From: an uncultured Spirochaetota bacterium | GTDB lineage: Bacteria; Spirochaetota; Brevinematia; Brevinematales; JAOACQ01 | Assembly (NCBI GenBank): GCA_963835575.1 | Contig: CAWIGG010000002.1 | Location: 576,001 to 640,000, forward strand | Length of the DNA stretch: 64,000 nucleotides | Direction: 5' to 3' | Part shown: positions 1 to 64,000 of the stretch, in pieces | Layout: every line of letters begins with the position of its first letter | Numbering within the stretch: the first letter of the stretch is position 1 | Notes under the pieces: generated by a model | What the model saw: only the letters and a program-made list of their open reading frames with translations | What the model was told of the DNA's origin: nothing | Database searches by the model: none | Translations under genes and position numbers: made by a program

Positions 1-330
1 TTCATTCTCCTGGATCTTTTTTAAAATTGTTAATTTTGATTCCTCAGACAGCCTGTCGCCGGTGGATTTTCTTTCAAGAGAACGCATCGCGACTTTGGCT
101 ATTTCGCGGACGTAAGACGGCTGTTCTTTATCATCAATGAGATATTTAAAATAAGACACCAGCGCTTTGTCCAGCTGGTCTTCCTGTATAATTCCCTTGC
201 GGAGCAGTATATTTCCGATAGGTTCCTGATATTTCGATTTTTTTCTGTTATGCGTCTGCTCTTTGATAGTCGCTTCGAGCTGAGTTTCATTAATGATGCC
301 CATTTTTAACATAACTTCCCCAATTTTCAT
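1..330 (-). CDS. MshEN-like (c-di-GMP-binding motif) protein, N-terminal part; runs off the window start
   Basis: Translated by hand, not in the ORF track: MKIGEVMLKMGIINETQLEATIKEQ...PIGNILLRKGIIQEDQLDKAL, two copies of the RLGxxLxxxGxxxxxxLxxxL-type motif; GGGGAG RBS upstream. Confidence 0.7.
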   Translation of the reverse strand, partial: MKIGEVMLKMGIINETQLEATIKEQTHNRKKSKYQEPIGNILLRKGIIQEDQLDKALVSYFKYLIDDKEQPSYVREIAKVAMRSLERKSTGDRLSEESKLTILKKIQENE

Positions 331-750
331 TATCAACTCCCCCTTACTTTGATATCAAAAACCATAAATTACCTAAAATATGCAAGGTATAAATTATATT
401 AATGCGGACCCGGGAAAGTATATTTAATTAACATCAGAAACACTACCGGATATATTTTGCATTATTTTTAGATTTTGTCAACACTTTTGTTTAGTATTTT
501 TAAAATATTATACCCTGAAAGGAGAGTTTTTTTGATATTTATTTATAAAGTATATCATTTCATTCGAAATTATTTTCAATTCTACGGGTCACCGCGGCAA
601 AATGGTAAGAGACAATTATTAAGCTTTTGATTTAATCTGTTCAGTTATGTTATGAGTAATGATGATTAAAACGGCTTTATTATTGGAAAATATATAAACA
701 AATAATTATCATTTCAAAAAGAATAAAACATAAATTATTTTTTCAATATC

Positions 751-779
751 TTGACAAACTATTTTCTTAAAGTTATATT
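751..779 (+). promoter_or_regulatory. sigma70-type promoter of the MMPL operon
   Basis: TTGACA(751-756)-17 nt-TATATT(774-779). Confidence 0.75.
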
Positions 780-781
780 TT

Positions 782-814
782 AACTAACCGTTTAGTTTAA
801 CTGAACGTTTAGTT
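782..814. promoter_or_regulatory. Tandem palindromic operators, TetR-like
   Basis: AACTAACCGTTTAGTT (782-797) and AACTGAACGTTTAGTT (799-814) directly after the -10 box. Confidence 0.65.
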
Positions 815-831
815 GATTTTAACTGTATGTT

Positions 832-3678
832 TTGGAGAAGTTAAAGATGTTTGAGAAATTAATTGATAAGCTTTCACAATTGAACATTAAATTCAGTGCC
901 TGGATAATCATCGGTTCTGTGGTTATAACGGTCCTGTTTTCCATATTCATTAAAAATCTCTATTTTGACAATGATCTGACAAACTGGGTTTCAGAAAACA
1001 GCGAGCTTGGAAGACTGCCGCATTATGTGGCTAAAAAATTCGGCAGCAATACTCCCATCCTGCTTGAATTCAAATTTGACGACTGCTTTACTTATGAAAA
1101 TCTATCTCTAATCAGAGAAGTATCGGATGACCTGGAAAAAATGGAAGGCGTGGATATGGTAATGAGCATCGCCAATATTGATGAGATATCATCTTCGGAG
1201 GGCAGTGTGAAGGTCAGTAAACTGCTCACTTATCCGCTGCCCCGGGAAAAGGGCTTTTATATTAAATTAAAAGAAAAAGTTCTTTCAAAGAAAGAATATA
1301 ATAAAGTAATTATTTCTTCAGACGCTACAACAGCGATGGTGATAGTAAAGCCCAGGACAGATCAGCGTAATGATATTATCGCAGCAAAAGTTAGAAAAAA
1401 TGTTGAAAAAATAATGGAAGGCAAAAAAGGTGTCGTTTATTATGGCGGTCTGCCTTCTTTTATGAATTCTATAACTGAGATTGTTCTTAAAGATTTCATC
1501 CTTTTAATTCCGCTGGTAGTACTTGTTGTAATGGGAGTTCTTTTTTATTCATTCAGGACAGGGCGGGGGATATTACTTCCTCTTCTTTCTGTTGCTTTCG
1601 CGGCACTGATGGCTATGGGCTTGATGGGCCTTTTCCGGATCCCGCTGAATATTATGAGCGTAACCATACCAGTTGTGCTGATAGCCTGCGGGAACGCGTA
1701 CGGCATTCATGTCCTGAACCGTTATTACGAAAAGGCGGCTCTTTTTACCGATAAGAAGGAAATCATCCGGCAGGTTATGCGGGAGATAAGCCTCCCAGTG
1801 ATCCTATCCGGTTTAACGGCCGTGTTCGGGTTTCTGTCGCTCGCGACAGCTCAGATCCGGTTAGTCCGGGATTTCGGCATCTATACCGGAATCGGCGTAT
1901 TTTTTGCCACATTCATATCGCTTATGTTTATCCCTTCCTTCCTTTATAAAAGCAAAATTCAGAAGAGTTTCAGAATGAAGACGGCTGCTCTGAAAACAGT
2001 CAAAATCGGCAGGATGGCGAATATATTCACGAACCTGGTTGTTAAACGTTCATGGCTTATTATTACAGTATTCGGAATTATAACAGTCATAGGCATAATA
2101 TTTTCCACAAAGCTGATTTCTAAAGTGGATTATCTGGCTTACTTTGATAAAAAAAGCGAGCCGCGAGTTGTCGCGGATTTTACCATTGATAAATTCGGCG
2201 GTTATTTTCCATATAATATTTATATCAAAGCGGATATTAAAAATCCCGATGTCCTGAAGCTTCTTCTGATTACAGAGGAAAAAATGAAGTTCTATACGCA
2301 TCTGAAGCCCAATGGTGTTGCGGATATGATTACTTTATTAAACCAGGCCATGTCGGGTATAAAAACTATTCCTGAAACAAAAGCGGAAGTGGAGAACCTC
2401 TGGTTTTTTGTGGAGGGAAAAAGCGAGCTTGACAGTGTCGTGACTAAAGATAAAACGGAAGCGCTGATATCTTGCATGGTTAAAAGCACAGACCCGGCGT
2501 TTATCAACGGCCTGGAAGCCTACCTGGGAAATTATCTGTCCCACTTCAGCAATAAAATACTTTCAATTGAGAATAAACCGGATAATCCTGAGCTCCTAAA
2601 TATAGAAAGAATCTTTATCGGCAACCTTCTTTATGAATGCGGGTTAAAATACAGTACAAATGAACTGGATAATATTGTTTTAAAGATTGCTGAAATAAAT
2701 AAAAACTATGCCCCTTCTATAAATAAAAATAAGCTGTCGCAATATCTGACAGGTGATGAATCGGAAATCGCACTGACCGGACAGGCGGCCGGTAAAATTA
2801 TTTCGGCTATTGCGGGCTTAAAGAAATTTGATCCTGATTCTGTATTGGAAGCCCTTAAAAAAAATATGCCGGAGAACGAAAAATATGATACGGAAGATAT
2901 TGGGGCGCTTTCAAGAAGCCTTCTGGGAATGATAAATGACGAATCCAGGATGCAGAGGATCGGTCTGATGGTGTCCGCTTTAAAAAGAATCTTTCCTCAA
3001 TCTGCCTTTGTCCCTGAAGAAGACTTGAACTATACAGTCGCTCCCTTTGTCTGGAAAACCATTCCATCTTCCTTTATCCAAAACACAGCCGCAGTGAATG
3101 AAACTCCGGTGCAGGAATTAGGGCAGACAGGCTATGCTTATATCGCTGAGCTTCTCCGCCGGGAGATTATAAGAGATCAAGTTATAAGTCTTATTATTAC
3201 GCTTCTGGTTGTTTTTATATTCAACACCCTTGTTTTCCGCTCTGTAAAAGAAGGGCTGATTTCCATGATAGCGATGCCTTTTACTCTTATTCTTAACTAC
3301 GGCTTGATGGCCTTTCTCAAAATACCGCTGGACATTGTGACGGTGACCATCGGTAGCATATCGATCATCGGCATCGATTATACCCTGCATTTCATAGCGC
3401 GATATTCCATCGAAATGAAAAAGAACGGTAAAAATAAAACAGAGGCGATCCGGATGACATTCGCGACGGCCGGCAAGGCCATTATTTTTAACGCCCTGTC
3501 TGTAGGGCTCGGCTTCGCCGTGCTTTGCTTCTCAAGCATCATAGCTCTGAGGAACCTGGGTTTTCTTCTGGCGATGACAATGGTTGTCAGCTGTGTGACA
3601 TCTCTGATACTCCTGCCGGCGCTTATGGCGCTGGGAAATGTGCTTCCTGAAAATGGGAATAATGCAAAACCGGTTTAA
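832..3678 (+). CDS. MMPL/RND family transporter
   Basis: 948 aa; two repeats of 1 TM + large periplasmic domain + 5 TM; GNAYGIH and GIDYTLH motifs; start may be the ATG at 847. Confidence 0.9.
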   Translation: MEKLKMFEKLIDKLSQLNIKFSAWIIIGSVVITVLFSIFIKNLYFDNDLTNWVSENSELGRLPHYVAKKFGSNTPILLEFKFDDCFTYENLSLIREVSDDLEKMEGVDMVMSIANIDEISSSEGSVKVSKLLTYPLPREKGFYIKLKEKVLSKKEYNKVIISSDATTAMVIVKPRTDQRNDIIAAKVRKNVEKIMEGKKGVVYYGGLPSFMNSITEIVLKDFILLIPLVVLVVMGVLFYSFRTGRGILLPLLSVAFAALMAMGLMGLFRIPLNIMSVTIPVVLIACGNAYGIHVLNRYYEKAALFTDKKEIIRQVMREISLPVILSGLTAVFGFLSLATAQIRLVRDFGIYTGIGVFFATFISLMFIPSFLYKSKIQKSFRMKTAALKTVKIGRMANIFTNLVVKRSWLIITVFGIITVIGIIFSTKLISKVDYLAYFDKKSEPRVVADFTIDKFGGYFPYNIYIKADIKNPDVLKLLLITEEKMKFYTHLKPNGVADMITLLNQAMSGIKTIPETKAEVENLWFFVEGKSELDSVVTKDKTEALISCMVKSTDPAFINGLEAYLGNYLSHFSNKILSIENKPDNPELLNIERIFIGNLLYECGLKYSTNELDNIVLKIAEINKNYAPSINKNKLSQYLTGDESEIALTGQAAGKIISAIAGLKKFDPDSVLEALKKNMPENEKYDTEDIGALSRSLLGMINDESRMQRIGLMVSALKRIFPQSAFVPEEDLNYTVAPFVWKTIPSSFIQNTAAVNETPVQELGQTGYAYIAELLRREIIRDQVISLIITLLVVFIFNTLVFRSVKEGLISMIAMPFTLILNYGLMAFLKIPLDIVTVTIGSISIIGIDYTLHFIARYSIEMKKNGKNKTEAIRMTFATAGKAIIFNALSVGLGFAVLCFSSIIALRNLGFLLAMTMVVSCVTSLILLPALMALGNVLPENGNNAKPV

Positions 3679-3726
3679 TTATAAAACGAGTTTTAACAAA
3701 GAGAAACAAAAAAGGAGGAAAAAAGG

Positions 3727-4476
3727 ATGAAAAGATTTTATCTATTTTTAGCCGCGGTTATATTTACCATCGGGATCTCAAAAGTTTATTCCATGACAGG
3801 GGAAGATGTTTTGGCCGGGGTTGAAGCGAAACTGTCAGCGCCTCAGGATATGGAAAGCAGAAGCGATATGGTTCTGGCAAATTCCGACGGCAGCGGCAGG
3901 GAAAAAAGAGTTTTGAAGATGTGGTCCGCGGGTAAAAAGAAAAGGCTTATCAAGTTTATTGAACCGGCCGGTATTGAAGGGATCGGTTTCCTGATGGAAG
4001 GGGATAATGAATTGAATCTTTATCTTCCGGCCATGAATAAGATCAGGAGAATAGAAGGCGGCGCTAAAAATGAGGACTTTCAGGGGACGGATTTTTCATA
4101 TAATGAGATGGCAAGCTATGAATACAAAAAGGATTATTCGGCCGAAATCGCATCGGAAGATTCCAATACCTATGTATTGAATTTAAAAAGGAAGAGCGGA
4201 TCGGATAAAAACTTTGATTCCATTAAGATGGTTGTGAATAAAATGAATTTAGTCCCTGAGAAAATAGAGCTTTATGAAAACGGGACGCTGAAAAAAATAT
4301 TAACCATCTCCGGGATCAAGGAAGAAGGTAAATACACCGTGCCGGTGAAAATAATGATGGAGAATGTTTCTAAAAAACATTTTACGGAAATCACCATGAG
4401 CGACATCAAATTTGACCAGGGACTTGAGGATAAGGATGTTTTCAGTAAAAGGTTTCTCAAGAAAAAAGCAAAATAA
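3727..4476 (+). CDS. Outer-membrane lipoprotein-sorting (LolA-like) protein
   Basis: Signal peptide; LYLPAMNKIRRI and FQGTDFSYNE motifs; usual MMPL partner; AGGAGG RBS. Confidence 0.85.
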   Translation: MKRFYLFLAAVIFTIGISKVYSMTGEDVLAGVEAKLSAPQDMESRSDMVLANSDGSGREKRVLKMWSAGKKKRLIKFIEPAGIEGIGFLMEGDNELNLYLPAMNKIRRIEGGAKNEDFQGTDFSYNEMASYEYKKDYSAEIASEDSNTYVLNLKRKSGSDKNFDSIKMVVNKMNLVPEKIELYENGTLKKILTISGIKEEGKYTVPVKIMMENVSKKHFTEITMSDIKFDQGLEDKDVFSKRFLKKKAK

Positions 4477-4501
4477 AATCGGAAATTTAAGATCGGGTAA
4501 T

Positions 4502-4671
4502 CCGCTAATGCACGCGAATATACGCGAAGAACTTCTGGGAATGGAAAACCACGAATATCACGAATTAACACGAATAGATTTGAACAGGAATAAGGAATGT
4601 GAATGTCTCAAAGGTCTTTATTAATATTTCAAGCAAATATATCTTAGCGTGACTTCGCGCGGCTTTGCGGA
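4502..4671. repeat. 9-10-nt-periodic inverted-repeat intergenic element
   Basis: ccgctaatgcacgcgaatatacgcgaa and aaccacgaatatcacgaattaacacgaat, with inverted partner ttagcgtgacttcgcgcggctttgcgga (4644-4671). Confidence 0.6.
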
Positions 4672-4738
4672 AGATCGAAATCTGTTATTGAAAGTGAAAA
4701 GATGCTGATAATATAAAATTATCTATGGAGGGACAATT

Positions 4739-6235
4739 ATGAATAAATATGGATTAATGATTTTTATACTTTTAATGATAACCGGATCATTCCATGCTCT
4801 GGATGTCAGCGGGAATTTCTCAACAGAAACAAGGTTTTCCCTGACGAACGGCGACTACCTGTTCAATCAGGAGAATGGGAGCCTTAAATTTGAACAGCAG
4901 GTTGATGACAACCTTTACGGCATGGCAAAGCTGGCCTTTAAATATTACGATAACCCGCATGGAAATACTACATATAACTCGACTTTAAACGCGGATGAGT
5001 TGAGCTCCCTCTATTCCCTGCAGCCGCTGGAAATATCCCTGGATGAAGCCTATTTTACCTATATGAATTTTATTGTTGAGAAACTGGACCTGACAGCCGG
5101 CAAACAGCGGATCACATGGGGTACGGCCGACAGGCTCAATCCGACCGATATCCTGAATCCCAATGATTATTCAGACCCTTTTGATTTCGGCAAAAAAATC
5201 CCGGTCCCGGCTGTTAATCTTGTTTATCATTTCCCTGCTCTGGAATCCAGCCTTCAATTGGTTTTTGAGCCCTATTCATCTGCGGCCAGGCAGAACTGCA
5301 TGATGATAAACCAGTTAAGAAGCGGGCTGTATGCCGGTATTATTTCTAATATGAATATGGGCGTGACAACTTTTCAGGATGCCTCAGCCGGCTGGCTTTA
5401 TGAGAAAGCGCTGACGCCTGAACCGAATCTTTCCAATTTTGCCGCCGGTGTGAAGCTGGCGGGAGTGATCGGCGGCTTTGATCTTTCGGTTAATTATGTC
5501 ACGCGTATGAACAATATGCCTTATGTGATGGAAGTCAATTTAGATACAAAAACGGAGCTATTGTTGAGTCCCGGACTCGCGACAAATGTCTCAATTGATT
5601 CAAAAGCCTATACTTTAGGGTTTTACAGGGAAAATGAAGTCGGCTTTGATTTTTCAAAAGACACGGGCTTTATGCTTGTGTGGGGGGAGGCGGCTGTCAC
5701 ATTTCCGGGCGAGCAGAAAACCGTTACAAAAATTAATAATACTTTGATTATCGATGCACCGCTTCCTGGCGCCGGCAGCTATTTTATGCCGCAGACAAAT
5801 GAAGCGGTAGTCATTTCAAATGAAGCTTATGTCAAATATACGGTAGGGTGTGATAAGAGTTTTGAGGGCGGCTGGTATATCAATTTTCAATATAACCATG
5901 GTTTTTTTAATGAAAGAGGGAATGCCGGCCCTGAAAGGCTGCAGGATTATTTTCTGATACGGCTGGAGGAAAGATTATTAAGCGATAAACTGAAATTCGC
6001 CCTGACCGGATTTGCCGATATAAATAACCTCGGGGATGCTTTCAAAGCCGATGATTTCGGAGCTTATGTCAGGGATAACAGCGGTATATTAGGCCAGTTT
6101 TCCATCGCGTACAGCCCGGACCCGAGCGTCACGGTAGAGACGGGTGTGTACGGTATTGACGGAACTGATAATACAAGCCTTGGGGAAATGAAAGACTATG
6201 ATATGGTTTATATAAAGTTTGATTATAGTTTTTAA
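4739..6235 (+). CDS. Putative outer-membrane beta-barrel (DUF1302-like)
   Basis: Signal peptide; GKQRITWGTADRLNPTD motif; C-terminal YIKFDYSF barrel signal; operon context. Confidence 0.75.
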   Translation: MNKYGLMIFILLMITGSFHALDVSGNFSTETRFSLTNGDYLFNQENGSLKFEQQVDDNLYGMAKLAFKYYDNPHGNTTYNSTLNADELSSLYSLQPLEISLDEAYFTYMNFIVEKLDLTAGKQRITWGTADRLNPTDILNPNDYSDPFDFGKKIPVPAVNLVYHFPALESSLQLVFEPYSSAARQNCMMINQLRSGLYAGIISNMNMGVTTFQDASAGWLYEKALTPEPNLSNFAAGVKLAGVIGGFDLSVNYVTRMNNMPYVMEVNLDTKTELLLSPGLATNVSIDSKAYTLGFYRENEVGFDFSKDTGFMLVWGEAAVTFPGEQKTVTKINNTLIIDAPLPGAGSYFMPQTNEAVVISNEAYVKYTVGCDKSFEGGWYINFQYNHGFFNERGNAGPERLQDYFLIRLEERLLSDKLKFALTGFADINNLGDAFKADDFGAYVRDNSGILGQFSIAYSPDPSVTVETGVYGIDGTDNTSLGEMKDYDMVYIKFDYSF

Positions 6236-6379
6236 GAAATAATTTATTTTTTTTATAAAGCCTTAAAAAAGCATAATTTTTGATTTATAAACATTGAATT
6301 GTAAAAGTTTTGGCCATTTCACTTAAACCATTAATATTTGACTAAAAAACCGCCTGGAAATACAATAAACAGGGGTTAA

Positions 6380-8011
6380 GTGAATCGAATTTTTCATTAT
6401 TTCACTTCATCTTACAAAGAAGGTTCCGAGATTTTAAAAAAAGCAAAGATATTGTCTGTTATCGCCCTTCTTTTTATCGTCAGCGTGTTTTTAGCCCTTG
6501 CCGCTCAGTTGTTTACAACCAGGGATCCCTTTTATATCATACTCATGATCCTCTGCGTCGGGATATGTGGTTTTTCTCTCTTCAGCATCCGGCACGGCCG
6601 TTTTATAACAGCCAGCAACATTATTATTTGCATTTTGCTCCTCCTTCTGGTTGTTGCCCAGCTTTTTGTCGATTATTACAGTCCGAGCTTTCTTGTCCGT
6701 AATGCCATAGTGGTGCTTTTAATCATCGGTCTTATCGGCGAGAAACGCTATCAGGAAATCTACTCTTTTGCCGTTGTCATTGTTGCCCTCCTGCTTTTAT
6801 ATATCTTTCGAGTTCTTCCTGATAATAACGGCAGGCTTTCGGATAAAATTATATTTGATCTATTCATCAATTTTCTCTTTATAGCAGCCGCATTTGTCCT
6901 GTTATGGATACGTCTCAGCATTACCAGGCAGAGCCTTCAGCAGGCGCAGAAAGAGGCTGAGGAAAATAAAAAACGCTATGAAAGGCTGGAAGAAATTCTC
7001 CTGAAAAGTAAACAGAGAATGGAAATCGGCGGCAGGCTTGTCGATCTGTCCAACTCGATGAATCAGGGTATAAAGGGCCTGAAATTAACACTTGAAAATA
7101 TTCAAAACGGCTTTTCCGTTTTAGATGCCGAGTTTAAATCATATGAGGAAACAAGCAACAAGATGGTCCAGTATTCCATAGGCGTGAAGGAAAGCATCGT
7201 ACGTCAGAACCAGGCCATTGACGAATCCGCGTCCGCCATCAAGGCGATTGAAAAATTTGTCGGCAGCGTGGCGGATGAAGCTCAGGACCAGAAAAAATCG
7301 GTGGATGAGCTGAACAGGCTCTCGAATAAATTACTGCTTGAAATGCGGCAATCGGAAGAAGCGATCCATAAAGTCAGCGATTCTTCGGCCAATATTATGG
7401 ATGTGCTGAAAGTGATTTCCGAAATTGCCGACCAGACAAACCTGCTGGCGATGAATACGGCTATCGAGGCGGCGCATGCGGGGGAATACGGTAAAGGATT
7501 TACAATAGTGGCAGGCGAGATAAGAGCGCTGTCCAACGCGACGACAAAAAACAGCGAGTTCATTACAAAGGGTCTTAAACAGAATATTGATAATATCAGC
7601 AGCGCGACGGAAATGGTCAAGAAAACTTCCGAATACTTTAATGAACTGAACCGCCAGATCGGCATTCTGATCCAGAGTATCGGCGCTGTAACCGGAAGCA
7701 TGGAGAATCTTGCTTCACAGAACCGGCTGATCAAGAATGCCGTGAATCTGCTTCAGGAAAAAACCGGCGGTGTGAATGAATCCATCAGGAATATGGAAAA
7801 ACTTCTTCAAAACAACAGTGAAAGCTTCCGCCGGGTTTCTGATTTTTATAACAGCGTGGAAAAGGATACGGAAATGCAGTTTCAGGAGTTCCTGGGGATA
7901 TTCAGCGGCTTTCTGGGTGAGCTGGGAAAAATAGATGAGATCGGTAAAAATAATATCGCCGATATGGAAACCCTTTATCAGGAATTGAGCGCTTTAAAGG
8001 CCGGTAAATAA
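6380..8011 (+). CDS. Methyl-accepting chemotaxis protein
   Basis: About 6 N-terminal TMs; IADQTNLLAMNTAIEAAHAGEYGKGFTIVAGEIRALS hairpin. Confidence 0.92.
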   Translation: MNRIFHYFTSSYKEGSEILKKAKILSVIALLFIVSVFLALAAQLFTTRDPFYIILMILCVGICGFSLFSIRHGRFITASNIIICILLLLLVVAQLFVDYYSPSFLVRNAIVVLLIIGLIGEKRYQEIYSFAVVIVALLLLYIFRVLPDNNGRLSDKIIFDLFINFLFIAAAFVLLWIRLSITRQSLQQAQKEAEENKKRYERLEEILLKSKQRMEIGGRLVDLSNSMNQGIKGLKLTLENIQNGFSVLDAEFKSYEETSNKMVQYSIGVKESIVRQNQAIDESASAIKAIEKFVGSVADEAQDQKKSVDELNRLSNKLLLEMRQSEEAIHKVSDSSANIMDVLKVISEIADQTNLLAMNTAIEAAHAGEYGKGFTIVAGEIRALSNATTKNSEFITKGLKQNIDNISSATEMVKKTSEYFNELNRQIGILIQSIGAVTGSMENLASQNRLIKNAVNLLQEKTGGVNESIRNMEKLLQNNSESFRRVSDFYNSVEKDTEMQFQEFLGIFSGFLGELGKIDEIGKNNIADMETLYQELSALKAGK

Positions 8012-8022
8012 AGTATGATAGC

Positions 8023-9150
8023 TTAAGCGATTTCCTTAATATAGATGCGGTAAGTTTTATACCGCTCCACATTGAGATGCTTCATGGAATCCAGCATTTT
8101 ATCATTAGTCTCTACGATATTGGACTCTTCGGCTTCCGCAAAACCAAGCCTCACGCCTTTTTCGATGACATTTAGATTCATTGCTGTCTCCAATCCAAGA
8201 TGGCGGTATTTTTCAAGCACTCCCATCAGCATCAGCCGGAACCTGTCAGTTTTTTTTATTCGGAGAAGATGAATAAAACCGAGGGGGAATAACCGGCCGT
8301 TCATTTTTTTAACAGCCTGGTTCGCGTCATAAACGCTCAGCGCAAAGCCGGCAGGTTTGCCGTCAAACTCGACCATAAAAGACAGCGGTCTGACAACCAT
8401 TGTTTTTACAGCTTCCTTGATCCTCTTCCATTCCCGTTCTGAGAGATTAACATGTCCCCAGTTCTTATTCCATGCTTCATGGAATATCATTTTTACTTTT
8501 TCAGCTTCAATATCCAGGCTTTTTCCTTCTAAAGAAAAGATTTTAACAGAAGGGTTTTTCAATATCCTCTCCCGGACTTTATAATAACGGGGATCGATGT
8601 TTTTATCGGTCTTTCCCGTTCTTGCCCTGAAGGCATACCAGTCGATGGATTTTTTAAAGCCGCAGGCCTCAAGCAGTTTGCCGTAATACTGAGGATTATG
8701 CGCATTCAAAACATAGGGATCGGAATCAAAGCCATTGACAAGTATGCCCATCTCGTCATATATGCTGAAACTGAACGGCCCTTCAATGGATTTTTTATTT
8801 TTTAACTTTAAATATTTTTCGGCTTCTGTTATAAGGGCCCGGGCTGTTTCAATTTTATCCTCACACTCAAAAAAACCGAAAAATCCTTTATTATCATGGT
8901 ATACCTCTTCATGCCTGGAATTGACATGCACGGAAATTCTTCCGGCAGCTTTGCCGTTCCGTTCGGCGATGAAAAGTTCCGCTTCGCCGTATTCAAAAAA
9001 GACTCCCTTTTCGGGATTTAAAAATTCCATCTGGTCAAAAATGAGAGGCGGGACCCAGTGAGGATCATTCTGATAAATCTTCCAGGGCATTTTAATGAAT
9101 TGCAGGCGGTCATTTTTTGTTTTGACTATTCTGATATTAAGATCTGACAT
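8023..9150 (-). CDS. GNAT-fold N-acetyltransferase (YghO-like)
   Basis: FIKMPWKIYQNDPHWVPPL, GFFGFFEC, GVLEKYRHLG; ATG at 9150 with GGAGG RBS. Confidence 0.75.
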   Translation of the reverse strand: MSDLNIRIVKTKNDRLQFIKMPWKIYQNDPHWVPPLIFDQMEFLNPEKGVFFEYGEAELFIAERNGKAAGRISVHVNSRHEEVYHDNKGFFGFFECEDKIETARALITEAEKYLKLKNKKSIEGPFSFSIYDEMGILVNGFDSDPYVLNAHNPQYYGKLLEACGFKKSIDWYAFRARTGKTDKNIDPRYYKVRERILKNPSVKIFSLEGKSLDIEAEKVKMIFHEAWNKNWGHVNLSEREWKRIKEAVKTMVVRPLSFMVEFDGKPAGFALSVYDANQAVKKMNGRLFPLGFIHLLRIKKTDRFRLMLMGVLEKYRHLGLETAMNLNVIEKGVRLGFAEAEESNIVETNDKMLDSMKHLNVERYKTYRIYIKEIA

Positions 9151-9169
9151 AATACCTCCATTTATTTCA

Positions 9170-9232
9170 AAGGCAGTTCTAAAAACTCGCATTATTAGAA
9201 CTCCAGCGTTGTTCTGTGTTTTGCAGCCGCCC
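9170..9232. repeat. Degenerate copy of the GGCAGTTCCAAAAC palindromic element
   Basis: aaggcagttctaaaaactc...ttagaact...ttttgcagccgc, shared with 44353-44526. Confidence 0.45.
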
Positions 9233-9416
9233 TTAAATGAATTTGCATTTTTATGTCTTTTTATTTAATATCTTAGTTGATTTATACTAAAATTGAACGG
9301 TTTTTTTTCAAAAGCTTATTTAAAGACAGACAATTCAGGCAAATATATAAGATTTATCGGCTTATTATAATACATTTTATTAAGATATTAATAAAATGTA
9401 AAGGAGACAATAAAAA

Positions 9417-10598
9417 GTGCCGGAACGGTATGAATTCTGTCTGGGGCTTTTTAATGATTCATATCCGCCCATTATGGACGGTGTCGCAAATACTGTTTAT
9501 AATTACGCCAGATATCTTAACCGGAGCAATGTCAGACCGGTAGTTGTTACTCCAGGGATGCCCCGTTATAACTACCAGGATGAATTTGAAATACTTCCGT
9601 ACTTCTCAATCCCTCTTCCAAAAAGGAAACCATACAGGCTCGGCATTGCCAAGCTGGATTTTAAGCTGATGAAAACACTCTCCAATATGCCGTTCAATAT
9701 CGTCCATGCGCACAGCCCTTTCAGCGCCGGCCGTCTTGCCCTGAAAATCGGCAGGGAACGCGGCATACCTGTCGTGGCCACACTCCATGCCAAGTTTTAT
9801 GATGATTTTCTGCAGGCGGTTAAATCAAAAACAGCGGCAGATCTGATGCTGGCAAGGGTCATGAATTTTTTTGATCAATGCGATTTTGTCTGGACTGTCA
9901 ACCGCTCGACGATAGAAACGCTGAGGAGCTACGGATATCAAAAAGCCGTTGAAATTGTGGAAAACGGGACTGATTTTATTCCTGTCGATAATCCCGCTGA
10001 ATGCCGGGAACTGGTAAATATAAATTTTAATTTAAATGATTCTGAAAATGTCCTGCTTTTTGTCGGCCAGCATATCTGGCATAAGAACGTGAAACTGATT
10101 ATCAATGCTCTGTCATTATTAAAAAAAGATGACTTTCCATACAGAATGATATTTGCCGGAAAGGGAGACGCCGAGGCCGATATGAAGAAAATGGTGAACC
10201 GCCTGGGTCTAAATGATCATGTCATATTCGCGGGCCAGATCCTGGACAGGGAATTCCTCAGGGCGCTCTATATCCGCGCGGATTTATTTATATTTCCTTC
10301 GGAATATGATACTTCAGGCATTGTCGTTCAGGAAGCCGCTGCCTCCGGAACGCCGTCAATCCTTATGAGGGGCAGTAATGCCGCAGAGAATATAAAAGAC
10401 GGCATTAACGGCTTTCTGACGGACAATTCGGCGGAATTCCTGGCTTCAGTCATCAAGAAAGCCCTGTCTGATCATGATAATTTAATTAAAGCCGGGAAAA
10501 ACGCGTTTAATTCCATTTACAAACCCTGGGAAAAAATAGTAATAGAGGTAAAAGAGCGTTATAAAGATATTATTAAAAATTGGAAGGGCAAAAAATAA
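9417..10598 (+). CDS. Glycosyltransferase family 4 (possible glycolipid synthase)
   Basis: DSYPPIMDGVA, HAHSPF, FPSEYDTSGIVVQEAAASG GT-B motifs. Confidence 0.9.
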   Translation: MPERYEFCLGLFNDSYPPIMDGVANTVYNYARYLNRSNVRPVVVTPGMPRYNYQDEFEILPYFSIPLPKRKPYRLGIAKLDFKLMKTLSNMPFNIVHAHSPFSAGRLALKIGRERGIPVVATLHAKFYDDFLQAVKSKTAADLMLARVMNFFDQCDFVWTVNRSTIETLRSYGYQKAVEIVENGTDFIPVDNPAECRELVNINFNLNDSENVLLFVGQHIWHKNVKLIINALSLLKKDDFPYRMIFAGKGDAEADMKKMVNRLGLNDHVIFAGQILDREFLRALYIRADLFIFPSEYDTSGIVVQEAAASGTPSILMRGSNAAENIKDGINGFLTDNSAEFLASVIKKALSDHDNLIKAGKNAFNSIYKPWEKIVIEVKERYKDIIKNWKGKK

Positions 10599-10635
10599 AC
10601 CAGCAACATGCAGCCGGCAGAAAAATCCATCTCAT

Positions 10636-10677
10636 TAGACTGTCGACTTCAGACTCACGGCTCATGACTGCCGACCG
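10636..10677. repeat. Degenerate heptamer tandem repeat (6 units)
   Basis: tagactg tcgactt cagactc acggctc atgactg ccgaccg. Confidence 0.55.
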
Positions 10678-11532
10678 TCATTTCCAGACGGTCATTTCTA
10701 TTTTATTTTTTCCGTTGTTCTTTGCGCGGTACATTGTTTCATCGGCTATTTTTAGCGCTTCATCCACGGAAGAGGGTTGTTTTAAAAAAGCCGCGTATCC
10801 GATACTCAGTGATACCGGATAATTTTTCTCTTTCATTTCATCGCGGAATTTTTTCAGGATCCTGTCCAGTACCGTATATGACGCTTCTTCCCCGGTTTCC
10901 GTGAGAAGAATAATAAACTCATCCCCTCCAAGCCTTCCGATAAGGTCATTCTGACGGATATTCTCCTTCATAATCTGGCCGGCGATTTTTAATAATTTGT
11001 CGCCTATCGAGTGTCCCATTGTGTCGTTTATTTTTTTAAAATTATCCAGATCAATATAAGCCAGGCTGAAGGGCCTGCCGGTCCTTGAAGACCTCTGGAT
11101 TTCAAGATCGAGGATTTCCGTAAAATAGCGTTTATTGGCGGAATCGGTCAAAAAATCCATACGGGACAGCATTCTTTCCCGGTTCAGGGATTTTCTCAGC
11201 TGATTAACAATGAAAGCAATCATTAAGAATATCAGAATATCCAGGACTAAATCAAAATAGAGGATATTTATTGAATGGTAACTTAAGTATTTCTGGTTGG
11301 TAAAATAATTTAAAAGAGCGCCAATAATTGAAGCCGCTATTCCATCTGCGGTACTCAGGAATAAAGAAGCTAAAATTACAATCAATGTATAAAAAATGAA
11401 AAGCGACAAATCCGGTATAATATAATCCAGCCATCCGGTCAGGCCCATGAGAATGATCCAGAGGATAGTCAGAAATGCATGCATCCCGGCAGTTTTTTTT
11501 GCAGTCAGTGAAATCAGCTTTTCAAAGAACAA
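10678..11532 (-). CDS. Membrane-bound diguanylate cyclase (GGDEF)
   Basis: N-terminal TMs; DLDNFKKINDTMGH; RLGGDEF. Confidence 0.92.
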   Translation of the reverse strand: MFFEKLISLTAKKTAGMHAFLTILWIILMGLTGWLDYIIPDLSLFIFYTLIVILASLFLSTADGIAASIIGALLNYFTNQKYLSYHSINILYFDLVLDILIFLMIAFIVNQLRKSLNRERMLSRMDFLTDSANKRYFTEILDLEIQRSSRTGRPFSLAYIDLDNFKKINDTMGHSIGDKLLKIAGQIMKENIRQNDLIGRLGGDEFIILLTETGEEASYTVLDRILKKFRDEMKEKNYPVSLSIGYAAFLKQPSSVDEALKIADETMYRAKNNGKNKIEMTVWK

Positions 11533-11976
11533 GCCAAACGCTCCTGATTATAATAATCCTTTAAATTATGTAACTATCCAGCCGCATATTTAATAGCGGA
11601 GCCGTTCAACGCGTCAATAAGGGCTTGATAAACACTGACGCCCATCTTTTTTACTGTAGATATATAACCCCTGATTCTGCAAAAGGCAGCCGCTCCATTC
11701 CAGCTTCTGAATGTACCTGATATTTTCTGCTGGACTTTTATCATTCTGATATCCCGTTCCGCCAAATTGTTGCTGAATGGAACATCTTTTTCCCGCATAA
11801 ATAAAAGGACAGATTCTTTATATTTTCTTAATCGGTCTAATAGGCATAAAACCTTGCCCCGCTTTTTTCTGCCGCGTTTAACAAGTCCTTCCGGCTTTTC
11901 AGGCGTTGGATTTACAGCAAATCCTTTCGCGATGATCCGGTCATATTCCGTATCATATTCTATAATCCTTTCCGCC

Positions 11977-13373
11977 GAGTTATAATAGAAAGTTGTGTAT
12001 AGGAATAAATATTATAAAAAAGATGGCGTACCCTCTATAATTTATTTACGACAATAAACAAAAGGAGGAATACGCCATATGCCGAAGCACAACGAAGATT
12101 TTAAGCTCTTACAGGCTTTTAATCAAGATGAAACAGTAGAATTTTTATGTCTTGAAGAATTGGCAAGGATCGGGGCCAGGGAAATAATCAAGAAGGCTCT
12201 GGAAGATGAAATTAATGGGTTTCTTCAGGAGAGAGAGCATTTAACTATCGAAGACGGGAGAAAGGCAATAGTAAGAAATGGGTATCATAAAGCCCGTCAG
12301 ATTCTCATTGGTGGAGGGGCTATTGATGTATGTATTCCGAGAACAAGGAACCGACTCGGAGGCGACAATTTTCAAAGCCTAATAGTACCGCCGTATATGA
12401 GAAAAAGCCTGAGAATTGAGGAAGCCATTCCATTGTTGTATCTCTATGGAGTCTCAGAGATGGATATGGAGAATGCCTTGAGAGGATTGCTTGGTGAAGA
12501 AGCGAAAGGATTATCAGCCTCAAGTATAAGCAGAATGAAACAAGGATGGGGTAAAGAATATGATGAGTGGCGGACATCCGATTTAAGCGATAAAAAGTAT
12601 TGCTATATATGGGTTGACGGCATTTACTTCAATGTACAGGGCAGCGAAGAGCGTTTATGCACTCTTGTAATGATCGGAGCCAATGAGAATGGTGAAAAGG
12701 AGATTATTCTTGTTGAAGAAGGTTACAGAGAGAATTCCGAGACTTGGTTAGGGATATTAAGAAACCTAAAAGAAAAAGGTTTGAAAGGTCCTATTCTTTT
12801 TATCGGAGACGGAAGCCTTGGATTCTGGAAAGCAGCCAAAGAAGTATATCCTGAATCCAGATGGCAGAGATGCTGGGTTCATAAGATAAAGAACATTCTA
12901 AACAAGCTGCCCAAAGTATTACAGTCAAAGGCAAAAGAGATGCTTCATGACAGATATGCAATGCTCCTGATAAGGATAATGCTATCAAAGCTTTTGAATT
13001 ATTCCAGGCGGTTTTTAATCCTAAATATCCAGCAGCTGTCGAATGTTTAGAAAAGGATTGGGAGCTTATGATCGAATTTTATAACTGTCCGGCGGAACAT
13101 TGGGTACATATCCGTACGACAAACGTAATAGAATCTACCTTCTCTACAGTTCGATTAAGAACTAAAAAGATGAGAGGCTGCGGAACCAGGGAAACGATTC
13201 TAATAATGGTCTATAAATTACTGGATAAGGCATCCAGGCGATGGAGAAAATTAAGAGGTTATGAAAAGATTAGCCTTGTATTGGAAGGCGCTGTTTTTGA
13301 GAACGGAGAGCTTGTAAAAAAGGCAGCATAAAAAAATGAGAGGGTATGTCATACACAACATTTGACAAAAACC
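11977..13373 (+). mobile_element. IS256-family IS
   Basis: Imperfect TIRs gagttataatagaaagttgtgtat / atacacaacatttgacaaaaacc around an IS256 transposase. Confidence 0.85.
12079..13331 (+). pseudogene. IS256 transposase, frameshifted near 12950
   Basis: RNGY, WVDG, GDGSLG, QRCWVHK; the other frame continues NAPDKDNAIKAF...HIRTTNVIESTF; an apparent 2-nt insertion. Confidence 0.85.
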
Positions 13374-14655
13374 AGATTCTTTATATTTTCTTAATCGGTC
13401 TAATAGGCATAAAACCTTGCCCCGCTTTTTTCTGCCGCGTTTAACAAGTCCTTCCGGCTTTTCAGGCGTTGGATTTACAGCAAATCCTTTCGCGATGATC
13501 CGGTCATATTCCGTATCATATTCTATAATCCTTTCCGCCGGTATTGGAAAACTTGCCTCTTTATCATTCTTAATCCTTATAAGAAGATTACCCATCTCCT
13601 TAGCCCATTCCTGACCCATTTCCTCATGTATCCAGATTAGCTCTCTCAAATGGTGTACATTACACAATCCATGACGGCATAAGAATTCCAGATAACTTTT
13701 CCATCCATCGTGGATAATAATACCGGTAAATCTTGTGAGAATGTCCATCGCACGCATCGCCTCTGTGCCGCGTTTGTCATGAGAAAAATAATAGGTAAAA
13801 CGTTCATTCGAGGCAACATGGAGCCATTTTAATAACCCTTTTATCCGAATACCGGTTTCATCACAGTGAAGAACCACTTCTTTTAGTATCAGTTCTATGA
13901 CTTTCTGTTCATACTCTTCTAATTTATTGTAGGTCTCCCGGATAAATCCTTCAATCGTTGCCTTGCTGAGCGGCACTCCCAATAAACATTCGGCGTATTC
14001 CGAAAGCCTTTCATAGGGTATCAACCCATATGTTTTCATATAGACCAGATGCGCTTTAATGTTTTTTCCATACTGTGCCTTATTGGTTATGCCTTCCGGA
14101 AACTCCGCCGTTACTCTCGCACCGCAATGCGGACAATCTTTTACTTCCGAGCGATGTTCGGTAACTTCCACTTTTATCGGAGGTATATCGAACACCTGCC
14201 TTCTTTCCGTCCGCTTAACTGATTCGGAACTTAAATCAATTCCACAACAGGAACATTTTTCAACCTGATGTTCTATGATCTTATCAGGGCTTTCTACTTT
14301 CTTCAGAGTATTTCCCTTATGTCCAAACTGGCCGCCTTGTTTTTTACCGCTCTTTTTCCGTAAATTCTTTACTGTATTTTGGAATGGATTATCGGAAGAC
14401 GGCGGTTTATTGCTGTTATGGCTGTCCTTATTAAGCTGTTCTTCCAATTTCTTAATCTTTTCCGCTTGTCTTTGAATGATTAAACCCTGCTCCTTTATCT
14501 GGTTTTGTAAATCAGCAATGATGCCTTCAAATCGTTTTAAGCAGGCCGCACAGTCTTTTTCTCTTCTATCTTCATTCATGCTATAGAATAGCATGGTTTC
14601 ATGCTCAATGCAAATATTTCATGTGACTATTTTTTAGTGGCTGGATAGTTACTAA

Positions 14656-14684
14656 ATTATAAATATTAGATTGGTTAAAGTCAA
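14656..14684 (-). promoter_or_regulatory. sigma70 promoter, probably the original promoter of the GGDEF gene
   Basis: Minus strand TTGACT-17 nt-TATAAT; the -10 box overlaps the IS66 TSD. Confidence 0.65.
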
Positions 14685-14702
14685 TTAAAATTAACTTATT
14701 AA

Positions 14703-16393
14703 CCTAAACTGAGCGATTCTTTTATTAATTCAAAAAATCGGCCTGTTAAACGGGTGGGGTTTTAGAAATTTTAAGGAGTGAGATATTACCCATCCAATTT
14801 AAAGTACAAGACCCTTTAGAAAAGGTCCTTATTTGTTGAAATTTTAGTTTTGAGCGCAATACCCCCTTATCCGGTTTTTTAGCTTTAATAATTTATATTG
14901 GGACAACGAACAGGCATTTGTCCCAAACTTTAAATAGCCCCAATTCGTCTATTACTTCATGCCGAAATTTCAATACAATTTTTCTGCTTCTTCTTACGAT
15001 CTTTCCGGCTATGTCAATAAAAAGCCGTCTTACAGTGTCCGGATAACTGCCAATTGGGAAGCTATCTGAAAGCGCGTCTTCCTGCATAGCAATCAATAAA
15101 TTGCGGGATATCAGCATCAGAAAATAGTATGCGGCATTTGAGATAAACCTTTTGAAAGGGAGTGTTTCATCCGCAAACTCCTTCACGCTCCGATTTACCA
15201 ATTCATCCTTCGCCCTTAAGAGATAAAGTTCGATAATCTCTTTAGCCGCCAGGTATTTTTCCAGTCCTGCCTTTTTTAGTAATTCCTGATTATATAAATT
15301 TGTGTAAATTAAATTATCCGGTTTCGCAAAATCCAGAAGGTACTCATCTCCATTATTTGCCCTTTTACAGTAAATCGCCCGGCGGCCTTTGCTCCATTTC
15401 TCCCGTTTGTCTCTAAAATCACAATATTCCCAGACATCGCCTTTTCTCTCAAAATTGCTCCAGCCTTGCGGAAGCTTGCGGATCAAATCCAGTTTGATGT
15501 CGTTGTACATTGTACCGCCGCAGATATAGTAATGTCCGTTTTCTTCCATCCATTCATAGTATTTCTGATCATTGAACCCACTATCTGAAACAACAATAAC
15601 CGGCACGTCTTTATCGTATTCTTTACGGATCTTTCCGATGATTTTTTCAAGCGATTCGTTCAGGTCATTCCCGTGATTACAATGTGCGCTCCCTTCCCGA
15701 AACAGCGAATAAATCACATAAGGCCCCCAATAGAACAATAAAGGATGAAACCCTTTTACCATTTTATATGTCAGAGTTACGCCTTCCCGTTTTCGCGCGC
15801 TGTTATTGTCTAATACCGTCGAATCAACACCAAGTACAATTACCTTTGGCCGGGTTATTTTGAGCCGCCAGATAAACAACTCCAGTAAAAAATGACCTAA
15901 AGCATTCACCATTTTTTCCGTTACGGCGCCTAAGAACCGTTTCATTGTATGTGAGGATGCCATTTCATTCTTTGAGAACTCAATTGTCCCGGCATACCCC
16001 ATATTGTTTTTCAGATCGTCAAACCTCGTCATAGTATTTTGGCTTCCGTCAACGAAAAAGCAGAATATCTGCTTTAGTATATTCTCGATCTTTTGCCCTT
16101 TTGAACTTTTCCGCAGGCCGTCAAATATTCCAGTAATCAGCGATAATACGTGTGTCCCTTTGAGGTATCTGCAAAAAAATGCCAATCCTCCCCTGCCGCT
16201 TAATAGATCATCCGTTATTCCAATTTCAGAAATCTCATTTTTGCAATATTTATTTTTTTCAGCCATAATTAACCTGCTTTTGCACCCAATGGGTGTTTTT
16301 TCGGGGTAAGGATGGCGGCAACCATTTCCTTACCCCATTCTATTTTAGCATGGTTTTTTATAATTCGGCTAATAAAGAATCGCTCAGTTTAGG
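14703..16393 (-). mobile_element. IS1380-family IS
   Basis: Perfect 20-bp TIR CCTAAACTGAGCGATTCTTT; flanking direct repeat TATTAA (14697-14702, 16394-16399). Confidence 0.9.
14893..16266 (-). CDS. IS1380-family DDE transposase
   Basis: LSGRGGL, GVDSTV, TYKMVKGFHPL, REGSAHC, DSGF motifs; ORF intact. Confidence 0.88.
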   Translation of the reverse strand: MAEKNKYCKNEISEIGITDDLLSGRGGLAFFCRYLKGTHVLSLITGIFDGLRKSSKGQKIENILKQIFCFFVDGSQNTMTRFDDLKNNMGYAGTIEFSKNEMASSHTMKRFLGAVTEKMVNALGHFLLELFIWRLKITRPKVIVLGVDSTVLDNNSARKREGVTLTYKMVKGFHPLLFYWGPYVIYSLFREGSAHCNHGNDLNESLEKIIGKIRKEYDKDVPVIVVSDSGFNDQKYYEWMEENGHYYICGGTMYNDIKLDLIRKLPQGWSNFERKGDVWEYCDFRDKREKWSKGRRAIYCKRANNGDEYLLDFAKPDNLIYTNLYNQELLKKAGLEKYLAAKEIIELYLLRAKDELVNRSVKEFADETLPFKRFISNAAYYFLMLISRNLLIAMQEDALSDSFPIGSYPDTVRRLFIDIAGKIVRRSRKIVLKFRHEVIDELGLFKVWDKCLFVVPI

Positions 16394-16408
16394 TATTAAT
16401 TAGTTTGC

Positions 16409-16437
16409 TTGACTTAGAATTATGATATCATTATACT
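16409..16437 (+). promoter_or_regulatory. sigma70 promoter of the MFS gene
   Basis: TTGACT-17 nt-TATACT. Confidence 0.6.
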
Positions 16438-16480
16438 AATTCCTTTATATATATAGCAATGCAAGAGAGGATCTGAAGAA

Positions 16481-17734
16481 ATGGTGCGCTTCATTAAATC
16501 ACGGTTATCTGTTATGATGTTCCTGCAGTTATTCGCGTCCGGAGCATTGACGCCGATTTTAAGCCTGTATTTAAAAGGATATCTTCATTTTACGGGAACT
16601 CAGACAGGCATCATCATCGGTATGTCTTCCATCTCGGCTATTTTAGCGCCGTTAATCGGGACTTTTATCGCGGACCGCATGATAAATTCAGAAAGGCTTC
16701 TGGGCATCTGCCATTTGACCGGAGCGGTTCTCATATTCTTATTATCGTTTCAAAAAGATTTTATCCCTGTTCTCATTCTTTATATCTTCTATGCGATGAC
16801 CCTGGGTTCGACTTTCAGCCTGACAAACGCGATTACATTCCATCATTCGCCGGATTCAAAGAAAAATTATGGGAGCGTCAGGGTCTGGGGCACGATAGGC
16901 TGGATTGCCGCGGCATGGGCTCTGGGTCTTCTCTGGATGAAAAACGGCCTGTCTCCCGAAGTGTCGGATAAGCTTCCCCTGGCCCTCAAGGTTTCAGCTC
17001 TTGCATCTTTCATATTGGGCTTGTATGCGTTCAGCCTTCCGCTCGCGCATAAAAAACTGGACAGCGCAGGGAAGTTCCTGCCGGTTGAATCATTCCGGGT
17101 AATGCTCAAGCCTTCAATCTTAATAATATCCTTTCTCAGCCTTCTTATTAACTGTGTGGACCGTTATTATTATTTCGGTACGGCGCCCTTTCTCAAACAG
17201 ATAGGATTTTCAGAAGCCAGTATTATGCCTTTGATGAGCATCGGGCAGATTCCTGAAATATTCGGCATGACAATTGTGGGTTATTTACTCAAGAGATTTT
17301 CCTTCAAGCCTGTACTTATTACAGGGGTTATTATGGAAATACTGCGCTTCAGCTTTTTTGCCGCCGGCTCGCCTCCCGCGCTTATCTATGCCGGGCTCGC
17401 GATTCATGGCCTGACTTATACCTTTTATTCTGTCGTTGTTTTTATTTATCTGGACAGCCATTGCGATAAGCAGACCCGTACGGGAGTCCAGCAGCTGTAT
17501 TCAATTATCGCTATGGCCTTAGGCAGCTTTCTGGGGAGTTTTATCGCAGGAAAAATGATGGATGTTTTTAATACAAAATTAAATAGAATTGATTATACCT
17601 TTTTCTGGATGGTCCCGGCGGTAATATCAGCCGTTGTCATGATCGGAATTTTATTCCTGATTAAAAATGAAAAGGCGAAAATCAACAAATCTTCCGGATT
17701 GAAAGGCGAAAAAATTCCGGCAGATTTAATTTAA
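16481..17734 (+). CDS. MFS nucleoside:H+ symporter-like transporter (NupG/YegT-like)
   Basis: About 12 TMs; RLSVMMFLQ, IADR, VRVWGTIGWI, SIGQIPE. Confidence 0.85.
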   Translation: MVRFIKSRLSVMMFLQLFASGALTPILSLYLKGYLHFTGTQTGIIIGMSSISAILAPLIGTFIADRMINSERLLGICHLTGAVLIFLLSFQKDFIPVLILYIFYAMTLGSTFSLTNAITFHHSPDSKKNYGSVRVWGTIGWIAAAWALGLLWMKNGLSPEVSDKLPLALKVSALASFILGLYAFSLPLAHKKLDSAGKFLPVESFRVMLKPSILIISFLSLLINCVDRYYYFGTAPFLKQIGFSEASIMPLMSIGQIPEIFGMTIVGYLLKRFSFKPVLITGVIMEILRFSFFAAGSPPALIYAGLAIHGLTYTFYSVVVFIYLDSHCDKQTRTGVQQLYSIIAMALGSFLGSFIAGKMMDVFNTKLNRIDYTFFWMVPAVISAVVMIGILFLIKNEKAKINKSSGLKGEKIPADLI

Positions 17735-19476
17735 GCTTTGTATCCGTTTGTGACGGGCATTCTTCTATCGCGCCCGAATGCGCGGGGTGAGATTTTAATT
17801 CCGGGAGGAGATTGTCTCCTTTTATATTCGCTCTTATCGATCATGGAGATGACCCTTTTCACCAGGGCCGCGTCGCCGATTTCCGCGGCTATTTCTTCCA
17901 CCGGACTGTCCTCTTCCACATAAGCGCGGATGACGGCATCGAGGATGGGATACTCAGGCAGGCTGTCGGAATCTTTCTGGTTTGCCCGGAGTTCAGCGGA
18001 AGGCGCCCTTTCAATTATCCGGCTCGGTATGACCGGCTTGATCGCGTTGCGGTATTCCGCAAGTTCGTAGACGGTTGTTTTCAGCACATCCTTGATTACG
18101 GCAAACCCGCCGGCCATATCGCCGTAAAGCGTGGCATAACCGGCGCTCATTTCGCTCTTGTTGCCGGTCGTGAGAACAAGCCAGCCGAATTTATTGGAAA
18201 GGGCCATGACAATATTGCCGCGTATCCTGGATTGTAAATTTTCCTCGGCTATGCCGAAGGGAAGCCCTTTAAAAATTTTCTTGAATTTTAGATTGTAGCT
18301 TTCATAAAGGTCCTGAATGGAAAGCTCCAGGAATTCTATCCCGAGATTCCGGGCGAGAATTCCCGCGTCTTCCCGGCTGATGGAAGCCGAGAATTCGGAA
18401 GGCAGAAATATGCCTTTCACACGGTCCGGCCCCAGGGCATCAACGGCTATGGCGGCAACAAGGGCAGAATCTATCCCTCCGCTGACCGCGACGATCACGT
18501 TTTCGAAACCGTTTTTTTCCACATAATCATGAGTTCCAAGAACTAGAGCTTTATAAATTGAGGCAATATCGCCGGTTTCATCATGAATAATGGCTTTTTT
18601 ACTAAGAGCGCGTGCAGGGGAAATATTCATCTTATCAACTTCAATGATTTTAACTTCAAAAGGGCTTTTCAGATATTCTTTTTCCTGTCTTCTCCGGATG
18701 TCCTTGAGCCTTTTCCTGAACACTGTGTCTGCGTCAATATCAAAAGACATGAAATCTTCCTCAAAGGATCTCATCCTGGCGATAAGCCCGCCGTTTTCAT
18801 TATAAGCGGTTGAGCATCCGTCGAAAACAAGCTCATCCTGTCCGCCGACAAGGTTGCAGTTCAGGAGAATGACGGACTCATCACCCGCTCTTGTGCCGAA
18901 CATCTTTTCACGGTAGCTTTGTTTACCGGTATGGTAGGGCGAGGCGCTGATGTTAATAATGACCTCCGCGTTGCCCGCGACGGATTGATAATGCAGGGGG
19001 CCGACCGGGTACCAGATGTCTTCGCAGATATTTACGCCGATCCGGATGCCCTTATAGATTAAAACAGGCACTGAGTTCCCGGGCGTAAAATAGCGCTTTT
19101 CATCAAAAACGCCGTAATTCGGAAGAAATATTTTGTGATAGATATCAATAAGCTTTCCGTTGTAAATAATTCCGGCGGAGTTGAATATATTATTATCCTC
19201 ATCGTTTTTGTGAATAAAACCTATAATAATAAGAATTTTCTTTCCTTTTGAAAAATCGATGATAGATTTAAGAGCTTCAAGGTTTGATCCGATAAACTGG
19301 GTTTTAAAAACGAGATCTTCCGGGGGATAACCGGTGATGGAAAGTTCCGGGAATACCGCCGCATCAGCCTTGTCCTTGAGGGCTTTTTGTATTAAGAGTT
19401 TTATTTTATCGGTATTTCCCTGAATATCGCCGACTTTAAAATTACACTGGCAGAGGGAAAACCTAAATGTTCTCAT
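17731..19476 (-). CDS. nadE: Glutamine-dependent NAD+ synthetase
   Basis: Nitrilase domain (FPEL, ICEDIW) plus SGGIDS, ENLQSRIRG, TGNKSE, GYATLYGD. Confidence 0.96.
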   Translation of the reverse strand: MRTFRFSLCQCNFKVGDIQGNTDKIKLLIQKALKDKADAAVFPELSITGYPPEDLVFKTQFIGSNLEALKSIIDFSKGKKILIIIGFIHKNDEDNNIFNSAGIIYNGKLIDIYHKIFLPNYGVFDEKRYFTPGNSVPVLIYKGIRIGVNICEDIWYPVGPLHYQSVAGNAEVIINISASPYHTGKQSYREKMFGTRAGDESVILLNCNLVGGQDELVFDGCSTAYNENGGLIARMRSFEEDFMSFDIDADTVFRKRLKDIRRRQEKEYLKSPFEVKIIEVDKMNISPARALSKKAIIHDETGDIASIYKALVLGTHDYVEKNGFENVIVAVSGGIDSALVAAIAVDALGPDRVKGIFLPSEFSASISREDAGILARNLGIEFLELSIQDLYESYNLKFKKIFKGLPFGIAEENLQSRIRGNIVMALSNKFGWLVLTTGNKSEMSAGYATLYGDMAGGFAVIKDVLKTTVYELAEYRNAIKPVIPSRIIERAPSAELRANQKDSDSLPEYPILDAVIRAYVEEDSPVEEIAAEIGDAALVKRVISMIDKSEYKRRQSPPGIKISPRAFGRDRRMPVTNGYKA

Positions 19477-20239
19477 AGATCTTCCTCTTTGAGGCATGCT
19501 CGCTGGGATGAGCGTTTTCCCTTAATGCCCGGAATACCTGCTTCAAGCCTGATTTGGTGACTAAATAACGGTGAAGGCTGTATGTATTTTCATTTTTATT
19601 CAATGGTATTTTGATCAATCCCGGTTGGATGGTAAATGCGTATTGATAATGGGCCTTTATTATATATTCGACAGTTATATCCGAGAATGAGCCGAAAGGA
19701 TAGGCAAATAAAGTCACCGGGGCGGGAAGTTTTTTTTCCAGGACTTCCTTGGATTTGAAGATCTCGCGGTTGAAAGAAAGATTGTCTTTTTCATACAGCT
19801 TCTCATTAATGAAAAGATGGTTGTAGCCATGGGCGCCGATGCATGCGCCGTCATTTTCATATTCTTTCAAATCGCGGTAACTGAGCGCGTAATGCCTGCG
19901 TCCGATAATGGCCGGGTATATAAAAAGGACCGGCTTGATCCCGTATTTTTCCAGGATACTTTTATAAATATTGCGGATGGAACGGTTGCCGTCATCAAGT
20001 GTTATTAAAACATTCATTTTACCGCTCACGTTATTCTCCAGGATATCATCAAAACTGACAAAATGGTATCCCATTTTTATCATGGTATTAATCTGCTCTT
20101 CAAATTCCGCGGGCGAGAAATCATAATCGTCCCTGTCAAGCCCTATAAAAGTATGATAACAGAGGGCAATTGCCGAACCGTCTCCAAATAACAGCGGACA
20201 GGAAAATGCGAATATGATTGAAATCAGCAGTTTTTTCAT
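19463..20239 (-). CDS. Exported polysaccharide deacetylase (CE4)
   Basis: Signal peptide; LCYH, TLDDG, HGYNH, FAYPFG. Confidence 0.88.
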   Translation of the reverse strand: MKKLLISIIFAFSCPLLFGDGSAIALCYHTFIGLDRDDYDFSPAEFEEQINTMIKMGYHFVSFDDILENNVSGKMNVLITLDDGNRSIRNIYKSILEKYGIKPVLFIYPAIIGRRHYALSYRDLKEYENDGACIGAHGYNHLFINEKLYEKDNLSFNREIFKSKEVLEKKLPAPVTLFAYPFGSFSDITVEYIIKAHYQYAFTIQPGLIKIPLNKNENTYSLHRYLVTKSGLKQVFRALRENAHPSEHASKRKIYENI

Positions 20240-20475
20240 TTTTTAGTTCCTTCATTTAATAATTTATTGACAAATCATTATTAATTCAAGCTGATGAGCG
20301 ATTATTATAAACTATAATTGAACTTTATTCCAGTACGGATAAATATTAAAGCGTATACCTTTTTTTCGGACATTTTAGAGGTGAACTTGAAAATGAACCG
20401 CTGATTAACGGAAGTTGTTATTAACCTGAGGCTTTTAAAACTGTTCTTAATTTAATTTGATCTTTATAAGAATAT

Positions 20476-22875
20476 TTAAGACTTTAAACTCACCCGGCTT
20501 TCATCTTTCAACAATAATTCCGCCGCTTTTTCCGGCGTGACAGGCCTGGAGAAAAAATAACCCTGGACCCAGTCGCAGGATAATTCTGTAGTTTCATCCC
20601 AGTGCATGAACTTCAATGAATCAAGCTGTTCCTTTGTTTCTATGCCTTCGGCCATGACCTGTATGCCCATGGTGTGCGCCATGGAGACTATTGCTTTGAC
20701 AATCGCCGCGTCATGGATATCATGCGCGATATTCTGTATAAATAATCTGTCAATTTTAATGGCCATAACATTTAAAAGCTTGAGCCAGGCCATGGAAGAG
20801 TATCCGGAGCCGAAATTATCGATAATGATGGAAATTCCTTTGTCTTTCAGATAACCGATTGTTTTAATTGTCAGTTCTATCTCGGACATAGCCGTACTTT
20901 CCGTAAATTCCAATTCCAGTAAGGACGGATCAATATCATATTCTGCCAGCGCGCCGTCTATTTTTTTTATTAACTCAGGGTCCTGGAATTGCTTTGCCGA
21001 TAAATTAACGGCGATGGGCATCTCTTCCAGGCCTTTTTCCCTCCATAATTTTTGCTGACCGCATACTTTTTTTAATACCCATTCTCCCATCGGAATGATG
21101 AGGCCGGACCGTTCGGCTATCGGCAGGAACTCTATCGGATTGATGATCCCATGCTCGGGATGATCCCACCTGAGCAGAGCTTCCATGGCCCTGATCTTTT
21201 TTAATTTCACATCATAAATAGGCTGATAATAAAGCAAAAACTCATTGCTCATTATTGCCACCCTGAGCTCCTGCTCAAATTTCTGGCTCTTGCGGGCTGA
21301 AGAGTCTATTTCAGGCGAATAGAGCCGGTAATTATTTCTTCCTGATTCCTTGACTTTGTAAAGGGCGAGATCGGCGTATTTGTAAAGTTCTTCGATATTG
21401 TCCGCATGATGGGGATAAATGCTGATGCCGATGCTCAGCGTGATAATAAATGGGTTCTTTTTAATGATGATGGGGGCTGCAAAGGACGAGCGGATCCTTT
21501 CAATCACTACATCGCAATCGCTTTTATTTTTCACATCGGTCAAAACGATGACAAACTCATCGCCGCCGAGGCGCGTGACTGTATCGCAGTTCCGGATGTT
21601 CTCGCTGAGTTTTTTCGCGATTTCCTTAAGCAGTATGTCTCCGGTATCATGCCCGTAAGTATCATTGATATCCTTGAACCGATCGATATCAATGAGCAGG
21701 ATTTCGACAAGCTGTTTATATCTTTTTGCCCTGGATAAGGCGCTTCGGAGGCGGTCGTTCAATACAAGCCGGTTCGGCAGGTTGGTCAGCACATCATGCG
21801 TGGCCATATACTGGAGCTGCTTTTCAGTCTCTTTCCTTTCCGAGATATTCCGGAGAAGGGCCACATAGCCGGTATTCTGGCCGTATTTATCAATAACAAT
21901 AGAAGCTGAAATCGATAAATAGATGTTCCTGCCTCCGGGTAGTGAATAATTGATTTCCATATCCCTTATCATCTGTTCCGATTCCAGGCGTTTTAATAAA
22001 TTCTGGCTGGAGAAAGCCCCGGGAAGCAGCTGTTTTACCGGTTTATTGAGGATCGATTTTTCATCTTTTTCCAGCAGATCGAAGAGCGCTGGATTGGCGC
22101 TGACAATGCTTCCCTCAGGATTTATTATAAGAAGCCCGTCGGCCATGGTATTCAAAATGCTTGACGCGGCGGATTCCGGCGATATCAGCATCAAACCGTA
22201 CTTGATAATGGCTATGGAAAGCCCAATTTCCCAGATCATGATTGGGGCTATGTCGAGATAGGAATAATTTTCGAAATTAAAAAAGGGAGGAAGATAAATT
22301 GTCAGTGAAAAGATCAAAAAGCTGATCAGAATGGCAAATATGATGAATCTGCCCTGTTTTTTGTGGGCCCGAATAGGTGATTTCCTTGTCCAAATATACA
22401 GTAATATGATACTGGCAAGCATATAAACCAGCATATAGATATTATTATATGCAGACCAGAAATTATTTGTGACCCGGCTGTAGACCCAGCCTGAATTTGT
22501 ATGAATAAACTGATTGATCAGCCGCATATCAATGACTGTATAATAAGTGAGCGGGAGGACCGGAAGATAAATCAGGATATACAGCCATTTATGTTTACTG
22601 AAGATTTTGTTTCCGGTAAGTTCCAGAATAAAATGAAGGAAAAAAGAGCCGAGCAGGGCCCAGCCTGAAGCCATGAACCTGAACCAGGAACGGCAGGAGT
22701 TTTCATCCGGCGCGGAAAGAAAAAAGATATAACCGAAATACCAGACGGCTATTGTCAGCGAAAATAAAGCGAATATAATGCTTGTGATTTTTTTAGGGTT
22801 CTTTGATAAGATATGAATAGGCAGCGCGAGGGCAAGAATAAAAAAGACTGTGACAATAAAATCTATGGCCTGCAT
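20476..22875 (-). CDS. 7TM-PAS-GGDEF-EAL signalling protein
   Basis: About 7 N-terminal TMs, PAS, RLGGDEF, EALLRW, AEGIET; DDFG loop reads DNFG. Confidence 0.92.
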   Translation of the reverse strand: MQAIDFIVTVFFILALALPIHILSKNPKKITSIIFALFSLTIAVWYFGYIFFLSAPDENSCRSWFRFMASGWALLGSFFLHFILELTGNKIFSKHKWLYILIYLPVLPLTYYTVIDMRLINQFIHTNSGWVYSRVTNNFWSAYNNIYMLVYMLASIILLYIWTRKSPIRAHKKQGRFIIFAILISFLIFSLTIYLPPFFNFENYSYLDIAPIMIWEIGLSIAIIKYGLMLISPESAASSILNTMADGLLIINPEGSIVSANPALFDLLEKDEKSILNKPVKQLLPGAFSSQNLLKRLESEQMIRDMEINYSLPGGRNIYLSISASIVIDKYGQNTGYVALLRNISERKETEKQLQYMATHDVLTNLPNRLVLNDRLRSALSRAKRYKQLVEILLIDIDRFKDINDTYGHDTGDILLKEIAKKLSENIRNCDTVTRLGGDEFVIVLTDVKNKSDCDVVIERIRSSFAAPIIIKKNPFIITLSIGISIYPHHADNIEELYKYADLALYKVKESGRNNYRLYSPEIDSSARKSQKFEQELRVAIMSNEFLLYYQPIYDVKLKKIRAMEALLRWDHPEHGIINPIEFLPIAERSGLIIPMGEWVLKKVCGQQKLWREKGLEEMPIAVNLSAKQFQDPELIKKIDGALAEYDIDPSLLELEFTESTAMSEIELTIKTIGYLKDKGISIIIDNFGSGYSSMAWLKLLNVMAIKIDRLFIQNIAHDIHDAAIVKAIVSMAHTMGIQVMAEGIETKEQLDSLKFMHWDETTELSCDWVQGYFFSRPVTPEKAAELLLKDESRVSLKS

Positions 22876-22981
22876 TTTCCTCTCTCCTTTTATTGATTAA
22901 AAAAAGAGAAATCATTATTATGATGATTATAATAAAGAGTCTGTTAAAGTCAATACAAAAATTTCATTTCTGGATAGTTTT

Positions 22982-23464
22982 ATGCAGAATAAAACCACTG
23001 TAAAAGATTCAGCGGCTGAAGCCTATAAAACTGCCCTGCGTTTTATTAAATTCCGCCCGCGGAGCTCGCTTGAGGTGCGGAATAAGCTCAGAAGCAAAGA
23101 CTTCATCAGCTCTGTAATTGATGAAACAATACGGCAGCTTTTGAATGAAGGCCTGCTGGACGATGAGACTTTCGCCAGGGCATGGGCCCTGGAGCGTCTG
23201 GTTAACAAAGGACTGGGCAGGATCAAGATCAAAAATGAGCTCAGGCAGAAAGGGATCAGCGGTGAAATCATTGAGGATGTTCTGGATAAGATCGCTGAGG
23301 AGGAAGAACCGGCCGAAACCGCGGCCCGGTTTCTTAAAAACAAATACAGGGACAGAGTGGATTTGATTGAGGAAAAGGATTTAATTTCAGTCCTTCTCAG
23401 GAACGGCTATTCCTATTCCGAAGCCAGGGAAGCGATAAGGCTTATTAAGGAAGAGGAGGATTGA
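22982..23464 (+). CDS. recX: Regulatory protein RecX
   Basis: ALRFIKFRPRSSLEVRNKL, LLDDETFARAW, GRIKIKNELRQKGI, LLRNGYS. Confidence 0.9.
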   Translation: MQNKTTVKDSAAEAYKTALRFIKFRPRSSLEVRNKLRSKDFISSVIDETIRQLLNEGLLDDETFARAWALERLVNKGLGRIKIKNELRQKGISGEIIEDVLDKIAEEEEPAETAARFLKNKYRDRVDLIEEKDLISVLLRNGYSYSEAREAIRLIKEEED

Positions 23465-23510
23465 TTCAAATATCAATCCTGTTTTTACGCGAATAATCCG
23501 GGGTTAAATG

Positions 23511-23974
23511 TCTCGCAAAGGCGCAAAGCCCGCAAAGCCGACTTTTTTTAAATGTTTGTTTTTCGGACAAGTAATAATATAGTCTACTCCCCTCTATTGC
23601 CCTCTGTGAACTTCGTCGTTATAGTTTAGAACTTTATGATATTTAGAGTATGTTTTCAATCATAAAGAATTGAGGAAAAATAATACACCCAAAATTAAAT
23701 CATTCTTTGCGATCTCTGCATCTTTGCGTGAGCATTAAATCCCCATTATACCATTTTCTTCTTTTCCTATGTATCTCAATACTGAAGTAATCACTTTTAC
23801 TAACAAACTATCTTGATGAATAACTAAATCCTGAAAAATCCGCCTTCATCCGTGAAAATCACTGTTTGCAATCGGATATTATAAAAATAATTCTTTTATA
23901 GCATCCTTAATCGTAAAACCTCAATATAAAACACTTTTCTCCGTCCTTTGCGATCTTTGCGCCTTTGTGTGAGA
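23511..23974. repeat. Cluster of 8-10-nt-periodic inverted-repeat motifs
   Basis: tctcgcaaaggcgcaaagcccgcaaag (23511-23537); inverted partners at 23705-23732 and 23946-23974; related motif at 23827-23860. Confidence 0.7.
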
Positions 23975-23978
23975 AATT

Positions 23979-24494
23979 TTAAATAAACCTTTCGAAGCGG
24001 TCTTTTTTTGCCTTGCAGACGGGGCAGATCTCGGGCGGAGTTTCCCTCGCGCAGAGGTATCCGCAGACCTTGCATCTCCAGACAGGATAGGGCAGTTTGC
24101 CGGCCCCGGCAAGTTTGGGGGCGTTTTTTTGTTTTATCCGCTCTTCTTTCGGAGGCCTTCTTTCAGGAATGGAATGGGCTTTCTTCTTGCCATCAATAAC
24201 ATCATTTGAAACATATAGAGCGCAGTAGCAGGCGTCATAGCCGGTCAGGTCGGGATCGCGGTAATCGCAGGGGCAGATAATGTCAAGGTCTTCTTCTTTA
24301 TTTCCGGAAGAAAGCCGGCAGGGGCAGGCCTGGTAGCCGTAGCGGTTTTCGTTGATCAGGAGGCTTTCGACGAGCGCCTTTGTGAATTCGATGTCGGGAT
24401 TCAGATGGTATCCGCCGCTCTCGGCTTCGTCATTGAGCTTTTTATACAATGCGTCAATCCCGCTTTTTTCAATATTGATATTATTTCCTGGCAT
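23979..24494 (-). CDS. Ferredoxin:thioredoxin/disulfide reductase catalytic subunit fused to a C-terminal rubredoxin-like domain
   Basis: CPC...CPC...CYC motifs; WRCKVCG...CPVC. Confidence 0.9.
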
Positions 24495-24778
24495 TATTTC
24501 AGGACCTCTTTGATCCTTTCTTCATCAAAGCCGACGATGCACTCCTCATTATTGATCACAAGGGTAGGATAGGAACAGCTCGGGTTCCATGCTTTGAGTT
24601 CACTGAGAAATTTCTCCTTGACTTCATTATCAAGCTGGTCCATATCGATGTAGGAATAATCAACGCCGAGGTCCTGGAGAAGTTTTTTTGTTTTTTTGCA
24701 CCAGACGCATGTACTGAGCGCATACATGATCACTTTTCCCTTGTTCTTGCCAGTCATATGCTGAAATTCTTTCATCAT
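24494..24778 (-). CDS. Glutaredoxin-like protein (CVWC)
   Basis: [22 protein letters not shown]. Confidence 0.9.
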
Positions 24779-24904
24779 TGTCTCCCCGGCTTTTATGCCT
24801 GAATATGTAAATTATACTACCCTTAGAATAATATGAGATGGTTCACTTATATGTAATAAGATTAATAAATAATTTTAATATTGACAAGTAAATATGATAA
24901 TTAT

Positions 24905-25726
24905 TTATAGTTTAACCGTTAAGCCGGCTTGTACAGCCAGATAAGGGACCGCGTATTGATAATTCGGGTCTATCAGGAAAGTGCCGAGCATAAGTACGGC
25001 ATAGCCGCTGAAGTCTTTACCGAATTGCGCTGTATAGATTCCTGCCGCTGAAAGCCTTTCTTTAATCTGCGCGGAAGACGGCACTGTTAAAAACATGTTA
25101 TTTAATCCTGTCATAAAAGCGTCCGTGAACTGGTAGAAAACATAAGTGTTGTTGACAAGGCAAAAATCCTTGTTTTTCTGTATGCAGTCGTCATACTGCT
25201 CATAAAAGTAGGAAGGGGTATTCATGTCCCAATAGTTTACTGTAAAAGTATTGACCGCGATCCATGGCCCGATTTGGATCTGAATGGTCGGTTCAATCAC
25301 GGCCCAGCTTCCGGACGCGTCGCTCTGGCTTAATTTAGCCAGCGCGGAAGGGCTGTGATTGTCGGAATAGCTCTGCAATGTGTTAAAACCGAACCCCAAT
25401 GCTTTATAAATGCCGATTATTCCATACCGTGCCGAGATATTAAATACGGCAATGGGTTCTATTGTTATAAAGCCGGACAGTGCGTCAAAAGCCGGAGAAA
25501 CCATGTTGACTATTCCGGCGTCGATATGGGTCGATTCCCAGAGAATTCCCTCTTCCTTTATAAGCGGAAACCGGTAATATATCTTTGTCGCGGCCATCAA
25601 CCCCAGAGGGTTGTATGATCCGGCGATATCCTGATAAAAATAAAAACCGGGGTCCGTTTTTTCACCGAAAAATAGTGTAGTACTTAAGAAAAATAATGCA
25701 AAACAAATAAATCCAGTTTTTTTCAT
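24905..25726 (-). CDS. Hypothetical exported protein, possible outer-membrane barrel
   Basis: MKKTGF signal peptide with GGAGG RBS; aromatic-rich alternating strands. Confidence 0.6.
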   Translation of the reverse strand: MKKTGFICFALFFLSTTLFFGEKTDPGFYFYQDIAGSYNPLGLMAATKIYYRFPLIKEEGILWESTHIDAGIVNMVSPAFDALSGFITIEPIAVFNISARYGIIGIYKALGFGFNTLQSYSDNHSPSALAKLSQSDASGSWAVIEPTIQIQIGPWIAVNTFTVNYWDMNTPSYFYEQYDDCIQKNKDFCLVNNTYVFYQFTDAFMTGLNNMFLTVPSSAQIKERLSAAGIYTAQFGKDFSGYAVLMLGTFLIDPNYQYAVPYLAVQAGLTVKL

Positions 25727-25776
25727 ATTTTTCCTCCGGTTCTGTTTTGTGGAATGTCGCAGTCCCACACCATTTT

Positions 25777-25796
25777 GTAGAGACGCACGGCCGTGC
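25777..25796 (+). repeat. Truncated GTAG-type REP-like palindrome
   Basis: GTAGAGAC GCACGG CCGTGC; distal arm missing. Confidence 0.4.
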
Positions 25797-25953
25797 TACC
25801 GCCCATAATTATTATTGGTTAATTTTTTCAGAAACTCAAGTTTAATTTCAAACAATTTAAATATTGACTGCGTCAGACTTGTTTAATTTGAAATAATTAT
25901 TATGAATGTTTAGAATATTATTATTATAATCAGAACATTATAAAGGAGGCGAT

Positions 25954-26658
25954 ATGGCGCATAGATATTACTCCAGGGGGATTGTGTGGGGAATAATCCT
26001 GATCGTGATAGGCGTCTTGATCATAGCCGATAATTTTTTTCATGTCAGTATTCCGATATCCACGGTCATCATCAGTCTCATACTGATAGCTTTAGGGATT
26101 CAGATCATGTTCGGGGGCTTTAGAGGCCGGTATTTCTCTCATGGCTACGGTTATCAGACAATCAAATACGAAGCCGGGAGCGGGGACAGGCATTATGATC
26201 TGAATTTCAAGGGGATGACCCTCGACCTGAGTGAAATGTCTTTAAAAGGCGGGACTGTTAAAATAGACATAACCGGATCTTTTGGCGGCGGAGCGGTTCT
26301 GCTGAACCCTGAACTGCCTGTCCGAATAGAGGCGGGAGCTTCATTCGGCGGCGTCACATTCCCGGACGGGAATGTGATCGGCTTCGGCCAGGGCAGCTAC
26401 CAGAACCAGGCTTTCAATCAGGATATGCCCCATTTATTGATAAAGGTGGATATATCGTTCGGAGGTCTCCGTTTTGTGACTTCAAAAGACGATATTCATG
26501 ACTGGCACCGGATGAGGCATGAATGGAGGGAAGAGCGGAGGAAATGGAAACGCCGGTACAGGGAAGGGATTGAGGGTATTTCCGAATTAAATGGGCGGCC
26601 CCTAAAAGTTCCTGACTTGCTGAATTTCCAGGATGGAATTGAGTTGTTCGTTCGTTAA
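25954..26658 (+). CDS. LiaF-like membrane protein
   Basis: WGIILIVIG N-terminal TMs and repeated SFGG beta-solenoid motifs; GGAGG RBS. Confidence 0.7.
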   Translation: MAHRYYSRGIVWGIILIVIGVLIIADNFFHVSIPISTVIISLILIALGIQIMFGGFRGRYFSHGYGYQTIKYEAGSGDRHYDLNFKGMTLDLSEMSLKGGTVKIDITGSFGGGAVLLNPELPVRIEAGASFGGVTFPDGNVIGFGQGSYQNQAFNQDMPHLLIKVDISFGGLRFVTSKDDIHDWHRMRHEWREERRKWKRRYREGIEGISELNGRPLKVPDLLNFQDGIELFVR

Positions 26659-26913
26659 CTGTTCGAACTTGACACTGATGATATTCCCGTCCACCCGTAC
26701 TACTTTTCCTGTCAAGGTTTGAACGCCAAGTTTTATTTTCATTATATCATCCCGAACAAAAAAGCTTTTCACCCTCATCTTGATCCCTTCGGATGATATG
26801 TCCCTGATCTCGCAGGGGCTTTCGATTTTATTAAATATATAAGAAGCGGTTATGAGGACCGGACTCCTTTCATTTCTTCTTTTTTCTTCAAAAAAATCCA
26901 TTGTTTCAGACAT
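26602..26913 (-). CDS. PilZ domain protein
   Basis: EKRRNER (RxxxR) and DISSEG (DxSxxG). Confidence 0.88.
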   Translation of the reverse strand: MSETMDFFEEKRRNERSPVLITASYIFNKIESPCEIRDISSEGIKMRVKSFFVRDDIMKIKLGVQTLTGKVVRVDGNIISVKFEQLTNEQLNSILEIQQVRNF

Positions 26914-27248
26914 TTTATATTACCGCCTGATTTAAAATCTAAATAATATCAATTATTGTAAAGCAGATATCAGATTTCATCCAGAATCTTCATTGATCGT
27001 TTTTAGAAGGTTAAACATACCGAAAAATAAAAAAGACGGAAGCTGCAGCTGCCGATAAACGCTTTAGAATATCTTTACAGTTATTTTCTAAAAGATCCGG
27101 TAGAGGACCAGGTATTCAATAAGCAATGAAACACCTGAAACCAGTTCCCAATGATATGTCTGAATTGACCGCGCCTCTTTTGGATGTGATGTTGATGATC
27201 ATTCAGCTTTTGAAAAGCGTAGATATGAAAAATGCGGCAATTTTTAAA

Positions 27249-29093
27249 TTACTCCACCGTCACGCTTTTGGCAAGGTTGCGGGGCTTGTCGACGTCCAGG
27301 CCTTTTTCGACGGCGATGTAATAGGCCATCAGCTGGAGGGGGATGACATTGATAAGAGGCGAGTATTCCTCTATCGTCTGCGGGACTATGATGATATCGT
27401 CGACATACTCCAGAATTGAGCTTGTTTCCTCATTTGTGACGGCGATGATCCTGCCGTTTCGCGCTTTCACTTCGCGGATATTGGAAACGATTTTTTCATA
27501 GAGAGGGTCTTTCGGCGCGATGAATACGACCGGCATATTTTCATCAATGAGGGCTATGGGACCATGCTTCATTTCAGCGGCCGGATAACCTTCGGCATGG
27601 ATATACGAAATTTCTTTGAGTTTTAAAGCGCCCTCCAGGGCGACCGGGTAATTAAATCCTCTTCCCAGATAAAGGAAATTTCTTTCGCCCGAGTATTTTT
27701 TGGCTATCTTTTTTATTTTATCAGACTGGTCTAATATGCTCTGGATTTTTTCAGGAATCAGGAGCAGTTCATTCAGTAAATTTTCTCCTTCATAAAGCGG
27801 CATGTTTTTAAGACGGGAAAGGTAAATCGACAGAAGGATGAGGGAAACGACCTGGTTTGTAAAAGCTTTTGTGGATGCCACGCCTATTTCCGGTCCGGCA
27901 TGGATGTATATGCCTCCGTCGCTTTCGCGCGCCAGCGTACTGCCGATAACATTCGTAATGCCGATGATCTGGGCGCCTTTCCGTTTCGCTTCGCGCAGGG
28001 CTTCAAGTGTATCGGTAGTTTCACCGGATTGACTGATAACAATAACAACATTACCTTCCTGAATGATAGGATTCCTATAGCGGAATTCCGAGGCATAATC
28101 TATCTCAACCGGTATTTCTGAGAACCTTTCAAGCAGATATTTCCCTATGATACCTGAATGCCAGCTTGTCCCGCATGCCGTAATGATGATCTTATTGATC
28201 TGCCGGGCCCTGGTTTCATCAATATTAAGCCCTCCGAACTTTACCGTGCCTTCGGATAAAACCACCCTTCCCCGCAGTGCCGTATGAATTGCCTCCGGCT
28301 GTTCAAATATTTCCTTGAGCATGAATGTTTCATATCCGTTTTTTGATATTGCGTCAACGTCCCAGTCAATGACGGATACTGTTTTTTCAATCCTTTCATA
28401 ATTAAGGTCGTAGGTTTTAAATTTTTCCGCTTTGATAACGACTACTTCCTGGTCTTCAACATAGACGACATTTTTCGTATAGGGCATAATTGCGTTGACA
28501 TCCGACGCGATGAACATCTCTCCTTCGCCGATTCCCACAACTAAAGGACTGCCGTTCCGCGCTCCTACGATTTTATAAGGCTCATCTGTGGAGACAACAA
28601 CAATCCCGTATGTTCCTTCCACTAATTTAAGCGCCTCGACAACGGCTGACTGGAGGTTTCTATGATCTTCTTTATAGACTTCTTCGATAAGATGGACAAG
28701 GACTTCGGTGTCAGTTTCAGAAAGGAAAGTATGCCCTTTTTTTATGAGCAGTTCCTTGAGGACTTTGTGGTTTTCTATGATTCCATTATGCGCGAGGGCG
28801 ATTTTACCGGTGCAGTCTGCATGAGGGTGAGAATTGACCTGAGTCACTCCTCCATGCGTTGCCCAGCGTGTGTGCCCGATCCCTACCTTGCTTTCCACAT
28901 TATGCAGGTTTTTATAGACTTGATTTCTCAGATTGCCGATCCGGCCGACATCTTTCTGGATTTTTAATTGATTATCACTATCAATAATCGCTATTCCGGC
29001 TGAGTCATATCCTCTGTATTCAAGTCTCTGGAGGGAATCCAGCAGGACTTCCTTTACGTCTTTATTTCCTATATAACCTACAATTCCGCACAT
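27249..29093 (-). CDS. glmS: Glutamine--fructose-6-phosphate aminotransferase
   Basis: MCGIVG, GHTRWATHG, SQSGET, PRNLAKSVTVE. Confidence 0.98.
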   Translation of the reverse strand: MCGIVGYIGNKDVKEVLLDSLQRLEYRGYDSAGIAIIDSDNQLKIQKDVGRIGNLRNQVYKNLHNVESKVGIGHTRWATHGGVTQVNSHPHADCTGKIALAHNGIIENHKVLKELLIKKGHTFLSETDTEVLVHLIEEVYKEDHRNLQSAVVEALKLVEGTYGIVVVSTDEPYKIVGARNGSPLVVGIGEGEMFIASDVNAIMPYTKNVVYVEDQEVVVIKAEKFKTYDLNYERIEKTVSVIDWDVDAISKNGYETFMLKEIFEQPEAIHTALRGRVVLSEGTVKFGGLNIDETRARQINKIIITACGTSWHSGIIGKYLLERFSEIPVEIDYASEFRYRNPIIQEGNVVIVISQSGETTDTLEALREAKRKGAQIIGITNVIGSTLARESDGGIYIHAGPEIGVASTKAFTNQVVSLILLSIYLSRLKNMPLYEGENLLNELLLIPEKIQSILDQSDKIKKIAKKYSGERNFLYLGRGFNYPVALEGALKLKEISYIHAEGYPAAEMKHGPIALIDENMPVVFIAPKDPLYEKIVSNIREVKARNGRIIAVTNEETSSILEYVDDIIIVPQTIEEYSPLINVIPLQLMAYYIAVEKGLDVDKPRNLAKSVTVE

Positions 29094-29229
29094 TTATTCC
29101 TCTTTAATACATTAATTTAACATTAATATTAATTATTTTAAAGCTTATCAGGAAGCTTATTTGCATTCTTCGCTATCTAACAGCGGAGGGAATTACTTTA
29201 ATATATGTATCGGCTTTTTTCTGCCGGTT

Positions 29230-29258
29230 ATTTTAAGAAAAACCGGTAGAATTGTCAA
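29230..29258 (-). promoter_or_regulatory. sigma70 promoter upstream of glmS
   Basis: Minus strand TTGACA-17 nt-TAAAAT. Confidence 0.6.
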
Positions 29259-29293
29259 AATAGAGGTGCAGGCATACGGCTGGATATATGCTT

Positions 29294-33399
<4,106 letters not shown>

Positions 33400-33551
33400 T
33401 CTATTACTCCAATAAAAAAATACAAACAGGACATAATTATAATATATATTTTATAAAAAGTCAGATTAGGATATCCTATTTTTCATCGGAATAAGATAAT
33501 GAAATATAGACTTTTTGTATAAAGATCATTAAAATTCTCGGATAAAATATA

Positions 33552-34865
33552 ATGGAGAGTATTATTCATATGAATAATGAATCACCGCGCATTTATAATC
33601 TGTTTCCCCGTTTGATCGGCTCTATGGATGATTGGTCAGGGCATTTAAATAGAATTAAAGATATGGGCTTTAACTGGATTTATTTAAATCCGTTTCATTA
33701 TTCCGGTTTTTCAGGAAGCCTGTATTCCATTAAAGACTATTATAATTTCAATCCGCTGTTCATTAATCCGGATTCAAAATTATCCCCGGTTGAACAGCTT
33801 GGAAAATTTATTCAAACCTGCCGTAAAAAAGATATCAAAGTTATGATGGACCTGGTTATCAATCATACTGCAAAAGACCATCCCTTTACAAAAGAGCATC
33901 CGGAATGGTATCAAAAGAATAAAAATGGTGAAATCTTGAGCCCCGGCGCCTGGGACAACGGCCGCTGGGTAGAGTGGGGAGATCTGGCGGAAGTGGACAA
34001 CAATAACGCTCTGGAAAGGGTAAAACTCTGGAATTATTGGAGAGATTTGATCTCATATTATATTGAACTCGGCTTTGACGGCTTCAGGGCTGACGCTGCT
34101 TACAGCGTGCCTTCCGCTTTATGGGATTTCCTGATTCATGATGCGAAAGGAAAGAAAAATGATCTCTTCTTTTTTGCTGAAAGCCTGGGCTGTCCCGTGG
34201 AAAAAACCGTGGAATTGGCGGAGACCGGCTTTGATTATATTTTTAACAGCTCGAAATGGTGGAATTATCAGGATGACTGGCTTCTTGAACAATACGCTAA
34301 GACAAGAGAGAAAGCGCCGTCAATTTCTTTTCCGGAATCGCATGACACTCCGCGCCTGGCTTTCGAATCCGGCAATAATATTGATCTCATTAAGCAGCGG
34401 ACTGTTTTTACGGCTTTTTTCTCATCTGGCTGGATGATACCTGCCGGTTTTGAATACGGTTTTAAAAATAAAATGGATGTTGTTCATACATCTCCTTCGG
34501 ATTGGGAAGAAATAAATATTGATCTGACCGGATTTATTAAACAGATTAATCAGTTCAGAATGAAGTATAAAATATTCAGCGGGGAAAGTGAAATAAAAAA
34601 AATAGACCCCGGAAATAATATGGACATCCTGGCGTTACTGAAGTTTTCCGGAAACGGGAAAGAAAAGGCTTTGATAATTCTGAATAGGGATTTAAACAGG
34701 TCTTATAATATTTCAGCGGCTGAAATCGGCGGATTTCCGGAAGTGAATAATATAAAGGAATACTGCCTGTTTCCTGAAGAGAAACCAAGCCCGGCTTCTT
34801 TTAAAGATTTAAATATAGAATTAAAACCTTATGATATAAAAGTATTTTATCTGGCGTATAAATAA
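33552..34865 (+). CDS. GH13 alpha-amylase-family glycosidase
   Basis: DLVINHT, GFDGFRADAA, FAESL, ESHDT catalytic motifs. Confidence 0.9.
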   Translation: MESIIHMNNESPRIYNLFPRLIGSMDDWSGHLNRIKDMGFNWIYLNPFHYSGFSGSLYSIKDYYNFNPLFINPDSKLSPVEQLGKFIQTCRKKDIKVMMDLVINHTAKDHPFTKEHPEWYQKNKNGEILSPGAWDNGRWVEWGDLAEVDNNNALERVKLWNYWRDLISYYIELGFDGFRADAAYSVPSALWDFLIHDAKGKKNDLFFFAESLGCPVEKTVELAETGFDYIFNSSKWWNYQDDWLLEQYAKTREKAPSISFPESHDTPRLAFESGNNIDLIKQRTVFTAFFSSGWMIPAGFEYGFKNKMDVVHTSPSDWEEINIDLTGFIKQINQFRMKYKIFSGESEIKKIDPGNNMDILALLKFSGNGKEKALIILNRDLNRSYNISAAEIGGFPEVNNIKEYCLFPEEKPSPASFKDLNIELKPYDIKVFYLAYK

Positions 34866-34893
34866 AAAATACCCGCTTACTGGCGGGTATTTT
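34866..34893. terminator. Bidirectional intrinsic terminator
   Basis: aaaatacccgc-ttactg-gcgggtatttt between convergent genes. Confidence 0.85.
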
Positions 34894-34917
34894 CGTTTAT
34901 TACAAACCAGGGATTTA

Positions 34918-35124
34918 TTACAGGTCTTTCTGGTCAATATATCCTTCCAGCATTGCCTTGCTGATGTTTTCAGCCAATTTCTCTATGGCGAAAGAAATAT
35001 AATTAGGGTCTTTAATCTTTTTTCTCAGCTGTTCCATTCTTGTCTGGGAGAGCGAGCTGGAATTGGTCTTGACAATAATCCGGTGAAAATTCCGTTTTTT
35101 TTCAATAAGGACTTCTTCTATCAC
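34918..35124 (-). CDS. Small hypothetical protein
   Basis: 68-aa ORF with GGGAGA RBS, last gene of the YraN block. Confidence 0.6.
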   Translation of the reverse strand: MIEEVLIEKKRNFHRIIVKTNSSSLSQTRMEQLRKKIKDPNYISFAIEKLAENISKAMLEGYIDQKDL

Positions 35125-35146
35125 TTTTTTCTCCCGGCGAAAATAT

Positions 35147-35497
35147 CTAATAAAAGGACTTTATATGCTTAAAACTGGGTTCCTTACTTTTCATCTCTAC
35201 AAAAAATGCGTCTATACGCATCTCTTCAAATTTGATCTCTGAATTGTTAATATAAATTTCGGCACTTTTTAAAATCCTTTTAACTTTTCTTTGATTAATT
35301 GTTGCCTCAATATCCATTAATTGAGGGCCTTTTCTGCACTTTACTTCAACAAAAACCAGTGTTTCTCCATCTTTGAATATATGATCGATTTCTCCATATC
35401 TTGTTTTATAATTGGAAGTGATATATTGATAACCCTGGGAAATGAGGTGTTGTTTGGCGAGGGCTTCGCCGTTTCTTCCGAGAATATGATCAGTCAT
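35147..35497 (-). CDS. yraN: YraN (UPF0102) family nuclease-like protein
   Basis: GRNGE, NYKTRYGEID, LVFVEVKCR, RID. Confidence 0.9.
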   Translation of the reverse strand: MTDHILGRNGEALAKQHLISQGYQYITSNYKTRYGEIDHIFKDGETLVFVEVKCRKGPQLMDIEATINQRKVKRILKSAEIYINNSEIKFEEMRIDAFFVEMKSKEPSFKHIKSFY

Positions 35498-35499
35498 TT

Positions 35500-36651
35500 T
35501 TAATTCTTTTTAAATTGTTTTGCCTGGAGAGCTCTAACAATATGAATATCTTTTTCCTTGGAGAGCCTGATTGTCTGGCCTTCGGTTACTTCGTCGCCGA
35601 ATTCATCCCGCATTATTTTTACAGTCGGCCTTAAAGGTGATACAGGATCTGAGGAAATGACAGTCGCGATTGATTTATTGCTGAGCTGTACAAAACAGCC
35701 GACCGGATAAATGGACATCATATTGATAAATACTTTAAGAATCTCGGGGTCAAATTTCTTGGCCCCTTCTCCGAGGACCATTTTCATGGCGTCATAGAAA
35801 TCTTTTCCCTCCCGGTAAACCCGGTCCTTGGTCAAAGCCTCGTAAGTATCAACAATGGAAATAATTTTGCTCATTTCGGAAATTTCCGTGCCCCTGATTT
35901 TACGGGGGTAGCCGGAACCGTCATATTTTTCATGATGTTCCAATCCGACCCTGGCTATTTCAATCGGCAGATTGAGTTCTTTCGCTATGATCTGGTAGCT
36001 GTAGATGGGATGGGTTTTAACCTGGTTGAATTCATCCTGATTGAGCTTTTCTTCCTTTTCTAATATAAAAGCGGGGATTTTTACCATTCCGACATCATAA
36101 ACAAGAGATGCCAGAGCTAAATTTACTAATTTTACCAGTGAATAACCCAGTTTCTGTCCCAATAAAACAGATAATATCGTTGTATTTATGATATGATTGG
36201 CCAGGTAGTCGCCTTTTCCGGCGATATTGACCAGGTTGATAAACAGCTCCATTTTTTTCTCGGCCATAATGGTATTCACGATTTTTGTGGCCAATTTCTG
36301 GAATTTTTCCGTGTCAAGGGACTGTTCGCTTCTGTATTTATTGTACATCGCATCGACGATGGTGATGCATTCTTTATAAAAATCAAGGTATTTAGCCGTG
36401 TCTTTATCGATTATGATGCTCTTTTTTTCTGAAGGGACCGGAGCTTCCCCGATTTTATTCAGATCTATTGCTGCGACAAGATCGCCCGCGGTTTCGACAT
36501 ATTTAACGTTCCTGGTTTTTAAATTGGATATCGTATAGGTGTCCAGAACTTTTCCGGCCGGCAGTACGATATTAAGATTATTGTCGAATAAAGACTTGTT
36601 AAATTTCATTCCGGACCGGAGTTCATCAATATCTATTTTCCGCATCGGCAT
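35500..36651 (-). CDS. HD-GYP domain protein (HD site reads YD)
   Basis: YDVGM, KTHP, HHEKYDGSGYP, KFDP. Confidence 0.9.
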   Translation of the reverse strand: MPMRKIDIDELRSGMKFNKSLFDNNLNIVLPAGKVLDTYTISNLKTRNVKYVETAGDLVAAIDLNKIGEAPVPSEKKSIIIDKDTAKYLDFYKECITIVDAMYNKYRSEQSLDTEKFQKLATKIVNTIMAEKKMELFINLVNIAGKGDYLANHIINTTILSVLLGQKLGYSLVKLVNLALASLVYDVGMVKIPAFILEKEEKLNQDEFNQVKTHPIYSYQIIAKELNLPIEIARVGLEHHEKYDGSGYPRKIRGTEISEMSKIISIVDTYEALTKDRVYREGKDFYDAMKMVLGEGAKKFDPEILKVFINMMSIYPVGCFVQLSNKSIATVISSDPVSPLRPTVKIMRDEFGDEVTEGQTIRLSKEKDIHIVRALQAKQFKKN

Positions 36652-36683
36652 ACGGAATACCCCCGCGTACTTTTACACAAATT

Positions 36684-36938
36684 TCAACCCCTTAAAGAAT
36701 ACACGAAACTGAAAATTTCAGCAACTATTGTGTACAATTCTGTCGGTATTTCTTCATTCTCTTTCAGGCGGTAAAGCGATTCCGCCAGTTTATCGTTTTT
36801 GTAAATAGGGATCTTGTTCTTTTTTGCCAGTGATACGATATAATCTCCGACCGCTCCGACTCCTTTTGCCAGAATATAGGGAGCGTCATTGACAGCTTCT
36901 TCGTATTTTAAAGCGACGGATTTAGTCTGCATATTCAT
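36684..36938 (-). CDS. FlhB C-terminal-like (EscU/YscU/HrcU family) protein
   Basis: VALKY, APYILAKG, EIPTELYTIVAEI. Confidence 0.9.
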   Translation of the reverse strand: MNMQTKSVALKYEEAVNDAPYILAKGVGAVGDYIVSLAKKNKIPIYKNDKLAESLYRLKENEEIPTELYTIVAEIFSFVYSLRG

Positions 36939-36952
36939 TCCTCCTCATTTTT

Positions 36953-37984
36953 CTAAGCAGATATATCAAGATTAAACAAATCTCTATTTTCAGTATTTTC
37001 AGGCCGGTCTTTATCCTTTATCCAGAATAAATTAGGATTTTTAAATTCATGAAATGCAACAATGATTTTTTTATTATTCAGCTTCCGGCTGAGCGCAGGA
37101 CTGATATTCCCGGCGTAATCCTTTATTTCCCCGGAAAACCGCTCTAAATATGAGGTTTCTAAATAAACATTGACATCATATCCGTTTTCAAATTTATCCA
37201 GTATGATGATAAAACCTCCGGTTTTTTCACTGGAACAGTCAAAATAGAATCTTTCTTTATCTGCTTTTTTTTCTTTTCTCTGCAGAACAGGTATGTCTTC
37301 CTTATTATTTTGCAGATAAGAAATGCCGAATGCGCTTTCTTTACCGAAATAAGCCTGGAAAAGCCCTTCCAGGATATGGATGTGGTCAACCTGGTTCTCA
37401 TCAGGAGATATTTTTTCGTCTTTAGACAGGCTTTTTGATCTTAGATTTTGTATATAGAGTTTCAGTATTTTTTTCAGATGAGAAAAAAAATCAATAAATT
37501 CCATGTCCAGGCTCAACCCGTTCCTAAAAAAATTAATAAATAGATCTGCATAAGACTGGCTGTATTTTATTGAAGCCAGATGGAGAAATTTTAATAAATC
37601 TTTATTCAGCTTTAAGCCGGATTGATGCATTTTTAGAGCGGTCTGAAAAAAGCTGTCCTTTAAAGGGAGATTGTTTTCTATCAGTATATTTTTAATATTT
37701 TCCAGAAGGGACGCTTCTTTTTTTCCCTGGAGGTATTCGGCATTAATGAGAGAGCCGATGACCCTGAGTTTGAAAATTTGACGTCCGTTATCATCAATGC
37801 CGGATTCAACAAGAGCAAAGAAATTATCGGGAATATCGGAATTGACAGCGGCCTGCGCTTTTTGCCCGTTGATTTCGATTGTCGCCTTGTTTTCTTCGAT
37901 TTTAATGACTTTCACATTGACAATTTTATCCGGCTGCAGATTTTTTTTCAGCAGGGATTCCTGATTGATCAATTGAATATTCAA
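36953..37984 (-). CDS. Hypothetical protein (occupies the usual FliK-like position before the FlhB-like gene)
   Basis: 343-aa ORF ending LDISA; assignment from position only. Confidence 0.55.
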   Translation of the reverse strand: MNIQLINQESLLKKNLQPDKIVNVKVIKIEENKATIEINGQKAQAAVNSDIPDNFFALVESGIDDNGRQIFKLRVIGSLINAEYLQGKKEASLLENIKNILIENNLPLKDSFFQTALKMHQSGLKLNKDLLKFLHLASIKYSQSYADLFINFFRNGLSLDMEFIDFFSHLKKILKLYIQNLRSKSLSKDEKISPDENQVDHIHILEGLFQAYFGKESAFGISYLQNNKEDIPVLQRKEKKADKERFYFDCSSEKTGGFIIILDKFENGYDVNVYLETSYLERFSGEIKDYAGNISPALSRKLNNKKIIVAFHEFKNPNLFWIKDKDRPENTENRDLFNLDISA

Positions 37985-38132
37985 AATGCCCCCGTCATCA
38001 GCTGTACAGATGCTTTTTCTTATAGTGAAGTTATCGGAATTATTTTATTTTGTAAAAGAAAATAGATAATGTATTCATGGGTGACACTAAGCCCCTTACC
38101 ATGTGATAATCTAAGTGTTCGGCCTATGTTTA

Positions 38133-38255
38133 GCCACAGAATTTCACAGAATATCACTGAATTTTAAAATACTTTATTAGTTTAAAAGATAAATGTGAAT
38201 TTTGAAGGTAATTATTTATATGTTATTTCTGTGTACTTCTGTGAAATTCCGCGGC
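38133..38255. repeat. 10-nt-periodic inverted-repeat element
   Basis: gccacagaatttcacagaatatcactgaa ... ttctgtgtacttctgtgaaattccgcggc. Confidence 0.75.
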
Positions 38256-38368
38256 AGTTATATCATCCACTTAAAAAGAAAAAGAACATTAATTATATAT
38301 ATTTTTGCTTTTTTGCATCTTTTATCCTATTTTTATACTTATAAAGGTGAAAAGCCTGAGGAGTATGA

Positions 38369-38893
38369 ATGGACGAGCAGAGGATCAGGGAATTCGAGGT
38401 TTTTTTTAAAGAAAATGAGAATACGGTTTACCGTATCATAAAAGGTTACACAAAATCCCATGATGCTGCAAAAGATATTGTGCTGGAGTCGATGATGGTT
38501 GTTTATGATAATTGGAATAGAATTAAAAACTATGAAAATAAAACCGGATATATAGTCAAAATAGCAATTAATAAAGTTAAAAAGAGGTTTTTGACGGAAA
38601 AAGTCAAGAACTGGCTGACATTCCAGAGCGATGAAGAATCCCTCAGGAATGTTTATATAAAAGATGACCCTGAGGAAAAGGTTTTACATATGGAAGAGGA
38701 GGAATGGCTGGAACGGGAGCTGCAGAAATTAAAAGAGGCGGAGAAAAATATCATTATTTTTAAAGACCGCGACAAAATGAAATTTGATGAAATCGCAGCA
38801 CTCTTGAATATTAAACTTCCGACGGTAAAATCTCTTTATAGAAGAGGGAAGTTGAAACTGGCCAGAGAGTGGGAGGCAAGTTATGCGGAGTAA
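38369..38893 (+). CDS. ECF RNA polymerase sigma factor
   Basis: Region 2 (AKDIV...IAINK) and region 4 (FDEIAALLNIKLPTVKSLYRRG). Confidence 0.88.
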   Translation: MDEQRIREFEVFFKENENTVYRIIKGYTKSHDAAKDIVLESMMVVYDNWNRIKNYENKTGYIVKIAINKVKKRFLTEKVKNWLTFQSDEESLRNVYIKDDPEEKVLHMEEEEWLERELQKLKEAEKNIIIFKDRDKMKFDEIAALLNIKLPTVKSLYRRGKLKLAREWEASYAE

Positions 38894-39320
38894 AGTATGC
38901 GGGTTTATAATGGAGAAGATTGATAATAATCCCTTCTGGGAAAAAGACTCTGATATAAAAGAGCATTTGAAAAAATGCCCGGAATGTAAACATTATGCGG
39001 CCGTTACTTCTCACTTGAACCGTATTGAAGAGAATGGGGAAAAAGTGGAATTATGGAATGAGTTTTTAGATAAGCTGGAAACAAGAGGTCAAAGGACCTT
39101 CTGGCTCAGACCGGTAATGGCCGCTGTTTCTTTAATCTTTATTGTCTCTTTGTTTTTTACCTTCTATAGCTTTAATACGCCGCAGACTGTTAATCAGACG
39201 AATACGGTGGTCAGTAATTCTGTAAAAAGCGGCAGCGGTTCCAGCGCGGCGGCTAATGCTGAATATAATTATGATACAAGCGATCTCGATTATTATTATG
39301 AAATATCTATGGAAATATAA
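38883..39320 (+). CDS. Zinc-finger anti-sigma factor
   Basis: HLKKCPEC (HxxxCxxC) and one TM; overlaps the sigma gene. Confidence 0.8.
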   Translation: MRSKVCGFIMEKIDNNPFWEKDSDIKEHLKKCPECKHYAAVTSHLNRIEENGEKVELWNEFLDKLETRGQRTFWLRPVMAAVSLIFIVSLFFTFYSFNTPQTVNQTNTVVSNSVKSGSGSSAAANAEYNYDTSDLDYYYEISMEI

Positions 39321-39429
39321 AGTAATTCGGAAATCAATTGATGAATAAAGTTAAGCCGGCCTGCTCGATTTTTCCGGAGACTGAAAGTTAGATGTAAAAA
39401 AGCAGACATCTGATCCAGAGGAGGAAATA

Positions 39430-40044
39430 ATGAAAAGTAAAGTGATGGCGGTAAGTTTGGGATTGGCGCTGTTAATAGCCTTGAGCGGTTATTCACAGAG
39501 CAAAAAAGACACTGATCAATCCGGCAGGGATGAATTCCGAGGTCCGGGAATGATGAATGACTGGGATAACGGAGGCAGGATGCGCGGCCCTGGTTTTAAT
39601 CAGGATAGATATAGCCCGATGTGGGGCGGCGAAGGGATGATGGTGATGTTCTTTGTGCCGGAAGCCAGGACAATCATTGAAAGTTATGGAATAAAAATAC
39701 AGAAAGTGTTCCTTGACGCCAGAGAAGCAAAGCTTAAATTTATGGATAAAAGAAGGGATCTCAAACAGAAGCTGGACGCGCTGGTTGTTAAATACGCGGA
39801 TGATAAAACTGTTTCAAAAGATATTGTGTCAGCATTAAGAGATATGCAGGTTCTGCAGTACCAAGTCCAGGCAATTAATAAGGAAGCCATGAAGAAAATT
39901 CAGGACCTTAATGATGCCAGGGAAAAAGAATTAAAGACAGCTCTTGATAATTGGGTGAACAAGCTGGATAAAGACAGTAAGGAACTCGATAAATTTGTTG
40001 ACTCTTATAAGGACCATCCCCGGTATCGGCCCGATAAAAAATAG
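39430..40044 (+). CDS. Exported helical protein (Spy/CpxP-like)
   Basis: Signal peptide, Gly/Met/Arg-rich linker, coiled-coil region; downstream of the ECF pair. Confidence 0.55.
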   Translation: MKSKVMAVSLGLALLIALSGYSQSKKDTDQSGRDEFRGPGMMNDWDNGGRMRGPGFNQDRYSPMWGGEGMMVMFFVPEARTIIESYGIKIQKVFLDAREAKLKFMDKRRDLKQKLDALVVKYADDKTVSKDIVSALRDMQVLQYQVQAINKEAMKKIQDLNDAREKELKTALDNWVNKLDKDSKELDKFVDSYKDHPRYRPDKK

Positions 40045-40056
40045 ATCGCATTTAAC

Positions 40057-40090
40057 AAAAAAGGGACGCTTTTTAAAGCGTCCCTTTTTT
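40057..40090. terminator. Bidirectional intrinsic terminator
   Basis: aaaaaagggacgcttt-tt-aaagcgtccctttttt. Confidence 0.88.
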
Positions 40091-40146
40091 TATAAAATCA
40101 TATAGTGTTTTTTAGAGAACGGCTGCGGCCTTTCCAGGCAGAAACA

Positions 40147-41193
40147 TTATTTCAAATTATTATTTGTTGCCGGAGATGTTTTCTTATCCTGAACACTTTG
40201 ATTTGTTGTCGCAGAAGGCGTGATTTTTTTATCTTTGTTTTCTTTATCCAGATCAATACCCATATCCAGCAGGGCTTTTTTTGCTTCCTTTTGAACCCCG
40301 AAGTCGGGATCGTAAACGGCTTTATATCTCAATAATTCAACTGCCGAGCTGTTATCTTTGAGGTGTCCCAGCGACTTGATGGCTTCAAGGCGTATCCGCA
40401 CGTTTTCTGATTTGGCGAAGTTTATCAATTTTTCAGAAACGCCTTTTTCTTTTACATAAGATATTCCGGCAATAGACCAGAGACGGATATTAAGATCCTC
40501 ATTTTCATTTTCAATATAAGGGGAAAGAATGCTGACGGCCTGGGAATTCCCTGTCTTGCCGATGGCGTAGGCGCAGTACATCCGCAGGTCCTTGCTTTCG
40601 CCGGTATTTTGAAGGATATTGGATAAAACAGAGATGTCTTTTGCATCGCCAATATCTCCCAGGGCGATTGCCGCTGAACTGCGGATATCATTCTGGTAAT
40701 CAATATTGGTCAGAATACCGAGCATTTTACTACCCAGTTCCCTGTATTGAATTTCGCCGATCGCGCGGATAATGCCGGAGCAAAGAAGCGTTTCTTTCGG
40801 GTTATCGATTTTATTGGTCAAAAGGTTATAAAGCCTTGGGCCGGCGCTTTTTATCTTAAGCTCGCTGACGGCAAAAACGATCTTTCTGAGAACATCCGAA
40901 TTGCTTTCGGAACTGAGCGCAGAAAGCCATATTTTTTCATCATCTATTTTAAGATTTATAAGGGAATAAGCGGCGCTTCCCCTCACATCGGGGCTGATAT
41001 CGCTCACAAGCGCTTCCTGTATGATATTGTAAGCTTCTTTTGTCTTGCTGTCTTCGATCGCCTTTATGACGCCTGACCTCTGGGAAGCGATCCCGAATTT
41101 CATTGTTTTCTGCCAGTGCTCCATCAGTTTCGGATCCAATGAAAAAGCGAAGCCCGTTAAGAACAGCAGATAAATAAAAATCATTTTTTTCAT
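40147..41193 (-). CDS. Exported HEAT-repeat protein
   Basis: Signal peptide; VRGSAAYSL, IRSSAAIALG, IRLEAIKSLG repeats. Confidence 0.85.
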   Translation of the reverse strand: MKKMIFIYLLFLTGFAFSLDPKLMEHWQKTMKFGIASQRSGVIKAIEDSKTKEAYNIIQEALVSDISPDVRGSAAYSLINLKIDDEKIWLSALSSESNSDVLRKIVFAVSELKIKSAGPRLYNLLTNKIDNPKETLLCSGIIRAIGEIQYRELGSKMLGILTNIDYQNDIRSSAAIALGDIGDAKDISVLSNILQNTGESKDLRMYCAYAIGKTGNSQAVSILSPYIENENEDLNIRLWSIAGISYVKEKGVSEKLINFAKSENVRIRLEAIKSLGHLKDNSSAVELLRYKAVYDPDFGVQKEAKKALLDMGIDLDKENKDKKITPSATTNQSVQDKKTSPATNNNLK

Positions 41194-41332
41194 TATAATT
41201 CTCCAAATAAGACTATTCATATATTAAATCGGAATAATAAGGGAAAATATATATACTATAAATAAAAATTAATGACTCTGTAAAAATATATTTAAAGCAT
41301 TGGAATTTTTAATTAATCATGAAACCCCTGAT

Positions 41333-41521
41333 CTACAGGCTATGTGAAAAGTTAAAATTTCACCACGAAGTTCACGAAGAGCACAAAGAAAATTAATGAT
41401 TTAGTCAAAATTTGTATTGATTTTTCGTTTTTAACTGTTTTAATGAAGATAAACAATAATAAAACTTCGTGTTCTTCGTGAACTTCGTGGTGAATAAAAT
41501 AGTTTTCACATAGTCTGCTAG
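41333..41521. repeat. MITE-like element with nested inverted repeats
   Basis: Outer IR caggctatgtgaaaa / ttttcacatagtctg; inner IR tcaccacgaagttcacgaagagcacaaag / cttcgtgttcttcgtgaacttcgtggtga. Confidence 0.75.
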
Positions 41522-41544
41522 TCGAGGGCTTCATGTGAAAATAT

Positions 41545-42309
41545 TTATTCTGATATCAGGCTTTTCCATGGGAGAGATTCCAGATAGCGCAGTTTTTCCC
41601 GCATTTTCGGATCGTTCACTTCATTGGCAAGCGGCGTGATGGAGACATAGCCGTCGTGGACGCTGTTCAGGTCGGAACCGTCGTTATGCCCGAAACCGGG
41701 CGGATCGCCGGTAATGGTCACATAAACTTTATCTTCTTTTTCTTCAACGATGATGTAATCTTTATAAACACGGTTGCCCAGATGGGTGATCTTAATGCCT
41801 TTTGCTTTTGGAAGATTGGGAAAATTGATATTGAGCATAATGTTTTCTTTAAGAATTCTCTTATCAAGATGGTCCAGCAGTTCGGAAATAAATTGGACCG
41901 GGTAGGTGAAATCCTTCACTTCCGTCCAGGCGTCAAGGGATGCCGCGATGGAAAATATATTGTTGAGGGCGCCTTCTCTCGCGCCGGCCACAGTTCCTGA
42001 ATAGAGGATATCATCGCCCATATTGGGGGCGTCATTGATGCCGGAAATGATAATATCGATTTTTATGTCTTTAAAAAAATGAGCGAGCGCGACTTTCACG
42101 CAATCGGCCGGCGTTCCGTTTACAGCATAGCTCTGAACGTCAAGCTTGATTGTTTCCATGGGCTTGAAAAGCGTTATGGCATGGCTTGATGCGCTCATCT
42201 CTTTCATGGGAGCGCAGAGAAAAACATTGTGTTTTATCAGGAGCTTTTCTTTAAGAAGAAGAATGCCTTGCGCTTGATAGCCGTCGTCATTAGTTAATAG
42301 AATATTCAT
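41545..42309 (-). CDS. surE: 5'/3'-nucleotidase SurE
   Basis: ILLTNDDG, GTPADCV, SGIN, YSGTVAGAREG, VSITPL. Confidence 0.96.
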   Translation of the reverse strand: MNILLTNDDGYQAQGILLLKEKLLIKHNVFLCAPMKEMSASSHAITLFKPMETIKLDVQSYAVNGTPADCVKVALAHFFKDIKIDIIISGINDAPNMGDDILYSGTVAGAREGALNNIFSIAASLDAWTEVKDFTYPVQFISELLDHLDKRILKENIMLNINFPNLPKAKGIKITHLGNRVYKDYIIVEEKEDKVYVTITGDPPGFGHNDGSDLNSVHDGYVSITPLANEVNDPKMREKLRYLESLPWKSLISE

Positions 42310-42339
42310 TAACTTTATTCTCCTTTCTTAAAATATGCT

Positions 42340-43020
42340 CTATTGTATATTCTGCCTGATGCTCACAAAGGAATCGGTAAACGGAATTTCCAGACGGATC
42401 AAAGTCTGTTTATCTTCTATATTGCCGATCCTGAATAGGCCCGGGTCTATGCCCAGCCCTTTCATAAGCATGATCACCAGGGCTATCCCCATTCCGGCCC
42501 CTTCCAGTTCATCACCCTGTTCAAGATAAAACTGCGCGATATCTTTATACTGCATGGCTTTTTTTAATTTTTCCCTCAGGCGCCTTTCCTCAATTTGAGT
42601 GATATGAGCGTTGTTAATCACTTCGATTTTGACGCCTTTATCATCATATTCAAAAACAACCTTGATCCAGTAATCATGATTTTTAAGGTTACTGAAATAC
42701 TTTATGTAAGAAGATTCCACCAGAAGGTTTTTAAATTTCAGCATTCCCGACAGGTATTGATTCTCATCGTCGATATTGAGATTGTTGAGTTCAAAAATAA
42801 CCCTCTTCAAATTGGCTTTTGCGGCATTGACAATCAGTTCCATCAGGCATGTGAGCAGTACACCGGCCAGTTCGGGTTTATTAAATTTTTCAAAAATAAT
42901 CTGAAGGGCTGTTTCCACTTCCTTTTCCACATCATCATCGGCTATGAAAAATTTCATGATATATGATTTGTTTCTGTCAATCTGTTCTTTTATAAAGCTG
43001 TAATTATTATTTTCCATCAT
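42340..43020 (-). CDS. Hypothetical HATPase-like (anti-sigma kinase-like) protein
   Basis: ELIVNAAKAN (N box) and EGAGMGI (G box); GGAGG RBS. Confidence 0.65.
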   Translation of the reverse strand: MMENNNYSFIKEQIDRNKSYIMKFFIADDDVEKEVETALQIIFEKFNKPELAGVLLTCLMELIVNAAKANLKRVIFELNNLNIDDENQYLSGMLKFKNLLVESSYIKYFSNLKNHDYWIKVVFEYDDKGVKIEVINNAHITQIEERRLREKLKKAMQYKDIAQFYLEQGDELEGAGMGIALVIMLMKGLGIDPGLFRIGNIEDKQTLIRLEIPFTDSFVSIRQNIQ

Positions 43021-43579
43021 TTTCCTCCTGGAAAGGGAATTCGGCGATCTTTGAATAAACCGGCCCGTTTTTTGTGAGCTCGCTTTTATAAAGGGCATAA
43101 TTTTCCGGAGAAAATCTGCCGAATTCTTCAGCGTTTGATCTTTTAAAAAACTGCGTCCAATCATTCTGTATTCGTCCTTTTATTCTTGCTATTGTGATAT
43201 GAGGATGAAATTCTCTTTCTTCAATGGGAAATCCGTATTGAGAGGCGGTTAATTCGATATTCTCATATAGTTCCTTCAGCCCGGTATTTTCCTCCACGCC
43301 GACCCAGGCGACTTTAGGGAAAATGATATTGGGAAAAGCGCCTGATGTTTTGATTGATAGAGAAGGTTTAACTGTTTTGATTTTTTTTAAATCGTTTATG
43401 ATTGAATCTACCGCCGCCTGATCAGTCTCGCCTAGAAATTTCAGCGTAATATGAAGATTCTCATCCTCGACATATTTAATATAATCACGCTGGATCTTTC
43501 TGCATCCGGAGATAAATCCGCTGATTTTATCCTTAATCTCAACAGGGATATCGATTGCGAAAAAAGCACGCATACCCAT
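43007..43579 (-). CDS. thpR: RNA 2',3'-cyclic phosphodiesterase
   Basis: RAFFAI, LHITLKFLG, PHITIAR, SELTKNGPVY. Confidence 0.92.
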   Translation of the reverse strand: MGMRAFFAIDIPVEIKDKISGFISGCRKIQRDYIKYVEDENLHITLKFLGETDQAAVDSIINDLKKIKTVKPSLSIKTSGAFPNIIFPKVAWVGVEENTGLKELYENIELTASQYGFPIEEREFHPHITIARIKGRIQNDWTQFFKRSNAEEFGRFSPENYALYKSELTKNGPVYSKIAEFPFQEENDGK

Positions 43580-43583
43580 GTTC

Positions 43584-44297
43584 CTACTTTTTTTTCAGGA
43601 GAATTTCTTTCAGCCTGCTGCCGTCAGCCTTCAGTATTTCAAAATAAAAACTTCCGTAATATATTGTTTCTCCGGCTTTGGGGATATAGCCGAATTTCTC
43701 GAGGATAAAACCGCCTATGGTCTCATAGGTTTTTGAATTGATTTTTGTTTTAAAAAGATCGTTGAACTCTTCCAGGCTCATCTGCGGAAACAGGATAAAT
43801 TCGTTCTTTTTGATCATTTTAAAGTTCTGTTTTTTTTCTTTATCATACTCATCGCTGATATCGCCTACAATTTCTTCCAGAATATCTTCCATGCTGATAA
43901 TCCCGACCATTGTCCCGTATTCGTCGACAACAATAGCGATATGGACCCGTTCTTCCCTGAAAAGCGAGAGAAGCTCGCTGGCTTTTTTATTCTCAGAAAC
44001 AAAGAGCGGTTTTCTGAGGATCTTTGTGATATCGAAATTTACTTCTATGCTTTTAAAGAACTGGAGAAGGTCTTTGACATACAGGATGCCAATGATATTA
44101 TCTATTTTCTGAAAAAAAACAGGAAAGCGTGAATGCCCGTCCGCGATCACGGTTTCAATAATCTCTGTAAAAGAATTGTTCTTATTTATAAGGACCACAT
44201 TGCTTCGGGGTATCATGATATCGGATACCTCAATTTTTGATAGTTCATCTAAGATCACCTTTCTGCTCATTATCTTTTCCTTAGATGAAACATCCAT
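43584..44297 (-). CDS. CBS-pair/CorC (TlyC-like) protein
   Basis: HSRFPV, VVDEYG, EDILEEIVGDISDEYD, TIGGF. Confidence 0.9.
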   Translation of the reverse strand: MDVSSKEKIMSRKVILDELSKIEVSDIMIPRSNVVLINKNNSFTEIIETVIADGHSRFPVFFQKIDNIIGILYVKDLLQFFKSIEVNFDITKILRKPLFVSENKKASELLSLFREERVHIAIVVDEYGTMVGIISMEDILEEIVGDISDEYDKEKKQNFKMIKKNEFILFPQMSLEEFNDLFKTKINSKTYETIGGFILEKFGYIPKAGETIYYGSFYFEILKADGSRLKEILLKKK

Positions 44298-44352
44298 CCA
44301 AACCTCCCGAGTCTTTATTGAAAAGTTAATAACAGTAAATTAAAAAGTCAAA

Positions 44353-44526
44353 AAGGCAGTTCCATAAACTTTGGGTTTTGGAACTACTGCTAGAGTGCTG
44401 AGTTTTGCAGCCGCTGCGTATGCTGCGCATACTTTACGCGGCAGCGTCTTTTTCATTCACTTTAAGCTTTATATTATCGGGCAGTTCCAAAACTTGTTTA
44501 TCGAACCACGAGTTTTGGAACTGCCC
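44353..44526. repeat. Composite palindromic (MITE/REP-like) element
   Basis: Two GGCAGTTCCA(T/A)AAC...GTTTTGGAACT hairpins flanking a GC-rich hairpin. Confidence 0.65.
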
Positions 44527-45345
44527 TTAAATCGCTTTGTCCGGCGTCATTTCAAAATTGCCTTTTCCCTGCAGTGAGAGAATATAGCTGAAAAACCCCT
44601 GTTTAAGCGTCAGATTGAAATTGATCTGTATATTTCCTTTTTTACTTATCAGCTGTTGAAGCATCATATTAAAATTGTCTTCAAAATCTACCGTGATATT
44701 ACCGACCGGCTGGGGTTCAACTGTATTGCTGAAATCCTCTTTTGTATAAGAGAGGAACTGGATCTGATTATTAATTATAAGGCTGTCATTCTGGACGTCC
44801 TTGATCCCCCAATTATGCTTGTAAACGATAACGATTTCCTGTTTATCATATCTGGCGGGAAAGTTTGTCATTTCGCTTTTCCCTTTCCAGATTCCTTCTT
44901 CATCCGAAAAGTCGGGGAAAATCAGGCTGGCGTAAGCATTCAACCCGAGAACAGGATTATTGTTCACAACGACAGTGGGTCTGCCTTTTGTCGTCAGGTA
45001 AAAGCTGCCGAGCCAGTTCCTGATATAGATCAGCCCGAATTCGAAAAAGGCCGTTGTCGCGGTATCGGCGCCTTCAAGTTCATGGTTTTTAATATCGAAT
45101 TGAATTTTATATCCGGCCGCGTTCGTTTCAACCGCTTTTATTTCAATATCCGCGGTGAAAACGACCTGTCCGGAATATATGAGCGGCCCGGCCTTCATAT
45201 CCAGCTGGCAGTCGGCCTTTAATTTATAAGGATAGACTTTACCCAGTTCAAAACGGTAGGCCGGTTTCATTTCCTTTTTGACCGCTCCGCATGAGACGAG
45301 GAGCAGTATTACGCTAATTCCTGTAGCGAGCCATTTGATTTTCAT
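44527..45345 (-). CDS. Hypothetical lipoprotein
   Basis: Lipobox LLVSC; overlaps the end of proS. Confidence 0.7.
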   Translation of the reverse strand: MKIKWLATGISVILLLVSCGAVKKEMKPAYRFELGKVYPYKLKADCQLDMKAGPLIYSGQVVFTADIEIKAVETNAAGYKIQFDIKNHELEGADTATTAFFEFGLIYIRNWLGSFYLTTKGRPTVVVNNNPVLGLNAYASLIFPDFSDEEGIWKGKSEMTNFPARYDKQEIVIVYKHNWGIKDVQNDSLIINNQIQFLSYTKEDFSNTVEPQPVGNITVDFEDNFNMMLQQLISKKGNIQINFNLTLKQGFFSYILSLQGKGNFEMTPDKAI

Positions 45346-47035
45346 ACATTTCTCCAATACGCTTTTGCACAGAATCCATGGGTATGAATTCTTTTTCCGT
45401 GCTATGGCGTTCTTTTATTTCAAGCTTACCTTCTTCCTTAAAACTTTTACCGATGGTGACGCGGATGGGTATGCCGGTCAGGTCGGCGTCTTTGAATTTT
45501 ACGCCCGGCCTTTCGTTCCTGTCGTCAATAAGCACCTCGTGAATTTTAGAAAGATCTTCATATAATTTCTCCGCTGTTTTCATCAGATCGCCGTCTTCCG
45601 TATTGATCGGTATGATGATGACGGCAAAAGGAGCGATACTCATCGGCCATATAATGCCGTTTTCATCATGGCTCTGCTCGATGACGCTGGCCAGCGTCCT
45701 GCCTACGCCGATCCCGTAGCTGCCCATGATCGGATAGACTTCCTTGCCTTCGGGGTCCAGCACCTTGACATTCATGGCATGCGTGTATTTATAACCGAGC
45801 TTGAAAATATGGCCGACTTCGATGCCCTTGTAGGACTCGAGTTTTTTCCCGCACTCCGGGCATTTATCCCCGCTTTTGACAAGGCGGATATCTTTTATGA
45901 CGCCCAGGGCGAAATCCCTTCCCGGGTTCACATTGATCAGATGATAGTCCTTTTTATTGGCGCCTGTGATGCCGTTGACAATATACTGCACGCTTTCATC
46001 GGATACGATGGTGATATTTTTCAGTCCGACCGGCGAAGCGAAACCGACCGGCGCGCCGGTAACTTTTAATATGGTTTCCTCATCGGAGAGTTCCAATTCG
46101 GCGCACTGCAGGGCGTTCTTCAGCTTGACCTCGTTTATGGAGAGGTCTCCCCGGATGACGGCCATAACGGGCTTTCCGTCCGCCATATATATTATGGATT
46201 TAATAAAGATTTCAGGGGATGTTTTAAAGAATTCAGTCAGTTCCTCAATGGTTTTGGTATCGGGCGTATGCGCCTCTTCTATCTTTTTCGGGCTGCCGTC
46301 CGGTTTTTTAAAATCCATGGAGGAAGCCGCCCTTTCGGCATTGGCCACATAATGGCATGAAGAGCATTTGATGATCTCTTCCTCGCCGATGGTTGAGGCG
46401 ACCATAAATTCTTCCGAAACGGAGCCGCCCATGGCGCCCGTGTCGGCGAGAACCGGCATAACTTCGAGGCCGCAGCGGTGGAAGATCCTCCGGTAAGCGG
46501 CGCGCATCGATCCATAATTTTTATCGAGTCCCGCCTCGTCCATATCGAAGGAATAGGCGTCCTTCATGATGAATTCCCGGCAGCGCATAATGCCGTAGCG
46601 GGGGCGTATCTCGTCCCTGAATTTTGTGTTGATCTGGTAGAGATTTAAGGGCAGGTCCCTGTAGGAATGAACATTTTCCTTTACGATGGCCGTAAATGCC
46701 TCTTCATGCGTCGGGCCGAGGACCATGTCGTTTTCATGCCGGTCCTTTAAGCGCATCATTTCCTTCCCCATCTTCTCATAACGCCCGCTTTCCTGCCAGA
46801 GCTCAGCCGGCGTAAGAATGGGGGGGAGAAGCTCCTGCGCTCCGGCCGCGTTCATTTCCTCGCGGACGATCTGAATGATCTTCAGAACGGCGCGCTGGCC
46901 GAGCGGCAGGAATGTATAGAGGCCGGCGCCCATTTTTCTCATCAGGCCGGCCCTCATCATGAGAATATGAGAGTCAATTTCCGCGTCCTTCGGGGTTTCC
47001 CTCAGGGTGGGAAGAAGAAGCTTGGATAAGCGCAT
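45314..47035 (-). CDS. proS: Proline--tRNA ligase
   Basis: LGPTHEE, KFRDEIRPRYG, editing domain, GIEVGHIFKLG; ATG at 47035 with GGAG RBS. Confidence 0.98.
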   Translation of the reverse strand: MRLSKLLLPTLRETPKDAEIDSHILMMRAGLMRKMGAGLYTFLPLGQRAVLKIIQIVREEMNAAGAQELLPPILTPAELWQESGRYEKMGKEMMRLKDRHENDMVLGPTHEEAFTAIVKENVHSYRDLPLNLYQINTKFRDEIRPRYGIMRCREFIMKDAYSFDMDEAGLDKNYGSMRAAYRRIFHRCGLEVMPVLADTGAMGGSVSEEFMVASTIGEEEIIKCSSCHYVANAERAASSMDFKKPDGSPKKIEEAHTPDTKTIEELTEFFKTSPEIFIKSIIYMADGKPVMAVIRGDLSINEVKLKNALQCAELELSDEETILKVTGAPVGFASPVGLKNITIVSDESVQYIVNGITGANKKDYHLINVNPGRDFALGVIKDIRLVKSGDKCPECGKKLESYKGIEVGHIFKLGYKYTHAMNVKVLDPEGKEVYPIMGSYGIGVGRTLASVIEQSHDENGIIWPMSIAPFAVIIIPINTEDGDLMKTAEKLYEDLSKIHEVLIDDRNERPGVKFKDADLTGIPIRVTIGKSFKEEGKLEIKERHSTEKEFIPMDSVQKRIGEMYENQMARYRN

Positions 47036-47229
47036 TGTAAAACTCCTTTGAATGTTTTGTGGAATGGACAAACAACTTGGTGATATTCTATAACCATAAA
47101 ATTTTAAGAGGAAAAGCATTTTTATTCAATAAAACAGGGGATAACAGTGGATTATGCTGATTATTGATCATCTATAAACACAGAAAGGAAGGAATCATAT
47201 GCCCAGGTTTAATATGCTAAAGCATGTCT

Positions 47230-47730
47230 TTATGTTTCTTTCGGCTCTTTCACTTCCGTGTCTCTTTCCCAGCCTTCATTCTGTATTACTATTCGTTCAA
47301 TGGCTATAGCGTTACAATTGGCATCAAGATCCACCATGGCTTCATATTCCGATACCCAGCATCTATAGATTATATAAGAATGGACAAGAGCGCCCTGTTC
47401 ATTAAATAAATCGATGTTGATGTCTTTTCTGTAATTTTTGAGAGACATGGCAGAATCGCCGGCCATATTATGTACAAAATTTGCCCAGTCTTCAAAAGCT
47501 GTATCCTGTGTGATACCGCGTTCCAGAATGATGGGACTGTATTCAGTCGTACCGGGTGAACGGCGGAGCAGGCTGGGGTCACCTCCCTCCCTGTGGCAGA
47601 TTACTTCAGTTGTTCTTTTCAAGCCGCTTATTTTTGATACGCCGATCACATATTTTCCATCCCAATTGACCTTGAATTTAAAATTTTTGTAGGGATCAAA
47701 ACGGTGCGTATTAACTGGGAACCCAGACAT
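47230..47730 (-). CDS. Phage/contractile-injection tail tube protein (T4 gp19-like, Afp1/Afp5-like)
   Basis: RFDPYKNFKFKV, REGGD, PGTTEYSPIILERG, FEDW, RKDINIDLFNE, CWVSEY; AAGGAGG RBS. Confidence 0.9.
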   Translation of the reverse strand: MSGFPVNTHRFDPYKNFKFKVNWDGKYVIGVSKISGLKRTTEVICHREGGDPSLLRRSPGTTEYSPIILERGITQDTAFEDWANFVHNMAGDSAMSLKNYRKDINIDLFNEQGALVHSYIIYRCWVSEYEAMVDLDANCNAIAIERIVIQNEGWERDTEVKEPKET

Positions 47731-47779
47731 ACAGCCCTCCTTAATTAATTTTATCCATATGATCGACTTTTTTATCTAT

Positions 47780-49545
47780 GGCCCTGCTGAAAAAATTCAA
47801 ACACAAGCATAGGGGATATTCCGGCAAATTTTCAACCGCACAAGGAAAAAGATTAAGAAATCAAAGGCCATGTCGGCGGCAGCCTTCGATTTATCAGCCA
47901 AATAGCCCCGATATCTCTTGAAATTAATCCCGATTCCCCTTAAAAGCATGCGGGTTTTGACTTTTACCAGACCACGGAACAAAATCCTGCCGCTCAAATA
48001 CTTTGGTTTCAATAAACTCATCAATCCTTCTACGGCAGGGCGTAGTCCCATCAGAAATTTTCCTGCATCCATACATATCAATTCCAAAAATTCATCCATC
48101 CATTCCCTTTTGGCGTCTATTACCAGCCGACTTTGCTTCTTGCCGACACAGGCCAGACAATTTTCTTTCTTATCGCAGGCGGCACATTTTTTTACATCAA
48201 AATTCAATACCACGGAACCATCTTCATTTTCAATAATGCTATTCGGGATTTCTCCCGCCGGACACATCCCATATTTGCCGGTTTTTGGGTCTGTATACTC
48301 AGAAAGTTTCGCTTTGTTTTTTATCCCTTCCAGATCGACGCCGCGTATCGCGCTCATTACCAGTTGAACGTCTTCGCCGCTCTCATTCCGAAGGTCTTCA
48401 GAATTATAACCGCCATCGCTTATCGCTGTTTCAATATTCGTTTCCTTTTTTAAATTAGATAGTTGCCTGCGGAATAAATCCCCATCGTCAGCATTATTCG
48501 ATGCGGTTTCTATGCTGGTAATCACCTGCATCGGATTTTGAGGGTCACAGGTTTCAACCGCGTTCACCTTATACCCGACATACTGTTTTCCCCGCTTCTC
48601 CCGGTAGGTCGCGTCTTCGTCCACCGGCGACTGCATCGATGAGGCTTTGATTTCCCGCGGCAGCTTCAGCGTCACCTTGCCTTCTTTTTCTATCCGGCAT
48701 TGTTCCCGCAAAAGTCTCATTGCCTGCCGGAAACTCTTTTGTTTCCTGACTTTATTGTGAAACACGTTCTCTGTAATCAGCCCGAATATTTCCTCGCCAA
48801 TTTCCACCGTTTTCGATTCGTAATTCTCCTTTTTCAGTCGATAACTGAATCCGTCCTCATTTTGTTTTAGAAAATCCTTACATCTTTCACTTAAGGAAAA
48901 TCCAGCATTGGAAACATCTTCCGCCATATTGGACAACACTTTATGAAACAGCATAACCCGATTCAGCCGCTTGATATTGGCCCCAATCATTACAGAATCT
49001 GTCCTCTGCAGTCCGGTTTTGATCCCGACCTCTCCAATTAAAAGATCCCGAAACTCATCAAATATAACGTCAAAAAGCCCGTCCTGATTCTCCGCCACAG
49101 CGGCACGAAAATAGTATAACGTCCTGATCGACATCTGCTGCGCGTTGATGTCTTCCAATCCCAGCGCGTATCGAAACGATAAATCATATCGATACCGCTC
49201 AAACAACTGTTCATCGGTCAGAGAGAATAGCTCTTTCATGATTTCCAGCCCGGCTAATATGTTGACCGGGAAATTACTCCTACCAAGTTTTGGGTCATAT
49301 AGTGGAGCAAACTTCCGCTCATTTATTTTTGAGAAAACTTTCTGGTAAAAAAGCCCGGCCCAGCTTTCATTTAAACTTTCTCTCATTTCCTGGTTCATTT
49401 CATATCTTACCGGATATAAATCCTGTTCTATATGTCTCTGATTCAGCTTGAACATTTTGACCTCTCTCTGATTCATGTGCATATATTATAACGAGTTATG
49501 CAACTTTTGTACATGAATCGGTAGGATTGTTTTTGCAGTAGGGCC
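47780..49545 (-). mobile_element. IS1182/IS5-like IS
   Basis: 16-bp TIRs GGCCCTGCTGAAAAAA / GGCCCTACTGCAAAAA; flanking direct repeat ATCTAT (47774-47779, 49546-49551). Confidence 0.85.
47797..49455 (-). CDS. DDE transposase (IS1182/IS5-like)
   Basis: GRSNFP, RTDS, QSPVDEDATYR, DGGY, RPAVEG; ORF intact. Confidence 0.85.
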   Translation of the reverse strand: MFKLNQRHIEQDLYPVRYEMNQEMRESLNESWAGLFYQKVFSKINERKFAPLYDPKLGRSNFPVNILAGLEIMKELFSLTDEQLFERYRYDLSFRYALGLEDINAQQMSIRTLYYFRAAVAENQDGLFDVIFDEFRDLLIGEVGIKTGLQRTDSVMIGANIKRLNRVMLFHKVLSNMAEDVSNAGFSLSERCKDFLKQNEDGFSYRLKKENYESKTVEIGEEIFGLITENVFHNKVRKQKSFRQAMRLLREQCRIEKEGKVTLKLPREIKASSMQSPVDEDATYREKRGKQYVGYKVNAVETCDPQNPMQVITSIETASNNADDGDLFRRQLSNLKKETNIETAISDGGYNSEDLRNESGEDVQLVMSAIRGVDLEGIKNKAKLSEYTDPKTGKYGMCPAGEIPNSIIENEDGSVVLNFDVKKCAACDKKENCLACVGKKQSRLVIDAKREWMDEFLELICMDAGKFLMGLRPAVEGLMSLLKPKYLSGRILFRGLVKVKTRMLLRGIGINFKRYRGYLADKSKAAADMAFDFLIFFLVRLKICRNIPYACV

Positions 49546-49606
49546 ATCTATATTTATTAATAAATATCCTTGAAAAATCGGCGTAACAATATATAATATA
49601 ATCTGG

Positions 49607-50941
49607 ATGGTTGGAAGCGTGAAATTTTTGAAAATTTTCATTATCATACTTTTATGTGCCGCATCTTGCCTGATTTTCAGATTAGAAGGCTTCTCTATTA
49701 CAATATCTATAGACGGAATTAATGATTTTGACATGACTTCCAATGTAATTCTCACTTCCACTCCGGGTTATACTAACTGGATAACCTGGGACGATAATTA
49801 CCTGTACATAGGCTATTTCGGGACCGGTCTGGCGGACAATCTCGCTTCGACTATGCTCATAGCGTATTTTTCAACAAATACAAACAGCGGCGGCGCTTAC
49901 GGAGCTGTCTTTGACTCCCAGGGAGCGGTCCTGCCTTACAGGGCGGATTTTCTGTTCAGGTATGATACGACATATTCCTGGGACAGCGCCGTCTGGAACG
50001 GAACGGGATGGAACTGGAGCAGTCCATTCTCAATTACGCCTTCTTCCGATTTGATGACAAACGGCAGCTACCTGGAATTCCGCATATCAAGAGCGAACCT
50101 CGGCAATTCTCCGTACCTGGACTGTAATCTTTATATGGTAAAACCTTCAGGAATGTTCGGGGCTGTCCCGAATGTATCTTTTTCAGACGGCTTCGGCAGT
50201 TATATCAATACTTTTCTAAACTTCGGGACTGATTTCACGGAATCGAATATTATCAGTTCAAACGCAATTTATGAGGTTGTTGATACAAATCCGGTACTTT
50301 CTAATACTGTTTTATTTCCTTCAAACGGTCAAACGAATGTCTGGGGCGAACGGATCACGCTGACAAATTTCGCATGGCAGGCCATAGGCCTGAGGAATAT
50401 TTCTTATTATACCAATAATCATTATATGTTTACGATTTCCATTACGAATTATGAATCGAATTTTACCTGGGATATTGATACAAATGCTTTTCCGCCCGGC
50501 ACTTATGACATCTATTCCATGGCGAGCAATACTTCGGGCGGATTATCGTCCGCAACCAACACTTTTGTGATTTTATCAGCCCCCGATCTGGTAATCATTA
50601 AAACCGTTGATAACATCCAGCTCGGTTCCACTAATTTCAGCTGGCCGGGAGCGCTGATTCTATATAAAATCATGTACTCCAACCAGGGTGACGGATACGC
50701 GACAAATGTTGTCCTGTTTGAAAAGATTCCGGAGCATTCCACGTATTATACCAATTATCTCGGGGCTGCCACAACCGGCTGGGAAACCCAGTATGCGCAT
50801 ATTGATAATCCCGACCAGAGCTATGGTTCAACAGATTATGACAGCGACAATACGGGCGTCAAATGGGTCCGGTGGAGGAAAACAAGCATAGCTTCGGATG
50901 AAGATGACAGGACCATTTATCTGGGAGTAACTATTGATTAG
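49607..50941 (+). CDS. Exported protein: DOMON/CBM9-like N-domain + Ig-like domain + C-terminally truncated DUF11 domain (putative tip adhesin)
   Basis: Signal peptide; IDGINDF...ITWDDNYLYIG; PDLVIIKTVD...PGALILYKIMYSNQG...VVLFEKIP. Confidence 0.7.
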   Translation: MVGSVKFLKIFIIILLCAASCLIFRLEGFSITISIDGINDFDMTSNVILTSTPGYTNWITWDDNYLYIGYFGTGLADNLASTMLIAYFSTNTNSGGAYGAVFDSQGAVLPYRADFLFRYDTTYSWDSAVWNGTGWNWSSPFSITPSSDLMTNGSYLEFRISRANLGNSPYLDCNLYMVKPSGMFGAVPNVSFSDGFGSYINTFLNFGTDFTESNIISSNAIYEVVDTNPVLSNTVLFPSNGQTNVWGERITLTNFAWQAIGLRNISYYTNNHYMFTISITNYESNFTWDIDTNAFPPGTYDIYSMASNTSGGLSSATNTFVILSAPDLVIIKTVDNIQLGSTNFSWPGALILYKIMYSNQGDGYATNVVLFEKIPEHSTYYTNYLGAATTGWETQYAHIDNPDQSYGSTDYDSDNTGVKWVRWRKTSIASDEDDRTIYLGVTID

Positions 50942-51032
50942 CAATGAAATTGTACTTTGATATTGAAGATTCCGATAAATGAATTTTAATATTGGAATAG
51001 AAGTTAAAATTAAATTGAATATAAGGGAAATT

Positions 51033-52508
51033 ATGAAGCGGATAAATTTTATTGCTCTATTGTTACTAATGACCGGCGCTCAATTGTTTTCTGCGGTGAA
51101 AGTGCTGAGCGTCATCTCGGACCTAAAAGATTATAACAATCTGATTGACGGTAAAATGGATACTTACGCGTCCGGGAAAAAGGGAGATAATACGATTATA
51201 CTTCAGCTTGGGACTATGAAGTATATAAAAGACTTGAAAATATATTTAGAAGAACAGGCGCAGATAAAAAAAATTTCGTTATATACTTCAGATAATTTCA
51301 TAAATTGGAGTATTATATTAGAGAAGAGGAATCCGAATGAAAACATCCTTGACTTTCAATTAAAAAATACCGCAGGTCTATTTATAAAAATTGTGATCAA
51401 TTCCGATTCGGAAATTAAAATCAAAGAAATCGAGTGTTTTGATGCAACAGCGCCTAAAAATCAAATATTTAATATTAAAATCGACTCTATTATGGAAGAC
51501 TCTGTTGTACTTAATTGGGAAACGAAAATCAAGACAGAGGACTTTTTTGTCTATTCAAAGAAAGTGAACGGCACAAAAATGACATTGTTTGAAATGGATT
51601 ATAAAGAGAAACATTCCATAAAACTGAAGGGGCTTTTAAAAGGCACCGAATATGTTTTTAATATAATAAGCCAGTCCCCCGACGGAACAAAATTAGAAAG
51701 CGAGCCGATGGAATTCAGGACAAAAGGGACTCCGTTACCGGATATCTGGGAATTGAGAGCGGTCAATATCAACCCTTATACGGCCAAAATTTATTACCGC
51801 TCCAACATTCCCACAAAGTATGAAGTCTATCTGGGCCAAAATGAAAAAAAGCTGGATAAAATCATTGAAGAAGGTAAATTCAGCGAAGCGAGAGAATTTG
51901 ATATACTGGGGCTTCAGCCTGAAACAATATATTATTATAAAATAATTTTAAAGGACAAGCTCGGGAATGTGGCAATGACGCCGCCGCTCCAGTTTAAAAC
52001 ACCCGCGGATAATATCGCCCTGGGTAAAAGGGTTATCGGGACTTTTAATTTTATTGATGAAGATATTAAAAAAAGGGGGTTTGGAGAGACCACAGTCGAT
52101 AAGGTTGTGGACGGCAATCTGAATTATTTCGGCGGAATGGCAATCTCTTATAATGCGGACAATGCGGATCAATATGTTATAATTGACCTGGGAAAGTCTG
52201 AACCGGTAAAAAGGATTGATGTCTACTGGTGGGCTTTATCCTATTCAAGGGATTACAGGATCGAATTGAGCGAGAACGGCACTGATTGGTTTACTGCGCA
52301 AGAACATATTGACGCGGAAAAAGGGATTGATATTAATTCCCCAGGAGGCGATTATCTGGTTTATCAGTCGGTACCAATTAATAAAACCGCGAGACTGGTT
52401 AAACTGTTTGTTAAAGCCGGTAATTTGAGGGGCTCGAAGATTAAAAAATGGAACCCGCGTCCCAATTTGTATCTTTGTGAGATTGCGGTAATAAAAGAGC
52501 CCAAATAA
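51033..52508 (+). CDS. Exported discoidin (F5/8C)-FN3-FN3-discoidin protein
   Basis: Signal peptide; LIDG; LKGLLKGTEY and GLQPETIYYY (FN3); NIALGK...IDLG...SENGTDW. Confidence 0.75.
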   Translation: MKRINFIALLLLMTGAQLFSAVKVLSVISDLKDYNNLIDGKMDTYASGKKGDNTIILQLGTMKYIKDLKIYLEEQAQIKKISLYTSDNFINWSIILEKRNPNENILDFQLKNTAGLFIKIVINSDSEIKIKEIECFDATAPKNQIFNIKIDSIMEDSVVLNWETKIKTEDFFVYSKKVNGTKMTLFEMDYKEKHSIKLKGLLKGTEYVFNIISQSPDGTKLESEPMEFRTKGTPLPDIWELRAVNINPYTAKIYYRSNIPTKYEVYLGQNEKKLDKIIEEGKFSEAREFDILGLQPETIYYYKIILKDKLGNVAMTPPLQFKTPADNIALGKRVIGTFNFIDEDIKKRGFGETTVDKVVDGNLNYFGGMAISYNADNADQYVIIDLGKSEPVKRIDVYWWALSYSRDYRIELSENGTDWFTAQEHIDAEKGIDINSPGGDYLVYQSVPINKTARLVKLFVKAGNLRGSKIKKWNPRPNLYLCEIAVIKEPK

Positions 52509-52567
52509 AAAATTTATATCCAGTTTACTGTTTTTTTATATTCTCTTTTTTTGTAAGGAGGCCAGTT

Positions 52568-53656
52568 ATGAAAGGGAGAAGGGTTTTTGGTATTGTTGCC
52601 GGCTTGTTTGTGATTTTCCTTCTGGGTGTGGTGATTTTCATCCCCTGGGGAGGCAGCAAACTTGGAGCCGCAACAGGCGCCGGTATTGTCCTGACAAACA
52701 TAGTGCAGGTGAACTGGAACAGCGGCGCTATTGCTATGTCGACGAATGCCACTAATGTCGGCGCTGCTGTAGGAACAAACTATGGCATGACATGGATCGG
52801 GATAACAAACCAGAATGTTGTTTCCGGAACGTCTGTTTCCAACGAAACAATTCTTTCCAATGATGGGAATGCTACCGCGGACTTTATCCTGACCTTCAGC
52901 AGTAATACTTTTCCAAATACCAGTTCAGTAAACTGGTCTGCGGTTTTTACCAATGAGGCCGGAGGCGCAAGCAGCGGTAATCTCAGGGTTACGCTGGCCC
53001 CATCCAGTTTTGCGAATATCCGCCTTTTCATTTCAGTTCCCAACACTGAAACGAACGGAGCCTTTATCATCTTTCAATGCTTTTCATCCAATTCGAATGC
53101 CGTTGCCGAAATCGGCACAGCCGCCACAAACTATGTCGGTTATAACGGTATTCCTTACGGAGGCGACATGGGAAGATACGGAGCTCCTGTAGGCGAAGCA
53201 TTTCTTTCCAATGCTCAGCCCAATTTTACGAACTGGATTGTCACAACGATTTTTGCCAATATTTTGATTTCAAAAACCGCCGATATCAGCAACGCGGCTC
53301 CTTTTATAGCCAATACGACAATCCCATTCCCCGGAGCCATTATAACATACAGGCTCGGTTTTACAAACTCAGGCATGGTGGCCGGAAATTCCGTACGGAT
53401 TATTGATACGATTCCCACAAATGATCTTTTGTATGTTAATAATTCTCTCAAGAAGGGTAATTATGCGACCACTTTTGCCAATTACGGGACTCTTACGGCT
53501 CTTTTAGACACCCCGGGAGATGATGACGGTTCAACGAATCCTACGGCTGCCGACCAGATTATTTTCTGCCCGACAAACGGCGTTGCTCCTTTGACCGGCG
53601 GCGATATTCAGTCCAATGACGCCGGCGCTTATTACTACAGAACTTATTTGAAGTAA
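52568..53656 (+). CDS. DUF11-type exported protein (putative major pilin/shaft)
   Basis: AAGGAGG RBS; signal region, then ATGAGIVLTNIVQV; C-terminal ILISKTAD...PGAIITYRLGFTNSG...IIDTIP. Confidence 0.72.
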   Translation: MKGRRVFGIVAGLFVIFLLGVVIFIPWGGSKLGAATGAGIVLTNIVQVNWNSGAIAMSTNATNVGAAVGTNYGMTWIGITNQNVVSGTSVSNETILSNDGNATADFILTFSSNTFPNTSSVNWSAVFTNEAGGASSGNLRVTLAPSSFANIRLFISVPNTETNGAFIIFQCFSSNSNAVAEIGTAATNYVGYNGIPYGGDMGRYGAPVGEAFLSNAQPNFTNWIVTTIFANILISKTADISNAAPFIANTTIPFPGAIITYRLGFTNSGMVAGNSVRIIDTIPTNDLLYVNNSLKKGNYATTFANYGTLTALLDTPGDDDGSTNPTAADQIIFCPTNGVAPLTGGDIQSNDAGAYYYRTYLK

Positions 53657-53684
53657 TCTTGCTTGATTTATTGTCTAATTGTTT

Positions 53685-53770
53685 ATCAGGAAAGGAATTT
53701 TGCTAATTTTTAAATTATGGGACATTACTACAGATTCTAAGAATTCATTCCTGGGATATTCCTTCCTGAT
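53685..53770 (+). other. Inverted repeat downstream of the putative major pilin gene
   Basis: atcaggaaaggaat ... attccttcctgat. Confidence 0.45.
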
Positions 53771-53903
53771 CCGGGTTAATAGTTAATATACCCTAATTAA
53801 TAAGACAAATCTTCCCTGATAGCTGGCAGAGGAAAAAGAGATTAATTAATAAAATATAAATACTATAGATAACACGGGGGATTAAGGTTAGTGGAATAAG
53901 ATT

Positions 53904-54911
53904 ATGAGATATCTGCTGATGGTTTTGTTCTTAGCGGTAAGCATTGATTTCTATGGGAATGTCAAGTTAATCGGCAGGGACGGCTGGTATGCGCAGGTTG
54001 AGATCAATAAAAGCCTTTTTAAAAATTCCCCCGCCGTTTTTTTAATTTATAACAATCAGATAACAAATACTTTATTCCTTCTGGAGGATGATGCTAACCG
54101 TCTCTTTAAGCTGAATATTGATGACGGTCTTTATGATTATGTCATTTATGATATTGAAAAAAAAGTTCTGGAAAAGGGAAAGCTTGATTTAACAGAACCG
54201 TTTAAGTTTAATATTAAGACAATAGGTTCTGATAATATTGAAGTTGAGATTAATACAAAAGATTATGAAAATATAGAAGCCAGCCTGTTGCTCAGTAATA
54301 AAATCCTTAATAATAAGAAATTAACTGTCAATAAAAGTAATATCATCAGATTTGAGAATTTGGGATCCGGCACTTATTACAGACTGGAATTGACCTCTAA
54401 TAATTATTATAAAAGTAAGGGATTTAAAACACTGCTTAAAAACATCGCCTTGAATAAACCGGTATACGGGACTTTTACAAAATTGCCGGAAAGCAGGTTT
54501 GTTGACGATACAACGCCTGTGATCAGAAGAATTAATGACGGCAGGCTGGAATGGTATAAGGGAATGGCAGTCAGCGGCGAAGTAAATTCAAGCGATCAAT
54601 ACGCTTTTATCAATTTGCTCGGTATGGAGGAACTGAAGGAAATAAAAGTGTACTGGCATGCCTATTATTATCCGCTTAAATATTCTTTTTATTACAGCAA
54701 AGATGGGACAAACTGGAATTATATTGAAAGGAGTACCAATCAATTTTCCAATAATGTAGCAGGCGACAACACGCCGCTCATAATCGATGATATAATGACA
54801 AATATAACAGCGTATTATATCGGTATTATTGTTAAAAAAGGGGAAAAGATAAATAACAGGCTGGCACTGAGGAATTATCTTGAATTGTTGGAGATTGAAG
54901 CCTATGAATAA
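53904..54911 (+). CDS. Exported FN3-discoidin protein, paralogous to 51033-52508
   Basis: ENLGSGTYY; NIALNKPVYGTF...GMAVS...SDQY...VYW...SKDGTNW. Confidence 0.72.
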   Translation: MRYLLMVLFLAVSIDFYGNVKLIGRDGWYAQVEINKSLFKNSPAVFLIYNNQITNTLFLLEDDANRLFKLNIDDGLYDYVIYDIEKKVLEKGKLDLTEPFKFNIKTIGSDNIEVEINTKDYENIEASLLLSNKILNNKKLTVNKSNIIRFENLGSGTYYRLELTSNNYYKSKGFKTLLKNIALNKPVYGTFTKLPESRFVDDTTPVIRRINDGRLEWYKGMAVSGEVNSSDQYAFINLLGMEELKEIKVYWHAYYYPLKYSFYYSKDGTNWNYIERSTNQFSNNVAGDNTPLIIDDIMTNITAYYIGIIVKKGEKINNRLALRNYLELLEIEAYE

Positions 54912-56130
54912 ATGGTTGTTTTGTTTGGTTCTTCTCCTGCCGATCAGCCTTTCTGCCGCTACAAGATCCGGCACTGTCTTCACAAATACCGCCAGAATAT
55001 ACGGCGGCCCTTATGTTATAGACCAGACGAATGTCTTTTTAACAGCAGGCTCTATTTACGGCCTCAGTGCTCTGATTTCTACGACAAATGTATATATCGG
55101 ATATCCGATTTTTACTTTAAGAATACCCTTCAGCATAACGAATTTAGGCAACGATGCCGACAGCAATGCCCAGATATTTGTGGAACTCCTCAGCAACAAT
55201 CCGGGATATGCCGCAAGCGCCTGGAATTATTCCATTGAAGTAAGTTCCGTTACACAGGGAACAAATTACGCGATACCATACGCCAGCTTCGGAGAAGGGG
55301 CTATTTTCAGTTTCAACCTGGTTGTTTACATTCCTGCCGATTGCCCGTCCGGTTCCAGCGGTTTTTTCAGGGTTATTGCGTCTACTCTCAGTAATACAGG
55401 GCATGTCGCCGCTCAATATACAGGTTATAATCTTCTAAACTACGGAGGCATAGATACCGCCTCAAATGATATCCGGATCAATATTAATCTGCCCAATCAA
55501 ATAACAAGCATTTTCGGCACTGATGGTATTGATACGATCAACATTTTTAATGGCTTGTATGGTCTCCGCAGAACAAAAAATTCAATCACCCTTAATCTCG
55601 CTAATGCGCCATTCAATTTAAACAGTCTGTATCTATGGTATGCGGTTGACAGTCTGGCTGACGGTAGTTTTGGCCCTAATACGGCGGATACATCCGTGAA
55701 GATGACTACATTATCATCAAAACAATTCCAGGGTGATATTCCCGGGAACGCTCTATCCAAGGGTTCAATATTGTCTTTTGTTTTTGAGATTGATGGAGTA
55801 ACGTATTTAACGAATTTAACATACAGGCTTTTGGACCTGGGATCTCAGGATAATTATCAGACTGTTCTTATGCATAATGTTATTGATTATAAAAGCGGAG
55901 ATTATCTCTATATAAAACTCCCGGACAAACTGATGGGTAAGGAAGGGAAAGTCTATATATTCTCTATCAGCGGCGACCTGGTCTATATTATGTCTACGGG
56001 GAATCTGGATCAGCAGATATTAAAATGGAACGGTATGGATAAAACAAAGGCCTGGGTTGCAAAAGGCATGTACTTTATAGTGATAGATTTTGCCGATTTA
56101 AAGGAAGTCCGCAAGGTTTATGTTAAATGA
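54904..56130 (+). CDS. Exported pilin-related protein with a FlgD-Ig/T9SS-CTD-like C-terminus (putative base/anchor)
   Basis: Signal peptide, then ATRSGTVFTNTARI; middle resembles 52568; C-terminal VYIFSISGDLV...WNG...VAKGMYFI...RKVYVK. Confidence 0.7.
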   Translation: MNKWLFCLVLLLPISLSAATRSGTVFTNTARIYGGPYVIDQTNVFLTAGSIYGLSALISTTNVYIGYPIFTLRIPFSITNLGNDADSNAQIFVELLSNNPGYAASAWNYSIEVSSVTQGTNYAIPYASFGEGAIFSFNLVVYIPADCPSGSSGFFRVIASTLSNTGHVAAQYTGYNLLNYGGIDTASNDIRININLPNQITSIFGTDGIDTINIFNGLYGLRRTKNSITLNLANAPFNLNSLYLWYAVDSLADGSFGPNTADTSVKMTTLSSKQFQGDIPGNALSKGSILSFVFEIDGVTYLTNLTYRLLDLGSQDNYQTVLMHNVIDYKSGDYLYIKLPDKLMGKEGKVYIFSISGDLVYIMSTGNLDQQILKWNGMDKTKAWVAKGMYFIVIDFADLKEVRKVYVK

Positions 56131-57683
56131 TAAAGGGATTTATGAATAAAAAGTTTATCATTCAAAAATCCATACTTCTTATAATAGCATCGCTTTTCTT
56201 TGTCAATTCCTTGATGTTCCCGGCCATCACTTCCGGTTCTGATTTTCAAAAAATCCCGAAAAGCGCCAGGGCTATCGCACTTGGTGAAAGCTATACCGCC
56301 GCTATTGATGATATTGCCGCTATTGATTATAACCCGGCGGCGCTCAATACAATGAAAAATATTGGGTTTTCTTTGATGTATCAAACCTGGATTGACAACA
56401 GCTTCGGTGCTTACGGGGCGGCGGGTTACAGGCTTGGGTCATTTGTTTTTGGAAGCAGCTTCTATTATCTGAACTACGGCGGTTTTAAGGAATATGATTA
56501 TTTCGGAAATTATGTTCAGAGTTACAATCCTTGTGATATGAATCTTAAACTGGCGGTATCCGCCGATGGAGGCATTCTTGCCGAATTCTTGAAAGGCCTG
56601 TCCATAGGAATGTGTGTTTCAGGGATTTACAGAAGCCTGCTTGATGATTATCAGCTGGGGATGACAGTGGATGCCGGGATTCATTATAAAACAACGCTTT
56701 CAAAACTGCTTCAAATTAATGATGAATACTTCAATGAAACGGTCGGCTTTATGCCGATCAATGCGGGCTTTTCCATTCAAAATATTGGTTTTTCGGGTGA
56801 ATTTATGGCGCCTCTTAGAATGAATGCAGGTATTTCAATAGGCCTGTTCCGCGATTTTTTTCTTTCTTTTGATATATCCAAAGATTATAACGATACCCCC
56901 TTAATGTTCAAGTGCGGAGCAGAATACACCCTTTTTGATATACTTTCAGTCAGATGCGGTTTTAATATCGGTAAAGACAGCGGTAATTTTTCGGCCGGAT
57001 TCGGAATTAAATACCCGTTAATCTTTGACAATCTCCGTTTTGATTATGCTTTTTCACCGCTGGGGGTCATGGGCAACAACAACAGCTTTTCCATTTATGG
57101 GGAATTTCTATTCGGTAGGAATTATGATGACTATTTCAGCAAAGGATTATATTATTATAATAAACAGGATTACTTAAAAGCAAGAGAGTTATGGAGAAAT
57201 GCTTTGAATTTAAGCCCGAAAAGCGAAGAAGTCATCAGAAAATTAAAAAAGGTAAATGAAATGATTGATTATAACCTTTTAGATCCGGATAGATTAAAAT
57301 CAACAAACACATTATATATATCCCAGCTTGATTCAGTCAAATCAGGCGTTTCAGTTAATAATCAGTTTGCCGCTTTTCTTATTATAACAAAACGAGATAA
57401 TGTGACAAATGTATCCCTGACCGGCGATTTTAATAACTGGAATATTAATAATCTGCAGTTAAAAGCGGATAACACCACGGTACTCTCCAATACTATCTGG
57501 AGTATAACCCTTAGGTTGATGAAAGGCGTTTATATGTACAAGTTTGTGATTAACGGTTCAAAATTTGAATACGACATGAATAATCCCGTCTTTACTCCGG
57601 ACGGCAAAGGCGGAACCAATTCAATTTTACTGATCGAAACCTCAGATTCCAATCAGACTAAAACAATGGAAACTGCCGAATAA
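56127..57683 (+). CDS. PorV/PorQ-like (FadL-type) barrel + TPR + CBM48-like domain
   Basis: SARAIALGESYTA, YNPAAL; DYFSKGLYYY...WRNALNLSP; GDFNNW...YKFVING...NNP. Confidence 0.82.
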   Translation: MIKGFMNKKFIIQKSILLIIASLFFVNSLMFPAITSGSDFQKIPKSARAIALGESYTAAIDDIAAIDYNPAALNTMKNIGFSLMYQTWIDNSFGAYGAAGYRLGSFVFGSSFYYLNYGGFKEYDYFGNYVQSYNPCDMNLKLAVSADGGILAEFLKGLSIGMCVSGIYRSLLDDYQLGMTVDAGIHYKTTLSKLLQINDEYFNETVGFMPINAGFSIQNIGFSGEFMAPLRMNAGISIGLFRDFFLSFDISKDYNDTPLMFKCGAEYTLFDILSVRCGFNIGKDSGNFSAGFGIKYPLIFDNLRFDYAFSPLGVMGNNNSFSIYGEFLFGRNYDDYFSKGLYYYNKQDYLKARELWRNALNLSPKSEEVIRKLKKVNEMIDYNLLDPDRLKSTNTLYISQLDSVKSGVSVNNQFAAFLIITKRDNVTNVSLTGDFNNWNINNLQLKADNTTVLSNTIWSITLRLMKGVYMYKFVINGSKFEYDMNNPVFTPDGKGGTNSILLIETSDSNQTKTMETAE

Positions 57684-57750
57684 ATTAATAACAGAAGAAA
57701 GAGTGTTGGCTTAAGCTTTCCTTTTATGAAGGGAGGAAATTGATATGGCT

Positions 57751-57954
57751 TTATGCTGTTACATCAAGCTTTTTGCCCAGTGTTTCCTTCGGAAGAACTG
57801 GATTAGAGCCGCCGGATTTATTATCCGCATCCCTTTGAGATTTAGCCTGGGCTGATCTTTCGGCGGCTTTTTTATCTTCCATAGCCTTCATTCCTTCCTT
57901 TTGCTTCTGGGCGGTGGTTAATTCTTGAAACTGTTGAGCGGGAGAAATAATCAT
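57751..57954 (-). CDS. Small hypothetical protein
   Basis: 67-aa ORF with AAGGAGG RBS; ends GKKLDVTA. Confidence 0.65.
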   Translation of the reverse strand: MIISPAQQFQELTTAQKQKEGMKAMEDKKAAERSAQAKSQRDADNKSGGSNPVLPKETLGKKLDVTA

Positions 57955-58048
57955 AAAAATCCTCCTTAATTCTCAACTCATTTTAATTGAGTTTTTTAAA
58001 TATATCAATAGAAAAATATTATTTTTTTTTAATTACAGCACTGTATCT

Positions 58049-59311
58049 TTACTTTAATTCCAATGTTACCAGTGTTTCGATATGATAGGTATGAGGAAAC
58101 ATATCAACAGGCTGGCAGTAAACCGCTTTATAATTTTTCCCCGTCAGGATCAATAAATCCCTGGCAAGCGTTTCGGGAGAACAGGATATATAGATTATTT
58201 TTTCAGGCTTAATCCGTAAGATTTCTTTTAATACTTCAGGCTCACAGCCGGAACGCGGCGGGTCTAAAATCACAGTTTGAAACATTCCGGTATTTAAATC
58301 TTTTAAAACGTATTTTATGTCGGAAGCGATGAATTCCGCATTTTGGATTTGATTTATTTTAGCATTTATTCCTGCGAACTTTATGGCGGCTGGATTATTA
58401 TCGATCCCCAGGGCTTTATGCGCTTTTGCCGCGGCCGGGAGCGTAAAGAATCCCGATCCGCAGTAAAGGTCCAGCACATCGCCGGTTACATTTACAAGGG
58501 ATTTATCGATTAAATTTAACAATATGCCGGATTGATCATAGTTTGTCTGGAAAAAGCCGTTCAGAGGTATCCGGTAAAGGTAATCGCCGGTTTTCTGTTC
58601 GATATAATCCCTGCCTGAAATTGTATGATATTCCCGGTAACTGGCTGCTCCTATGCCTTCAATAGTTTTAATATCTTTTATAATTCTACTGCCGATTTTA
58701 TTGATCTCAGATTGAAACCTTTTTACGAAAAAGCAGATGCCCGTTTTACCTTCCTCACTGCTTCTTATGTGCGCTTGAAGAATCACTTCGGGAAAATGAT
58801 ACTTCTTCAGTTTTTCATAAACTTTATTATTTATTTCCATTTCCTGGGGGCAGTTGTCCAGTGTGATTGTTCTTTTGGAACTTTCCTGCATAAATACAAG
58901 ACTGCCGTGTTCATTGAGAAATGAAAACTTATTACGGCAGACGGCCGGATTCTTCATGCCGATTATTTCATTAACTTCAATATTGATTTTACTTTTGATT
59001 TTAAGCATATCGCAGAGTATTTCTCTTTTCCAGAAAAGCTGTTCCCTGTATCCGATATGGAGCCACTGGCATCCGCCGCAGCCGTTTTCAAAGGCGTTAC
59101 AGCCGGATTTAACCCGTTTTTCAGAAGGTTTTATGATTTTTAAAAGTTCTCCTCCGGCGTTATTATTATTTATCCTGTTGATTTTAATTTTCACTCTGTC
59201 GCCTGGAATTGTTCTTGGAACAAAAATAGTATTATTATTGAACTTTGAAACTCCTTCTCCATTTTGATTGAGTGATGAAATTTCAGTTTCTATGATTTCA
59301 TTTTTTAACAT
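58049..59311 (-). CDS. rlmD: 23S rRNA m5U methyltransferase (RlmD/TrmA family)
   Basis: TRAM domain, CGGCQW, FFQTN, DLYCGSG, DPPRSG, YISC, DMFPHTYHIE. Confidence 0.9.
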   Translation of the reverse strand: MLKNEIIETEISSLNQNGEGVSKFNNNTIFVPRTIPGDRVKIKINRINNNNAGGELLKIIKPSEKRVKSGCNAFENGCGGCQWLHIGYREQLFWKREILCDMLKIKSKINIEVNEIIGMKNPAVCRNKFSFLNEHGSLVFMQESSKRTITLDNCPQEMEINNKVYEKLKKYHFPEVILQAHIRSSEEGKTGICFFVKRFQSEINKIGSRIIKDIKTIEGIGAASYREYHTISGRDYIEQKTGDYLYRIPLNGFFQTNYDQSGILLNLIDKSLVNVTGDVLDLYCGSGFFTLPAAAKAHKALGIDNNPAAIKFAGINAKINQIQNAEFIASDIKYVLKDLNTGMFQTVILDPPRSGCEPEVLKEILRIKPEKIIYISCSPETLARDLLILTGKNYKAVYCQPVDMFPHTYHIETLVTLELK

Positions 59312-59324
59312 AGCGAAGCTTTCC

Positions 59325-59693
59325 TTATGAATTCTTTTTTTTCCAGTATAGCTCTTCTTCCATGAGATGCGCGATAAGTTTTTTAACAGGCCAGCGAATA
59401 TTTTTTTCCGTCAGTCCGCAGAATATTGGGCGCCGGATTTTTTTTTGGGGAAAGATATGGAGAGCCTTCTGTATCTCATTATTATCAAAACCGAGGAACA
59501 CAAGAATTGCCGTTTCTTTCTCTTCAAAATGGTCTTTATTCCGGATTTCCAGCGCTTCCTTAAGCGGCCTGTCCTCCATTCCGGACGCGCTGAGAAGCAG
59601 TATATCTTTCTTTAATTCCTTCGACAATAAATTATTGATTGCTGCAGCATCGGACTTGTTATAACCGTAAAGAAGTATCCCGATTTTATCCAT
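59325..59693 (-). CDS. DUF3783-like protein
   Basis: ILLYG...IFCGLTEKNIRWPVKKLIAHLMEE. Confidence 0.75.
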   Translation of the reverse strand: MDKIGILLYGYNKSDAAAINNLLSKELKKDILLLSASGMEDRPLKEALEIRNKDHFEEKETAILVFLGFDNNEIQKALHIFPQKKIRRPIFCGLTEKNIRWPVKKLIAHLMEEELYWKKKNS

Positions 59694-59767
59694 AGGATCA
59701 TTCCTTGTTTTTATTAATATTCCTGCCGGTTAATTCACAGTCTAAGAAATTCAATCTTATGAGTTGG

Positions 59768-60183
59768 AACCACAGATTACACCGATTTCACTGATGTTTT
59801 TCCGTGAAAACTGTGGTGAGCCCTCTGATGAGGTCCGAAGGCCTTGCTCAGGAAATCATTCCAAAATGAATTATTGCAGAAATAATATATTGTCTATTTT
59901 TTTCAAAAATACCAAATGGGAACGGCTGAATAAATTCTATAAACTGGAATATACCTGTAATACATTTTGTAGGGATTATTATCGATTGATATATCGCCTC
60001 CAGAAAATCTGTGCCCATTTTTATAAATTTCAATTATCGTATTAATAATTTCATGTGTTTGTGATTCGTTCTCATTTCTTTTTTCATATTTATAATTATA
60101 ACATGATTTCACTGAATTATAGTGATCTTGACGAATCTATAAATCCAAAAATATAATCTGTGTTTTCTGTGAAATCTGTGGTT
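59768..60183 (-). mobile_element. 9-nt-periodic inverted-repeat element carrying a GxxExxY remnant
   Basis: aaccacagattacaccgatttcactgat ... aatctgtgttttctgtgaaatctgtggtt. Confidence 0.6.
59983..60075 (-). pseudogene. Decayed N-terminus of a GxxExxY protein
   Basis: ENESQTHEIINTIIEIYK / frameshift / MGTDFLEAIYQS, similar to the family start T..IIG.A.EVH..LG.GFLE.VYQ. Confidence 0.55.
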
Positions 60184-60223
60184 TCGTTCCTTTGTTCCTT
60201 TTCCCATTAAGCAGTTAGCACGG

Positions 60224-60544
60224 CTATTTCTTAAAAACCAGGGAATAAGAATGGTCAATCATCTTTTTAATTTCCTCATCCGGTATTGTCCCGTCTATGG
60301 CGACTGTATTCCAGTGGGTTTTGTTCATATGATAGCCGGACCTGACAGCCGGATATCGCTCACGGAGTATGATAGCAAGGAACGGGTCACATTTCAAATT
60401 TATACTGATGATTTCATTGTCCAGCGGTATCAGGGCGAACATTTTATTGCTGATTTTCATAATAAGTGTTTCCGGCCCGAATGGAAAGTCCTTGTATGCT
60501 CCCTGTTTGGATGAACAATATTCTATCAGCGTCTTTAAATCCAT
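60224..60544 (-). CDS. MmcQ/YjbR family DNA-binding protein
   Basis: FPFG, KMFAL, NLKCDP, GYHMNKTHWNTV, IDHSYSLV. Confidence 0.9.
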   Translation of the reverse strand: MDLKTLIEYCSSKQGAYKDFPFGPETLIMKISNKMFALIPLDNEIISINLKCDPFLAIILRERYPAVRSGYHMNKTHWNTVAIDGTIPDEEIKKMIDHSYSLVFKK

Positions 60545-60914
60545 GCGCTCCCCGTTATGAATTAATAATGAATTAATATCAGATATATAATTCCTTATTC
60601 TATAATAAGTTTTATAATTTTTCAAGAATATTTTAAAAAAGACATGAGAAAAAGACGCTTAATAAATAAGCATTATACCTATTTATGCTTATTTATTAAT
60701 CAACATTCAATAAATTATCAATATGTGATTTGTCCGCCTTTTTTTAATAACTTGTTCTAGAGTAAAGGAATAGAAAATTATAACAATAAATGGATTTAAT
60801 GGCATCATAATTGCACCAATTATTCAAAATCTGTAAATATTTGAGAGGAAACAAATATTTATTTTAAAAGGAGCGATTTAATTTAGTTTGATCCAACGGC
60901 TTGGAAAAAACTAA

Positions 60915-62294
<1,380 letters not shown>

Positions 62295-62352
62295 GTTTTA
62301 TATTAGAAGAAAATATAAATTAATAAATAAAATTTTAGTAAGAGAAACAATT

Positions 62353-62384
62353 ATAAGGGAGGAAAGTATTCTTTCCTCCCTTAT
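62353..62384 (+). terminator. Terminator-like hairpin after gdhA
   Basis: ataagggaggaaag-tatt-ctttcctcccttat. Confidence 0.7.
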
Positions 62385-62515
62385 TGATAAGAAAACAGCA
62401 ATTCAATTTTATGACTCAAAAAAATTGTTATTATTGAGAATTTTCTCATCCTGTTTTATAATAAAATTTGCCTATAGCTCATATATGATCTGTTTGATTA
62501 TGAGAGGAGAAGAAG

Positions 62516-63343
62516 ATGATTACGATTGATGCGGCAAAACTGCATTATAAAGATTTGAACAAAAAAATCTATGATTCCATACAAGAGGGAGAAAAGCATA
62601 TTAAAGTTGAGAATGCCGTGGGCCACCGCTACATCGGCGACGGTTTAAGGGGCAGCGATGTCAGAATTGATCTTCACGGGACCGCAGGGAATGACCTGGC
62701 GGCTTTTATGAACGGCCCCTCGATTCATGTTTATGGAAACGCCCAGGATGGAATAGGGAACACAATGAATTCCGGCAGGGTTTATGTATATGGCGACGCC
62801 GGCGATGTTTTGTTTTACGGAATGAGGGGCGGTGAGGTTTATATCAAAGGCGATGTGGGCTACCGAGTGGGAATCCATATGAAAGAATATATGGATTATA
62901 TTCCGAAGGCGGTTATCGGCGGATGCGCCGGCGATTTCTTCGGCGAATATATGGCGGGCGGTTTTCTTGTTATTCTGGGCCTGAACAAAAAAGACAGGCC
63001 GATACTTGGAGATCATATCGCGACGGGAATGCACGGCGGCCGCATCTATATCAGGGGCGATGTGGAAGCGGACCATCTTGGAAAAGAAACAAAATCTTTC
63101 GAACTGGATGAAAATGATATGAAGATCATCAAACCGCTGATAGAGAATTTCTGCGAAGCCTTCGGGTACGACAGCAAAAAGATTTTAAAGGACAAGTTTA
63201 TAAAGCTTATTCCCGTGAGTAAAAGGCCCTACGGCAGGCATTATGTTCCGTTCTGGCATACTTTAACCAATAGAAAGGCGGTACTGCCGGGTTCTTATGA
63301 AGAAAACGGCTATCCTAAAGTTAGAAATATCCGGGATAGATAA
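62516..63343 (+). CDS. Stand-alone glutamate synthase GXGXG (domain 3) subunit
   Basis: GTAGNDL, GNTMNSG, GMRGG, GEYMAGG, GMHGG. Confidence 0.88.
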   Translation: MITIDAAKLHYKDLNKKIYDSIQEGEKHIKVENAVGHRYIGDGLRGSDVRIDLHGTAGNDLAAFMNGPSIHVYGNAQDGIGNTMNSGRVYVYGDAGDVLFYGMRGGEVYIKGDVGYRVGIHMKEYMDYIPKAVIGGCAGDFFGEYMAGGFLVILGLNKKDRPILGDHIATGMHGGRIYIRGDVEADHLGKETKSFELDENDMKIIKPLIENFCEAFGYDSKKILKDKFIKLIPVSKRPYGRHYVPFWHTLTNRKAVLPGSYEENGYPKVRNIRDR

Positions 63344-63357
63344 AAAAGGGGAAAAGA

Positions 63358-64000
63358 ATGTTATATCAGCCGATTGTATCGAATTATTATGATTTCAAGG
63401 TTGTGCGCGATCAGAATAGATGTATAAAATGCATGGGGTGCGTCACCCAATGCTCATTTGAATCAAACTACTGGGACGAGGACAGGCAGACGATAGATTC
63501 GGTACACAGCAAGTGCATCGGCTGCCACCGCTGCGAGGCGTTCTGCCCGACCGACGCGATCTCCATCCAGCATAATCCTTCAAAATTCAGGGCAAACGGC
63601 TACTGGACAAAAAGGGAGATCAGGAATATTTACCTGAATGCCGAAACGGGCGCCATCGGATTTACCGGAATGGGGAATGATATGCAGACCCAGGCCGTCT
63701 ATTTCGACAGGATCCTGTTTGACGCCTGCCAGGTAACGAACCCGTCCATTGATCCCCTGCGCGAGCCGATGGAGCTTGTGACTTACCTGGGCAACAGGGG
63801 CAGGGAACTGGAAATGGAAGAAAAAAAGAAAAAAATAAAACTTCAAACCAGAGTTTCGAAACTCCTGAAACTGGATGTCCCCATAATTTTCGGGCCGATG
63901 TCTTACGGTTCGATCAATCTTAATGTTCAGAAAGCCCTGGCAGAGGCTTCGAAGAGGCATGGGACTTTCTGGGGGACGGGGGAAGGCGGTCTGCACCAGG
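63358..64000 (+). CDS. Glutamate synthase FMN-binding subunit with N-terminal 2x[4Fe-4S] ferredoxin; runs off the window end
   Basis: Translated by hand: CIKCMGCVTQC...CIGCHRCEAFCP...QVTNPSIDPLREPME...PMSYGS...TGEGGLH. Confidence 0.9.
   Translation, partial: MLYQPIVSNYYDFKVVRDQNRCIKCMGCVTQCSFESNYWDEDRQTIDSVHSKCIGCHRCEAFCPTDAISIQHNPSKFRANGYWTKREIRNIYLNAETGAIGFTGMGNDMQTQAVYFDRILFDACQVTNPSIDPLREPMELVTYLGNRGRELEMEEKKKKIKLQTRVSKLLKLDVPIIFGPMSYGSINLNVQKALAEASKRHGTFWGTGEGGLHQ

Follow-up and report, generated by a model that had tools for sequence, protein, structure and literature searches.

A spirochaete operon that probably encodes a modular surface fibre built from DUF11/CLIPPER domains split between subunits

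Analysis of a 64,000-nucleotide stretch of DNA (the window) from a free-living spirochaete relative of the order Brevinematales revealed a single six-gene operon on the plus strand (49607-57683), which in our judgement probably encodes a modular surface fibre with subunits linked head to tail by split DUF11/CLIPPER joints, the joints likely locked by isopeptide bonds and the base seated on an outer-membrane barrel. The genes encode, in order, a tip, an F5/8-fn3 protein, a shaft, an F5/8 protein, a base and a PorV/PorQ-family barrel. No published description of this fibre was found in the literature.

The best sigma-70-like site of the region (TTGAAA-16-TATAAT, 49570-49597, plus strand, 11/12) lies 10 nt 5' of the tip ATG and is a candidate operon promoter, the call being a consensus match only against a background of 40 sites found and 29.5 expected from shuffles. 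The tip subunit (444 aa, 49607-50941) comprises a signal region, a variable head, an Ig-like domain and an acceptor-only C-terminal domain, and is followed by exported accessory protein 1 (509 aa, 50979-52508), in which two fn3 domains are flanked by F5/8-type C domains (Pfam scan: F5_F8_type_C 67.6 bits, fn3 40.4 bits). The shaft subunit (362 aa, 52568-53656) is assembled from donor strands, a middle Ig-like domain and an acceptor domain. Exported accessory protein 2 (335 aa, 53904-54911), with an unnamed N-terminal beta region and an F5/8-type C domain (F5_F8_type_C 30 bits, Pfam scan), overlaps the start of the base by 8 nt. The base subunit (408 aa, 54904-56130) combines a donor-only N-terminus, a CLIPPER-like middle domain, an Ig-like domain and a type IX-style C-terminal domain (CTD), and its stop overlaps by 4 nt the barrel gene (518 aa, 56127-57683), whose product carries a TPR and CBM48-like tail. 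A terminator-like hairpin with a T run (57851-57864, plus strand; a pattern match only) is positioned 168 nt 3' of the last gene. Each piece starts with a hydrophobic signal region of its own; that of the shaft could alternatively be an uncleaved membrane anchor.

The tip and shaft both end in a DUF11/CLIPPER domain that halts short of the Asn-bearing last strands. The shaft acceptor domain (residues 226-362, 53243-53653) contains K236 (53273-53275) and D280 (53405-53407), carries the motif ILISK..PGAIITY..N.G..IIDTIP and finishes with YYYRTYLK. TIGR01451 matches its residues 248-298 at 32.8 bits, above the cut-off of 24, and PF01345 reaches 16.9 bits, under its cut-off of 24.6, across HMM positions 9-61 of 114. 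The tip acceptor domain (residues 314-444, 50546-50938), with K332 and E372, has the related motif LVIIK..PGALILY..LFEKIP and final residues YLGVTID; here both models fall under cut-off (PF01345 17.1 bits, TIGR01451 18.5 bits), the orthologous tip L021 scoring 28.6 bits in its DUF11 match. Residues 340-383 of the window's tip correspond to positions 18-61 of a canonical repeat (26.8 bits), and the chain stops at approximately position 94 of the 125-position repeat model, before the Asn strand. The truncation is a property of the whole family, as all 31 unique shafts stop at one common aromatic-rich strand and the tip-domain HMM match reaches the final residue in 7/7 tips, with the Lys and an acid (E or D) each kept in all seven. 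Tip orthologues measure 435-1805 aa and differ in their heads while having the last 134 residues in common. The preliminary description had called the head of the window's tip carbohydrate-binding-like, a label not borne out for this protein, which gave only a weak Big_7 Ig match (Pfam) and Atlas leads under or near 0.9; CBM53 is present in orthologous giant tips. The short sequence strings quoted in that description for tip, shaft and base were all found where it had placed them.

Shaft and base begin, right behind the signal region, with Asn-bearing strands that are absent from the acceptor domains: ATGAGIVLTNIVQV in the shaft (residues 35-48) and ATRSGTVFTNTARI in the base (residues 19-32). 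The shaft donor element (residues 35-71, 52670-52780) starts straight after the presumed signal-peptidase site A34 and includes N44 (52697-52699), and the base donor strand (residues 19-33, 54958-55002) includes N28. A34, T36, T43, N44 and W50 are invariant among 18 shaft sequences, N44 is kept in 29/30 shafts, and of the 31 unique shafts 29 retain K236 and 29 retain D280, both being absent from the same two sequences, which retain the donor Asn and the remaining fold. These two shafts look related and may represent one event. Among the bases, all seven retain a [TS]N motif in the N-terminal strand, and N28 is conserved in 90% or more of 20 sequences compared. The gene boundaries and motifs exceed chance, being shared by 31 unique shafts, 7 tips and 7 bases. 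The family-wide truncation together with the donor motif upholds the division proposed earlier, in which the shaft (52568) bears both ends of the module, the tip (49607) only the acceptor and the base (54904) only the donor. The likeness then suspected between the middle domains of shaft and base was also confirmed, by BLASTP (25% identity over 190 columns, E 1e-6) and by a shaft-family HMM that covers base residues 15-198.

The N-terminal strands can be assigned to the preceding domain because natural fused relatives place the shaft C-terminus and the mature N-terminus 3-11 residues apart. On P0042, BLASTP aligned shaft residues 228-361 with 688-813 and shaft residues 38-361 with 818-1114, and shaft-family HMM matches abut at 690-814 and 818-1115. 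Abutting matches also occur in P0045 (758-885, then 897-1189) and P0051/P0164 (195-299, then 307-611), and P0120 has three in series (28-139, 145-424 and 451-707). In P0051/P0164 a tip-type domain (1017-1138) is likewise followed by a donor module (1156-1436/1444). DUF11 has been established by crystallography as a Lys-Asp-Asn isopeptide domain, although the bond is absent from some DUF11 domains (PMC12617251); the Lys-Asn chemistry stated in the preliminary description agrees with this. A canonical DUF11 model built from 27 repeats of P0022 places the triad at K16, D50 and N105, a spacing that agrees with K715, D748 and N806 of PDB 9IFR (PMC12617251). Shaft D280 aligns with the canonical Asp, and the P0120 strand beyond the truncation point aligns weakly (10.5 bits) with the canonical Asn strand; the N-terminal strand alone gave no significant match to the canonical model (base E 5; shaft misaligned).

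Structure prediction with two copies of the shaft yielded an open, asymmetric head-to-tail dimer (ipSAE 0.60, 0.55 and 0.43, median 0.55; best of three controls 0.00), with partner pLDDT of at least 83 and contact agreement between runs of at least 90%. The ipSAE is the model's own confidence, and such models have already been trained on donor-strand pairing generally; the dimer passes the mark set for the tool, as do 20/30 solved one-chain pairs and 1/23 solved single chains, a benchmark that applies only roughly to this run with its custom alignment of 31 rows. No PDB sequence relative of the shaft was found, so this pass cannot be credited to a close homologue of solved structure. At the predicted interface, residues 35-71 of copy 2 lie on the C-terminal domain of copy 1 (229-288, 347 and 360-362), with donor contacts at residues 35-37, 40, 42-55, 57, 59-63, 65-69 and 71. 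K236 and D280 of the acceptor each contact residue 46 of the donor, which sits two positions along from N44 and shares its strand face; N44 itself is outside the 25 best-defined contacts. The AlphaFold2 model of the base monomer gives residues 15-50 a pLDDT below 50 and no secondary structure, while the remainder is confident. The shaft monomer is poorly predicted (pLDDT 64, pTM 0.40), and several fold matches to it span residues 34-180, so the N-terminal strand may sit on the middle domain in that model.

Of 35 Brevinematales genomes, 8 contain the shaft, and gene order is kept in all seven other Brevinematales loci fetched (five complete, two contig-limited), each of the two accessory proteins occurring in 7/7. 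The set of acceptor-only, both-ended and donor-only proteins is retained in 5/5 complete loci, and the contig-limited two are consistent with it. Among eight loci fetched from distant Spirochaetota, the shaft is followed by a CTD-bearing base in three, and a giant protein with a truncated DUF11-like C-terminus adjoins the shaft in two. Some distant relatives harbor a tandem pair of different shaft paralogues (L036, L037), and in the relative L027 the shaft gene is in two overlapping frames. The fibre interpretation of the preliminary description is supported on each of the points where it had been exposed to refutation: the strand was not seen to fold back into its own chain, pairing in trans in the dimer and being disordered in the base monomer model; the triad residues come close together in the predicted dimer; and homologous loci keep the three-part set.

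The base CTD (residues 316-408, 55849-56127) was proposed to be of secretion type, and its predicted fold bears this out, matching the CTDs of PorZ (5m11_A; Z 9.6, rmsd 2.8, 86 residues aligned), its best CTD-fold match, and of NucA in a type IX secretion complex (8glk_D; Z 9.2, rmsd 2.1, 75/75 aligned); its sequence matches are weak and remain under cut-off (CHU_C 21.1 bits against 27, TIGR04183 17 bits against 23). Residues 36-323 of the barrel match the PorV-family model NF033709 (99.3 bits, cut-off 90), the PorQ and PorV models score 56.9 and 32.2 bits, and Pfam adds TPR_2 and AMPK1_CBM. In Porphyromonas gingivalis, PorV holds PorU and PorQ holds PorZ (PMC5562754). The genome contains a second pair of CTD protein and PorV-like barrel and only a distant SprA-like protein, and nothing scored over the cut-off for the PorU sortase. 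The statement that the locus has no sortase or chaperone-usher gene proved correct and extends to the 94%-complete genome, where sortase, usher and PapD chaperone were likewise absent and positive controls matched. Tip and shaft are without a C-terminal secretion domain. In the anchor contact that we infer, the type IX-style CTD of the base most likely docks on the co-transcribed barrel and thereby holds the fibre on the outer membrane, modelled after PorZ seated on PorQ.

Whether the joints are covalent is the point at which a different reading has most substance. The fibre might be held by beta-strand pairing only, like chaperone-usher pili, with Lys, Asp and Asn as inherited structural residues of DUF11, and while unlikely, this deserves serious weight: not every DUF11 domain forms the bond (PMC12617251), the two shafts without Lys and Asp indicate that the architecture works without the pair, and N44 lies outside the best-defined contacts of the predicted dimer. 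Against it, K236 and D280 are lost together, the pattern of a functional pair, the residues map to triad positions proven crystallographically, and in the model K236 and D280 meet the donor strand beside N44. We also regard as unlikely, and slightly more so, a defined stalk, a segmented adhesin in place of a long pilus, in which strand complementation links one tip, one shaft and one base (1:1:1) or a short series of set sequence. Such a stalk would suit the single shaft gene found here with no length-control or termination factor, the tandem paralogues L036 and L037, which suggest ordered heteromers, and the giant fused relatives, which already hold several modules within one chain; yet the shaft bears a donor end as well as an acceptor end, the predicted homodimer is open-ended with free ends able to continue, and the fused repeats of P0120 contain shaft-to-shaft junctions.

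Isolated donor-strand pilins commonly self-complement, so the proteins might be circularly permuted, stand-alone surface proteins in which the shaft N-terminal strands complete their own C-terminal domain. We consider this improbable, as it leaves unexplained the incomplete domain of the tip and the orphan strand of the base, conserved in every complete locus, and as the model chose the trans arrangement when given two copies. In the fused relatives, moreover, 3-11 residues separate the strand from the domain before it, and the strand continues directly into the middle domain, a topology from which we infer that no linker reaches past a whole Ig domain. That a giant adhesin gene was fragmented by frameshifts or assembly errors is scarcely credible despite the giant fused relatives and the two-frame shaft gene of L027, since every piece has its own signal region, the pieces are interspersed with unrelated F5/8 genes, and 31 unique shafts, drawn from many assemblies, have identical starts and stops.

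In chaperone-usher pili, such as type 1 (Fim) and P (Pap) pili, each newly added subunit uses its N-terminal extension to complete the Ig fold of the subunit before it, with a groove-only adhesin tip, both-ended shaft subunits and a donor-only final subunit. The proposed fibre has this logic of parts but differs in its subunit fold family, its probable covalent lock, its type IX-style CTD and PorV-family barrel anchor, and the absence of any usher or PapD-type chaperone found in the genome. With the CLIPPER/DUF11 domains of fibrillar adhesins (PF01345, TIGR01451; 9IFR), the shaft has the domain family in common, TIGR01451 being over cut-off; the base middle domain superimposes on 9IFR (Z 9.3, rmsd 2.9, 114/123 residues aligned), and the positions and spacings of Lys, Asp and Asn agree (PMC12617251). 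The described domains, however, hold the triad in one chain, form an intramolecular bond and occur as tandem repeats of one giant protein (PMC12617251), whereas here the Asn strands belong to the N-terminus of a different polypeptide. The main text of PMC12617251 contains no occurrence of 'split', 'strand complementation' or 'truncated'.

In the 'exchange and lock' model for BsaA of Clostridium perfringens (TasA family), as in the proposed fibre, an N-terminal segment enters the beta sheet of the next monomer and an intermolecular isopeptide bond follows, a lock supported by mutants without oligomers (preprint PMC11580942). BsaA differs in its Gram-positive host, its SipW and type IV pilus-linked secretion and its lack of a tip/shaft/base set (PMC11580942), and also in fold family, the Pfam scan of the locus giving no TasA or camelysin match. 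The archaeal thread Saci_0406 is likewise donor-strand-complemented, has no sortase of its own and is proposed to carry isopeptide bonds between subunits, but there the bond runs from the N-terminal amine group of Asp24 to Asn57 in subunit n+2, and the thread is without a Pfam domain, a tip/base division or an outer membrane (PMC9715654). The PorQ-PorZ and PorV-PorU pairs of P. gingivalis resemble the proposed base in seating a surface protein on a PorV/PorQ-family barrel (PMC5562754); here the host is a spirochaete, and what is anchored would be a fibre of several subunits. SpyTag/SpyCatcher and DogTag/DogCatcher, in which a reactive strand and the rest of an Ig-like domain reconstitute and form a spontaneous isopeptide bond, are laboratory splits of Gram-positive adhesin domains (PMC8878318), unlike the split in the window, which appears to be natural and used for chaining subunits.

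The operon would thus represent a fibrillar-adhesin stalk cut into pieces, with one DUF11/CLIPPER Ig domain divided between genes. Signal-peptide cleavage would expose at the N-termini of shaft and base exactly the strands missing from the tip and shaft domains, and subunits would join head to tail through complementation by a donor strand, probably a hairpin. The tip would act only as acceptor and bear a variable binding or enzymatic head, the shaft, in one or many copies, as acceptor and donor, and the base only as donor, forming the root of the fibre. At each joint, the acceptor Lys and Asp (Glu in the window's tip) would lie beside the donor Asn, and the joint would probably be sealed by an autocatalytic Lys-Asn isopeptide bond, such that the ancestral intramolecular bond of the DUF11 domain would now form between chains.

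The six genes of the candidate pilus operon (window positions 49607–57683) lie on one strand (+) of a genome assembled to 4.39 Mb at 94% completeness, with intergenic gaps of 37, 59 and 247 nt followed by overlaps of 8 and 4 nt. A hydrophobic, signal-like N-terminus is common to the six products, and each of the sequence strings quoted in the preliminary description was found at its assigned position. The genes encode, in order, the putative tip (49607, +), with weak matches to DUF11 and Big_7 (Pfam, NCBIfam); a first accessory protein (50979, +) with an F5/8-type C, fn3, F5/8-type C arrangement (Pfam); the putative shaft (52568, +), which matches the DUF11 model TIGR01451; a second accessory protein (53904–54911, +) with an F5/8-type C domain (Pfam); the putative base (54904, +), with weak matches to CHU_C and Por_Secre_tail; and a PorV/PorQ-family barrel (56127, +). 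Directly upstream, on the opposite strand, is a DDE transposase gene (DDE_Tnp_1_6, DUF772; 47797–49482, −), and the downstream boundary is set by a tRNA methyltransferase gene, likewise on the strand opposite to the operon (58049–59311). RNA folding in the 247-nt gap 3' of the shaft gene is unremarkable (z +1.11), and the gap contains no terminator-like site. Among sequencing runs, a search listed no RNA dataset carrying the sequence and one DNA run with a 0.05 share of its words. Further upstream, adjoining a prolyl-tRNA synthetase gene, a 166-aa protein (47230–47730, −) matches the T4 gp19 tail-tube family at 132 bits and could be part of a prophage or contractile injection system. Within the operon, the second F5/8 protein carries a short [ILMAV]TN motif in a beta region at approximately residues 45–60 (e.g., NQITNTLFLL); the motif is present in 8/8 orthologues and loosely resembles the donor strands discussed below.

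The preliminary description held that tip, shaft and base carry complementary parts of one DUF11 module. DUF11 was renamed CLIPPER in 2025, and the published account, in the sections drawn on here, describes a solved domain with an intramolecular Lys715–Asn806 isopeptide bond and a catalytic Asp748, as well as DUF11 domains from which the bond is absent (PMC12617251). Profile searches upheld membership for the shaft by TIGR01451 (32.8 bits against a curated cut-off of 24) and failed to uphold it by PF01345, where shaft (16.9) and tip (17.1) both fall under the cut-off of 24.6, a value exceeded by the orthologous tip of another locus, L021 (28.6). The Pfam DUF11 matches end at position 54–61 of the 114-position model, short of a complete single-chain domain, and the Asn-bearing strand is instead located at the N-termini of the shaft and base.

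This truncation is a constant feature of the family. A search of 5.8 billion proteins placed the shaft in 15 clusters at 90% identity, and its profile, run against 1.84 billion representatives, recovered about a dozen further proteins of ~350 aa, the remaining matches being giant DUF11-repeat adhesins; as judged by sequence, the shaft family is small and sharply bounded. All 31 unique shafts in our alignment terminate at the same aromatic-rich strand, before the Asn strand. The N-terminal Asn (N44) is kept in 29 of 30 (one of the 31 is without its N-terminus), the exception being a Gln preceded by Asn one residue earlier. At the acceptor positions, 29/31 have K236 and 29/31 have D280, and the two sequences without the Lys are the same two without the Asp (M/G and L/N), as would be expected if the residues function as a pair; these two sequences look related, and the case may represent a single loss. 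The tips from seven loci share a 134-residue terminal domain in which the Lys (7/7) and the acid (7/7; Glu in the tip of the window, Asp in the other six) are invariant, and 7/7 bases retain a [TS]N motif in their N-terminal strand. A lipoprotein assignment for the tip was considered and set aside, as no conserved Cys or lipobox is found across the tips. An Atlas search with the tip head gave an unnamed cluster as its best match (0.91), followed by CBM9 and glucodextranase-type entries at 0.79–0.86, which serve as leads only.

The conserved residues were placed on the canonical domain using a model built from 27 natural repeats of an adhesin, P0022, whose consensus K16, D50 and N105 reproduce the spacing of the solved CLIPPER triad to within two residues. 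Shaft D280 and tip E372 align to the canonical Asp in this model, shaft K236 maps to the canonical Lys by way of the database relative P0042, and the tip chain stops at canonical position 94 of 125. The N-terminal strands searched by themselves gave no significant match to the canonical model (base E 5, shaft misaligned), since an isolated strand is too short. In the relative P0120, the strand just past the truncation point does resemble the canonical Asn strand, at a weak 10.5 bits and an E-value that applies to an 11-sequence target set. On this mapping, the canonical triad positions are occupied by K236 and D280 of the shaft, K332 and E372 of the tip, and, on the donor strands, N44 of the shaft and N28 of the base, the Asn being placed by this weak alignment together with colinearity.

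Naturally fused relatives place the two parts of the module side by side. The representative search returned long proteins with repeated shaft modules in a single chain, and in P0042 the BLASTP ranges (shaft 228–361 to residues 688–813; shaft 38–361 to 818–1114) put the C-terminus of one shaft module and the mature N-terminus of the next four residues apart. The shaft HMM likewise gave abutting matches in P0042 (690–814, then 818–1115), in P0045 (758–885, then 897–1189), in P0051 and its longer form P0164 (195–299, then 307–611), and in P0120 (28–139, 145–424, 451–707). P0051 and P0164 also contain a tip-type domain followed 18 residues further on by a donor module, and a tip-type truncated domain is terminal in P0042, P0045 and P0164. 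These junctions show that the shaft gene boundary falls within a domain of a tandem DUF11 array, separating the body of that domain from its last strands. P0042 itself is an 1808-aa protein with a beta-helix region, internal fused shaft modules and a tip-type acceptor domain at its end; its N-terminus consists of a signal region and a donor module, and this very large subunit could act as both donor and acceptor.

Structure prediction bore out the expectation in the preliminary description that the N-terminal strand of one shaft would engage the C-terminal domain of another. The AlphaFold2 model of the shaft monomer is poor (pLDDT 64, pTM 0.40), with the C-terminal domain at 80–90 and strand 40–50 at ~57. 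Two copies of shaft residues 35–362 passed complex prediction with ipSAE values of 0.60, 0.55 and 0.43 (median 0.55) against 0.00 for the best of three controls, with partner pLDDT of at least 83 and contact agreement between runs of at least 90%; among proteins of solved structure, 20 of 30 same-chain pairs and 1 of 23 single chains reach the tool's mark, a calibration that is rough here as a custom alignment was supplied. The interface is asymmetric, with residues 85–88, 159, 229–288, 347 and 360–362 of the first copy meeting 35–71, 101 and 184–197 of the second, and the predicted dimer is an open head-to-tail pair that leaves one donor and one acceptor free. K236 and D280 each contact donor residue 46, which is two residues from N44 and on the same face; N44 lies inside the contacting stretch, yet outside the 25 best-defined pairs. 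The model thus predicts that the N-terminal extension of the shaft completes the Ig fold of its neighbor, in agreement with the fused junctions.

Fold comparison added detail mainly for the base. With the shaft monomer model, Foldseek returned generic tandem-Ig matches only (TM ≤0.23) and VIA-align gave middling scores that were not decisive (best Z 8.6), among them the CnaA-like pilins and adhesins CNM N2, BcpA, GBS104 and Mfa5 at Z 6.3–7.2; sequence searches of the PDB with the shaft, the shaft profile and P0045 gave nothing meaningful, the only match being trigger factor at E ~2. The base monomer, modeled from an alignment of 20 sequences, is confident (pLDDT 78) except at residues 1–5 and 15–50, and the latter stretch, which includes the donor strand, is unstructured in the model. 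Its middle domain resembles the crystallized CLIPPER domain (9IFR; Z 9.3, rmsd 2.9, 114/123 residues aligned), and its last domain resembles the C-terminal domains (CTDs) of PorZ (Z 9.6, rmsd 2.8, 86 aligned) and, as bound within a type IX complex, of NucA (Z 9.2, rmsd 2.1, 75/75 aligned), all by VIA-align with the model.

The pattern of gene combinations was assessed across the order and the phylum. Of 35 genomes in the order, eight carry the shaft, that of the window included, and the loci of all seven others were retrieved. Five of these seven are complete, with tip, F5/8, shaft, F5/8, base and PorV-like genes, so that the tip/shaft/base set envisaged for related loci is retained in full order in five, the other two being limited by contig ends: L023 is cut past its fourth gene, and L027 begins at a contig end in a 73%-complete genome, its shaft lying in two overlapping frames (L027:4210–5203, −) that result from a frameshift or from faulty assembly. 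Tip length varies between 435 and 1805 aa, and CBM53, lamin-tail, Rha78A-type Ig and Big_7 domains are among those seen in the heads; at more distant loci, the head is made up of a beta-helix/NosD array with a propeller. Across the phylum, a shaft match at E 1e-15 or better occurs in 17 of 401 sampled genomes. Nine of these 17 lie outside the order, and in the eight loci retrieved from them the gene arrangement is looser: an F5/8 gene directly adjoins the shaft in four, a CTD-bearing protein is directly 3' of the shaft in three, a PorV-like gene is then present in one, and in two the shaft is adjoined by a giant protein with a truncated DUF11-like end (BLASTP, Pfam).

The last two genes of the operon point toward type IX-like surface anchoring. 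By sequence profile the CTD of the base scores under the cut-offs (TIGR04183, 17–21 bits against 23; CHU_C, 21.1 against 27). The barrel is placed in the PorV/PorQ family by NF033709 (99.3 bits, cut-off 90) and in neither of the specific equivalog families (PorQ, 56.9 against 220; PorV, 32.2 against 250). Residues 336–507 of the barrel product form a TPR and CBM48/AMPK-type glycan-binding tail, which is shared by the barrel of the window and those of the two closest relatives (518–649 aa) and is absent from another family of the order (382–383 aa). A second such pair is encoded elsewhere on the contig (L051:4305–13384; contig 2, 700304–709383), where a 2600-aa protein ending in a FlgD-Ig/type IX-like CTD is directly followed by a 420-aa PorV-like gene product (31 bits with the PorV family model); a cargo accompanied by its own barrel is a recurring arrangement in this genome. 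In P. gingivalis, PorV and PorQ hold PorU and PorZ at the surface, as set out in the part of that work consulted (PMC5562754). By analogy with PorU and PorZ, and considering the CTD fold and barrel matches and the second pair, we read the CTD of the base and its neighboring barrel as a putative anchor pair.

For the remaining type IX machinery, the genome search with the model of the PorU sortase matched only CTD-like ends, at no more than 25 bits against a cut-off of 420, and searches with SprA_N (Pfam) and GldM were silent, as were their positive controls, and are thus uninformative. A 1891-aa open reading frame outside the window (L050:4919–10594; contig 2, 522918–528593) distantly resembles the type IX translocon SprA, scoring 68.5 bits to TIGR04189 (cut-off 200, E 2e-19), with no match in a Pfam scan. 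Such a gene occurs in 16 of the order's 35 genomes, including all eight that bear the operon and eight of the 27 others, a count whose weight is lowered by kinship. The operon is absent from all four other genomes of the genus, and the SprA-like gene is missing from these four as well, which raises the possibility that the operon arrived by horizontal transfer; the transposase gene directly upstream of the operon is noted beside this possibility. A type IX-like translocon in Spirochaetota would be noteworthy in itself.

Chaperone-usher, type V, TasA/BsaA and archaeal systems all provide examples of donor-strand fibers, and individual adhesin chains are known to contain autocatalytic isopeptide bonds. 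Chaperone-usher pili, which are among the closest mechanisms, follow the same part logic as the order tip, shaft(s), base. The preliminary description saw no sortase or chaperone-usher gene at the locus, and this absence extends to the 94%-complete genome, in which the usher (PF00577; E. coli control positive), the PapD-type chaperone (PF00345; E. coli and Deinococcus controls positive) and sortase (PF04203; three Gram-positive controls positive) were not found. Nor do the operon proteins have an LPXTG-type sorting signal, terminating instead in YLK, TID and VK. Type V pilins (FimA/Mfa1) use a C-terminal donor strand, in contrast to the N-terminal donor element here, and no FimA/Mfa family is among the Pfam matches of the operon proteins; a Pfam scan of the six proteins likewise contains no TasA/camelysin family, and the likeness to TasA and BsaA is in mechanism only. 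Also among the closest mechanisms in print, as far as the consulted portions of these papers extend, are the "exchange and lock" of BsaA (PMC11580942), archaeal threads (PMC9715654) and the auto-crosslinking A-ENA fibers (PMC13111695). In the portions drawn on, neither a CLIPPER domain divided between chains nor a type IX-style anchor is used by any of these or by chaperone-usher pili. Our literature search found no description of a fiber of split-CLIPPER/DUF11 subunits, and the consulted sections of the CLIPPER paper do not mention split forms (PMC12617251).

Together, these observations lead us to propose an assembly in which the subunits would be exported by Sec and the shaft signal cleaved at A34. 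The donor elements (shaft 35–71, base 19 to about 50) would supply the strands missing from the CLIPPER domain of the preceding subunit, in the order tip, one or more shafts in a presumed copy number, and base, with the F5/8 proteins in a putative accessory role. Each joint would set the acceptor Lys and Asp/Glu beside the donor Asn and would probably be sealed by CLIPPER's own isopeptide chemistry, interchain instead of intrachain. The tip and shaft are without a CTD, and we speculate that a pre-linked chain is exported by way of the CTD of the base. In its fullest form, which we offer as an attractive but rather unlikely reading, the operon would be a natural counterpart of SpyTag/SpyCatcher, with self-crosslinking CLIPPER halves on successive subunits giving a double-membraned bacterium a fully covalent pilus without sortase, usher or chaperone, and with the base, as the sole subunit to carry a type IX-style secretion domain, acting both as export handle, via the SprA-like translocon, and as anchor on the PorV/PorQ-like barrel.

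If subunits are indeed chained by splitting an isopeptide domain, the fiber would represent a new assembly class for two-membrane bacteria, and protein engineering would gain orthogonal tag-and-catcher pairs of natural origin. Such a fiber would also explain modular fibrillar-adhesin stalks as exchangeable heads, on tips of 435 to 1805 aa, carried by one acceptor module. For the organism and its relatives, the findings point to type IX-like surface anchoring in Spirochaetota, beyond the phyla where type IX secretion is described.
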